Of a stretch of 64,000 nt of DNA, positions 1 through 64,000 are shown one piece after another. Source of the stretch: Eledone cirrhosa (taxonomy: Eukaryota); NCBI GenBank assembly GCA_964016885.1, contig OZ024753.1, positions 9,362,001 through 9,426,000 of the forward strand. The letters are read 5' to 3'. The notes beneath the pieces are model-generated. The model worked only from the letters and a program-made list of their open reading frames with translations, was not told the origin of the DNA and made no database searches. A program made the position numbers and the translations under genes. Numbering within the stretch: position 1 is the stretch's first letter; every line of letters begins with the position of its first letter.

Positions 1-821
1 ATTTTCCTAGAGACAGGTGGTAGGATTTAAACTTACAATCACATAAACAGAACATGCATAACAAAGGATGCCATCCAATGTTTTATTGATTCTGTCAATC
101 GATCAGCCTGAACTAGTTATTTACTTATCAATCTGAAAAGGATGAAAGGCAAAGTTGATCTCAGTCGGATTTGAGCTTAGAATGCAAAGATCTAGAACAA
201 ATAATACAAGGCTTTTAATGTAAAGCTCTAATAACTCTGCCAATTTACTGCCTTGTAGTATTCATTGCTGACTAGTAGAAGATCTCAAGGACAGAAACTG
301 AATGTTAATCATGCAAAGCAATGAAATTTTTATGGCATCTTCTCAACAGCAGTTTAACTCATAAACTATCTGGCTTTATAGTTAATTCTTTCAATTTCCA
401 CTGGTTGTGAAATAGGTAGAATTAATTAACCTCCATGTTAAATAGTTAACAAGATATATTGAATTCTAGTCATGCAAATGTGTTGGAATAATCATATCAA
501 AGTGATCCCTAGGGTCTTAAATATATGTATATAGCTACCTGTAATTATAACAACAAACCATACCTGACATTATTTAATCAAAGAAATTGGTTTCTTATAT
601 GCATCTTCTCACTAGCATATGTTATCTTGTATGAAGAAACTTATCTTCCAATATCTGAGTCCAACACATTACAGAGTAGTATATAATTTACAACTGACAG
701 AACTATGAAATTTAACAGAACTATGAGATTTATGACGGTTTCATTTGCTATCAGTGGAGTTATATAGGTCCCACTCACACTCTTCGAGATGTTATCTGCA
801 AAACAGTTGAGTCCTTGCAGA

Positions 822-939
822 ATTATATTTAACTGGAATGTTACTAAATAACACTGGAACAAAATATAAGCAAAGAAATCTTGGAATGGATAAAACTATC
901 CATCCATCCTCCCATCCATGTATGTATCTTTAAAACAAC

Positions 940-991
<52 letters not shown>

Positions 992-1175
992 GTGATGGTG
1001 ATGACGTACAAGTATCACCATCATCATTATATTTAACTGGAATGCTACTAAATAACACTGGAACAAAATATAAGCAAAGAAATCTTGGAATGGACTAAAC
1101 CATCCATCCATCCTCCCATCCATGTATGTATCTATCTTTAAAACGAAGATGATGATGATGATGATGATGATGATA
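822..1175. repeat. Tandem duplication of a ~205-bp unit (about 110 bp unique sequence plus (GAT)n tract)
   Basis: ATTATATTTAACTGGAATG...CATCCATGTATGTATCT occurs at ~822 and ~1027, each followed by (GAT)n. Confidence 0.85.
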
Positions 1176-1448
1176 TACAAGTATCATCATCACCATCATT
1201 ACATCTATTTTCCATGCTTTCATTTGTTAGATGGTTTGTCAGATTCTGAGGTTAGACAAGACAGGTGACTGTGTCTCACTCATACATTCCAGTTTGGCAT
1301 GGTTTATATGGCTGGATGTTCTTCCTAATGCCAACCTCTCCATGGATCACACCACATGTGTGTTTATTATTGCAGCATCACTACCATCTGATAGAGGGAA
1401 CTGCGGGCTGTTTATCATAGCACCAACACTCTCACTTTACAGAGTGGG

Positions 1449-3470
1449 TTGGGTGCATTTTTATTGTGGCACCAGCACTACCACATTACAATGTGGAATG
1501 GGTGCATTTTATTGTGGCACCAGCACTACCACATTACAGTGTGGAATGGGTGCATTTTATTGTGGCACCAGCACTACCACTTTACAGTGTGGAATGGGTG
1601 CATTTTATTGTGGTACCAGCACTACCACATTACAGTGTGGAATGGGTGCATTTTATTGTGGTACCAGCACTACCACATTACAGTGTGGAATGAGTGCATT
1701 TTATTGTGGTACCAGCACTACCACATTACAGTGTGGAATGAGTGCATTTTATTGTGGAATGAGTGCATTTTATTGTGGCACCAGCACTACCACATTACAG
1801 TGTGGAATGAGTGCATTTTATTGTGGCACCAGCACTACCACATTACAATGTGGAATGGGTGCATTTTATTGTGGCACCAGCACTACCACTTTACAGTGTG
1901 GAATGGGTGCATTTTATTGTGAAACCAGCACTACTACATTTCAATGTGGGTTGGGTGCATTTTATTGTGGTACCAGCACTACCACATTACAGTGTGGAAT
2001 GAGTGCATTTTATTGTGGCACCAGCACTACCACATTACAGTGTGGAATGGGTGCATTTTATTGTGGCACCAGCACTACCACTTTACAGTGTGGAATGGGT
2101 GCATTTTATTGTGGTACCAGCACTACCACATTACAGTGTGGAATGGGTGCATTTTATTGTGGTACCAGCACTACCACATTACAGTGTGGAATGAGTGCAT
2201 TTTATTGTGGAATGAGTGCATTTTATTGTGGCACCAGCACTACCACATTACAGTGTGGAATGAGTGCATTTTATTGTGGCACCAGCACTACCACATTACA
2301 ATGTGGAATGGGTGCATTTTATTGTGGCACCAGCACTACCACTTTACAGTGTGGAATGGGTGCATTTTATTGTGAAACCAGCACTACTACATTTCAATGT
2401 GGGTTGAGTGCATTTTATTGTGGTACCAGCACTACCACATTACAGTGTGGAATGAGTGCATTTTATTGTGGCACCAGCACTACAACATTACAATGTGGAA
2501 TGGGTGCATTTTATTGTGGTACCAGCACTACCACATTACAGTGTGGAATGGGTGCATTTTATTGTGGTACCAGCACTACCACATTACAGTGTGGAATGAG
2601 TGCATTTTATTGTGGAATGAGTGCATTTTATTGTGGCACCAGCACTACCACATTACAGTGTGGAATGAGTGCATTTTATTGTGGCACCAGCACTACCACA
2701 TTACAATGTGGAATGGGTGCATTTTATTGTGGCACCAGCACTACCACTTTACAGTGTGGAATGGGTGCATTTTATTGTGGCACCAGCACTACCACATTAT
2801 AGTGTGGGCTGGATGCATTTTATTGTGGTACCAGCACTACCACATTACAGTGTGGAATGAGTGCATTTTATTGTGGCACCAGCACTACCACATTACAATG
2901 TGGAATGAGTGCATTTTATTGTGGCACCAGCACTACCACATTATAGTGTGGGCTGGATGCATTTTATTGTGGTACCAGCACTACCACATTACAGTGTGGA
3001 ATGAGTGCATTTTATTGTGGCACCAGCACTACAACATTACAATGTGGAATGGGTGCATTTTATTGTGGTACCAGCACTACCACATTACAGTGTGGAATGG
3101 GTGCATTTTATTGTGGTACCAGCACTACCACATTACAGTGTGGAATGAGTGCATTTTATTGTGGCACCAGCACTATCACATTACAGTGTGGAATGGGTGC
3201 ATTTTATTGTGGCACCAGCACTACCACTTTACAGTGTGGAATGGGTGCATTTTATTGTGGTACCAGCACTACCACATTACAGTGTGGAATGGGTGCATTT
3301 TATTGTGGCACCAGCACTACCACATTACAGTATAGAATGGGTGCATTTTATTGTGGCACCAGCACTACCACGTTACAGTGTAGAATGGGTGCATTTTATT
3401 GTGTCACCAGCACTACCACATTACAGTGTGGACTGGGTGCATTCTATTGTGGCACCAGCACTACTACCTT
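1449..3470. repeat. 48-bp minisatellite with 21-bp short units and a 453-bp higher-order repeat, derived from an RTE/SINE 3'UTR segment
   Basis: Unit GGGTGCATTTTATTGTGGCACCAGCACTACCACATTACAGTGTGGAAT, ~42 copies. Variant GAAACCAGC at 1921 and 2374. Preceded by a degenerate minus-strand RTE/SINE 3' end at ~1185-1340. Confidence 0.95.
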
Positions 3471-3584
3471 TTAGAACTTTGGGAGAGCAGTGATAGGGTG
3501 GAAGGGATGCATTAAGTTACTTGCTACTTGCCAAGTGAGGGAGAAGTGAACTTAAAGAGAATGACATCTGGTGGTACGTTATTG

Positions 3585-4038
3585 GGAGGGCATGAGATGT
3601 ACGATGCTGCATGGTAGTGAGACATGGGCATCAACTGCGGAGGATATGAGACGGCTGGAGAGAAATGAAGCATACTCCATTGGATGTGCAATGTCAATGT
3701 GCGTGAATGACCAAGCATAGACAAGTTGAGAGAGAAACTGTGTATAAGAGAGATAAGTTGTGGTGTACGGGAGAGAAGACTATATTGGTAAGGACATGTG
3801 ATGAGTATGGAAGATGACCGCTGAGTAAAGAAGTGCCAAGAAATCCCGGGAGAAGGAAGATACAGTAGAGGAAGACCACGAAAAACATGGGCGGAGGTGG
3901 TGAGAGCAGACCTCAGATCACTGAAGCTCACAGAGGAGATGACGAAGGACCGTCACAAGTGGAGAGATACCATGCTTAATAGGACCCATCCTACCCTTGC
4001 AAGCAGAGAAAAGTGGATGTAAAATGATGATGATGATA
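3585..4038 (+). mobile_element. RTE-clade LINE, 3' fragment (degenerate, short-UTR family)
   Basis: Encodes MLHGSETWA..EDMRRLERNEA and GRPRKTW remnants; ends ACCCTTGCAAGCAGAGAAAAGTGGATGTAAAA(TGA)n. Confidence 0.85.
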
Positions 4039-4319
4039 TAAGGGGAGGAGAGTACGTAGTGATGGGCCATGGGGTTGGTCATGGAGAGAGTGGGTGAATA
4101 AACAATCAGTATCTGGCAGTTCAATATGGATGTGTGTCTATCTTTCTATATAAGAATGAACTGGACTGGGAAGGAACAGTATCTAGTGTTTGGAACATAA
4201 CATAACAACAGTTCTTATATAAAATGATGATAGAAGGTTTTAAGATAAATATAAACACTTGAAAATAACCAGTTTTGTATATTAGAAGCAAAGTATTTTC
4301 AGGCGGGTTAGTATAGCAG

Positions 4320-4660
4320 GCTCATGGCTTAGTGGTTAGAGCATTGGGATTGCAATCGAAAGGTTGTGAGTTCAATTCTCGGACTGGGTGATGTGTTGTT
4401 TCCTTGAGCAAGACATTTTATTTCACATTGCTCCAGTTTACTCAGCTGTAGAAATGAGATGATAGGACTGGGGACCCTATCATTCCAATGCAAAAGTGAT
4501 CATGGAGGTGCCATGGCAAAAAAGCACCCAGCACTCACTGTAAATGAGGTTGGTGTTAGGAAGGGCATCCAGCTGTAGAAATCAAGCCAGAATCAGTTCC
4601 CCGTCTAACCCATGCTAGCATGGAAGAACAGACGTAAAACGGTGATGCTGATGATGATGA
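4320..4660 (+). mobile_element. tRNA-derived SINE family A (CORE-like body, RTE-type tail)
   Basis: A box TGGCTTAGTGG, B box GAGTTCAATTC, CCTTGAGCAAGACA segment, LINE-like tail ending (ATG)n. Confidence 0.9.
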
Positions 4661-4711
4661 TAGACACTCTAAAATAACTAGTTTTGTATATTAGAACCAA
4701 GCTATTTTCAT

Positions 4712-5390
4712 GCAGGTTAGTATCTTAGAACCAAAGGTAGTTTCAGGCAGGTTAGTATCTTAGAACCAAAGGTAGTTTCAGGCAGGTTAGTATCTTAGAA
4801 CCAAAGGTAGTTTCAGGCAGGTTAGTATCTTAGAACCAAAGGTAGTTTCAGGCAGGTTAGTATCTTAGAACCAAAGGTAGTTTCAGGCAGGTTAGTATCT
4901 TAGAACCAAAGGTAGTTTCAGGCAGGTTAGTATCTTAGAACCAAAGGTAGTTTCAGGCAGGTTAGTATCTTAGAACCAAAGGTAGTTTCAGGCAGGTTAG
5001 TATCTTAGAACCAAAGGTAGTTTCAGGCAGGTTAGTATCTTAGAACCAAAGGTAGTTTCAGGCAGGTTAGTATCTTAGAACCAAAGGTAGTTTCATGCAG
5101 GTTAGTATCTTAGAACCAAAGGTAGTTTCAGGCAGGTTAGTATCTTAGAACCAAAGGTAGTTTCAGGCAGGTTAGTATCTTAGAACCAAAGGTAGTTTCA
5201 TGCAGGTTAGTATCTTAGAACCAAAGGTAGTTTCAGGCAGGTTAGTATCTTAGAACCAAAGGTAGTTTCATGCAGGTTAGTATCTTAGAACCAAAGGTAG
5301 TTTCAGGCAGGTTAGTATCTTAGAACCAAAGGTAGTTTCAGGCAGGTTAGTATCTTAGAACCAAAGGTAGTTTCAAGAGAGTTAGTATCA
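4712..5390. repeat. 35-bp minisatellite, ~19 nearly identical copies
   Basis: Unit GCAGGTTAGTATCTTAGAACCAAAGGTAGTTTCAG. Confidence 0.95.
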
Positions 5391-6121
5391 AAAGTGTTAT
5401 CCAGTAATCATTACATGGTAAACTCCTTCACCCACTTATTTCTGGGAGAGTCTTGGAAACCAAGTCCTAACATACTCCTTCCAGTGAGTCCTGTCAGAAG
5501 CAACTGTCTCCACTTGATTTGAATGGATCTCCAAGAAAAACCAGCCAAGCTCATAGATGTTATTTAACCTTCATGCTTGGGGGGTGTACCCCCTGGGTCT
5601 CCTGCCAGTTGGTTTCGCCTGTAAAATCTATCCAGCGATTCTTTCCTGAGACATTCTAATCACATATCCATAATTTTAAATAAATATTAAATAAATAAAA
5701 AATAATAAATAATACATTCATATTATTTATTTTCTTTCACGTTAAAATAATAAATGGAACAGTCAAGTTTGGCAGGTTTTTGCTGTCAGAACCTAAAATT
5801 ATTGATGATTTTCAAATATGTTTTTTTTTTTTTTTTAAAAACTTATAATTACTCAAATATTTCTTTTCTGTGGCTGAAAACGTGTCAGAATTTATAATTT
5901 TCATCACACTGCAACCATTAGAATATATAGATTTCATATCTTTGCTATGGAAAATTTTGGAAATTTCCATCAATCTGTATCTGTCAGAATTTGCAAAATT
6001 GGCTGCTTTTCAGATATGATATAAAGGTAGGTATATACTAAAATTGTTCATTTTATTTTCGTTTTTTTTACTTCTTCTTTCACTGTATTCATTAGATTAC
6101 ATATTCGTCTGTGTGTGTGTA

Positions 6122-6157
<36 letters not shown>

Positions 6158-6319
6158 TATAAATATATAATATATATATTATATATTATATATATATATT
6201 ATAAATATATAATATATATATTATATATTATATATATATATATATTATATATATATATATTATACATATATAATACATATATTATATATTATATATATAT
6301 ATATATTATATATATATAT

Positions 6320-6656
6320 ATGGCTTAGTGGTTAGATCATTGGCTTTGCAATCGAAAGGTTGTGAGTTCAATTCTCAGACCGGGTGATGTGTTGTTTCCT
6401 TGGGCAAGACACTTTATTTCACATTGCTCCAGTTTACTCAGCTGTAGAAATGAGATGATAGGGACTGGGGTCCCTATCATTCCACTGTAAAGTGGTCGTG
6501 TAGGCGCCATGGATAAAAAGCACCCAGCACTCACTGTAAATGAGGTTGGTGTTAGGAAGGGCATCCAGCTGTAGAAATCAAGCCAGAATCAGTTCCCATC
6601 CCACCCTTGCAAGCAGGGAAAAGTGGACGTAAAATGAAATGATGATGATGAATGAT
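6320..6656 (+). mobile_element. SINE family A inserted in (TA)n tract
   Basis: Same head and body as 4320-4660, but tail CCCACCCTTGCAAGCAGGGAAAAGTGGACGTAAAA(TGA)n. Confidence 0.9.
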
Positions 6657-6817
6657 ATTATATAAATATAATATATATATATATACATATATAATATATA
6701 TATTATATATTTATAATATATATAATATACATATAATATAATATATATATATATAATATACATATATATACATATATAATATAATGTTTATATAATATAA
6801 TACATATCTATACATAT

Positions 6818-8475
6818 CATCATCATCATTTTACGTCCGCTCTTCCCTGCTTGCAAGGGTGGGACTGGTCTTATTTAGCACAGCATCTCTCCACTTATCA
6901 CGATCTCCTAGGTACCGGAAGCTATCCACTACTTCTATAGCACCCGCTTGCATTTGAAAAATGTGTCTATCAATGCAACTTCTACTGTCTAATTTCCCTG
7001 TACATCTACTGCATACGTATTTCTCCCTACCTGTTAGTTTGCCTGCTATCCCAATACATTTTTTGTGTACCCAGGATCTGCATTGTGTGCATTTTATAGA
7101 ATTTATGCCAGTTCCTTTTCTGCATATCGAACATTGCCAGTTCCCTGACGGAATCAGAGTTTTGTCCTCTTTTCTACTCATCAACACTTTTGTCTTAGCT
7201 AGGTTCACTCTCAGTCCTCTTGCTTCCAACTGCTGTTTCCATAGCTAGAATTTATTCTCTAGCTCCTCTACTGATTCTGTTATAAGAACCAGATCGTCAG
7301 CATAGAGAAGTTCCCATGGACAGCCAGTCTTAAACTCCTCTGTTATGGCTTGGAGGACTATAATGAACAAGAGCGGGCTGAGGACCGAACCCTGATGTAC
7401 TCCTACTTGTATCTGGAATTCCTCACTAAACTCCATTCCTACCCTGACTTTACTGACAGCACCTCTGTACAAAGTTTGCACTGTCCTCACATGCCATTCC
7501 TCAACACCTAGTTTGCTTAGGGACCACCAGATGACAGATCGGGGTACCCTATCAAAGGCCTTCTCTACGTCAACAAAGGCTAAGTAATGTGGCTTATTCT
7601 TCTCTAAGAACCTCTCTTGTAATTGTCTCACCAAGAAGAGGGCATCTGTTGTACTTTTCGCAGGCACAAAACCAAACTGCATCTCATCTAGTTTGACCCT
7701 TTCTCTAATTAGTTGTGCTAATATCCTTTCTGCCACTTTCATAACCTGATCCTTCAGTTTTATACCCCTATAATTGCTCCTCTCCAGAGCATCCCCTTTA
7801 CCTTTGAAAATACTGCTGCACCAGTCTTTGGGTATGACACCACCATATATATAGCCTGATTGATGATGCATGCAACCAGTTTAGTGCTTATGTCTCCTGA
7901 TGCCTTCAGCATCTCAGCAACTATCCCCGACCGACCAGCAGCCTTACCATTTTTCATTTCCTTAATTGCCTTTTGGACCCTATATTCATCAATCTCAATG
8001 GCTGGTCCCTCTGTCGGATCTACTGAGGGTAAATTTCTCTCTCTCCCATTCGTTCTCCACATTCATCAGCCTCTCATAATGACATTTCCAGGCCTCCTTT
8101 TTCTGATCATTCGTGACACTAAATTCACCAGCATCATTTTGGACACATTTATCTCCAACAATATCCTGATTTGCATTGACACATGTGGAACACCGCACGC
8201 TTCTGATCTTCCCGTCACAGAACATTGGCAAACCTCCTACTCTCAGCCTCCCTGCGTGCTAAGTACACCTGACATCTAGCTTCTCTCGTAGCGGCTGTAT
8301 ATCCTTCTCCCAAGCCTTCCACGCTAGTCTTTTGTCTCTAACGGACCTATCTACTGTACTGTTCCACCACCAGGTCACTCTCTGTCTGGTTGAAGCTCTG
8401 CTCCAGCCACAAGTTTCATCAGTAGCCTGCAGTAAGTTGTCACATAAGAAATTCCAGTTATTATCTATGTCATAC
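6818..8475 (-). mobile_element. RTE-clade LINE, 5'-truncated, frameshifted and internally deleted
   Basis: ORF pieces give TWWWN, NYRGIKL, EMQFGF, AFVDVEKAFDRVPR, GVHQGSVLSPLLF, LLYADDL and a Cys/His finger; FRYLGD is fused directly to the C-terminal RDKWRD; (ATG)n tail. Confidence 0.95.
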
Positions 8476-8492
8476 GACATATATATATAATA

Positions 8493-8529
<37 letters not shown>

Positions 8530-8870
8530 AAATGTAATCCGAGTTTTTCGAATATTAATAATAACATTCAATGAAAAGTAGTTTTAGATTGATGTGTGAT
8601 ATTGGGAAAACATTTTTTGAGGGGGGGCTGGAAAGGATGAAAAAGAGGAGGAGATGAGAGTAAAAAGTGGAGGGGGAGGAGTATAATGAGGAAGGATGAG
8701 ATAGGAAGAGAGATGGGTGATAGAGAGAGAGAGATAGCTTTTATAACTGAGAAAAAATATATTGTTTTACATAAAGAGGTTGAAAAACCGTTGGAAGATA
8801 ATATATAAATTAAAAGAATTTGAAAATTAACGAAGAGAAAAATAATGTTAAGTTAAGGTTTGTATATTGA

Positions 8871-9040
8871 AGGGTTTAATAATGTGTGTGATGAAAAGAA
8901 ATTGTTAATATGTATTAAGAATAATATTTAATCGTTTAATAATATGTGCGATGGAAAGAAAATGTTAATATGTATTAAGAATAATATTTAAGGGTTTAAT
9001 AATATGTGCGATGGAAAGAAATTGTTGATGTGTATTATTA
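8871..9040. repeat. ~60-bp tandem repeat, 3 copies
   Basis: AGGGTTTAATAATATGTGCGATGGAAAGAAATTGTTAATATGTATTAAGAATAATATTTA repeated. Confidence 0.8.
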
Positions 9041-9266
9041 AAAAAATATAAAAATATAGCAATAGTAATGTAAGTAAGGATATATTGTGAAAGAAGTAGA
9101 AGATTGGATGAATAAGTTAGATCTTTTGATCTTATATATAATATACATATATATATATAATTATGATTAAAAGTTTAACAAGGTTCAATGAATTCATCAA
9201 TGAATAAAGTTTCACAATAGATTATAAGCACTCTACAGTAAGGTTTTCTGGAGTTATTAATATTAC

Positions 9267-9941
9267 TTCAAAATATTAATAAATATAGACATTCATGTGA
9301 TTAAATATATTTTATTATACATATTTCAGAGGTACTGAGCTATTTCAACAGTACATCCTCATCAGATAAAATAAGTTGATGCCTGACAAACCTTGACTAT
9401 GTTGATGGTTATAATTTAGTCATGGCAGTCATAACTAAATTATAACCATCAACATAGTCAAGATTTGTCAGGCATCAACTTATTTTATCTGATGAGGACG
9501 TACTGTTGAAATAGCTCAGTACCTCTGAAATCATCATCATCATTTTCATCATTTCATTTTACGTCCGCTTTTCCCTGCTTGCAAGGGTGGGACGGGAACT
9601 GATTCTGGCTTGATTTCTACAGCTGGATGCCCTTCCTAACACCAACATCATTTACAGTGAGTGCTGGGTGCTTTTTTGCCGTGGCACCTCCACGACCACT
9701 TTGCAGTGGAATGATAGGGACCTCAGTCCTATCATCTCATTTCTACAGCTGAGTAAACTGGAGCAATGTGAAATAAAGTGTCTTGCTCAAGGAAACAACA
9801 CATCACCCAGTCTGAGAATTGAACTCACAACCTTTCGATTGCAAGCCCAATGCTCTAACCACTAAGCCATGTGCCTCCATGTAATATGTATAATAAAATA
9901 TATTTGATCACATGAATGTCTATATTTATTAATATTTTGAA
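9267..9941. repeat. Long palindrome (~160-bp arms) interrupted by a SINE; contains a hammerhead-like core
   Basis: 9267-9426 is the near-perfect reverse complement of 9428-9531 plus 9883-9941; CTGATGA-G-GAC-GTACT-GTT-GAAA at 9489-9511. Confidence 0.9.
9532..9880 (-). mobile_element. SINE family A
   Basis: Reverse complement of full SINE A with (CAT)n at the left end. Confidence 0.9.
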
Positions 9942-10629
9942 TATATATATATATATATCATCATCATCATCAGGTTTAGCGTCCGTGTTCCACGCTTGCA
10001 TGAACTGATCATTTAACACCCTATACCTATTACAATGGATAACTGTTATGTTTCTGAATTTGTGAACATTTTTTTAATATTTCATGTTTGTGGTCTTGTC
10101 AGTTTTAGCAAATGTTGATGGTTTTCAAATATAGTATTAATTCTCCTAATTTTTCAAAGACTTAATATTATTGGTTCAATACATGTCACAATTGATATTT
10201 CTCATGACACCCGGTGTATTAGAATACATAATTCTCATATGTTTTGATACGGAACATTTTAGAAATTTTTATGAATAAGATCCTGACAGAATGTGGAGAT
10301 ATTTCAGTTTAAAATAATTAAAAAAAAATTTTTTCATAAATAAATAAATAATATTTTTGCTGTTGCATACATGTCAGAAATTTTATTTTGAATCAATACT
10401 TTGAATTTATTTTATGATATAGAATTCACGTTATTAAAAATGGGGAATTTTGAATTTTTTTTATTGTAAATTTTGATGATTTAAAAAAAATGTGTTATCA
10501 TTTGTCATAATTACTAAAGATTTCTACTGATACTGTTCTTAGTTTAAGACATGTCTTAAATGATCCCTTTAATCACAATACAAGTATTAGAATATATAGA
10601 ATTCATGTAGGACAATGGATGTTTAGATG

Positions 10630-10818
10630 TTGACCATTCGGTGGTCCATTGACCAGTCGGAGGTCCGTTGACAAGTTGGTGGTCCGCTGACCAGTCGGTG
10701 GTCCATTGACCAGTAGGTAGTCTGTTAACCAGTCAGTGGTCCACTGACCAGTCGGTGGTCCACTGACCAGTCGGTGGTCCACTGACCAGTCGGCGGTCCG
10801 TTGACCAGTCGGTGGTCC
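10630..10818. repeat. 19-bp minisatellite, ~10 copies, each internally palindromic
   Basis: Unit CTGACCAGTCGGTGGTCCA (GACCA-N5-TGGTC). Confidence 0.9.
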
Positions 10819-10919
10819 TGTGGTAAGTTATTAGTGTACTATGCATGGTAGGGGAGTTTATGCTTCGGTGGCAAGGTTGGAATCCTTGCTGGAGATATTT
10901 AATTTAATTAATTAATTTT

Positions 10920-10972
10920 AGTTGTAGTGCACCTGAGCACTGTACACAATAATTTCATTATTATTATTATTA
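10920..10972 (+). mobile_element. CR1-type LINE extreme 3' stub
   Basis: GTTGTAGTGCACCTGAGCACTGTACACAATAATTTC(ATT)n, matching the tail of the CR1 at 33885-35100. Confidence 0.8.
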
Positions 10973-11019
10973 TGACCAAAGATAAGTCAGGATTTGCATT
11001 ATCATTATTATTATTATCA

Positions 11020-11585
11020 TCCTGCTGTGTGCAGGAGAGGCGGTTGCATTGGTATGGATATGTGATGTGTATGAAGGATGACAGCGGCATAAAAAGGTGC
11101 AGAGCACTAGAAGTCAATGGAAACCGCGGAGTGGGGAGACCCAAGAAGACCTGGGATGAGGTGATAAAAGCCGACCTTACCCAATTACACCTCTCAAAGG
11201 CGATGACACACGACCATGACCTCTGGCACCACGCAGTAATACAGAGTACTCGACCTCCAATGGGTACAAGCCGAAGCTGAAGCATATAGACAATATGCCC
11301 CTACCCCCTCCCACTGCAAAGGGGTCGTGGAGGTGACACGGCAAAAATGCACCCAGCCCACACTGTAAAGTGGATGTGTAGGCGCCACGGAAAAAAAGCA
11401 CCCAGCACTCACTGTAAATAAGGTTGGTGTTAGGAACGGCATCCAGCTGTAGAAACCAAGCTAAAATCAGTTCCTGTATGAGCAAGGCAAGGTAAGCTGA
11501 CCGGACACTGCCCACAACAGGACAACCCATCTAACCCATGCTAGCGTGGAAGAACGGACGTAAAATGATGATGATGATGATGATT
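11020..11585 (+). mobile_element. RTE-clade LINE 3' end (long-UTR family)
   Basis: ERRLHWYGYV...GRPKKTWDEVI; ~300-bp 3'UTR ending AACCCATGCTAGCGTGGAAGAACGGACGTAAAA(TGA)n; homologous to 60370-61168. Confidence 0.9.
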
Positions 11586-12397
11586 ATTATTATTAGTGTG
11601 TTGTTGTGGTCAATCCATGAGAGTATCTTGGTCAACCTATAAAAGAGTGATGCTAGAGCTGTGAAATCTTGCATGCCTTAATTTCAACACTTCTTATTAA
11701 TAACTGCATTGTTTCTTTCCAGGGACTATGTTGAAAAATAAACCTCATTTAGTCATTCCATGAGAGTATCTTGGTCAGCCTCTGAACATTTCCACTGAGC
11801 CTCATTTATGAAATTTGAATTTTTTCATTATTGCAAGGAAATCAATCAAATGACTAAATTCTAATAATTTGCAAATAACTTCCCAAAATTACTCATGACT
11901 TTTCAATTTTATAGAATCACATACATCAGAATTTGATGAATGCTTTATGTCTATTATTAGTTATAGATTTCATGTTACTATGTATGTAAACATGATTTTA
12001 ATTTTTTTAAATTTTTTGTTGTATATGTGTGAGACTGTTCAAATGTTAGAGAATTTTCTCTATTTTTTTATCTTTTTGAAATCTTATTAAAATTCTTATA
12101 ATTTCTAACACTTTTTCTTTTCTAACCTGAAGACATCACACGCTTGATCATTATATATTACATGTTCACTATTTCAGAACCTGTTAGAAGACATAAATTT
12201 CTTGATAGGTGAAATTTTGGAATATTTCATTAAAATTTTTTTCTCAAGTATATTTCTTAAGATTTTCAATTTCTTTGATGTCACATATAACAATTGATCA
12301 TTTCAACAGAATACACGTTTTTTTCTAAAAATAATTCCCTTCCATTCCTTTCCTTCTCACTCTCTAATTTTCAATTTCATTTTTTATTTCTCATTCA

Positions 12398-12434
12398 ATC
12401 TTCTGATGAATACTAGTGTCCGAAACGTTAAGAC
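12398..12434 (+). ncRNA. Minimal type-I hammerhead ribozyme-like motif (Penelope-type)
   Basis: TCTT-CTGATGA-ATAC-TAGT-GTCC-GAAAC-GTT-AAGA: intact core, palindromic stem III AACGTT, stem I TCTT/AAGA; stem II partly decayed. Confidence 0.6.
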
Positions 12435-13380
12435 ACTTGTCTTCCTATATCAAGCGTTAAACTAATATATTTCTACATTGGCAAATTGACAGAGTCATTG
12501 GGGTGTCAGTATTGTTTCATTTCTCTGCTCTCTGAGTTCAAATCCCACCAAGGTCAGCTTTGCCTTTCATTTACTCGCGGTTGATAAAAAGGCATTTCTT
12601 CATTGTACTGTGTTGTTTGCTTTGTTATTTCTGTTTACTTTTTGCATATATAAATTTCATATTTTATTATGAGATGCTTTATAAGTTTTCCTCATTGCAG
12701 ACATGTGAGAATTTACTGATTGCAATAATTTGTAATTTCTTGCAATTATTGAAGAATTTTATATTTTGTTGCAAAGGCCATGTCATCGATAATGTTCATT
12801 GTACTAAAGCTATCAAATATAGAGATTTCAGATTTGTCGATATGAGCAATTTTGAAAAATTTCATGACTCAATATATCAGTGTTTGTAGATTTTTGGTGA
12901 TTTTCAAATTTATTATAAATTATCACAATTACTCTAGATTTTTCACTTTTCACAATTCAAACAGTCTCAGAAACGATTAAAGTTCAATTATATAATCTTA
13001 GATATATGTAATTTTGAAAATTTTCGTAATCAATTACTTGTTGAAATTAGCAAAGTTTGGAGGTTTGCAATTATGATATAAATACTTTTTTAACTTTTAA
13101 TGGCTGAAGATGATATATTGTAATGTTTTAGTTTTAGGAATAGTTACATTGTCTCACAAGGAGTGAAGTAGTAGAGTTGTTAGACTCTCAGATAGAGTGT
13201 ATTACAGTATTTATTCTAGGTTTAAATGCCCAATGTAATGACACTGCCCCTACAGTTCTATCAAGAATTAAGACATCATAGATGGATGGACATCCTATAA
13301 CTGCATGTCATAAGGAGTTACTAAAGTTGGCATTAAGAAATGCTCCTTCTTTTTTAGTCCCTTCTGATCTCTATGGCACA

Positions 13381-13608
13381 TTAACCCTTTAGTATTCACA
13401 TTACCCTATATATACTATTATATTTTCATGGTAAAGGCTTTACCTCGCATAATTATCTCACATAATGTCGAATCTATGAGATTTAGAAAGTATTTATTTT
13501 GAGAACAATATCTTATCATCAGTTTGAGTGACCAGTTACAGCCAGTTTCAACAGAAAAAGGTAGAGAATTCTGGCCGGTTTTAGCCGGTTTGAACATTAA
13601 AGTATTAA
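13381..13608 (+). mobile_element. ~230-bp TTAA-flanked piggyBac-like MITE
   Basis: Begins TTAA|CCCTTTAG; family terminus AAATGCTAAAGGG|TTAA (decayed here); multiple copies in the window. Confidence 0.75.
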
Positions 13609-13774
13609 GGGACAATCTCCACTCTGCACAGTTGGAAGTGTTGTCATGGGCCTGCTCCCAGTCCAGACCCCTGCTTGCTTACTCCTCCATTACAGACCTC
13701 AACTAGGTCTTAACAAATCTGCCCTGCTTCCTACACCTACACTTCTGGCTTCCTTTCAAGGGAGAGACTCATTT

Positions 13775-14005
13775 GCCACATGTGTAACATGTGGCCATAT
13801 GTACTGCATGGGCATGTGTACCACATGCACGTGAGAAACACGTGCACATGTGTACCACACGGATATGTGTAACATGTGGACATATGTACCGCGTGGCTAT
13901 GTATACCACATGGCCATGTGTACCATGTGCACATATTACCACATGTCCATGTGTACTACATGGCTATGGCCATGCATGCTATATGGTCATGTGTACTACA
14001 TGGCC
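13775..14005. repeat. Degenerate tandem repeat rich in CATG/CACATGTG palindromes
   Basis: Recurrent ACCACATGGCCATGTGT-like units. Confidence 0.7.
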
Positions 14006-14355
14006 AAGCATCTTTCACCTCCACATGATGATAGCGTCCCATGCTATATCAACATATTTCATTGCCGATACCAGGCAATCCTGTAGAAAGTTTGACCGAC
14101 ACGATCCCAGACCTCATTCACTTACCATGTGGGGTGGAACTCATTATATCAGACCGAGGAACCAATGTTTCCATTGGTCTTTCCATTGCTGATACTATCT
14201 ACAAGTTGCAACACCTGGCAGAAAGAGCAATGTGAAACTAAGTGTCTTGCTCAAGGATATATTGCATCATGAGGTCCAGGAATTGAACTCGCAACCTCAC
14301 AATTATGAATCCAGTTCTCTAACCACTAAGCCATGTAAGCAGACCAGTAAGAATT

Positions 14356-14584
14356 TTAGCCCTTTAACATTTACATTACTCTGTGTATACTATTGTATTT
14401 TCACGGTAAACACTTTATTTCACTTAATTATCTCACATAATATCGAATCTATGAGATTTTGATATTATTTATTTTGAGAACAGTACCTTAACATCAGTAT
14501 GAGTGGCCGTTTATGACTGGTTTGAACAGAAAGAGGTGAGATAATTCTGGCTGGATACTGTTGGTTTAAATGCTAAAGGGTTAA
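14356..14584 (+). mobile_element. piggyBac-like MITE (same family as 13381)
   Basis: TTAGCCCTTTAACATTT...AAATGCTAAAGGGTTAA. Confidence 0.8.
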
Positions 14585-16577
14585 AATGTTCAATTTAACC
14601 ATAAAATGTGTTTAGGTTTGATTATCTCATACAAAAGAATAATTATTATTTGAGGAATAATAGAAGCATAATTCATAATTAGAATTTTGATAATTGAAAA
14701 TCAAGTTTTTCAAACGTTCTTGGTCACAGTTATGTGGATTCCAATTAGCATAAAACTTTCATTCTAAATATTCCTGTTTGAGGATTTTGTGATTTTATAA
14801 TTTTTTTGTTTCTCAATATTTCAGAATTTCCAATTCTTGAATATCCATTTTTCTTAAGTCATCCAATGCCTTGAGGCAGTGGTGAGGTATTGACAAAATT
14901 TGAGCTCTGAAGTCCTTGGTCGACTATATATTTGACAAAATATTTGCCATTTTACAACCCAGCTTGAGTAAAAGAATATATGACTTTGAAAAAGATACAC
15001 ATAATTTGTTTTTAAAAAATTCTGAGAGTTAAAATATAATTAACGTTTGTTGACATGGCCTACTTTTATAGTCTCTATAACTGCAGACCTGTCAGTATTT
15101 TAAAATCTTCAAGATCAAAATTAGATCCCAATCACAATCAAATGCCAAAATTGATTATTTATGTAACATGTAAAAGTTGTACTTCATTATTACCATTTGC
15201 TAAAATGTCAACATTTTCCTTTTTCTTGACTTGTTATAGTTTTCAAATATTCTAATGATAATTATATCGCAGTTTCCAGAGTTCACAAGAGCACCCATGA
15301 TAGAAATACATGATTCAAATTATACCAATGCTGGTAGAATTCATAAGATTCATTAGTTTTGTTTCTTTCTTTATTATTATTTTTTATTTTTATGTTGGTG
15401 TCTGTGCAGCTATCATACATTTCAAATAATTCTAATGAAAGAAATATGGTAAATTTCACGTCAGATAAATCTTAACCCTTTAGCATTTACATTACTCTAT
15501 ATTAGAGGAATATGACTCATACAGACTCGCCCCTTATCTCCCTTTGTTGTGGAACTCTTCTTCACTAGACATCAAAGCTCTTTCGTCACTTTGCAAATGG
15601 CTTACTCATGGACACAGACACACTGAGAACTTCTTTTGTCATTGCTTCAGAAATAAAGTCTTAAGAAAAGCAGAGTGTTCGAGACTCATTTACTACATAT
15701 ATACTATTATATCCTCTCACCTTATTCTGTTCAAACCATCTGTAACCGGCCATTCACACTGATGTTAAGGTATTGTTCTCAAAATAAATAACATCAAAAA
15801 TTCATAGCTTCAATATTATGTGAGGTAAAGCCTTTACCATGAAAGTATAAAGGCATATAATCAACATCACTCATGAGTCTGTTTATGTATATGTTTGTGT
15901 AGATGTGTGTGGGTATGTAATAATTATTTTTACTTAGCATTCTATCAATAACTAAAATCAAATTCATTCAAATACGATGATCAATGTCACAGCTCAAATT
16001 GCAACGATTAGATAACATTGAGAAGTGTATTAACTTGAATTACCATCCATATTCCATGTATGTTTCAGTAAAAATAATTATTACAATCACACACATCTAC
16101 ACAAACATATACAAACTCATTAGAGAAAATAATTATTGTCAGTGTATCAAGAATATAAAACAACCACAGTTAAAAGGTATATTATAAATACACATCTACC
16201 CTTAATTTAACAGTTCATACATGTTTTACAACATCAACTATAAGTCACTGCCTGCTTTTTGTGGCTTTAAGTCACATGAGTTTAGGTTGGTTTCAGTAAT
16301 GGAGAGCACAATTGAAAGGAAACGTTGTTTAGCAAGAGAAGCACAGAGGAATAGAAGAGCAGGCTTCTCAATTGAAAGATCTGCTGCCATCAGAAACCAA
16401 GACACAATTAGACAAGCATTTCACTGTGAAAATTAAACTGGTTCAAGGACAGAATATCAGAGAGAAAGAATTTCGCAAAGGATTGCAAATGAAACAGAAG
16501 AAGAGACTATTCAAAGACAACAAAGGAATACCAATGCAACGAGAGCTTCCTGTGTAAATGATGCAACTTTTATACCT

Positions 16578-16774
16578 AATAATTGTTTCTACTTTAGGCA
16601 CACGGCCAGCAATTATCCCAGTGTATTACTGGTACTTTATTTTATCGACCCCGTAAGGATGAAAGACAAAGATCTATCTAATTGTTTCTACTTTTGGCAC
16701 AAGGCTAGCAATTATCCCAGTGTATTACTGGCACTTTATTTTATCGACCCCGTAAGGATGAAAGGCAAAGTCAA
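16578..16774 (-). mobile_element. Two tandem 3' fragments of SINE family B inside the Helitron ORF
   Basis: AATTGTTTCTACTTT..GGCACAAGGC..CAGTGTATTACTGG..ATCGACCCCGTAAGGATGAAAG occurs twice. Confidence 0.85.
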
Positions 16775-17805
16775 ATGACACATATTCAGAAAACAGTTCA
16801 CATTCATAACTGTGGAAATATGGACTTTCTCAGTTTTCCTCAGGAAAATATTTTTCTGCAGAGAAACCATCAGATGGACGCTTTAATAATTGTCAGAAAG
16901 GCAAAATTTTACGTCCTTATCAGAAGAGAATTTCCACCATATTTAGCTTCGTTATCTGATCAAAATCATCCTCATAGGAATTTCAAAGAAAATATTATGT
17001 CATATAATTCATCACTACCATTCGCTTCGATTGGTGCTCAAGTGCAGAATCCACGAGGAAAAAGCCCATTTTTTTTCCCCCTGCGAGCATGGACAAATTT
17101 ACCACAAAACTTCACATATTCACCCAAATGAAGGCAAACGAAAGCAATATGCTCAGCTTTATGTTGTAGACAGCGTCCAAGCAACAGAAATAAGAGCTTA
17201 GAACCACGCCAATTCAGGCTGCCTCCAAGAAGTGCTCGAAAACTTGGATATTATTATTAGTAGAGATAATGTGTATGCCCAGTCTTTTCAAACACTTTGT
17301 GAAATTCAAGTACAAGAAGAACAGCGTGTTCAAGAAGAAAATATTGAAAATCCCAAGTGTCAACTTCGTATTCAACAGAGATTGTAATACCGACAGAAGG
17401 AGATACAATTTGCCAACAGTCAATGAAATTGCTATTGTATTTAGAAACAAAGCAAGTGAACCACCATTTCGTAGAGATTTTAAAGTATATCCAAGGAACT
17501 CTGTGGCTCCTATTATAAATCTTAACATCTTGAGCTCAAGTCTTGATCCAATGGCATAAGTATTGTTTTTCCCACACAGTGAACCAGGATGGCAACCAAA
17601 CATGACTAGAAATTGTGATGACCAGCAACGACAAAACAGTGGCTTTAAGCTCCCAGTCCCTATCTTGGAAAATTCTACATCACTAATGAAGATTCCATCA
17701 CAGCGCTCTGAAAAATTAAAATTAGTTGACCTAATAATAATTGATGAGGCATCAATGCTTTCAGAAAATGCATTGAGGTGCATTGATCTACTGCTAAAGG
17801 AAATA

Positions 17806-17946
17806 ATGGTTTCTTACATAGGCACAAGTCCAGCAATTTTGGGGGAGGGGAAAGTCGATTAAATCGACCCCAGTGCGTGACTGGTACTTTATTTTATCAA
17901 CCCCGTAGGGATGAAAGGCAAAGTTAACTTTGGCATGATTTGAACT
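17806..17946 (-). mobile_element. SINE family B fragment (long variant) inside the helicase region
   Basis: GGCACAAG..GGGGGAGGGGAAAGTCGATTAAATCGACCCCAGTG..GATGAAAGGCAAAGTTAAC..ATTTGAACTC. Confidence 0.85.
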
Positions 17947-19039
17947 CCTTTTGAGAGTAAAATTCTCCTTCTTGGAGGGGACATGAGGCAAACTGCATCG
18001 GTTATTACGAGAGGGTCAAATGCTGCTATAATTGAATCTTCTATCAAATATTCTCCTCTGTGGACAGATGTGACAATTTTTACTTTAACTGAAAATATGC
18101 AAATAAATGGACAAGAAGAATTCAACACGTGGCTTCTTAGCATAGGAAATGGAACAGTCACAACTTAAATCAAGATCTAATAGAAATACCTGAAACCATG
18201 ATCTCATCTGGAAATTTGATAAGAGATGTATTTGGCAACGACATTTCTGTCGTAAGTATCAGCGATATTGATGAAATTTTGACAAAAATTATTTAAACAC
18301 AAAAAAAAAAAACAAAGATTCAATCGAATTGAATACCAAGATATTATCACTTCTAGATGGAGACTTGCAGATATATCAAAGTGTGTATGTGTTGGTTGAC
18401 GAAAGTGATGTGAAATCATGAATTATCTGGAAGAGGTTTTGAATTCTCTAATGTTGTCAGGGATGCCCCCATACAATCTAGCACTGAAGAAAAATTCCAT
18501 TGTGATGTTGCTGAGAAATTTGGATCCTGTTAATGGCTTGCTGAATGGTATTCGATTTTTGGTTTTATATTCTAATGAATTTTATATTCATGCAAAAATC
18601 ATTGTTGGCAGTAAAAAAGGAAATGAAGCTTTTGTGGGTATGGTGTGGTGTGAGGTGCCTGGAAGCTGGGGAGTGCTCGACCGGAAGAGTGCTTGACTGG
18701 AAGGGTGCTTGGCCGGAAGGGTGCTTGACAGGAAGGGCCAGCAAGTCGGCCTCTCTCGAGCTGTGATCAGGAACGTGGTGGACGTCAGTTTGGCAGCTCC
18801 CGGGTTAACGAGTTGGATTGTACACATGTGGGAGAGGAGAAACCAGCCATGGGATCTAGCAGCGCCAGTGAAAAGCGGTAAGTGAGGTAGCTTTTTCTAA
18901 CAACAAGCTATTTCGGCACTGGAAACTGAGATGTGATTGAAAAAAAAAAAAAAAAAAAAAAACTTTCTCGAAAACAAAGCTACTGGAAAAATAGAGAGGA
19001 GTCTGTTTTTTTTTATTATGTACCGCAAGAAAAATTAGG

Positions 19040-19755
19040 ATGGCGACGAGACTACGAATGAGCGAAGCGATTAGGGCATTTACCGGTGAAAGTGATGTCG
19101 CTTGGCTGCGAAAAGTCCAGCTGGTTGCAAGCTTACAGAAGATAGAAGATGTGGCTGGCCTCATGGCATTGTACCTCGAGGGGGATGTGTTGGTACTCTT
19201 CCTTGAGATGGATGAACACAGCCAAAGGGATGCGCAAAAGATTGAGAGGCGCACGATGGAAGCGTTCGCAGAGGAACCGTTAGCCGTTTTGCTAAGCTGG
19301 CAAGAATTAGATGGAACGGTGAACGCGTTGACATTTTCGCAGTGGAAATACGGTGATTGGCCATGTTGGCTGGATATCAGGTGGAATGCGAACACACAGT
19401 GTGGTTGGCGTTCATAAATGGATTTCCAGATGATATAGCGGTGAAACTACAGTAAGTTCTGGGTTACAAAGAAATGGAGATGCGTGCACTGGTGGAGCAA
19501 GCCCGCATCATAGCAGAAGATGCCAAGAAGAGTGTCGCGGCGATAGAAAACTACAGAGGCCCAATGCAGCTGGCAGCGAAATGGTGAAAGGGAGGCAACC
19601 ACGGCACGCGGTCGCCCACGAACGTTTAGAGGTCGCTGTTTTAGGTGCCAGGGCCCGCACATGGCGAGAGACTGTAGAGAGTCAAGGCTGGAAATAATAT
19701 GCTACCGGTGTAAGCGACCAGGCCACATCGCTACTAGCTGCAACCAGGGAAATGA
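19040..19755 (+). pseudogene. gag: gag with two zinc knuckles (frameshifted)
   Basis: MATRLRMSEAIRAFTGE...; CFRCQGPHMARDC and CYRCKRPGHIATSC at ~19635-19742. Confidence 0.8.
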
Positions 19756-19799
19756 TCCAAGGGCAACTACTGCACCGGTAGTTGCCCCTTACGAGTAGA

Positions 19800-22150
19800 G
19801 GCGCTGCCCGTGGTGAAAGTCTTCGTGAGAGGAAAGCCACAGCAAGCCCTCGTGGACACGGGCTGTACGACGACACTGGTAGACACAGGGTGGTGCAGAG
19901 GTGGAGAGGGAAGAGCAGCATAAGGGCAGTCGATGGTAGGAAATTGAATGCCGAGGTCGCAGCGAGGTGGAGATGGTGGTACGGAGATGGAGAACCAGAA
20001 GGCCCATGAGGAGAAATACCCCGCTTACACTGTGCAGGACAAAGACTTCAAGGCCGTGTTCGATGGGCAGCGATGGGTTGTTGAGTGGTACTGGAAGGGA
20101 GAACACCAAAGTGGGCTGCTATCAACACACATTGAAGGGAGACATTAGGAGCGAGTTCGAGCGAAAGGTAGAGAGATGGATTACAGAGGGCATACTGCTT
20201 CCCTGGAAAGAGGAGGTGAAGTGAGGAGGTGAAGTGCAGAGTATTGCCGTTAATGGCGGTGGCGCAACCCACAAAGAACAAGGTGAGGCCGGTACTGCAC
20301 TTTCGGGAGCTGAACGAGCACGTGTCATGCCACACGGGACATATTGCCTGACCAGGCTCGGTTTCGGGCTGAGCTCCGCACTGAAGATCATGGTGGCGGT
20401 CCTCAAGACCATTCTGGGAAAGGCCGACAAGACGAAGAGGGCCACTAATTCCTACATTGACGACATCCTAGTGGACGAGTCTGTAGTGTCGGGGGCAGAG
20501 GTCACTAGCCATTTACAGGGGTATGGACTGGCTGCGAAACCATCAGAAGCGTTGGAGGGAGGAGCCGCACTGGGACTTAGGCTACGTCGAGACAGGACGG
20601 GCGTCTTAGTATTCCAGAGGGGAAATGAAGTTCCAGAACTGGGCCCAAGTATGAGTAGGCGGGAGCTTTTCTCGGCATGTGAAAAATTGGTGGGTCCCTA
20701 CCCGATTGCTGGGTGGCTCCGGACGGCATGCAGCTATGTCAAGAGACGAGTGGGAGAGGTGACTTGGAGTGACAGAGTGGGAGAGAGGACGGCGGCCATG
20801 ATGCAGGAGATCGTGGAGAGGGTGAAGGCCGACGACCCAGTGCGGGGACGCTGGTATGTTCCCAAATCACAGAGCGGGACCATATGGTGCAATGCCAGCA
20901 GCATAGTGCTGGGTGTCACGTTGGGGGTAGGAGGAGTTGAGGTCGAGGATGCAGCCTGGCTTAGGAAGAAAGACGACTGCAACCACATCAATGTGGCCGA
21001 ACTGGATGCGGTGTTGAGAGGGGTGAACCTCACCCTGAGGTGGGGACTGCGCACCATCGAGATACGCACCGACTCGGCTACTGTACTCGGATGGGTGAGA
21101 TCAGTGCTGACCAGTGAAAAGAGAGTGCGAACAAGAGGGGCGGCGGAGATGCTGATAAAGCACCGCCTGGGAACTTTAGGAGAGCTGGCCACCGAGTTTG
21201 ACCTGAGGCTGAGCGTAGTTTTCATGCCCTCAGAGAAAAATAGGGCTGACGTTTTAACCAGGGTGAAGAAAGCCTGGATGGAAGCGCCGGAGGAGATAGC
21301 TGCCGTGTGTCGGCTGACCAAGTCGGATCTGAAAGGGTTGCATGACATGCACCACATGGGAGTGGATAGGACTCTGTTCCTAGCCAGGAAAATCGACTCG
21401 GACAATAATAGACGCAGTGTTCAAAGAGTGGTTAGAGGCTGCGTCCGATGTCAGTCCATTGATCCCACCCTGGGTGTGCACGAAACGGGAAGCCTCCCAG
21501 AGGATCACAACTGGAAGTGATTGGCGGTGGATGTAACACACTACCGACAGGGAACGTACCTCTCGAAGGTCGACTGTGGACCGGGACAGATGGCGATATG
21601 GAGAGAGATGAAGACTGGAACGGCCGAGGAAATCATGTGGACGTTGAGAGAGGTGTTCTTGGAGCGGGGTCCTGTGGATGAACTGTTGATGGACAACAGT
21701 GCAGCGTTCCGCTCGGAGGCGCTGAGGGAGATGCTCGATGGATGGAAGGTAGACTGTTTCTTCAGAACAGCGTACAGGCTGAGCGGAAATGGAATCGTGG
21801 AGCAACACCACATATGATCAAAGCAATGGTGGAGCGGAGCCACATCTCACTAATGGAGGCAGTGTTCTGGTACATGTTCCCTTGGGTGGGACAGGTTGAG
21901 GAATCGGTGTCACACAGAGCAGTATTCAGATATGAGTGGCGGCACCCGTGCACGCCACCACAACGGCCAGTGGGGAGAGAGAATGCATTCGTGCAGGTGG
22001 GCAAAGAAGTCTGGGTTAAGCCCCCAGATGCACGTTGCACATCTCAATGGGGAAGGGGAACGGTGACGGCCGTAAATTCCCAGAACAATGTGTCCGTGGA
22101 CGGAGTACCACGTAATATCCTGGATGTCCGTAGAATTACTGTCAACGGAC
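19800..22150 (+). pseudogene. pol: pol: protease, partly deleted RT, RNase H, integrase
   Basis: ALVDTGCTTT; RLGFGL...SYIDDILV; CNAS...HINVAELDAV...TDS...NRADVLTR; H..HHMG...CVRC; AVDVTHY...MDN...GNGIVE. Confidence 0.9.
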
Positions 22151-23065
22151 TCCGAGGAAGAGGAAACCCAAAGTACTGCCCCAACACTGCGGAGATCGCA
22201 AAGAAGTCGCAAACCACCAACCTGGACAGCAGACTTTCATATGCTGAAGGATGAGGGGGAATTGATCCTTGAGATCAGGGGGGCATGTGGTGGCCAGAAG
22301 CTGGGAGTGCTCGACCGGAAGAGTGTTGACTGTCGTTAACAAATTAACGTATCTCCAAAAGGAAATTCTTTAAGTAGCTGTGTTAACAGTCGTCGACACA
22401 AATGGAGATAAGGGGTGAGACTGTATGATTCTCATTCCTCTAAAAATAATGTAATAGGGATGCTGATAAATTAAAGATATCTTGTGCCAAGACAATAATA
22501 AATCAATATAATTGAACAAAATTTGTAAATTTTGACAAGTATGAACAGATAAATCTTTAAATTCTCCATAACTAAGGCAATGAATACTTTATTTTTTATA
22601 GGTAGGTGCAGTGTGATTAAAATAATAAATTCTGAAAAAGTTTTAAACATGGAAACTAAGTCTTGAGTGATTTTAAGAATTTATATGATACTGGAAAAAC
22701 TATGCAGATTTGCTGATTTTGACAAAATTCTAATATGATTGTGATTATGAAAATTAAAAATTCTAAAAGTCTGCAATCATCAAAAATTGAAAACGCTGAC
22801 AAGTAGACAAATTCTTTAAATCAATAAGTAATATTCTCTGTCTTATGTGGGTTAATTACATGTACAAATTCTGAGTTATATTTGATGCTGAAAACTTGAA
22901 AATATGCAAATTCCATTAGGTCATAAAAAGATGAAGTCGTTTATGATATAATAAAATATAACTGCTTTAAAAGATATACCTGCATTGAATAATATGTAAT
23001 GTTACTTCCACTAATGTCATACAAGGAATCTTGAAAATCACCTCTTTTTATCAACCATAATGTGC

Positions 23066-23156
23066 CAGTTCTCATGCTTTTCAAAAGTAGAATTGAGATG
23101 GAGGGTTTGTGGTTTTTCATCCATCTCAATTCTACTTTTGAAAAGCATAAGAACTG
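23066..23156. repeat. Hairpin with 37-bp arms (1 mismatch) and 17-nt loop
   Basis: CAGTTCTCATGCTTTTCAAAAGTAGAATTGAGATGGA pairs with TCCATCTCAATTCTACTTTTGAAAAGCATAAGAACTG. Confidence 0.9.
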
Positions 23157-23436
23157 TGAAACTGGTAAAGGAAACAAATAAATATGCTTAAAAAGACTCC
23201 AGTTGCATTTTCAATTTCTTTTCCATACATATATATAATTACCAATATATATATATATATATATAATTAAAATAAAAACAACAGAGTCAAGTTATTTTAC
23301 CTAATCATATCATTGTTTTACGATCGATCATATTTACATATTGTCTAATCTATAGCAGTTATATAACAGTATATTATCAGACCTCATATATAGGTTCGAT
23401 CAGACTGTCTTCTTTGAAAACATATATATATATACT

Positions 23437-23616
23437 GCGTTTTTTGAATTTTTTTGCAAGATTTCTTATCTGAAAACATGTGTTGAAACAGATATTGTTA
23501 TACTTTGGGAGGGTCATGCTGAAAATATATAAACAACCATCAGGTTATCCAACCAACCAACTGGAAATTTATAATAAATTGAAGTGAAAACAACAGGTGC
23601 ATGATGTATAAGTATG

Positions 23617-23659
<43 letters not shown>

Positions 23660-23872
23660 ATACTTTGGGAGGGTCATGTTGCCAATAAGAAACACACGCA
23701 CCAGTTGCTTTCACTTCAATTTATTATATATTTATAAATTTACAAATTTATAAATTTATAAATTTCTGGTTGGTTGGTTGGTTCTTATTGGCAACATGAC
23801 CCTCCCAAAGTATAACAATTTCAACACACGATTTCAGATAAAGAATCTTGCTAAACAAATTCAGAAACGAAA
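23437..23872. repeat. Rearranged inverted copies of a dispersed repeat (also at 41785-41962)
   Basis: TGTTATACTTTGGGAGGGTCATG and CAACCAACC.GAAATTTATAATAAATTGAAGTG modules occur in both orientations around a (TA)n tract. Confidence 0.75.
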
Positions 23873-24180
23873 TATATATATATTTGTGTGTGTGTGAGTG
23901 TAGATAAGATTTTGTTTATGTATATCAAAAATGAATACTTAGATAAAATAACTGCTTACCAGAGAATTTGACTGGAGAGTATCCTTTGAATCATATAGCA
24001 TAAATATCCAAGATGGGGAATATGGTAAATAGATCCAGAAGAGATCACCACAGAAATATATGTTAAAACAAATAAATTCCTACTCTCCTTTCTCACCAAA
24101 GTCTATATTTTTCTTGGTGCAATATTTGCTTATATATATATATATATATATTTATATAATTAGTTACAACAGTGACATAT

Positions 24181-24231
24181 ACAGGGACTTAAGTTTCGTT
24201 GGGTTATGCAATACCAACTTATTCAACCTGT
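24181..24231 (-). ncRNA. Minimal type-I hammerhead-like motif with altered core
   Basis: Minus strand ACAGG-TTGAATA-A-GTTGG..CCAAC-GAAAC-TTAA-GTC-CCTGT: all three stems pair, GUC triplet, palindromic stem III. Confidence 0.65.
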
Positions 24232-24404
24232 GAGATAAAAAGAAAATGGCTACCTTCACAGACTGATTTGAGATTTTGGTTAAATATGCAAGAGTTCTTC
24301 AAAGGGGAGGTAATTTCGAATTTAGCTCTAAATAAACAAGACTTTTAGATAGTGTAAATGGAGGTAACTAATCAAATCCTCTGTTAGTGAATCCTTCTCT
24401 CCTA

Positions 24405-25112
24405 TATCCTGGATTTGAACTCAGAACATAAAGGGCCATAACACCATGCCACAATATATGTTGTCCGATGCTCCATCAATACTGCCAATCCACCTACCCA
24501 CTGTAGTAGTTTAGTTTAAAACAAATAATTGTTTCTACTTTACGCACAAGGCCAGCAAATTTGGGGAGAGAGGAAAGTTGATTAACCCTTAAAAATTTAA
24601 ACCGGCCATATCCGGCCGGAATCCTCTCACTTCTTTCTGTTCAAACTGACCATGACTGGCCACTCATACTTCTATTAAGGTATTGTTCTCAAAATAAATA
24701 ACATCAAAATCTCATAGATTCGTTATTATGTGAGATAATTAGGTAAGGTAAAGCCTTTACCACAAAAATACAATAATATATATAGAATAAATCTCCCCAG
24801 TTCATTACTGCTACTTTATTTATCAATCTTGTAAGGATGAAAGGGAAAGCTAACCTCGGTAGGATTTAAACTCAAAACGTAAAGGGCCGTAACTCTATCC
24901 CACAAATAATTGTTTCTACTTTTGGCACAAGGCCGGCAATTATCCCAGTGTATTACTGGTACTTTATTTTATCGACCCTGTAAGGATGAAAGGCAAAGTT
25001 AACCTCGGTTTTATATCTAATTAATTGTTCCTACTTTTGGCACAAGGCCAGTGTATTACTGGTACTTTATTTTATTGCCCCCATAAGGATGAAAGGCAAA
25101 GTTAACCTCGAA
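24405..25112 (-). mobile_element. Cluster of SINE B fragments with a nested minus-strand piggyBac-like MITE (~24582-24790)
   Basis: Several SINE B tails and heads; one SINE is split by TTAACCCTT...MITE sequence. Confidence 0.8.
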
Positions 25113-25601
25113 ATAATAAGTCTAGTGCAGCATCAAGGAAGTCACCTAGCTGTAGAATAGAGCCCTAAAATTATTTTATCTAATCTCTACCCGCATAGAA
25201 AGGCAGATATATCTTTGATGATTATGGTAAAGATGCCATCATTTTTGATGACACGGGTTCACTACTGTATTAATAAGGATAAATAATTGGTGTACCCATA
25301 ATTATTATTGTAATTATATTATTCTAGAGTTATGGAGGCAATTATAGAATATTGTGAAATATTAATGGAAAGGTGAATGTTTGATAAATCAAATGGCACA
25401 GAAATAGTTATATATGAAGGTGGATAGTAGAAGCTGGAGAGGAGAGAGGACAGGGGGGGGTACTGCACTCCCTCTAAGTTCACACAAGCTATTACAACTA
25501 TAAATTGATACACTTCTATACATATATCTACATAATACACACATTAACCTCCACATATAATACATAGCTACACACTTATCACATAGATATACTTATAAAT
25601 G

Positions 25602-25892
25602 ATCATCATTTTTATGTCCGCTTTTCCCTGCTTGCAAGGGTGGGATGGGTCCTTTTCAGCACAGCATCTCTAAATTTGTCACGGTCCTTCATCATCTCAT
25701 CTGTGAGCTTCAGCGATCTGAGGTCAGCTCTCACCACCTCCGCCCATGGTTTTCGTGGTTTTCCTCTATTATGTCAGCCTGCTACTGGGATTTATTGGCA
25801 CTTCTTTACCCAGCGGTCATCCTCCATGTGCATCACATGTCCATACCAATGCAGTCTTCTCTCCTGCCCACTACAGCTTATCCCTCTTATAC
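25602..25892 (-). mobile_element. RTE LINE 3' end (short-UTR family)
   Basis: Reverse complement homologous to 3740-4038 (ERRLHWYGHVM, GKPRKPW). Confidence 0.85.
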
Positions 25893-25975
25893 ACATAAAT
25901 ATATGTACAAAACCTTTTTTGTATTTATCGTTGTTGTGGTATAAGTATGGCCACTGCATTCGGTTGTTTTTCTTG

Positions 25976-27368
25976 GTGTTTTAATCTGGATGATAATGTT
26001 GTGTTTTAATCTGGATGATAATGTTGTGTTTTAATCTGGATGATAATGTGTTTTAATCTGGATGATAATGTTGTGTTTTAATCTGGATGATAATGTTGTG
26101 TTTTAATCTGGATGATAATGTTGTGTTTTAATCTGGATGATAGTGTTGTGTTTTAATCTGGATGATAGTGTTGTGTTTTAATCTGGATGATAATGTGTTT
26201 TAATCTGGATGATAATGTTGTGTTTTAATCTGGATGATAATGTTGTGTTTTAATCTGGATGATAATGTTGTATTTTAATCTGGATGATAATGTGTTTTAA
26301 TCTGGATGATAATGTGTTTTAATCTGGATGATAATTGTTTCTACTTTAGGCACAAGGCCAGCAATTACCCAGTGCATTACTGGTACTTTATTTTATCGAC
26401 CCCGTAAGGATGAAAGGCAAAGTCAACCTCGGCGGGATTTGAACTCAGATCGTAAAGGGACATAACTATGCTGGAAAGCATGGCGTCCGACCCTCTACCG
26501 ATACTGCCAATCCACCGCCCTGCTGGATGATAATGTTATGTTTTAATCTGGATGATAATGTGTTTTAATCTGGATGATAATGTGTTTTAATCTGGATGAT
26601 AATGTGTTTTAATCTGGATGATAATGTTGTGTTTTAATCTGGATGATAATGTATTTTAATCTGGATGATAATGTGTTTTAATCTGGATGATAATGTGTTT
26701 TAATCTGGATGATAATGTGTTTTAATCTGGATGATAATGTTGTGTTTTAATCTGGATGATAATGTATTTTAATCTGGATGATAATGTGTTTTAATCTGGA
26801 TGATAATGTGTTTTAATCTGGATGATAATGTGTTTTAATCTGGATGATAATGTTGTGTTTTAATCTGGATGATAATGTATTTTAATCTGGATGATAATGT
26901 GTTTTAATCTGGATGATAATGTGTTTTAATCTGGATGATAATGTGTTTTAATCTGGATGATAATGTGTTTTAATCTGGATGATAATGTGTTTTAATCTGG
27001 ATGATAATGTGTTTTAATCTGGATGATAATGTGTTTTAATCTGGATGATAATGTTGTGTTTTAATCTGGATGATAATGTATTTTAATCTGGATGATAATG
27101 TGTTTTAATCTGGATGATAATGTGTTTTAATCTGGATGATAATGTGTTTTAATCTGGATGATAATGTGTTTTAATCTGGATGATAATGTGTTTTAATCTG
27201 GATGATAATGTTGTGTTTTAATCTGGATGATAATGTATTTTAATCTGGATGATAATGTGTTTTAATCTGGATGATAATGTGTTTTAATCTGGATGATAAT
27301 GTGTTTTAATCTGGATGATAATGTGTTTTAATCTGGATGATAATGTGTTTTAATCTGGATGATAATGT
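25976..27368. repeat. 22/25-bp minisatellite interrupted by a SINE B
   Basis: Unit GTGTTTTAATCTGGATGATAAT(GTT), ~50 copies. Confidence 0.95.
26335..26522 (-). mobile_element. Full-length SINE family B (short variant)
   Basis: Head GGGCGGTGGATTGGCAGTATCGGTAGAG..GAGTTCAAATCCCGCC on the minus strand; flanked by CTGGATGATAAT on both sides. Confidence 0.9.
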
Positions 27369-27624
27369 TTAGTTTATCAACCCAGTCAGTGCTCTGTGAT
27401 TGCCTCAAACAACTCGATTAGTATCTGCTATATGGTGGCTACAACTTCAATCCATACCCAATATTATATATATATATATATCAGTGACGAAGGGTAACCT
27501 GGAAAGCAGGGCAAGCAGTCCAATCACCAGGGTGGAAAGTGGGGCTGTTCAGCCTTAACCCCCCCCCCCCCCAATTCCCTCTAAATGACCCTCTCGGCTA
27601 AAGCCGCATGTAGTATTATCTAGT

Positions 27625-27889
27625 GTGTGTGTGTGTGTGTTATCTTTTTATGTGTCTACGGTTTAGTAAGCAGCCAAAATTCTGCTTGCTTCAACCGATG
27701 CTGTCGTGTGTTTGTGTGTATGTGTGTGTGTGTGTGTTATCTTTTTATTGGTCTACGATTTAGTAAGCAGCCAAAATTCTCCTTGCTTCAACCAACGCTG
27801 TCATGTGTATGTGTGTGTATGTGTTATCTTTTTATGTGTCTACGATTTAGTAAGCAGCCAAAATTCTGCTTGCTTCAACCAATGCTGTC

Positions 27890-27940
<51 letters not shown>

Positions 27941-28000
27941 CTTTTTATGTGTCTACGATTTAGTAAGCAGTCAAAATTCCACTTGCTTCAACCAACGCAA
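27625..28000. repeat. ~90-bp tandem repeat x4 with (GT)n spacers
   Basis: GTTATCTTTTTATGTGTCTACGATTTAGTAAGCAGCCAAAATTCT.CTTGCTTCAACC repeated. Confidence 0.9.
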
Positions 28001-28087
28001 TTGATCAACTCAAGATTCTATAATGCATGCACTGCATGCGTTGCATGCACGCACCCTTCGCCCCTGTTATATATATATATATATATA

Positions 28088-28250
28088 TCATCATCATCAT
28101 CATCATCATCAGGTTTAGCGTCCGTGTTCCACGCTTGCATGGGTTTGGACGTGGGGTTTTCCCACTTGAGGCAAGAGTGGTTGTCTTGCTCGCATAGGAC
28201 TGTCTGGCGGGTTTTCTACAGTTGGATGCCCTTCCTAACACCAACCACAT
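28088..28250 (-). mobile_element. RTE 3'UTR stub (family of 47899/61863)
   Basis: (CAT)n..CGTCCGTGTTCCACGCTTGCATGGGTTTGGAC..GGATGCCCTTCCTAACACCAACC. Confidence 0.8.
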
Positions 28251-29090
28251 ATATATAGTAATAATAAATGTGAAGACTAAAATCCAAAGAGGGCTCAATA
28301 AGGATTATATATATATAAGATATATATGAAAAGAGTCAGGACGACATCAACTGAGCTCTGGCAGCTAGATACGAACTGTTCAGATCAAGTTGTCAATCTG
28401 GCCAGAGCTCAGCCGTCGGAGTTGTGACTCTTTTCATATTACCCACTCTACTACTCAAAGTATTGAATCTATGAGATTTTGATGTTATTTATTTTGAGAA
28501 CAATTCCTTAACGTCAGTATGAGTGGCCATTTACAGCCGGTTTAAACAGAAAGTGTTAAGAAAATTCTAGATTCGATATTACAAGAGATAATTATGTAAG
28601 ACGAATCCTTTACCACAAAAATACAACAGTAAAAAGCAATGTTAATATTAAAGGGTTAAAAAAATATCTAAGGGATAATTCAAACTAACAACTAGAAATG
28701 GAAAAATATTTTATTAAAAAATTCTCTTTAGAACCAAACAACAACAGCTTTATTTAAAATAGATGTAAACATACACAGATAGACTCTAAATGTTTGTACA
28801 TCCTTTGAACAACAAAAGTTGTATTGTGATAAGTCTTGTGAAAGATGAAACAGTTTCTTTCAAATTATAAATAATGTTTTATTATTATATTTTGTTTAAC
28901 AAAGTGATAAATAGTTTCTTACTTCTGACAATTATACTTTAATCATATATTATTCTGTACAATACAGAAGACACTTATAACTAATTAATTGTGTGCACTC
29001 AAATATACGCATTTGTATTTACAAAATACGATTTCTGCAAAATCATGAGTCTGTCGCAACAGGCAATCTTGGATGAATTCCATTAAATAT

Positions 29091-29320
29091 TTAACCCTTT
29101 AGCATTTACATTGCTCTATATTTACTATTGTATTTTCACGGTAAAGGCTTTATCTTACATAATTATCTCACATAATAATGAATCTATGAGATTTTGATGT
29201 TATTTATTTTGAGAACAACACCTTAACATCTGTATGAGTGGCCAGTTACAGCTGGTTTGACAAGAAAGAGATGAGAGAGTTCTGGCCAGATACGGTCGGT
29301 TTAAATGCCAAAGAGTTAAC
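29091..29320 (+). mobile_element. piggyBac-like MITE, full length
   Basis: TTAACCCTTTAGCATTT...AAATGCCAAAAGAGTTAA. Confidence 0.85.
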
Positions 29321-29332
29321 AATCCATCCTTG

Positions 29333-29386
<54 letters not shown>

Positions 29387-29500
29387 CGTGGAAGATGGAT
29401 GTTAAATGATGATATATATATATATATATTTATGTTTATCTCGGGTTCAATCAGGGGTAATCACAGTAAGTAAGGTACTCAATATATATACATATATATA

Positions 29501-31137
29501 TCATCATCACCGTTTTACGTCCGTTCTTCCACGCTAGCATGGGTTAGACGGGTTGTCCTGTTGTGGGCAGTGACCAGTCGGTTGACCTTGTCTTGCTCAT
29601 ACAGAACTGATGCTGGCTTGATTTCTACAGCTGGATGCCCTTCCTAACACCAACCTCATTTACAGTGAGTGCTGGGTGCTTTTTAGTGTGGGCGGGGTGC
29701 TTTTTTTCCGTGACGCCTACACGTCCACTTTACAGTGTGGGCTGGGTGCTTTTTAGTGTGGGCTGGGTGCTTTTTAGTGTGGGCTGGGTGCTTTTTAGTG
29801 TGGGCTGGGTGCTTTTTAGTGTGGGCTGGGTGCTTTTTAGTGTGGGCTGGGTGCTTTTTAGTGTGGGCTGGGTGCTTTTTAGTGTGGGCTGGGTGCTTTT
29901 TTTCCGTGACGCCTACACGTCCACTTTACAGTGTGGGCTGGGTGCTTTTTAGTGTGGGCTGGGTGCTTTTTAGTGTGGGCTGGGTGCTTTTTAGTGTGGG
30001 CTGGGTGCTTTTTAGTGTGGGCTGGGTGCTTTTTAGTGTGGGCTGGGTGCTTTTTAGTGTGGGCTGGGTGCTTTTTAGTGTGGGCTGGGTGCTTTTTAAT
30101 GTGGGCTGGGTGCTTTTTTTCCGTGACGCCTACACGTCCACTTTACAGTGTGGGCTGGGTGTTTTTTAGTGTGGGCTGGCTGCTTTTTAGTGTGGGCTGG
30201 GTGCTTTTTAGTGTGGGCTGGGTGCTTTTTAGTGTGGGCTGGGTGCTTTTTTTCCGTGACGCCTACACGTCCACTTTACAGTGTGGGCTGGGTGCTTTTT
30301 AGTGTGGGCAGGGTGCTTTTTAGTGTGGGCTGGGTGCTTTTTAGTGTGGGCTGGGTGCTTTTTAGTGTGGGCTGGGTGCTTTTTAGTGAGTGCTGGGTGC
30401 TTTTTAGTGTGGGCTGGGTGCTTTTTTTCCGTGACGCCTACACGTCCACTTTACAGTGTGGGCTGGGTGCTTTTTAGTGTGGGCTGGGTGCTTTTTAGTG
30501 TGGGCTGGGTGCTTTTTAGTGTGGGCTGGGTGCTTTTTAGTGTGGGCTGGGTGCTTTTTTTCCGTGACGCCTACACGTCCACTTTACAGTGTGGGCTGGG
30601 TGCTTTTTAGTGTGGGCTGGGTGCTTTTTAGTGTGGGCTGGGTGCTTTTTTTCCGTGACGCCTACACGTCCACTTTACAGTGTGGGCTGGGTGCTTTTTA
30701 GTGTGGGCTGGGTGCTTTTTAGTGTGGGCTGGGTGCTTTTTAGTGTGGGCTGGGTGCTTTTTAGTGTGGGCTGGGTGCTTTTTACTGTGACACCTACACG
30801 TTCACTTTACAGTGTGGACTGGGTGCTTTTTACTGTGGGGCCTACACGTTCACTTTACAGTGTGGACTGGGTGCTTTTTACTGTGGGGCCTACACGTTCA
30901 CTTTACAGTGTGGACTGGGTGCTTTTTACTGTGACACCTACACGTTCACTTTACAGTGTGGACTGGGTGCTTTTTACTGTGGTGCCTACACGTCCACTTT
31001 ACAGTGTGGACTGGGTGCTTTTTACTGTGGGGCCTACACGTTCACTTTACAGTGTGGACTGGGTGCTTTTTACTGTGGGGCCTACACGACCACTTTACAG
31101 TGTGGGTGTGTGGGGGCATATTGTCTATATGCTTCAT
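29501..31137 (-). mobile_element. RTE long-UTR family 3'UTR with internal minisatellite expansion (21-bp and 48/49-bp units, ~29663-31105)
   Basis: Flanks match the reverse complement of 11280-11585; the middle is (AGTGTGGGCTGGGTGCTTTTT)n interspersed with CCGTGACGCCTACACGTCCACTTTAC. Confidence 0.9.
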
Positions 31138-31384
31138 GAGTTTCAACTTGGATCATTAATACCACCAACTCTGAATAGGTTTAATAATAATCATATTTAT
31201 TATAATTATCATAATTATTATATTTATTATCTTTATTATGTGAAAGTAGATTAATAATGTTATGTTAAATTGATTTAAAACCAAAGCTAAATCCAGAGGC
31301 ATTCAACAATGGTTGATGATTAATTCTGCATTTTCTTTCTAATAACAATGGTTATGCACAAATAATCAGCATGTGATGCATATC

Positions 31385-31430
31385 TGTGTGTGTGTGTGTG
31401 TGTGCGCGTGCGTGCGTACGTGCGTGCGTG

Positions 31431-31464
<34 letters not shown>

Positions 31465-31515
31465 GTTCATATTGCTTGGTACCATACACATACAAATATG
31501 TGTATGGGTTAATAA

Positions 31516-31568
<53 letters not shown>

Positions 31569-31893
31569 AATCATACATTTGTGTGTGTGTATATATATAT
31601 ATGTATGTATATATTTGTGTATGTATATATATATATGTGTGTATATATTTGTGTGTATATATTTGTGTGTATATATATATGTGTGTGTATATATTTGTGT
31701 GTATATATTTGTGTGTATATATATATATGTGTGTATATATTTGTGTGTATATATATATATGTATGTATATATATATATATGTATGTATATATTTGTGTGT
31801 ATATATATATATGAGTGTATACATTTGTGTGTATATATATATACATAAATCATACATTTGTGTGTGTATATATATATATATGTGTGTATATAT
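31385..31893. repeat. (TG)n/(TA)n compound microsatellite
   Basis: Direct reading of the sequence. Confidence 0.9.
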
Positions 31894-32083
31894 CTCTGCA
31901 TCTCATTCGGAGCAATGCACCATGACAATATAGTTATTATAGCTACGCCACTACAATGCACTAGATTCTTCTGAGAAAGCCATATTGTTTCTTCTTCAAA
32001 GGATGTTACTGTAGACTAAATAATGCCAAATAATTGTTCAATCTATTTGGTGAACAGCAATATCATTTACCTTCTCCTGATTG

Positions 32084-33036
32084 CCACCACCACCACCACC
32101 ACCACATTCTCCACCATCACCACCACATTCTCCACCATCCCCACCACCACCACCACATTCTCCACCATCACCACCACCACCACCACATTCTCCACCATCA
32201 CCACCACCACATTCTCCACCATCACCACCACCACCACCACATTCTCCACCATCACCACCACCACATTCTCCACCAGCACCACCACCACCACCACATTCTC
32301 CACCATCACCACCACATTCTCCACCATCACCACCACATTCTCCACCAGCACCACCACCACCACCACATTCTCCACCAGCACCACCACCACCACCACCATC
32401 ACCACCACCACCACCACCAGCACCACCTCCAGCACCACCACCACCACCACCACCACATTCTCCACCATCACCACCACCACCACCACATTCTCCACCATCA
32501 CCACCACCACCACCATATTCTCCACCATCACCACCACCACCACATTCTCCACCATCACCACCACCACCACCACCACCAGTTTCCATTGCCACTACTGCCA
32601 TCACCACCACATTTTCCACCATCACCACCAGCACCACATTCTCCACCACCACTACATTTTCCACCATCACCACCATCACCACCACCACCACTACATTCTC
32701 CACCATCACCACCAGCACCACATTCTCCACCACCACCACCACCTTTACCACCAACACGTCCACCACCACCTCCACCACTACCACCACCAACACCTCCACC
32801 ACCACTTCTACCACCACCATCACCACCTCCACCACCACCACCAACACCACCTCTACCACCACCACTACCACTGGTGGTGGTAGAGTTGTTGTTGTTGTTG
32901 CTGTTGTTGTTACTACAGTTGTTGTTGTTACTACAGTTGTTGTTGTTGTTGTTGCTATTGTTGTTGTTACTATTGTTGTTGTACTTACTATTGTTGCTAT
33001 TGTTGTTGCTGTTGTTGTTGCTATTGTTGTTGTTAC
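32084..33036. repeat. (CCA)n-based low-complexity array with ACATTCTCCACCATC motif, followed by (GTT)n
   Basis: Direct reading; generates spurious Thr/His/Pro ORFs. Confidence 0.9.
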
Positions 33037-33194
33037 TTACCACTGTTTAATTCATCCTATGGATGAGATTTTAAAGGCGTTTCAAAATTTCTCTTTTACC
33101 CATTTATCAAAATTTGACAAGCTGAGTTGATAAACCTTAGCTTAAAATATTTTGATACACACACACACACACACACATATATCTATATAGATAC

Positions 33195-33665
33195 ATACTG
33201 TACAATGCAATCCGTAGAAAAGATAGCCCCAACAACACATTCAAAGCTACAGCAATGTGGAAGACATACACATACATAATATGAAAGACTACTGGTGGAA
33301 TATTCCAGTCAAAACCCCAATAAAATGCAAACATAACAGATCAGATATAATGATATGGGACAAGGAAAAGAAGACATGCACAGTAGTGGAAGTTAGCTGT
33401 CCAGCAGATACCAATATAATATTAAAGATTAGCAAAAAGGAGAATATCTATACAGAACTGATGAGAAATCTGCAGATACTCCACCCTGACTATACCTTCA
33501 GATGTATACCTGTGGTTATTGGGAGACTGGGGTATGTTAGTAACTGCCTCAGTACTCATCTTAAGAAGCTGGGCTTCACAAGAACAGAAAGAACGAAACT
33601 AGTTAGGAAATTACAAGTACAATCCAGTAAAAATATGTAAAACATTCCAAAAATTCTGCATCTAA
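33195..33665 (+). mobile_element. R4/Dong-like non-LTR retrotransposon 3' fragment (restriction-like endonuclease)
   Basis: YWWNIPVKT..KHNRSDIMIWDK..VVEVSCPAD..K...Y..L...IPVVIGRLG. Confidence 0.8.
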
Positions 33666-33884
33666 TAACTGCATATACACATGTACAGATACAAAGCATA
33701 TGCACATGCACACATATAACTCAGTGTTTGGAACATAACTTAAATGTAGAATTATGTTGTAAGGCTTTTAGATACATAGAAACACTTTAAAACAAACAGT
33801 TTGGTATTATAAAATAGATCCAGTATAGTTCTTAGATGAATTAAACCAGCCATATCTGGCAAGAATTCTCTCACCTCTTAAACT

Positions 33885-35100
33885 TGACTTTCCTAAAGCT
33901 TTCAATTCTGTGCCACACAAAAGACTTATCGCAAAACTCTCTGCAATGGGGGTGAAGGATAATCTTTTTAACTGGTTGAAGTCCTTCATTCTCATTCGAA
34001 GAGAGGTAGTCACGGTTCTAGGACAGCATTCCTCACCATCTGAGATGTCATCTGGTGTACCACAGGGGCCTGTTCTTGGTTCTGTTTTGTTTGTGCTATA
34101 TATTAATGAGATAGATGCCAACTTAAAAAATGCCACAGTACTGAAATATGCAGATGCATGAAGCTGTACCTTGAGATAAAAAGGACAGATCCTGAACACT
34201 ATAGATCTTTCCTGCAATCTGACCTGGACACAATGCAACAATGGATCACGGACTGGCAACTCAATTTGGCTGTGGACAAGTGTACCACCATGCATTTTAT
34301 GGGTAAAAATCCAACGTCCACATACTTCCTCCACAACACTAATATCAAGAAGTCTTCTTGTGAACGTGACCTGGGCATTACTGTCAGCAGCAATTTGCAT
34401 TGGACGAAGCACATCTCTAAAATTGTCAAGAAGGCCGAGGGTGTGTTAGCATCACTCAGGAAGACCTTTGTCAGCCGCTCTCCAGCTATCTATTTAAGGC
34501 TGTACATGGCTATGGTGCGGCCACACTTAGAATTTACATCACCAGTCTGGAACCCCTATCTTGCTCAGAACATTGACTGCCTGGAAACTGTTCAGAGACG
34601 TGCAACCAAGCGAATACCCTCCACCAGGCATCTACCATACTCTGAACGCCTTGCTTCCCTGGGCATGGATACATTGAAGCTCCAATGTCTGGCAACTGAC
34701 TTGGTAAACACCCACAAAGTTATTAACCATCTTGCCAACAAGAACCCTGAGCACCTTTTTGATTTCCATGTGTCTAACACACATGGGCATGCCTACAAAG
34801 TCAGAAAACAGCACAGCTCCCATGACTTTCGGAAACATTTTTTCATGCTCAGAGTTGCTGAAGCATGGAACACTGCATCCTTTAAATCCTCCATGCTTCC
34901 TGAGATTCACAAACTCTACACCTGATGCCCCCCCCCCCCCTCCATACATATGCACACATATATTTCATGACTTGTACAATGTTCATTTTCCTGACATTTG
35001 TACATTATTCTATATACTATACATGCACCTTTCATGAGTTGTAGTGCACCTGAGCACTGTACACAATAATTCCATTATTATATTATTATTAGTATTATTA
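33885..35100 (+). mobile_element. CR1-clade LINE, 5'-truncated, frameshifted
   Basis: DFPKAFNSVPH, SGVPQG.VLG.VLF..YIN, KYAD, ERDLGI, VRPHLEF..PVWNP, LETVQRRATK; (ATT)n tail. Confidence 0.92.
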
Positions 35101-35614
35101 TATTAAAAAAATTGTAGAAGGCAGCCCACATTGTGGAGCTGACTTGAGATGTTGAATACTCTGGCACCAGAGCAGATTAAAAGACATGAAGACAAGCAAG
35201 AATAAGAACAAAAGATTTGAACTCCTAATCCATATACAGATCGTGTAATATCTTTCTCACTTGACTATCACCATCTAACAATTAAAATATATCTAGATAT
35301 ACTGTTAAAAAGAAAAGTAAATAAAAATGAAAAAAAACAGAAACAAAATTTTTACAGAGACATTCAGAATTTTTATTTGAAATTTTAGACACAATTTCGA
35401 TAAGATAAATAAAACAAAAATCTTAAATTCAGAGAATTGGAAATATTCCAGGAAACTGATTTCTTGGCAAATGTCCCTCTTGAAATAAAATCTAAAGATA
35501 GTTTTTCAATGACCTATTGTTTGGATGAATATTATTAGTAAAGATAGATGGTTAGTAAACTCCAGTTATAGAAGACAATCAGCCAAATATGATATATATA
35601 TATATTAATCTCTT

Positions 35615-35661
<47 letters not shown>

Positions 35662-35662
35662 C

Positions 35663-35689
<27 letters not shown>

Positions 35690-35694
<5 letters not shown>

Positions 35695-36035
35695 TCACAA
35701 GATTCAAAGCTATGTTCAAAGCATTTATTCACTTACAATTGTTTCATCCAAACGTAGGCTTGGAGTCTTCGGACCATTTTTCAATGCTTGTACATATAAT
35801 TGACCTCCTATCCAACGCAAGAGATGTACAGATACATATATATATATTGATGTACAGTGGAGTGACATATATTATACTATACTATATTTGTACAGCAATT
35901 CAAATTTAAAATCAAAATTAAAATACATGCGGCAGATAACACAGATAATGCAAGAGGATAGTTTGATAGCCAGATCTAGTAGATAGTGTATGCGTTAGTC
36001 ACACATGGAGCATGCAAGTGTGTCTCGTTTATATA
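35690..36035 (-). mobile_element. Non-coding hammerhead-bearing repeat (retrozyme/Penelope pLTR-like), copy 1
   Basis: Homologous to 58430-58790; minus-strand CCGAAGA-C-TCCAAGC..GTTTGGA-T-GAAAC-AATT-GTA at ~35733-35772. Confidence 0.7.
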
Positions 36036-36235
36036 CCAGTATTGTGTGGCAAGGTGTTACATGTAATGCAAGCGCTTTAAGCGGGTAAGCAAGAGTATTA
36101 TGGTGGTTGTAGTGGGAGGGTATTTTTTGTATAGATCAAAAAAGTATGTGTGCAGAAAAAGAAAAAGAAAGTTATAGTTTTTGCATCCACCACCATTTTC
36201 ACATTAAGAAAAAGGAAGTTATAGTTTTCACATCC

Positions 36236-36570
36236 AGGCACATGGCTTAGTGGTTAGAGCATTGGCCTTGCAATCGAAAGGTTGTAAGTTCAATTCTCAG
36301 ACAGGGTGGTGTGTTGTTTCCTTGAGCAAGACACTTTATTTCACATTGCTTCAGTTTACTCAGCTGTAGAAATGAGATGATAGGGACTGGGGTCCATACC
36401 ATTCCACTGCAAAGTGGTCGTGGAGGTGCCACGGCAAAAACTCCCAGCACTCACTGTAAATGAGGTTGGTGTTAGGAAGGGCATCCAGCTGTAGAAATCA
36501 AGCCAGAATCAGTTCCCGTCCCACCCTTGGAGGCAGGGAAAAGTGGACGTAAAATGATGATGATGATGAT
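36236..36570 (+). mobile_element. SINE family A, full length
   Basis: GGCACATGGCTTAGTGGTTAG..; short-UTR RTE-type tail, (ATG)n. Confidence 0.9.
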
Positions 36571-36587
36571 ATGTATATATATATATG

Positions 36588-36808
36588 TATGATTTTATCA
36601 TTTATTTTGTCTGACCTGTTTAGCTTGACTTGTTTTTTGGCTTAGGTGGTTAATGCCTTCTTGACCACCTTTTCAGTTTGTATGGCGTTTATAACCTATG
36701 TTTATAGCTCTGGTCTTTTAGCCCATGGAGCGCTTGCCAGCATGACTCTGAATTTGCATTACATTTCGCTTTTTCTACCCGCCGAAATACGATTCTCGCT
36801 GAATTTAT
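36588..36808. repeat. Dispersed ~215-bp repeat of unknown class (second copy 43080-43296)
   Basis: TATCATTTATTTTGT.TGACCTGTTTAGCTTGACTTG...CGATTCTCGCTGAATTTA occurs twice. Confidence 0.8.
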
Positions 36809-36945
36809 ATTTGTATTTATATATATACATATGTGTGTGTGTGTATATACACTCTCTATCACAGTATAGTGTTTTTAAAAATACAAATCTCCACTGACTT
36901 ATATTTGATTTGAACTATCTCTAATCACTTACGGGTGCACTTGTT

Positions 36946-37428
36946 TTTACATATATACATTCTTACATATATACATTCTTACATATATACATTTTTACAT
37001 ATATACATTTTTACATATATACATTCTTACATATATACATTCTTACATATATACATTTTGAGATATATACATTTTTACATATATACATTCTTACATATAT
37101 ACATTCTTACATATATACACTTTTACATATACACATTCTTACATATTTACACTCTGACATATATACATTTTGAGATATATACATTTTTACATATATACAT
37201 TTTCACATATATACATTCTGAGATATATATATTTTTACATATATACATTCTTACATATATACATTCTGAGATATATACATTTTTACATATGTACATTCTT
37301 ACATATATACATTTTTACATATGTACATTCTTACATATATACATTTTTACATAGTACATTCTTACATATATACATTTTTACATATATACATTCTTACATA
37401 TATACATGTTTACATATATACATTCTTT
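36946..37428. repeat. 16-bp minisatellite
   Basis: Unit CTTACATATATACATT with TGAGA variants. Confidence 0.9.
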
Positions 37429-38109
37429 AAGATCAATTCAAAGTCAGCACTTTATTTCTAAAGTAAGGTTTGATATTCTACTATGCCATAGGTGAAATGC
37501 AACTTCAGAATATATTTCTACCTCAGTATATATTGTACTTTAAGATAAATTGACTATGAACTGATCAAATCTAGAATGTAAAGTAAAAGAAAAAAGAGAA
37601 AAGAAAAAAGAGAAAAGAAAAACATGAACAAAAGGGTTAATAGATTTGTGTGATTTGTCTGGAAGAGAAATCTTGTATACAATAATTTTGATTCAGGTAG
37701 TTGAGTAACTAAAACACCTTAACTGAATAGCTTAACCAAAATAAAGTAATCAAATGTGTCACAAACAAATTATATGATTTCGAAATGTAAAGAAGTTTCA
37801 ATAAATCTAGAATGTTCTCTAGACTGTCAGCTCATCTGAACTATATTTAATCGCTAACGCAAGGGATTTATAACTAGTGGTAGCCATTTAAAAAAATCTT
37901 TTTAAACTTATTTTTTCTTTATCTTCCTCTCTTCAAACAATCTGATATCTTATCTTTTTCTGTTTAGTTCAACATTTTCATCATCATCATCATCATCACT
38001 ACCACTACCACCATCATTATCATCATTATCAACATCATCATCGCTATTCTTGTAAATATCACTGCCGCAGTCACCGCCACTGCCACCACCATTATTATTA
38101 TTATTATTA

Positions 38110-38514
38110 TAAAGGGTGGTGGATTGGCAGTATCGGTAGAGGGTCTGACACCATGCTTTGACGCATAGAGTTACGGCCCTTGCCATTCTGAGTTCAAATC
38201 CCGCCGAGGTTAACTTTGCCTTTCATCCTTACCGGTGTCGATAAAATAAAGTACCAGTAATACACTGAGATAATTGCTGGCCTTGTGCCAAAAATAGAAA
38301 CTATTATTATTATTATTATAAAGGGCGGTGAATTGGCAGTATCGGTAGAGGGTCGGACGCCATGCTTTCCAGCAAAGAGTTACGGCCCTTTACGGTCTGG
38401 GTTCAAATCCCGCCGAGGTTAACTTTGCCTTTCATCCTTACCGGGGTCGATAAAATAAAGTACCAGTTATGCACTGGGATAATTGCTGGCCTTGTGCCAA
38501 AAGTAGAAACAATT
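38110..38514 (+). mobile_element. Two head-to-tail full-length SINE family B copies
   Basis: AAGGG(T/C)GGTG.ATTGGCAGTATCGGTAGAG...GAGTTCAAATCCCGCCGAGG...GGCCTTGTGCCAAAA.TAGAAAC, separated by (ATT)n. Confidence 0.9.
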
Positions 38515-38925
38515 CTACCGTGAGCTTGGTAGGAGGAAAACTGGAAGAGGGCATTTGCACTAGCAGTCAGGGTAACCGTGGCTTTTCTTGTGGGCTTTCT
38601 CCACGAGCAACCCTCGGAGGTCTCCCCCCTATTGGACAATTTTTAATTGTTTCCTTTCTTTGTCACATACTCTGTTTTTTTTTGTTTTTTTTTACACGCA
38701 GAAATGCCCATTTGTACGGTAATGTATTGTTCTGTACTGTCCTTAATGTTATACTTTGTGTCAACCCTTGTGGTTAATAAAGAAAGCATTATTACACTTA
38801 AAATATAAGAAATCATTATTATCATCCCTACGGGGTCGATAAAATATAGTACCAGTAATGTACTGGGTGATTGCTGGCCTTGTGCCAAAAGTAGAAACAA
38901 TTATTAATATTATTATTATTATTAT

Positions 38926-39192
38926 CACCTGCAAAGGAAGGTGAGGGTGGAGAGAGAAGTGCTGCCCCCCCCCCCCCAGTACGTTTGCTAAAAGGTGGAT
39001 GAATGTGGCGAGAATGGCCCGTGTGAATTTATTTTGTTATATTTATGCATAGTTTATTATATATTTTTTATATCTTCATTGTTAAATTAGTCTTGCCATT
39101 GTGCACTTTTACTCGACCTTATTGTAAACCCCCACTGTCAGTGTCTTTGTATTGTCCCCTACATGTCGGCCCTTGTGGCTGATAAATGAAAT
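38926..39192 (+). mobile_element. Possible L1/Tx1-clade LINE 3' fragment
   Basis: HLQRKVRVEREVL...FAKRWMNVARMARV, then T-rich UTR ending CCCTTGTGGCTGATAAATGAA; similar UTR end at ~38765. Confidence 0.45.
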
Positions 39193-39195
39193 CAT

Positions 39196-39548
39196 TTCTG
39201 AGTTCAAATCCCGCCAAAGTTAACTTTGCCTTTCATCCTTACGGGGTCGATAAAATAAAGTACCAGTAATACACTGGGATGATTGCTGGCCTTGTGCCAA
39301 AAGTAGAAACAATTATTACTATAAGGGCGGTGGATTGGCAGTATCGATAGAGGGTCGGACGCCATGCTTTGCAGCATAGAGCTACGGCCCTTTATGATCT
39401 GAGCTCAAATCCCGCCGAGGTTAACTTTGCCTTTCATCCTTACGGGGGTCGATAAAATAAAGTACCAGTCATGCACTGGGGTCGATTTAATCGACTTTCC
39501 CCTCCCCCCAAATTACTGGCCTTGTGCCTATACTAGAAACCATTATTA
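39196..39548 (+). mobile_element. SINE B tandem (truncated short copy plus full long variant)
   Basis: As above; the second copy carries the GTCGATTTAATCGACTTTCCCCTCCCCC insert. Confidence 0.88.
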
Positions 39549-39849
39549 ATATTATTATTCATTCCCTCTTTGCACCATCCATAGACCATTTTAGTAAGAT
39601 AAGCAGCGACTATAGAACAACTGATAAGACTAATTACAAGGAGAGTCAGATAAAATTTAATTCTTCTAATCCATATTTCTTGAACAAAATCACTCAAAAA
39701 AATACCTAAAGTCTTCACAGGAATCCGGAACAAGACGACAATATCACCATTATCTTTTACAAACAGAATTAACATTTCAAATTTGTCAGTTTCTAATAAT
39801 GAGAATTGCACAGACTTATTAGACGAAGGACTTATTGATGTTGTTGTTG

Positions 39850-40030
39850 TTGGCAGTATCGGTAGAGGGTCGGACGCCATGCTTTGACGCATGGAGTTAC
39901 GGCCCTTGCCATTCTGAGTTCAAATCCCGCCGAGATTAACTTTGCCTTTCATCCTTACGGGGTCGATAAAATAAAGTACCAGTAATACACTGGGTAATTG
40001 CTGGCCTTGTGCCAAAAGTAGAAACAATTA
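39850..40030 (+). mobile_element. SINE family B
   Basis: TTGGCAGTATCGGTAGAGG...AAGTAGAAACAATT. Confidence 0.88.
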
Positions 40031-40059
40031 TTATTGTTATTATCATTATTATTATTGTT

Positions 40060-40574
40060 ATTCCTTGAATCTCAGTCATTGATGTTGGTTAACTGGAAAG
40101 TCCGTTGGATTGAATATCAAGCCACTACCTGCAGCCTCAGATATTCAGGACGTATCGGAGGGTTCTTGCCGTTCCAAGCAAGCATGCCTTTTGAAGCGTT
40201 CCAAAAAGCGTGAAGGGGCCGATTTTCTTTAACCATCCCTGGAAACCTTTGGAGATAGTCCCCAGTGCGCCTATGACAATCGGGATCACTTTGACTTCAT
40301 GGCAGTTCCAAATCCTTTTCACCTCCCACTTTAGGTCCTGGTATCGGTTAATTTTCTCCCTCTCCTTCTCTTGCACTCTCGTGTCGAACGGGCAGGCCAC
40401 ATCCACAATCAGGCACGATCTTTTTTCTTTGTCCACAACCACCAGGTCAGGTCTATTGTGTTCCAGTTTTTTGTCCGTCTGTATCCTAAAATCCCACAGC
40501 ACCTTCACCTGACTGTTCTCCATCACCGCCTCTGGCCTATGCTCATACCATTTCTCAGAATGTGGTAGATTGTT
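40060..40574 (-). mobile_element. R4/Dong-like retrotransposon 3' fragment in (TAA)n
   Basis: VLWDFRIQTDKKLEHNRPDLVVVDK..IVDVACPFD..EKINRYQDL...IPIVIGALG; flanked by TAA/CAA tracts. Confidence 0.9.
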
Positions 40575-41129
40575 TACTTTATTATTGTTATTATCATTAT
40601 TATTATTGTTATTATCATTATTATTATTGTTGTTGTTATTGTTTTTGTTGTTGTTGTTATTGTTTTCGTTATTGTTATTATTGTTTTTGTTATTGTTATT
40701 TTTGTTATTGTTATTATTCTAAATAAATAAATAATGAATAAATATAAAAATAAAGAAACCATTATTATTATTGCTGTTGTTTTTGTTATTGTTGTTATTG
40801 TTGTTATTATGATTATCTTTTCTTCTTTTTGAAATTGTTGAAACTGTTTACAAGCAAAAACCAGACACTAACACATACTCACATACACACACACACCAAA
40901 ACATACACACAAACACATACGCACACACCAACACACACACACTCCAACACATACTCACACACAAACACACACTTATACACCAACGCACACACCCCAACAC
41001 ACACACACATACACACACCAACATATACTCACACACAAACACATATGCACACACAAACACATACACACATCAACAGGTATTCCCAGGTATTCCCATAAAA
41101 ACCCTAATTAGTATAACAAACCCATTTCA

Positions 41130-41785
41130 AATAACCCCCTGTGCTGATAGGAAATGCATAGTCTGCAAGCTAAGCTCACAAACTAACTGCAAAACTAGGA
41201 ATGTAGTATATAGCATACAATATACTGAGGGACAGTGTAGGAATAAGAATATAACATATATAGGTGAGACAGCCCATAGCATAGGAGAAAGGATAAGTGA
41301 ATACTGGCGAGAACTCCAGGTTGGGAAAAACTCATCAGTACTCCACCAACATGCCAAAAATAGAACATAGGGGCACATTAGAGAACATAGAGATAAAAAT
41401 TATATCCACACATAGAAAAGATGCAATGCTCAGACAAATCACAGAGGCGACAGACATAAACGAACTCCAACAAAAATTAAACAGAAAAGATGAGTGGAAT
41501 AGCAGCATCACAACTACTAATTAAGGACAAAATGAAGACATACAGACACACACAAAAACCAAACTAACAAAACAAATCAGACACACACAGATAGAACAAA
41601 CAACCAACTAGCAACAAATAAATAAACACATAAATAAATAAAAACACACACCTGGATGTAACACATGTGCAAACTAAGCACACAACATGCAAAAACAAGA
41701 TGGTGTAGGACAGAACAAAGGAGAGACATAAAATAAAAACCTAATCACTGAGGAGGTCACAGAATGTGTGATGAAAGAGCTTTAA
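41130..41785 (+). mobile_element. Penelope-like element 3' fragment: Cys-rich linker, GIY-YIG endonuclease, 3' region with hammerhead motif
   Basis: PCADRKCIVC..NCKTRNVVYSI..TYIGETAHSIGERISE..HQH..DAMLRQITEA..LNRKDEW; CTGAGGA-G-GTCACA..TGTGAT-GAAA at 41748-41776. Confidence 0.85.
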
Positions 41786-41959
41786 CAATATATAAACAAC
41801 TGTCTGGTTATCAAACCAACCAACCGGAAATTTATAATAAATTGAAGTGCAAACCAACAGGTGCGTGTGTTTTTATTGGCAACATGACCCTCCCAAAGTA
41901 TAACAATATCTGTTTCAACACACATTTTCAAATAAGAATTCTTGCAAAATAAATTGAAA

Positions 41960-42259
41960 AACTCAGAGCTGTATGGGAGCATCCCAAAAGTCAGCTCAAA
42001 AGTGACACAGAGGAGACTGAGGTTAGCTGGACATGCTCACCGACATCCAGAGTTGACATTGCACTCAGTGCTCCTGTGGGAGCCCCTACATGGACACACT
42101 AGAAGAGGAAGACCAAGGTTAACGTATGTTGATGCCCTAAGGACAGACACTGGTCTGTTGGAGACGCAGGACATGGCAGCGATAATGAGGGACAGAGACC
42201 GCTGGAGAGAACTCGTCCATGGATCTTGGGAATTTTACCCGCCTTAGATAGATAGATAG

Positions 42260-42262
<3 letters not shown>
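41960..42262 (+). mobile_element. RTE-like LINE 3' end (distinct family, (GATA)n tail)
   Basis: NSELYG..RRLRLAGH..LLWEP..RGRPRLTYVD..DRDRWR, followed by (TAGA)n. Confidence 0.8.
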
Positions 42263-42298
<36 letters not shown>

Positions 42299-42720
42299 CG
42301 CTGAATTTATATTTGCATTAATCTCCCGAGTCTTACAATTAACCTGTTAATAATTCTATTGACAGATTAATTGCATAAGTTTATTTTAAAATTACCCGGT
42401 TGAGTGCTTATTTGGTTTGTGCTATTTATGCAATTTGTTGCATGATTCACGCATACTGAATTCATTTGCCAAAATCTGGGGTTTTTCCCCTTGTGAGTTA
42501 CGCATGTGCTTTTACAAAGCCCTGCATCATTCACAAAGTTGGCGCAGAGCAAAATACCTGTTGATAACGTCATATTCCTTGTTCGATCATTATACCAAAA
42601 GCTTATAATTAAGCTGATAGTATTATTGATTTAGGTGTCATAGAAACCCTGCATTTGGCTTTTACCATCAATTCCAATGGGGCCAGGTCGGTTACATATG
42701 TGTATATGTATATATATATA

Positions 42721-43073
42721 TCATCATCATCATCATCATCAACGTTTAACGTCCGTGTTCCACGCTTGCATGGGTTTGGACGGGAGTTTTCCCACTTGAG
42801 GCAAGAGTGATTGTCTTGCTTGCATAGGACTGTCTGGCAGGTTTTCTACAGTTGGATGCCCTTCCCAACACCAACCACATTTACAGTGTGGGTCTGGGAG
42901 GTTTTTACTGTGTTGCCTACACGGCCACATTACAGCGTGGACTGTGTGTTTTTTTTGTCGTGACACCTACACGATCTCATTTGTTTCGGCCTGGATGGTG
43001 TGGCACCAACATAACTTTACATAGAGGGGGCGGTGTGGATGGGGTGGGGGTGGTGGGATGGGTGTGTATTTTG
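42721..43073 (-). mobile_element. RTE 3'UTR (family of 47899/61863)
   Basis: Closely matches 61863-62219. Confidence 0.88.
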
Positions 43074-43543
43074 TATATATATGATTTTTATCATTTATTT
43101 TGTTTGACCTGTTTAGCTTGACTTGTTTTTTGGCTTAGGTGGTTAATGCCTTCTTGACCACTTTTTCAGTTTGTATGGCCTTTTAACACATATATGTTTA
43201 GCTCTGGTTTTTTAATGGAGCGCTTGCCAGCATAACTCAGATTTTGCATTTCGTTTCGCTTTTTCTACCCGCTGAAATGCGATTCTCGCTGAATTTAAGT
43301 TGTTCCAAATTGAAGGTTGAGTACTTTAGACTTTGTTTTATCATGAGTTAAGGCTCTATTGATTTTTCCCTGGATTTCTCTAAATTCTGTTGGATAAATC
43401 TATATCCTGATTCCTTTTGAATTGAGTCTGAATTATTTTTCCCATATCTTATGTTAACTATTTTCCCATTTTGACGCTATAGTCACATATATGTTATGGA
43501 ATACTGTTAGCTTCTCGTTATAACAATTTCTATACTTTTCATT

Positions 43544-43592
<49 letters not shown>

Positions 43593-43619
43593 ATATATAA
43601 AATATAATATAATATAATA

Positions 43620-43740
43620 AATAACATATTATAATTATTCCGTTACCCAAGGTTTCATGAAATTGGATGATTCTAACAGAAACGTCTTTTCATGAAACCT
43701 TGGGTAATGGAATAATTATATTGTGTTGTTTATTATATAA
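43620..43740. repeat. Palindromic element related to 44007-44272
   Basis: ATAATTATTCCGTTACCCAAGGTTTCATGAAA pairs with TTTCATGAAACCTTGGGTAATGGAATAATTAT. Confidence 0.8.
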
Positions 43741-43868
43741 TCAAATAGCTCTGTACTATACATAGAGCACTCTTCATTCCTTTACTTTTTCAACGGAAAT
43801 ACTTAACACACTTATACATATATATAGCTTGCTGAACACACAAGCTCAATGCTTCACACACGATTTTA

Positions 43869-43942
<74 letters not shown>

Positions 43943-44006
43943 AATGAAGTAATTCCGTCGGAAAAGTCCAGGAAAAGAGAGTGCTCTATGTAGGTAACAG
44001 AGCTTA

Positions 44007-44272
44007 ATAGTTATGTAATAAACAACATAAGGCAATTATTTCATTTACCAGTGGTTTCTTAAAAGCAAAAAAATGTTGCTTTCAATCATCAGAATGAAAA
44101 AATCCTGGTGTATTTATTGGTATTGGATTCTAAAAACCCAGGTTTTTAAAATCCAACGCCAATAAATACACCAGGAATTTTTCATTCTGATGATTGAAAG
44201 CAACATTTTTTTGCTTTTAAGAAACCACTGGTAAATGAAATAATTGCCTTATGTTGTTTATTACATAACTAT
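44007..44272. repeat. Near-perfect palindrome, ~130-bp arms
   Basis: ATAGTTATGTAATAAAC...AAAAACC pairs with GGTTTTT...GTTTATTACATAACTAT. Confidence 0.92.
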
Positions 44273-44302
44273 ATATATATATATATATATAACAAAGGAA
44301 TT

Positions 44303-44487
44303 GTGGTAAGGAACCAAATGGACCATAACGCACCAGAGTACTCAATACTTAGGGTAGTAGAGTGGGAAATAGGAAAAAGTATGACCCCGACGGCAGAGTT
44401 CAAGCCGTTTCGACGGCTATTTCTGGACTCCAGAAATAACTGTCAAAACGGCTTGAGCTCTGCCGCCGGGGTCATACTTTTTCCTAT
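44303..44487. repeat. Palindromic TA-inserted MITE-like family (relatives at 28324-28460, 49875-50013, 58821-58935)
   Basis: Shared GGACCATAAC..GAGTACTCAATACTT..GTAGTAGAGTGGG and GAAAAGA.TCA..CTGAGCTC modules; hairpin at 44369-44487. Confidence 0.75.
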
Positions 44488-44762
44488 ATATATATACATA
44501 TATATATGAATGCATACATTGTAGTCAATCCTCTACCCCACTAATATATACATAATATGTAATACAGAAATAAATATATATACATAAATATACATATATA
44601 TACATAAATATACATATATGTATATGTATATTTATATAAATATACATATATATACATAAATATACATATATGTATATGTATATTTATATAAATATACATA
44701 TATATACATAAATATATTTATATAAATATACATATATATACGTAAATATACATATATGTATA

Positions 44763-44819
<57 letters not shown>

Positions 44820-45291
44820 AAGTGGGGAAAATGTGATTGGACAAAAATAAAACATAAAATGAGGAAAAACATTGTGCATATTTATCCATTGAACAACTTG
44901 ACCTCCACATTTGCACATAGAATTTTTTTTTTAGAATTTGATATTTTAATTTGGTAGTAAAATGTCAGCAAGTCATTCTCTCATTGACATTCAGAAACAC
45001 CTGACAGCAAAGTTCAAAAACTATCTTCAATGACATTATTGTATTTTTTACACATTTTTCTAGTATTTGTAGGCATGTATTTAAATTTTATTTATTTTCT
45101 GTTTACAGTATAACTGCAGTCTGAAGACTGGAATCAGTTGGGTGGGGAGGAAAAAAAAAAAAAAAAAAAAAAGCCAAATATTATAAATATGATGCCTTGT
45201 AGTATTTGTTCGGACTTTTTTTGTTTTCTGAGTTCTCGATATAGAATATAAAGAGCCGAAGCTAAATACTGCAGGATGTTTTGAATAATTA

Positions 45292-45920
45292 TAATGATTT
45301 CTAGTATAGGCACAAGGCCAGTAATTTGGGGGGGAGGAGGAAGTCGATAAATTGACCCCAGTACATTACTGGTACTTTATTTTATCGACCCCGTAAGGAT
45401 GAAAGGCAAAGTTAACCGCGGCGGGATTTGAACTCAAACCGTAAAGGGCCGTAACTCTAAGCTGCAAAGCATGGCGTCCGACGCTCTACCAATCCATGAT
45501 GATGATGATGATGATGATAATTGTTTCTACTTTTGAGACAAGGCCAGCAATTATCCTAGTGCATTATGTTCTGAGTTCAAATCCCACCAAGGTTAACTTT
45601 GCCTTTCATCTTTACGGGGGTCGATAAAATAAAGTACCAGTAATGCACTGGGATAATTGCTGGCCTTATGCCAAAAGTAGAAACCATTATTATTAGGGTG
45701 ATGGATTGGCAGTATCAGTAGAGGGTCAGACACCATGCTTTGCAGCATGGAGTTATAGTCCCTTTACGGTCTGAGTTCAAATCCCACTGAGGTTATCTTT
45801 GCCTTTCATCCTTATGGGGTCGATAAAATAAAGTACCAGTAATGCACTAGAGTCGATTTAATTGACTTTCCCCTCCCCAAAATTGCTGGCCTTGTGCCTA
45901 AGGTAGAAACAATTATTATT
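45292..45920. mobile_element. Cluster of SINE B copies in both orientations
   Basis: Minus copy ~45295-45495; plus copies ~45570-45690 and ~45695-45915. Confidence 0.85.
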
Positions 45921-47155
45921 AATATCATCATTATTATTATTATTACTATTGTTGTTGTTTTCAATTTACAGGGAAATACTTATATTTAGCATGTTTACAT
46001 GTCTATATATTCAATGTGGACATTTTTATCAACATTTATGAAGTCAGGGTTACTTTGATACTGTATATATACAGATATAAATTGGTCATATACTTTAGCT
46101 ACTTAGCATGCAACTTAATAAATATTTTAAGGTTTATTTGGCCTTGTGCTTTTTAAAGATATTTTAATACACTTTTGTCGAATATCTATATAGGAGATTG
46201 AACCCAGTAATAAATATTTTGAATCGCTATAAATTGTCTATATTCCTCTAATGTATTTGATAATACCAAAACCAAATGTGGAATATATAATCTGAAAAGA
46301 TAAAGTAATAATTATAGCTTTAGTTTCGACAATGTCTGACTTTGGACAAGAAACTGAATCACTTCAAATTAATTTCATATAAACACAAGCAATTCTGAGC
46401 TTTCGAACATCCATCTTATGAAAGTTTGATGATTGCTTGTGTTGTGTCATAATTAAACCCTCTGAAATCTTTCATCTCTTAATTTGATGTGAGATTTGAT
46501 GCAAGATAACAATTACATTAGCTCTTTAAAAGATTTCCTGCAAAGATGCCAAAATATCAAATGATTCCAATTTATCTGAGAAATGGCTTTTTATTGGTGC
46601 AATATATAGCCTGATATTTAAAATGTTATATGTGCGTGTATGATACAAACTCAACTAATATGGTTGTAAGAGGATATAAACCAATAGCAAATTGGCGCAG
46701 ACACTGTGTCTCTGTGTTAATCATATAAACAAATGTATGCATAGCTTAGTCATGTTGTCCAGTTTGAAGTTTATCATTATATAGTTTTCATTTTTCATAT
46801 TTTCTCTTGTTTGCTATGTTAGAATTTAGTAATTTGAATGTTTGGGAACCGTCCACAGACCTTTTACCCTTGGTATATTGAATTTCAATATGTTTCAGAA
46901 ATATGCAAAAGCATGAAATAGCTGTCAAAGCAGGTTCATGACCATCCTGTTCTTGAAAAATGTGAAAACCTTGAAAGAAGTAATTGCAGAAGAAAAAGGC
47001 AATGTAATCATTTTTAGTGTATAAGGCTGCCATTGTTTCAGTAAAATTCACTGGAGGGGATTCAGAATTTCACATTGTTTGGCTATTGGTTATTGCAGAC
47101 ATTTTACAGTATATATATATGTGTGTGTCTGTGTGTCTGTGTGTGTCTGTGCGTG

Positions 47156-47192
<37 letters not shown>

Positions 47193-47307
47193 CTGGGTAT
47201 GTGATTGTGTGTATATGTATGTATATATATATATATATGTGTGTGCGTGTGTCTGTGTATGTGATTGTGTGTATATGTATATATACACATGGGTGATGTG
47301 TTGTTTC

Positions 47308-47577
47308 CCGGGTGATGTGTTGTTTCCTTGAGCAAGACACTTTATTTCACATTGCTCCAGTTTACTCAGCTGTAGAAATGAGATGATAGGGACTGGGGTC
47401 CCTATCATTCCACTGCAAAGTGGTCGTGGAGGTGTCGCGGCAAAAAAGCACCCAGCACTCACTGTAAATGAGGTTGGTGTTAGGAAGGGCATCCAGCTGT
47501 AGAAATCAAGCCAGAATCAGTTCCCGTCCCACCCTTGCAAGCAGGGAAAAGCGGACATAAAATGAAATGATGATGAT
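47308..47577 (+). mobile_element. SINE A, 5'-truncated, within (TG/TA) composite repeat
   Basis: CCGGGTGATGTGTTGTTTCCTTGAGCAAG... to the short-UTR tail. Confidence 0.88.
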
Positions 47578-47683
47578 ATATATATATATATATGTGTGTG
47601 TCTGTGTGTGTGTTATTTGTTTGCGCATGTGTGTGTATATATATATGTGTGTGTGTGTCTGTGTATGTGATTGTGTGTATATG

Positions 47684-47714
<31 letters not shown>

Positions 47715-47739
47715 CTGTGTATGTGATTGTGTGTATATG

Positions 47740-47770
<31 letters not shown>

Positions 47771-47898
47771 CTGTGTGTGTGTGTATGTATGTATATATCA
47801 TCATCATCATCTTTGTTTAACATCCATTTTCCACACAAGCATGGATATATATATATGTCTGCGTCTGTTTCTGTGTGTCAATATGTATCTATGTATAT

Positions 47899-49788
47899 AT
47901 CATCATCATCATCATCATCAACGTTTAACGTCCGTGTTCCACGCTTGCATGGGTTTGGACGGGGGTAGTCCCACTTGAGGCAAGAGTGATTGTCTTGCTC
48001 GCATAGGACTGTCTGGCAGGTTTTCTACAGTTGGATGCCCTTCCTAACACCAACCACATTTACAGTGTGGGTCTGGGAGGTTTTTACCGTGTTGCCTACA
48101 CAGCCACATTACAGCGTGGACTGTGTGTTTTTTTGTCGTGACACCTACACGATCTCATTTGTTTCGGCCTGGATGGCGCGGCACCAACATAACTTTACAT
48201 AGAACGGGGTGGTGTGGATGGGGTGGGGGTGGTGGCGGGACGGGGTGTATTTTGTTAGAGATGCCTACTGGCAAGGCGGGTCTTCTCTGTTACTGAGTAC
48301 CGCCAAAGGTCTCGGTCCAGTGACATTGTCTTGGAGAGGTGTAAGTGTGTGAGGTCGGAGTTTATCAGCTCATCCCATGTTTTTCTAGGTCTGCCTATTC
48401 CGTGGCTACCGTCTATCTTTATTGCCCTGCACTTTGTTATACAGCTATCGACTTTCATGCGCATCACGTGTCCATACCAACGCAGCCTTCTCTCGAGTAA
48501 ACAACATCTGATCCCTCTTATCTCTAATTTTTTCCTTAGTTAGTTTATGCTTTGCCGTTCACGTATATTACTGTTACACATCCAGCGGAGCATGCAAGCT
48601 TCGTTCCTCTCTAGTCTGCGTATATCCTCTGCACACAATGCCCAGGTCTCACTACCATGCAACATTGCTGTTCGTATGCAGGCATCGTACAACCTGCCTT
48701 TCATTTTTAGGGAGAACCCTTTAGCAGCTAATAGTGGTATAAGCTCTCTGAACTTTTTCCAACCAGTTCTGACTCTAGCTACAGTACTTTCAGAGCACCC
48801 TCCCCCACTGCTGATTTTATCGCCCAGGTAACGGAAGCTGTCCACTATTTCTATAGAACCCTCTGCGCAATTGAAAGAGCTAGTATTTTGTGGGGACTTG
48901 CTGCTACTTATTGCACCAGAACACCGGCCACATGTAAAATCTATGTTCTTAGTTAGCTTACCTGTGATCCCACTACATCTTTTATGCACCCATACTTTGC
49001 ATTTAGGACATAAAATGGAGTTTCTACCTACGCCTTTCCTACACACCGAGCACGACCATTTCCCAGAAGGGACCGCCGCCTTGTTTTCTTTCCTACAAAC
49101 TAGAACTTTGGTCTTAGCCAGGTTAATTTTAAGTCCTTTTGACTCTAGGCCGTGCTTCCATGTTTGGAATTTCTTCTCTAGCTCGGCCATTGATTCCGCT
49201 ATGAGTGTCAGGTCGTCTGCGTATAGGAGTTCCCATGGGCAGCCTGTCTTGAACTCCTCTGTTATAGCCTGAAGGGCAATAATAAATAGTAGGGGGCTGA
49301 GAACAGAGCCCTGATGGACGCCAACTTTTACGCTAAACTCTTCACTATATTCGTTGTTAATTCTAACCTTGCTGACTGTTTCTTTATACATGGCTTGTAT
49401 AGCCCTCACAAGCCATTCGTCAACGCCTAGTTTTCTAAGAGCCCACCAGATAATGGAGCGGGGGACTCTGTCGAAGGCTTTCTCCAGGTCGACAAAAGCT
49501 AAGTAGAGGGGTTTACCTTTAGCTAGGTACTTCTCCTGTAGTTGTCGTACTATGAAAAGAGCGTCTGTGGTGCTTTTGCCTGACACAAACCCGAACTGCA
49601 TTTCATCTAGGTCAATTCTCTCTCTGATTAGTTGCGCTATTACTTTTTCCGTGACCTTCATGACCTGGTCGATTAATTTAATGCCTCTATAGTTACTCCT
49701 ATCTAGGGCGTCTCCTTTACCCTTATAACAGTTAACGATGATGCTGCTATGCCAGTCCTTCGGAACAACCCCATTCTGTACGACTTGG

Positions 49789-49789
<1 letters not shown>
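47899..49789 (-). mobile_element. Young RTE-clade LINE, 5'-truncated at (TA)n, one premature stop
   Basis: RT motifs NYRGIKL, AFVDLEKAFD, QGSVLSP, YADD; near-identical to 61863-63756; stop at ~48540. Confidence 0.95.
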
Positions 49790-49859
<70 letters not shown>

Positions 49860-50024
49860 AATATATACATATATATCAGATAGGGTATGGTAAAATACCA
49901 GATGGACCATAACCCACTAGAGTACTCAATACTTGGTGTAGTAGAGTGGGTAATCTGAAAAGATTCAGGAACTGAGCTCCAGCCATTTCAACAGCTAGAT
50001 CCGAACCTTTTCATACATACATAT

Positions 50025-50025
<1 letters not shown>

Positions 50026-50056
<31 letters not shown>

Positions 50057-50380
50057 TTTATGTCCGCTTTTCCCTGTTTGCAAGGGTGGGATGGGAACTG
50101 ATTCTGGCTTGATTTCTACAGCTGGATGCCCTTCCTAACCCCAACCTCATTTACAGTGAGTGCTGGGTGCTTTATTACCGTGGCACCTCAAAGACCACTT
50201 TACAGTGGAATGATAGGGACCCCAGTCCCTATCATCTCATTTCTACAGCTGAGTAAACTGGAGCAATGTGAAATAAAGTGTCTTGCTCAAGGAAACAACA
50301 CATCACCCGGTCTGAGAATTGAACTCACAACCTTTCCATTGCAAGGCCAATGCTCTAACCACTAAGCCATGTGCCTCCAT
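50026..50380 (-). mobile_element. SINE family A, full length
   Basis: Reverse complement of SINE A with (CAT)n. Confidence 0.9.
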
Positions 50381-50509
50381 ATATATATATATGTATACAC
50401 ACACAGAAGTGTAGAGATGCTGTGCTGAATAGGACTCGTCCCACCCTTGCAAGCAGGGAAAAGGGGACGTAAAATGATGATGATGATGATGATGATATAT
50501 ATATAGTAA

Positions 50510-51095
50510 TAATAATTGTTTCTACTTTTAGGCACAAGGCCAGCAATTACCCAGTGCATTACTGGTACTTTATTTTATCGACCCCCGTAAGGATGAAAGG
50601 CAAAGTCAACCTCGGCGGGATTTGAACTCAGATCGTAAAGGGACGTAACTCTATGCTGGAAAGCATGGCGTCCAACCCTCTACCAATCCACCGCAATCCA
50701 TATAGTAATAATAATAATAATTGTTTCTACTTTAGGCACGAGGCCAGCAATTTTGAGAGAAGGGAAAATTGATTAAATTGACACCAGTGTGTTACTGGTG
50801 CTTTATTTATTGACCCCATATGGATTTGAAATCAGAACGTAAAAGGCCATAACTCTATACTGTGAAGCATGCTGTCCGACAGTCTACCAATACTGGCAAT
50901 CCATCGCCTTAGTCATAATAATGGTTTCTTATACAGGCACAAGGCCAGTAATTTGGGGGGAGGGGAAAGTCGATTAAATCGACCCCAGTGCGTGACTGGT
51001 ACTTTATTTTATCGACCCCATAAGGATGAAAGGCAAAGTTTACCTCAGCGGGATTTGAACAAAGACCGTAAAGGGCCGTAACTCAATGCTGCAAA
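50510..51095 (-). mobile_element. Three tandem SINE B copies
   Basis: Repeated (AAT)n-TGTTTCT..GGCAC.AGGCC...GATTTGAA modules. Confidence 0.85.
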
Positions 51096-51219
51096 TAATA
51101 GTAGTAATAAATACATTGTGTTTTAATGTTGTAGTAGGGTTATTGTTGTTGTTTAGTCTTAGTTTAAACAACCTAAGGCTGTATTGAGTAGATTTATTAT
51201 AATCAAAGGTATTACTCTC

Positions 51220-52357
51220 TTAACTCTTTGGCATTCACATTACTCTATATATACTATTGTATTTTCATGGTAAAGGCTTTATCTCACATAATATCTCACA
51301 TAACATTCACACTACTCTATATATACTATTGTATTTTCATGGTAAAGGCTTTACCTCACATAATATCTTACATAACATTCACACTACTCTATATATACTA
51401 TTATATTTTCATGGTAAAGGCTTTACCTCACATATTATCTCACATAACATTCACATTACTCTATATATACTATTATATTTTCATGGTAAAGGCTTTACCT
51501 CACATATTATCTCACATAACATTCACATTACTCTATATATACTATTATATTTTCATGGTAAAGGCTTTACCTCACATAATATCTCACACAACATTCACAT
51601 TACTCTATATATACTATTGTATTTTCCCAGTAAAGGCTTTACCTCACATAATATCTCACATAACATTTACATTACTCTATATTTACTATTGTATTTTCAC
51701 AGTAAACACTTTATCTCACATAATATCTCACACAACATTTACATTACTCTATATTTACTATTGTATTTTCACAGTAAACACTTTATCTCACATAATATCT
51801 CACACAACATTTACATTACTCTATATTTACTATTGTATTTTCACAGTAAACACTTTATCTCACATAATATCTCACACAACATTTACATTACTCTATATTT
51901 ACTATTGTATTTTCCCAGTAAACACTTTATCTTACATAATATCTCACACAACATTCACATTACTCTATATTTACTATTGTATTTTCACAGTAAAGACTTT
52001 ACCTCACATAATATCTCACATAACATTCACCTTACTCTATATTTACTATTGTATTTTCACAGTAAACACTTTATCTCACATAATATCTCACACAACATTT
52101 ACATTACTCTATATTTACTATTGTATTTTCACAGTAAACACTTTATCTCACATAACATTTACATTACTCTATATATACTATTGTATTTTCCCAGTAAACA
52201 CTTTATCTTACATAATATTGAATCTACGAGATTTTGATATTACTTTTTTCCGAGATCAATACCATAACATAAGTGGCCGATCACAGCTGCTGGTTTGAGT
52301 AGAAAGAGGTGAGAGAATTCTAGCTGGAGACAGCCGGTTTAAATGCTAAAGGGTTAA
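51220..52357 (+). mobile_element. piggyBac-like MITE with internal 72-bp tandem expansion (~13-14 copies)
   Basis: TTAACTCTTTGGCATT start, AAATGCTAAAGGGTTAA end; unit CATTCACATTACTCTATATATACTATTGTATTTTCATGGTAAAGGCTTTACCTCACATAATATCTCACATAA. Confidence 0.9.
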
Positions 52358-52629
52358 ATAAAAGATGGTGTGAAATGAGGGAGATTTGGCTGCTGTTTCT
52401 AGCAGGTTATAATGTAGAGATTCCATCATCGGTTCATTGTAATAGAGTTTTCATGTGATGTTTGTACGTATAAATACTTGTGGGAGGTTGGACATGAAAT
52501 TATTGGGGGTATGTTGGTCGGGGCTGGTCTAGTGTTTAGTTGTTATGTTAATGTAACTCAATGTTGTTTCGGCATGTGGTTGCAGGGGGTGTTAGCATTA
52601 ATGATATGATAAGTGTTGGATAATGATGC

Positions 52630-53079
52630 TTATATATACACATATATATATGTTTGTTTATATATATATATGTATATATGTGTGTATGTATGTATATATG
52701 TATGAGTATATATATGTGTGTGTGCGTATATATATATATATATATGTATATGTGTGTATATATGTGTGTATGTATGTATATATGTATGACTATATATATG
52801 TGTGTGTGCGTATATATATATATATATATATATGTATATGTGTGTATATATGTGTGTATGTATGTATATATGTATGACTATATATGTGTGTGTGCGTATA
52901 TATATATAGATATATGTATATGTGTGTATATATGTGTGTATGTATGTATATATGTATGACTATATATATGTGTGTGTGCGTATATATATATATATATGTA
53001 TATGTGTGTATATATGTATATGTGTGTATGTATGTATTTATGTTTGTATGTATGTATATACACACACACACACACACAT

Positions 53080-53152
<73 letters not shown>

Positions 53153-53165
53153 TCTATTCATATAT
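52630..53165. repeat. (TA/TG/CA)n compound microsatellite with larger periodic units
   Basis: Direct reading of the sequence. Confidence 0.9.
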
Positions 53166-53636
53166 CACAATGTTTGTAGGTATGTGTATCTGAATTTCCA
53201 TTAAGTTTTAGTGGAAGATATTTCAATAATTGTAATAACAAAATTAATGATTATATACAATTCTTAAAAAGAATATAACAAAACTAACAAGCATAAAGAA
53301 ATCTACTGAAATCTCTGAAGACGACCATTATTTTATTCAGCGAAACTGAAGGAAAATTAATCATTTTTCTTAAATTGATAAATGTTTTCCACATGCAAAT
53401 AAAATATTTTCATTTCATCTAATTTAACAATGGAAAGCATCACTTTAAAAATTTCACCTTACACAAATTTGTTAAAATGAGTATCATTTTTCTTAATAAT
53501 TAATAGATAAAGATTTTTGTCAACACATTTATAGCACTGAATATTTTTCAAAAGTTCAGACATTAATTTTAAACCACTTTACTTCATTAATATATAGACT
53601 TATTTCTTCACTATTATTATCATTATTCCCTTTACT

Positions 53637-54172
53637 TTCTGAGTTCAAATCCTGCCGAGGTAAATTTTGCCTTTAGAAGGGGTCTATAAAATAAAGTACC
53701 AGTAATATACTGGGGTAATTGCTGGCCTTGTGCCATAAATAGAAACAATTATTGTTGGCAGTATCGGTAGAGCGCCAGACAACATGCTTTGTAGCATAGA
53801 GTTATGACCCTTTACGGTCTGAGTTCAAATCCCGCCGAGGTAAACTTCGCCTTTCATCATTACGGGGATCGATAAAATAAAGTACCAGTCATGCACTGGG
53901 GTCAATTTATCTGACTTTCCCCTCCGCCAAATTGCTGGCCTTGTGTCTATATAAGCAACCATTATTATCACTATTATTAGGCGGGGGACTGGCAGTATCA
54001 GTAGAAGGTCGGACGCCATGCTTTCTAGCATAGAGTTACCTCCCTTTACAGTCTCAGTTCAAATCCCGCCAAGGTTAACTTTGCCTTTCATCGTTACGGG
54101 GTCGATAAAATAAAGTACCAGTAATGCACTGGGTAATTGCTGGCCTTGTGCCAAAAGGAGAAACAATTATCA
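53637..54172 (+). mobile_element. Three tandem SINE B copies
   Basis: Head-to-tail GAGTTCAAATCC..GGCCTTGTG..AAAC modules. Confidence 0.85.
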
Positions 54173-54345
54173 GTATTATTATTATTTCTTTTTTGCCTTC
54201 TTTAAAAAATCATTTTTATCATCGGGAGGCTAGGCTGTATCCAGGAGCTTTTTTTTTAGAGCTATTTAGATATGTAGAAAAGGGGTTGCCATAAATTCTA
54301 TAGAATGTACACAATGTAGATCTTGTGTTCACAAGAGATATAACA

Positions 54346-55760
54346 TAGTAACTTAATGTAAGGTTCTTATATAAAATCATGTTGGAAAATGTTAATTTAA
54401 ATTGAAACCTTTAAAATTGGGTGGTTTTATTTCATAGAATCAGAGAGGGGTTTACTAAAATAATTAATTATTTTATTACTAAGTTAGTAACTTAATGTAA
54501 GGTTCTTATATAAAATCATGTTGGAAAATGTTAATTTAAATTGAAACCTTTAAAATGGGTGGTTTTATTTCATAGAATCAGAGAGGGTTTACTAAAATAA
54601 TTAATTATTTCATTACTAAGTTAGTAACTTAATGTAAGGTTCTTATATAAAATCATGTTGGAAAATGTTAATTTAAATTGAAACCGTTAAAATTGGGTGG
54701 TTTTATTTCATAGAATCAGAGAGGGGTTTACTAAAATAATTAATTATTTCATTACTAAGTTAGTAACTTAATGTAAGGTTCTTATATAAAATCATGTTGG
54801 AAAATGTTAATTTAAATTGAAACCTTTAAAATTGGGTGGTTTTATTTCATAGAATCAGAGAGGGGTTTACTAAAATAATTAATTATTTTATTACTAAGTT
54901 AGTAACTTAATGTAAGGTTCTTATATAAAATCATGTTGGAAAATGTTAATTTAAATTGAAACCTTTAAAATGGGTGGTTTTATTTCATAGAATCAGAGAG
55001 GGTTTACTAAAATAATTAATTATTTCATTACTAAGTTAGTAACTTAATGTAAGGTTCTTATATAAAATCATGTTGGAAAATGTTAATTTAAATTGAAACC
55101 GTTAAAATTGGGTGGTTTTATTTCATAGAATCAGAGAGGGGTTTACTAAAATAATTAATTATTTCATTACTAAGTTAGTAACTTAATGTAAGGTTCTTAT
55201 ATAAAATCATGTTGGAAAATGTTAATTTAAATTGAAACCTTTAAAATTGGGTGGTTTTATTTCATAGAATCAGAGAGGGGTTTACTAAAATAATTAATTA
55301 TTTCATTACTAAGTTAGTAACTTAATGTAAGGTTTTTATATAAAATCATGTTGGAAAATGTTAATTTAAATTGAAACCTTTAAAATTGGGTGGTTTTATT
55401 TCATAGAATCAGAGAGGGGTTTACTAAAATAATTAATTATTTCATTACTAAGTTAGTAACTTAATGTAAGGTTTTTATATAAAATCATGTTGGAAAATGT
55501 TAATTTAAATTGAAACCTTTAAAATGGGTGGTTTTATTTCATAGAATCAGAGAGGGGTTTACTAAAATAATTAATTATTTCATTACTAAGTTAGTAACTT
55601 AATGTAAGGTTCTTATATAAAATCATGTTGGAAAATGTTAATTTAAATTGAAACCTTTAAAATGGGTGGTTTTATTTCATAGAATCAGAGAGGGGTTTAC
55701 TAAAATAATTAATTATTTCATTACTAAGTTAGTAACTTAATGTAAGGTTTTTATATAAGA
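54346..55760. repeat. ~138-bp satellite, ~10 copies, derived from a TTAA-terminated dispersed repeat
   Basis: Unit TAGTAACTTAATGTAAGGTTCTTATATAAAATCATG...ACTAAGT; homologous to 4190-4314 and 33728-33850; host element ends AAAGGGTTAA at ~56339. Confidence 0.92.
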
Positions 55761-56193
55761 TTATGTACAGTGCTCAGGTGCACTACAACTCATCAAAAGT
55801 GTATGTATAGTACATAGGGTAATGTACAAACGTCAGGAAAATGAACAGTGCATGAGTCATGATATACACATGTGTGCATGTGTATGGAAGGGGTACATCA
55901 GGTGTAGTTTTGGCGAATTTCGGGAAGCATGAGGGTTTTAAAGGATGCAGTGTCTCGGCAGCTAACAACTGACGCAGGCAGTTTGTTCCATGGAGGTTTT
56001 AAAGGATGCAGTGTCTTGGCAGCTAACAACTGACACAGGCAGTTTGTTCCATGGAGGTTTTAAAGGATGCAGTGTCTCGTCAGCTAACAACTGACACAGG
56101 CAGTTTGTTCCATGCTTCAGCAACTCTAAGCGTGAAAAAATGTTTCTGAAAGTCATGGGAGCTGTGCTGTTTTCTGACTTTGTAGGCATGTCC
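55761..56193 (-). mobile_element. CR1 3' fragment with internal 60-bp triplication
   Basis: Reverse complement of 34785-35062 homolog; flanked by ATTATGT on both sides. Confidence 0.85.
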
Positions 56194-57039
56194 ATTATGT
56201 TAGAAGATTTTAATTTAAATTGGAAACCTTGGTTTCCAATTTAAATTAAAATCTTCTAACATAATGGACATGCCTACAAAGTGGTTTTATTTCATAGAAC
56301 CAGAGTTGGTTTTAGCCAGATTGCTAACTAAAGGGTTAAGAATAGATTCACTGTATCTCTGCAACTAAAAGGGATGGCACAAGAACAAACATCCAGAACT
56401 ACAACCATAAGGCACTGCCTAGAAAAAAAAACAAAAAAACTCATGATGAGTATGAGACCTACCATGTGACCTAGGTAACCCCTGCCTTTGCAAGGAAATG
56501 ACCTTAAATTGCTCACCATATAGTTGAAACATCCATAGCTCAGCCAATATTGATTACAGAACACACAAAATCGATATTAAAGCAGAAATGTATATTTAAA
56601 CTATAATATATAAACAAAATACACTATCCGTATCTGAAGAGTACAAATATCAAAGGAAGTAAAATAACACAAACATGTAAAAACACATGATTAATATCCA
56701 TTTAACCTTTTTCTAAATATCTTGTTATGATCCACCATCATCATGACCCATCATCATTATCATCGTTTAACAGCCACTTTCCTTGCTAGCAAGGGTTGTA
56801 TAGGTCTACTTAGATGAAGTCAGTACCGAAGTGGGGTTACTGATCTCCCTGAAAGGCCAGAGATCTGCATCTTGCTTACATTTGGTCTTACATTCTACAG
56901 AGTGTACAGGGAGATGATGTCATGTCTTTGACACATCTGAAAGGTTCTCTTCCCCTAAATTCTAAATACACAAATCTAAGCATTTTGTGTTATGCACCTT
57001 TGGGTTATATTGTCTAAATTGTTGCTGTATATCACTGGT

Positions 57040-57263
57040 TTAACCCTTTAGTGTTTAAACCAGCCATATCTGGCCAGAATTCTCTCACCTTTTTCTATTC
57101 AAACCGGCCATAACTGGCCACTCATACTGACATTAAGGTATTGTTCTCAAAATAAATGATATCAAAATCTCATAGATTCATTATTATGTGAGATAATGAC
57201 ATGAGGTATAAAGCCTTTACCATGAAAATATAATACAGAGTACTGTAAATGCTAAAGGGTTAA
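57040..57263 (-). mobile_element. piggyBac-like MITE, full length
   Basis: TTAACCCTTTAGTGTTT...AAATGCTAAAGGGTTAA. Confidence 0.85.
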
Positions 57264-57814
57264 TTGACAGTATGTTAAGTATGGATTCGCAATCATGGGG
57301 TTGTGACTTTGATTCCCAGACTGGAAGATACATTATGTCCTTGAGCAAGACACTCTTTTTTCACATTGCTCTTTCTGCCAGTAGTTGTGACCAGTAGATA
57401 GTATCAGTAATAGAAAGACTAATAGTAAAAATTGTTTCCTTAGTTTAATTTGATGAGTTCCTTCACACTCAGTGCATCTACGAAGTCTTGGATCTTGTCG
57501 ATCACTTCGATGCTAAGTGTGTGTATGTGTGTGTGTGCAGTTTGTGTGTATGTCCAGTGTGTGTAGTAGTAGTAGTAGTAGTCAGTTCCTACTACATTGA
57601 ATCTATAATTCATGGTTTTGTTATAAGATGATTCTATTTTATTACATTTATACCACAAAGCTATGATAGGTACCAGTGAATTGGTGAAGTTGTTAGGGTG
57701 TCAGATTAAAAATACTTCAGTATTTAAACAAACAATGTATGAAGCCAGATAATATATATATATCTATATATGATATTAAATAAATGGAAACTATATTTAT
57801 AAAACCATATTTAT

Positions 57815-57874
57815 TTCATTATATATATTTCAGGGATATCATATTAACAATATGTTATGCCTTCATCAGACAAA
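57815..57874 (-). ncRNA. Type-I hammerhead ribozyme-like motif, canonical core
   Basis: Minus strand TTTGT-CTGATGA-AGGCATAACATATT-GTT-AATATGATATCCCT-GAAA-TATAT-ATA-ATGAA. Confidence 0.6.
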
Positions 57875-58194
57875 ATACAATATAAACAGTCTCATAAATA
57901 AATAGATATGACATACCTTTCAATCGACTTGCATTTGGGAAGTTGATTTGGCAGTAAAAAATATTGTGGACAGTTGTAAAAATATTTACTCGTTGTTAAC
58001 CCAACAATTTAAATATAACTTTCCATATATATCTATATATATATTTAGGGATTGTAATGTCCAGTTACTGAAGGGTTCACCAGTTTGAGCACTTGATGGG
58101 TAGTTTCCATTAAGTATAGAGGTGTAGTACTAAGCAGAGTGTAATAATAATAATAAAAAAAGGGAAATTTGTTAGGTCTTTATTATGTTTGTTA

Positions 58195-58310
58195 TGAGTT
58201 CAAATCCCGCCAAGGTTAACTTTGCCTTTCATCCTTACGGGGTCGATAAAATAAAGTACCAGTAATGCACTGGGTAATAGCTGGCCTTGTGGCTAAAGTA
58301 GAAACAATTA
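58195..58310 (+). mobile_element. SINE B 3' half
   Basis: GAGTTCAAATCCCGCC...GTAGAAACAATT. Confidence 0.85.
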
Positions 58311-58429
58311 TGTTTGTTGAATGGTAATGTGTGTTTTGCTATTGATCAGTTCAAGGTTTGATCTGTATCAATCTTGCCTGACACTGGAATCAAAGGCTTG
58401 TTGCACTTCTGTTATATGTATATGTATAT

Positions 58430-58785
58430 ATAAATAAGACACGCGTGCATGCTACACGTGAGATTGTTTCATACACTGACTACTCTAAACTTTCCTCTTG
58501 CTTTATCTTCATAAACTGCCAATGTTTCATTTTTATTTTTATTTTTATTTTTATTTTTACCCTTTAACCTTTATATGTAAATTGCCATGCTATATCATTC
58601 TGATGGATGTCATCCCACTGTGGGTCAATATGTGCATATATTTTTATATGTCTCTTGTGTTGACAAGGAGGTCAAGTATGTTATAGAGCACTAAATAGTT
58701 GCTCCGAAGAATCCAAACCTCAGTTTGGAGGAAACAATTGTAAGCAAATAAATGATTTAAACTGAACTTTGATTATTGTAATCTC

Positions 58786-58790
<5 letters not shown>
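58430..58790 (+). mobile_element. Non-coding hammerhead-bearing repeat (retrozyme/Penelope pLTR-like), copy 2
   Basis: TTGCT-CCGAAGA-A-TCCAAAC-CTCA-GTTTGGA-G-GAAAC-AATT-GTA-AGCAA at 58699-58747; flanks homologous to 35690-36035 (minus). Confidence 0.72.
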
Positions 58791-58826
<36 letters not shown>

Positions 58827-59352
58827 AGATTCAGGACCCTGACGGCTGAGCTCCAGGTATTTCAACAGCTAGATCCGAAACAGGCAGAGCTGTTGGGTTA
58901 TGGTCCACCTGTTATTTTACCACACTCTTTCTGATATATATATATAAAAATTTATCGGACCAGATCATTTGAATTCATTTAACCTTGCTGAATTTCCACT
59001 CGCTCCATGATTCTACAGAACTTGTATTAAGTAAATAAAAGTCTGTATATTAGAGGGCACACTAGGAGTTGGTTTGAGGTATAAACGAAGTTGTGTGGGA
59101 ATGCAGAAAAAAGGACTGCTTCTTGATGCGTTAGTAGCAAGTGAGAAAGTCTCAAGAGGAAGAGGGAAGAATTATACGTGATACAGTGGTAAAAAAAAGG
59201 ACTGTTTCTTTCATAGCAAGTGATATACATAGTTAATTCTACAACAATTACTAAAGCATAGTTGAAGATAAGTGTTTCACCTAAAAATCCTATATTAGGT
59301 GAAACACGAGACCTCAAGTATGGTTTCGTAATTGTTGTGGAATTAAATCTAA

Positions 59353-59650
59353 ACTTCTTCTTGTCGTGTCCACAAGAATGTCAGTTACAAAGCTTGGCTA
59401 GATGTGGTTCCACCACAGCTGAATACATTGCTGTCCTTTCTCATTAAACTCTGCCAAGTCCAATGCTGTGCAGGGGTGTTCCAGCAGGGGGCATATCATG
59501 CAGTGCTGTGTAGCCTGTGGTTTGATGCCACAGTCGCATACAACGTCCCCATCCTTGAAATATTCCCATTTTGCCAGATTGGCTTTTGTACATCTAACGC
59601 CAGATCTAAGTCTGTTTAGGCATTTCTACACTGCATAGTTTGTATCTGCT
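59353..59650 (-). mobile_element. Vingi/I-group LINE 3' fragment
   Basis: Minus strand KCLNRLRSGVRCTKANLAKW...CDCGIKPQATQHCMICP...*, then GGACACGACAAGAAGAAG tail. Confidence 0.7.
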
Positions 59651-59824
59651 CGGGGAGGGGGGGGGGCAGTGCCTTGCTAGCCTTTAACACCATTGTTGTT
59701 ACAGATGGGAGGTTGTTAAGTTTTACTTCCCACTCTAAACTAAACTCATCCTTCGGACAGAGTGCCCTACCAAATTTAGATATAAATCTTCTGATTTTTC
59801 ACTACTATATATATGTTATTTATC

Positions 59825-60340
59825 TGGGCATGCCTACAAAGTCAGAAAACAGCACAGTTCCCATGACTTTCGGAAACATTTTTTCACGCTCATCAGTTGT
59901 TAGCTGCCGAGGTACTGCATCCTTTAAAACCTCCATGCTTCCTGAAATTCACCAACACTACACCTGATATCCCCCTCCATACACACGCATACAATTATAT
60001 CATGACTCATACACTGTTCACTTTCCTGATATTTGTACATTATTCTATGTACTTAAAAAAGCGGTGGATTGGCAGTATCGGTAGAGGGTCGGACGCCATG
60101 CTTTCGAGCATAGTTACGTCCCTTTACGATCTGAGTTCAAATCCCGCTGAGGCTGACTTTGCCTTTCATCCTTACGGGGTCGATAAACTAAAGTACCAGT
60201 AATGCACTGAGTAATTGCTGGCCTTGTGCCTAAAGTAGAAACAATTATTCTATGTACTTTACATGCACCTTTGATGAGTTGTAGTGCACCTGAGCACTGT
60301 ACACAATAATTTCATTATTATTATTATTATTATTATTATT
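59825..60340 (+). mobile_element. CR1 3' fragment with a nested SINE B (~60054-60243, TSD ATTATTCTATGTACTT)
   Basis: GGGCATGCCTACAAAGTCAGAAAACAGC... to the (ATT)n tail; 16-bp direct repeat flanks the SINE. Confidence 0.88.
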
Positions 60341-60369
60341 TATCATTAACATTAGAAGTTCAGGGAGCT

Positions 60370-61168
60370 ACTGCCACTGCTAGCTGCAAAAAGCTTTTCC
60401 CCCCAAAATGAAAGGCAGACTGTATGATGCGTGCATACGAACAGCAATGTTACATGGTAGTGAGACCTGGGCGCTGTCTATGGAAGACTTGCGTAGATTA
60501 GAAAGAGACGAAGCTTGCATGCTCTGATGGATGTGTAATAGTAATATATATGAACAGCAAAGCATAAACGAACTGAGAGAGAGACTGAGCATAAGAGGAA
60601 TCAAATGCTGGGTGCAGGAGAGGAGATTACATTGGTATGGACATGTGTTGCGTATGAAGGATTACAGCTGTATAAAAAGGTGTGCAGAGCACTAGAAGTT
60701 GATGGAAACCGCGGAGTGGGGAGACCCAAGAAGACCTGGATGAGGTGATAAAAGCCGACCATACCCAATTACACCTCTCAAAGGCGATGACACACGACCG
60801 TGACCTCTGGCATCACGCAGTAATACAGAAGACCCAACTACCCACGGGTACAAGCCGAAGCTGAAGCATATAGACAATATGCCCTCACCCCCTCCCACTG
60901 CAAAGTGGTCGTGGAGGTGCCACGGCAAAAAAGCACCCAGCCCACACTGTAAAAGTGGACGTGTAGGCACCATGGACAAAACTCACCCAGCACTCACTGT
61001 AAATGAGGTTGGTGTTAGGAAGGGCATCCTGCTGTAGAAATCAAGCCAGAATCAGTTCCCGTATGAGCAAGACATGGTCAGCCGACCCGCTACTGCCCAC
61101 AATAGACAACCCGTGTAACCCATGCTAGCGTGGAAGAATGGACATAAAACAGTGATGATGATGATGAT
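60370..61168 (+). mobile_element. RTE LINE 3' fragment (long-UTR family), degenerate
   Basis: KGRLYDACIRTAMLHGSETWA...ERRLHWYGHV; UTR homologous to 11280-11585. Confidence 0.9.
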
Positions 61169-61862
61169 TAATATGAAAATAAAAATTATATTTCTTTAGA
61201 ATAGGGCCTCAAATTTCATATACCTTATGGTGTCAGCAGGTAAATATCCGGCCCTGAATCCTATCAAATCTAGTCACATGATTGAACCATCTCATACCTG
61301 TTTTCTTTACAGTAAAATGATTAGGAACCAGAAATTTAACATCACAGGTGTTGGAGAAAGATCAACTTTCACACAGATGTAAAAAGAGAACCTCTTCCAT
61401 CTATGGTAAGTGTGAAATCATAACAAAATGTTCTTTGAAGTCATTAAAGTTATATATTGGGAACTACAGAATTTTCCTAAGTGTGTGAGACAATTGATAG
61501 CAACTCAACTGAAAGAATTAAATTATTGTCTTGTAATAAAATTTGAAATATAAAAAAAAATTAATATTTCGATAGAATTTATACCTAAAATATAATTTAA
61601 ATAATTCTTTTACTCTCAATCATTCTATTATTATTATTATATATATATATATATATATATATTATACACATATATATACACACATGTATATATATATATA
61701 TATACACACATATATATATATATATAAACATATATTATATATATACACATATAAATATATATATACAGATATATATATTTATTTTAGTCTTCTAAATATA
61801 TTTATGTACTTTTACGTATATGTACATCTATATACATAAATATATATATATATATATATATA

Positions 61863-64000
61863 TCATCATCATCATCATCATCATCAACGTTTAACGTCCG
61901 TGTTCCACGCTTGCATGGGTTTGGACGGGGGTAGTCCCACTTGAGGCAAGAGTGATTGTCTTGCTCGCATAGGACTGTCTGGCAGGTTTTCTACAGTTGG
62001 ATGCCCTTCCTAACACCAACCACATTTACAGTGTGGGTCTGGGAGGTTTTTACCGTGTTGCCTACACGGCCACATTACAGCGTGGACTGTGTGTTTTTTT
62101 GTCGTGACACCTACACGATCTCATTTGTTTCGGCCTGGATGGCGCGGCACCAACATAACTTTACATAGAACGGGGTGGTGTGGATGGGGTGGGGGTGGCG
62201 GCGGGAGGGGTGTATTTTGTTAGAGATGCCTACTGGCAAGGCGGGTCTTCTCTGTTACTGAGTACCGCCAAAGGTCACGGTCCAGTGACATTGTCTTGGA
62301 GAGGTGTAAGTGTGTGAGGTCGGAGTTTATCAGCTCATCCCATGTTTTTCTAGGTCTGCCTATTCCGTGGCTACCGTCTATCTTTATTGCCCTGCACTTT
62401 GTAATACAGCTATCGACTTTCATGCGCATCACGTGTCCATACCAACGCAGCCTTCTCTCGAGTAAACAACATCTGATCCCTCTTATCTCTAATTTTTTCC
62501 TTAGTTCGTTTATGCTTTGCCGTTCACGTATATTACTGTTACACATCCAGCGGAGCATGCAAGCTTCGTTCCTCTCTAGTCTGCGTATATCCTCTGCACA
62601 CAATGCCCAGGTCTCACTACCATGCAACATTGCTGTTCGTATGCAGGCATCGTACAACCTGCCTTTCATTTTTAGGGAGAACCCTTTAGCAGCTAATAGT
62701 GGTATAAGCTCTCTGAACTTTTTCCAACCAGTTCTGACTCTAGCTACAGTACTTTCAGAGCACCCTCCCCCACTGCTGATTTTATCGCCCAGGTAACGGA
62801 AGCTGTCCACTATTTCTATAAAACCCTCTGCGCAATTGAAAGAGCTAGTATTTTGTGGGCACTTGCTGCTACTTATTGCACCAGAACACCGGCCACATGT
62901 AAAGTCTATGTTCTTAGTTAGCTTACCTGTGATCCCACTACATCTTTTATGCACCCATACTTTGCATTTAGGACATAAGATGGAGTTTCTACCTACGCCT
63001 TTCCTACATACCGAGCACGACCATTTCCCAGAAGGGACCGCCGCCTTGTTTTCTTTCCTACAAACTAGAACTTTGGTCTTAGCCAGGTTAATTTTAAGTC
63101 CTTTTGACTCTAGGCCGTGCTTCCATGTTTGGAATTTCTTCTCTAGCTCGGCCATTGATTCCGCTATGAGTGTCAGGTCGTCTGCGTATAGGAGTTCCCA
63201 TGGGCAGCCTGTCTTGAACTCCTCTGTTATAGCCTGAAGGGCAATAATAAATAGTAGGGGGCTGAGAACAGAGCCCTGATGGACGCCAACTTTTACGCTA
63301 AACTCTTCACTATATTCGTTGTTAATTCTAACCTTGCTGACTGTTTCTTTATACATGGCTTGTATAGCCCTCACAAGCCATTCGTCAACGCCTAGTTTTC
63401 TAAGGGCCCACCAGATAATGGAGCGGGGGACTCTGTCGAAGGCTTTCTCCAGGTCGACAAAAGCTAAGTAGAGGGGTTTACCTTTAGCTAGGTACTTCTC
63501 CTGTAGTTGTCGTACTATGAAAAGAGCGTCTGTGGTGCTTTTGCCTGACACAAACCCGAACTGCATTTCATCTAGATCAATTCTCTCTCTGATTAGTTGC
63601 GCTATTACTTTTTCCGTGACCTTCATGACCTGGTCGATTAATTTAATGCCTCTATAGTTACTCCTATCTAGGGCGTCTCCTTTACCCTTATAACAGTTAA
63701 CGATGATGCTGCTATGCCAGTCCTTCGGAACAACCCCATTCTGTACGACTTGGTTAACTATGCGGGTGACCATGGTGTGTCCCACCGTGCCAGATGCCTT
63801 CAGCATCTCAGCAACTATTTCCGAAGGCCCAGCCGCCTTACCAGTCTTCATATCCTTGATTGCCTTACTTATTATACTCCCCTCGACTAACACTGCTGGT
63901 CCCTCTATCGGGTCGATATGGGGGAGACTGTCTTTCTCCCATTTATTCTCCTCATTTAGTAGCCTTTCATAGTGACACTTCCAAGCTACCTTCTTATCAG
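61863..64000 (-). mobile_element. Young RTE-clade LINE running off the window edge
   Basis: (ATG)n tail, ~350-bp UTR, uninterrupted ORF. Confidence 0.95.
62220..64000 (-). CDS. RTE ORF (reverse transcriptase, PHD-like finger, C-terminal region), 5'-partial
   Basis: At least 557 codons open; GKAAGPS, NYRGIKL, MQFGF, DLEKAFD, QGSVLSP, YADD, FRYLG, RLRWYGHV, GRPRKTW. Confidence 0.92.
   Translation of the reverse strand, partial: DKKVAWKCHYERLLNEENKWEKDSLPHIDPIEGPAVLVEGSIISKAIKDMKTGKAAGPSEIVAEMLKASGTVGHTMVTRIVNQVVQNGVVPKDWHSSIIVNCYKGKGDALDRSNYRGIKLIDQVMKVTEKVIAQLIRERIDLDEMQFGFVSGKSTTDALFIVRQLQEKYLAKGKPLYLAFVDLEKAFDRVPRSIIWWALRKLGVDEWLVRAIQAMYKETVSKVRINNEYSEEFSVKVGVHQGSVLSPLLFIIALQAITEEFKTGCPWELLYADDLTLIAESMAELEKKFQTWKHGLESKGLKINLAKTKVLVCRKENKAAVPSGKWSCSVCRKGVGRNSILCPKCKVWVHKRCSGITGKLTKNIDFTCGRCSGAISSSKCPQNTSSFNCAEGFIEIVDSFRYLGDKISSGGGCSESTVARVRTGWKKFRELIPLLAAKGFSLKMKGRLYDACIRTAMLHGSETWALCAEDIRRLERNEACMLRWMCNSNIRERQSINELRKKLEIRGIRCCLLERRLRWYGHVMRMKVDSCITKCRAIKIDGSHGIGRPRKTWDELINSDLTHLHLSKTMSLDRDLWRYSVTEKTRLASRHL

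Follow-up and report, generated by a model that had tools for sequence, protein, structure and literature searches.

The repeat at positions 58429–58790 of the window (the whole 64-kb stretch of DNA analysed here) and its diverged homolog on the opposite strand are 5′-truncated pseudo-LTR (pLTR) ends of a very abundant Penelope-like element (PLE) of the Hydra clade. Both carry a minimal hammerhead motif with C instead of U at position 4 of the core (CCGAAGA), and comparison of the genomic copies indicates that this C4 core is inherited as a family trait and not the outcome of decay. Our best reading, which we regard as probable, is that 5′-truncated Hydra-clade PLE ends lie at (TA)n tracts with an inherited C4 minimal hammerhead whose predicted cleavage would be slow and would require either dimerisation or the element's own protein. 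The copies in the window, taken by themselves, are dead transposon ends of an ordinary sort, with the following features:

58429–58790, plus strand: copy A, 3′ end (pseudo-LTR) of a Hydra-clade Penelope-like element, 5′-truncated and without ORF
58699–58747, plus strand: minimal type I hammerhead motif of copy A, from the sequence and a descriptor scan
58734–58741, plus strand: self-complementary 8-mer ACAATTGT of stem III, predicted to pair between copies in a dimer
58742–58743, plus strand: predicted cleavage site after GUA, placed by hammerhead numbering
58747–58752, plus strand: AATAAA, a hexamer that is poly(A)-signal-like by its letters and adjoins the 3′ side of the copy A motif
58786–58822, no strand: (TA)n tract at the 3′ junction of copy A, likely the insertion target
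35690–36236, minus strand: copy B, 5′-truncated 3′ end from a sister subfamily of the same element, by homology
35729–35777, minus strand: hammerhead motif of copy B with C4 core, C·U closing mismatch and weak stem I, from the sequence and a descriptor scan
35630–35689, no strand: (TA)n tract at the 3′ junction of copy B
36235–36570, no strand: unrelated SINE-like repeat adjoining the 5′ end of copy B, 89–93% identical to other copies in the window

A type I hammerhead structure can be drawn for the motif of copy A with all the parts that the earlier note had described, namely stem I TTGCT/AGCAA, the core at 58704–58710, a 7-bp stem II, GAAAC, and the GUA triplet; the base of stem II is an A10.1·G11.1 mismatch (58711/58730). 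Copy B, reported before as a diverged minus-strand homolog, indeed shares the core and stem III and aligns with copy A at 69.7% identity over 412 columns (E 1e-44; copy B 36035–35651, minus strand), and the (TA)n tracts noted at the ends of both copies are present. The homology is thus real, but the span previously given for it (35690–36035) was too short, as copy B reaches 36236 and ends at the SINE-like repeat, two other window copies of which match tRNA-like Rfam models. A continuation of copy B past this repeat was looked for and not found, and its stem I is not clean but carries a G·G mismatch. Since tblastn detected no Hydra ORF in the window, both copies are truncated ends; with neither an ORF nor a nearby partner motif, they are probably inert passengers.

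The descriptor scan found five hammerhead motifs in the window, of which only those of copies A and B have C4, while no Rfam hammerhead matched the window or a 161-bp stretch at E values up to 10. Canonical-core minimal hammerheads of other families lie at 12398–12435 (plus strand) and 44097/44182 (both strands), the pair at 44.1 kb being an inverted duplicate. The 5′ edge of copy A at 58429 is the commonest start of family homology (36 matches). A TATAAA box, located about 275 nt upstream of the hammerhead motif, occurs at 58429 and 36035, where the homology among subfamily A, subfamily B and a third subfamily with AGCT in loop III starts, and is possibly the pLTR promoter. The pLTR also contains a (TTTTTA)n tract (58525–58560) that extends over hundreds of bases in some family copies. 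Elsewhere in the window are two near-perfect palindromes, one of 209 bp (9323–9531) and one of 84 bp (56188–56271) with miRNA-model matches below the cut-offs, as well as tandem arrays at 1363–3470, 29679–31105 and 4680–5389, two of which are related (48-bp-type units) and one of which has 70-bp units.

Far from forming a two-copy repeat, as had been thought, copies A and B are members of two large and distinct subfamilies: A first look across the 3.0-Gb genome gave 2,532 candidates for the subfamily of copy A and 2,238 for that of copy B, and among the 40 scored for each, the best full-length candidates were 94–98% identical to the window copies. The fold of the 49-mer alone is not significant, with a stability that is not unusual (z −1.04 in single-strand folding), but the motif goes beyond chance in the genome because the pattern CCGANGA-N14-26-GAAAC-NNNN-GTA was matched 8,000 times compared to 155 times for a reversed control. 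Counted in one fixed frame, 7,249 of 7,536 copies read CCGAAGA, so the canonical core of Hydra pLTR hammerheads is not the state of this family; 151 read CTGAAGA (U4), 136 read CCAAAGA (a dead G5A variant), and the control gave 0. The near-equal U4 and G5A counts probably reflect CpG mutation on the two strands, which argues that there is no sizeable canonical subfamily. Among the subfamily A motifs printed, 32 of 33 read CCGAAGA. The AGCT subfamily, the youngest that was sampled, combines C4 with an A·G mismatch in copies whose ORF DNA is 98.7–99.8% identical (four copies), and elements with the C4 core have therefore amplified recently. This genome-wide collection agrees with the suggestion of the earlier note that the shared unusual core is a family trait.

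Upstream of the 5′ end of copy A, most family copies continue over ragged lengths, which extend to 1.5 kb or more, and the longest reach an ORF with RT and GIY-YIG parts, which bears out the link to Penelope-like elements that had been raised as the alternative to a new family. Six intact loci were chosen for appearing full-length: In L342 and L344, the motif seen in the window stands at either side of an 830-aa ORF, and L338–L341 have an 832-aa ORF between two AGCT-type motifs, with the flanking motifs of these intact elements 4.2–4.7 kb apart. The pLTRs of L342 form a 344-bp direct repeat (99.1% identical), and copy A is 84–90% identical to both pLTRs of L342 and L344. An ORF of this kind, 85–88% identical in the RT region, is also linked to subfamily B (L058, L068, and L075). 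In locus L035, the order is (TA)n, an inverted partial pLTR, a pLTR with the motif, an ORF with one stop, about 1.2 kb of further sequence, a second pLTR with the motif, a tail, and again (TA)n. Direct pseudo-LTRs flanking an ORF, an optional tail and an inverted, truncated partner together make up the anatomy of a PLE, and the six intact loci, which carry both together, argue against an origin of pLTR and ORF from different elements. Among 78 classified copies of subfamilies A and B, the 3′ end runs into the 5′ UTR tail in 36 and into TA/TC repeats in 35, with 7 unclassified. In a look at sequencing runs, two from one study cover the whole element and two presumed RNA runs gave 0 contigs, an outcome that carries no weight on expression.

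The 830-aa ORF carries RVRWR/RWK, DKT at 126, YRDD at 357, CNCRSSRTC (CxCX5C) at 689, IIY...YIG at 708, CNLC (CxxC) at 787, and CQH (CxH) at 815 and thus the sequence marks RW(K/R), DKT, CxCX5C, CxxC, and CxH that are described among the features of the Hydra clade (PMC8557442); copies lie at (TA)n, an insertion preference also listed there for Hydra families. Judged by these motifs, the C terminus appears to be a GIY-YIG endonuclease, and PF01541 matched the isolated C-terminal piece alone (E 0.0047, below the curated cut-off) with no match on whole proteins. The RT was not recognised by Pfam or PDB sequence searches, but it was by a fold search in which the structure model of the ORF (pLDDT 84.9) had TERTs as its seven best Foldseek matches in the PDB (E 8e-10 to 3e-8), so that the model points to a single ORF with a telomerase-like RT. 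Our trees comprise relatives from the same genome, metagenomes and databases, with the named Hydra proteins absent; one relative of the ORF carries the label Octopus bimaculoides in its source.

The element resembles the published Hydra clade (including Hydra-1_Obim) in its C-terminal GIY-YIG endonuclease, DKT, CxCX5C, CxxC/CxH, (TA)n, pLTR hammerhead and inverted 5′-truncated copies as these are given in PMC8557442. It differs in that all 25 families listed in File S2 of that study have U4, having been found with a CUGANGA-type search descriptor, and in that Hydra elements are there described as generally smaller than 3 kb compared to a unit of 4.2–4.7 kb here. The motif listed for Hydra-1_Obim differs in all stems, which sets it apart, by the motif alone, as another family. 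Similarly, the minimal hammerheads of metazoan PLEs, in the account of PMC4209133, share with ours the short helix I, the long helix II, the palindromic loop III, the location in pLTRs, and an occurrence mostly as solo copies with nearby opposite-strand pairs. Their consensus is CUGANGAH with a G10.1–C11.1 pair and U3–A8 as the named core variant, whereas ours is CCGANGA with a 1x1 mismatch at the base of stem II in families A and B.

Among the parts expected of a minimal PLE hammerhead, the C3/G8 pair, G5, A6, A9, GAAA, NUH and the palindromic loop III are all present, while subfamilies A and B have C4 with A·G, C·U, C·A, C·C or U·U in place of U4 with a paired G10.1–C11.1. Taking the A that follows the core for the one extra nucleotide of min-HHRs was also considered and rejected, since stem II would be misaligned. 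The motif belongs with the minimal hammerheads of dimer type that have a palindromic stem III, as had been recognised from the window: The exact monomer hammerhead fold has a probability of just 0.007, while cofolding of two copies yields an 8-bp intermolecular helix III, and the palindrome is retained across the stem III variants AATT, AGTT, AGCT, GATC, ACGT, ATAT, and GTAC. When the search pattern allowed any base at the two middle positions of loop III, the first 100 rows contained only AATT (67), AGTT (13), and AGCT (20), counted by eye, and the series AATT, AGTT, AGCT would be a path through a G·U state. ARCT was matched 2,136 times, with the AGCT palindrome in 98 and AACT in 2 of the first 100, and other C4 families with GATC, ACGT or ATAT gave 448 matches compared to 109 for the control.

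Alignment of the three subfamilies gave a three-way identity of 82% over 39 motif columns, 36% upstream and 52% downstream, which shows at the sequence level that the motif is conserved more strongly than its flanks. Covariation, which the earlier note had wanted to see, gave a divided result in 15 related variants picked by hand: Pairing is possible in 87% of the cells, and the covariation score exceeds that of all 500 shuffles, but pairs with a change at both positions are no more numerous than in shuffles (175 of 500 reach their number). In this selection, stem III is 100% pairable, two of its pairs having changed at both positions, and stem I is paired at 74.7%; some subfamily B copies have a weak or broken stem I, and in family C only 2 bp are uninterrupted.

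The mismatch that closes stem II is a clade trait and, as far as sequence comparison can tell, no mark of dead copies as had been feared for the window copies. The same A·G is found in intact young elements, and, by our own count, positions 10.1/11.1 are unpaired in 15 of the 25 families that File S2 of PMC8557442 lists for the Hydra clade. Mutual compensation of C4 and the mismatch was considered and rejected, as family C combines C4 with a G–C pair and many U4 Hydra motifs are mismatched.

Relatives in the same genome present other combinations. Family C has C4 and a 4-bp stem II closed by G–C, located about 650 bp behind a Hydra endonuclease that is 41–46% identical to that of family A. Family D (L161–L190 and L346–L349) is a very young Hydra-like family with many intact 827–830-aa ORFs, 96–99% identical among themselves and about 50% to A, and its pLTR motif combines the canonical U4 with GATC in loop III and a stem II that is about 100 nt long. 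Family E (927–928-aa ORFs; L380–L384, L388, and L391–L393) is young, has a U3–U4–A8 core, and groups with the C4 family C in a quick endonuclease-only tree (support 99 over 145 columns). A C4 assignment for family E was rejected after comparing seven 3′ ends, since the motif 1 kb behind the ORF belongs to a neighbouring insertion. C4 may thus have arisen either once, with loss in E, or twice. Additional C4 motif families (L211–L230) have GATC, ATAT or AATT loops and stem II regions of 13 and 20 nt, with no directly linked ORF within the 6-kb stretches, and one C4 motif, in which stem I has 10 bp and stem II is long, lies in an insertion outside family E (L381:1860–1940, minus strand).

In the mechanism that we propose from general knowledge of PLEs, the full element would be transcribed across both pLTRs, and its RT/GIY-YIG protein would nick AT-rich DNA and reverse-transcribe from just beyond the 3′ pLTR; an early stop of reverse transcription would leave short ends like copies A and B, often with an inverted partner. 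Two motifs are predicted to pair via the 8-nt palindrome and to cut after GUA, trimming multimeric RNA, at a rate that C4 and the unpaired stem II base are predicted to lower. That such slow, dimer- or protein-assisted cleavage after GUA would take place in full-length transcripts seems likely to us. For minimal PLE hammerheads, PMC4209133 reports inert monomers and weakly cutting multimers. The hammerhead of the anole PLE was cleaved only in the presence of protein, no RNA reads ended at its cleavage site, and an internal start of reverse transcription explains the tail (PMC11167929).

We hold more tentatively, and with somewhat greater doubt than belief, that a whole branch of animal PLEs runs on an active C4 hammerhead (as a dimer, with protonated C4 or with its own protein) kept across families that are about 45% identical in protein. 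If true, neither the standard CUGANGA descriptors nor Rfam models would see the thousands of ribozymes in each genome, and variant cores may be present in some of the PLE clades in which hammerheads had been scored as missing.

The main alternative, itself rather unlikely, is that the motif of this same element no longer cuts and is kept as a fold, serving RT-protein binding, RNA dimerisation or as a 3′-end mark, with C4 tolerated since catalysis would be dispensable. Activity data lend themselves to it, as U4C considerably lowers activity in vitro while supporting viroid infectivity in the account of PMC3088659, and CUGA-turn mutations in general had low activity in the deep mutational scan of PMC9901934. 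Furthermore, hammerhead cleavage is dispensable for insertion of the anole element in vitro (PMC11167929), Naiad elements proliferate without canonical hammerheads, and B and C have a weak stem I. However, G5, A6, G8, A9, GAAA, GUH, and C3–G8 are kept across families, with a compensated U3–A8 in family E, and this retention is what selection on a catalytic core would predict and thus argues against a role in folding alone.

We consider it very unlikely that the motif is a dying relic in which a harmful C4 arose in one master copy and hitchhiked. Repeat families do amplify from few masters, so that 7,249 copies are not independent events, and the close relative E has U4. Against this stand the presence of C4 in two Hydra groups that are only about 45% identical in the endonuclease and in several motif families with other stems, the stronger conservation of the motif relative to its flanks, and a stem III that has changed only via pairable states.

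Least tenable is the title under which the repeat had first been described, a non-autonomous retrozyme family spreading via small circular RNAs: Short non-coding copies with a type I hammerhead would fit it, and a preprint proposes that animal retrozymes derive from PLE pLTRs (bioRxiv 10.64898/2026.07.22.740005), but the copies have ragged 5′ ends that run into a coding element, and intact coding parents carry the same pLTR. No tandem units or short arrays, for which the earlier note had proposed to look, were found among 206 motifs in 172 sampled loci (overlapping loci counted twice): No same-strand neighbours lie closer than 4.1 kb, and the 6 that there are have spacings of 4,172–4,706 bp. 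The other 45 neighbours lie on opposite strands, and 44 of these point outwards, matching the inverted-partner structure described for PLEs. Non-LTR retrozymes as presented in PMC7229834 are likewise short, low-GC repeats of animal genomes with a type I hammerhead, but they are non-coding 150–450-bp tandem repeats that give circular RNAs, whereas the repeat studied here is non-tandem and a piece of an element that is autonomous and coding.

Natural occurrences of U4C are already known, and the novelty of the Hydra-clade element with its inherited C4 core would be the fixation of this change in an animal retroelement, as far as the literature found goes. The same change at position 4 occurs in a natural viroid variant whose activity, as cited in PMC3088659, was much reduced in vitro yet enough in vivo, and deep-sea RNA viromes were searched with CYGANGA, with C/T degeneracy reported among their RNAs (PMC13481778). 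In contrast to these viroid and virome RNAs, C4 is fixed here in thousands of genomic copies of an animal retroelement. Literature searches, most matches of which were judged from their listing alone, gave no report of U4C in PLEs or animals, and the CCGA core is absent from the searchable supplement of PMC4209133 (a scope that leaves aside figures and one file). The element family may already be part of the Octopus vulgaris repeat library or of Dfam/Repbase; the Octopus vulgaris repeat annotation comprises 31 recently active Penelope-like families and, in its main text, mentions neither Hydra nor hammerheads (PMC13282606).

Most hammerhead searches treat U4 as invariant, yet C4 is fixed here in recently amplified intact retroelements, which suggests that CUGANGA-based counts of hammerheads across genomes come out too low. 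Close relatives within one genome with C3–C4–G8, U3–U4–A8 and C3–U4–G8 cores and with the stem II base either paired or unpaired form a natural allelic series that makes it testable whether PLE hammerheads are selected for efficient cutting, for slow cutting controlled by protein or dimerisation, or for folding only. Beyond this genome, a motif was found in 43 of 77 Hydra-like loci from metagenomes, the best one being C3–U4 in 39, U3–U4 in 3 and C3–C4 in 1. The C3–C4 motif (L248:2615–2670) lies 380 bp upstream of a Hydra-like ORF that is itself followed by a U4 motif, which makes its assignment to this ORF doubtful, and it is a well-formed minimal hammerhead, with a 6-bp stem I, an extra A and a 4-bp stem II.
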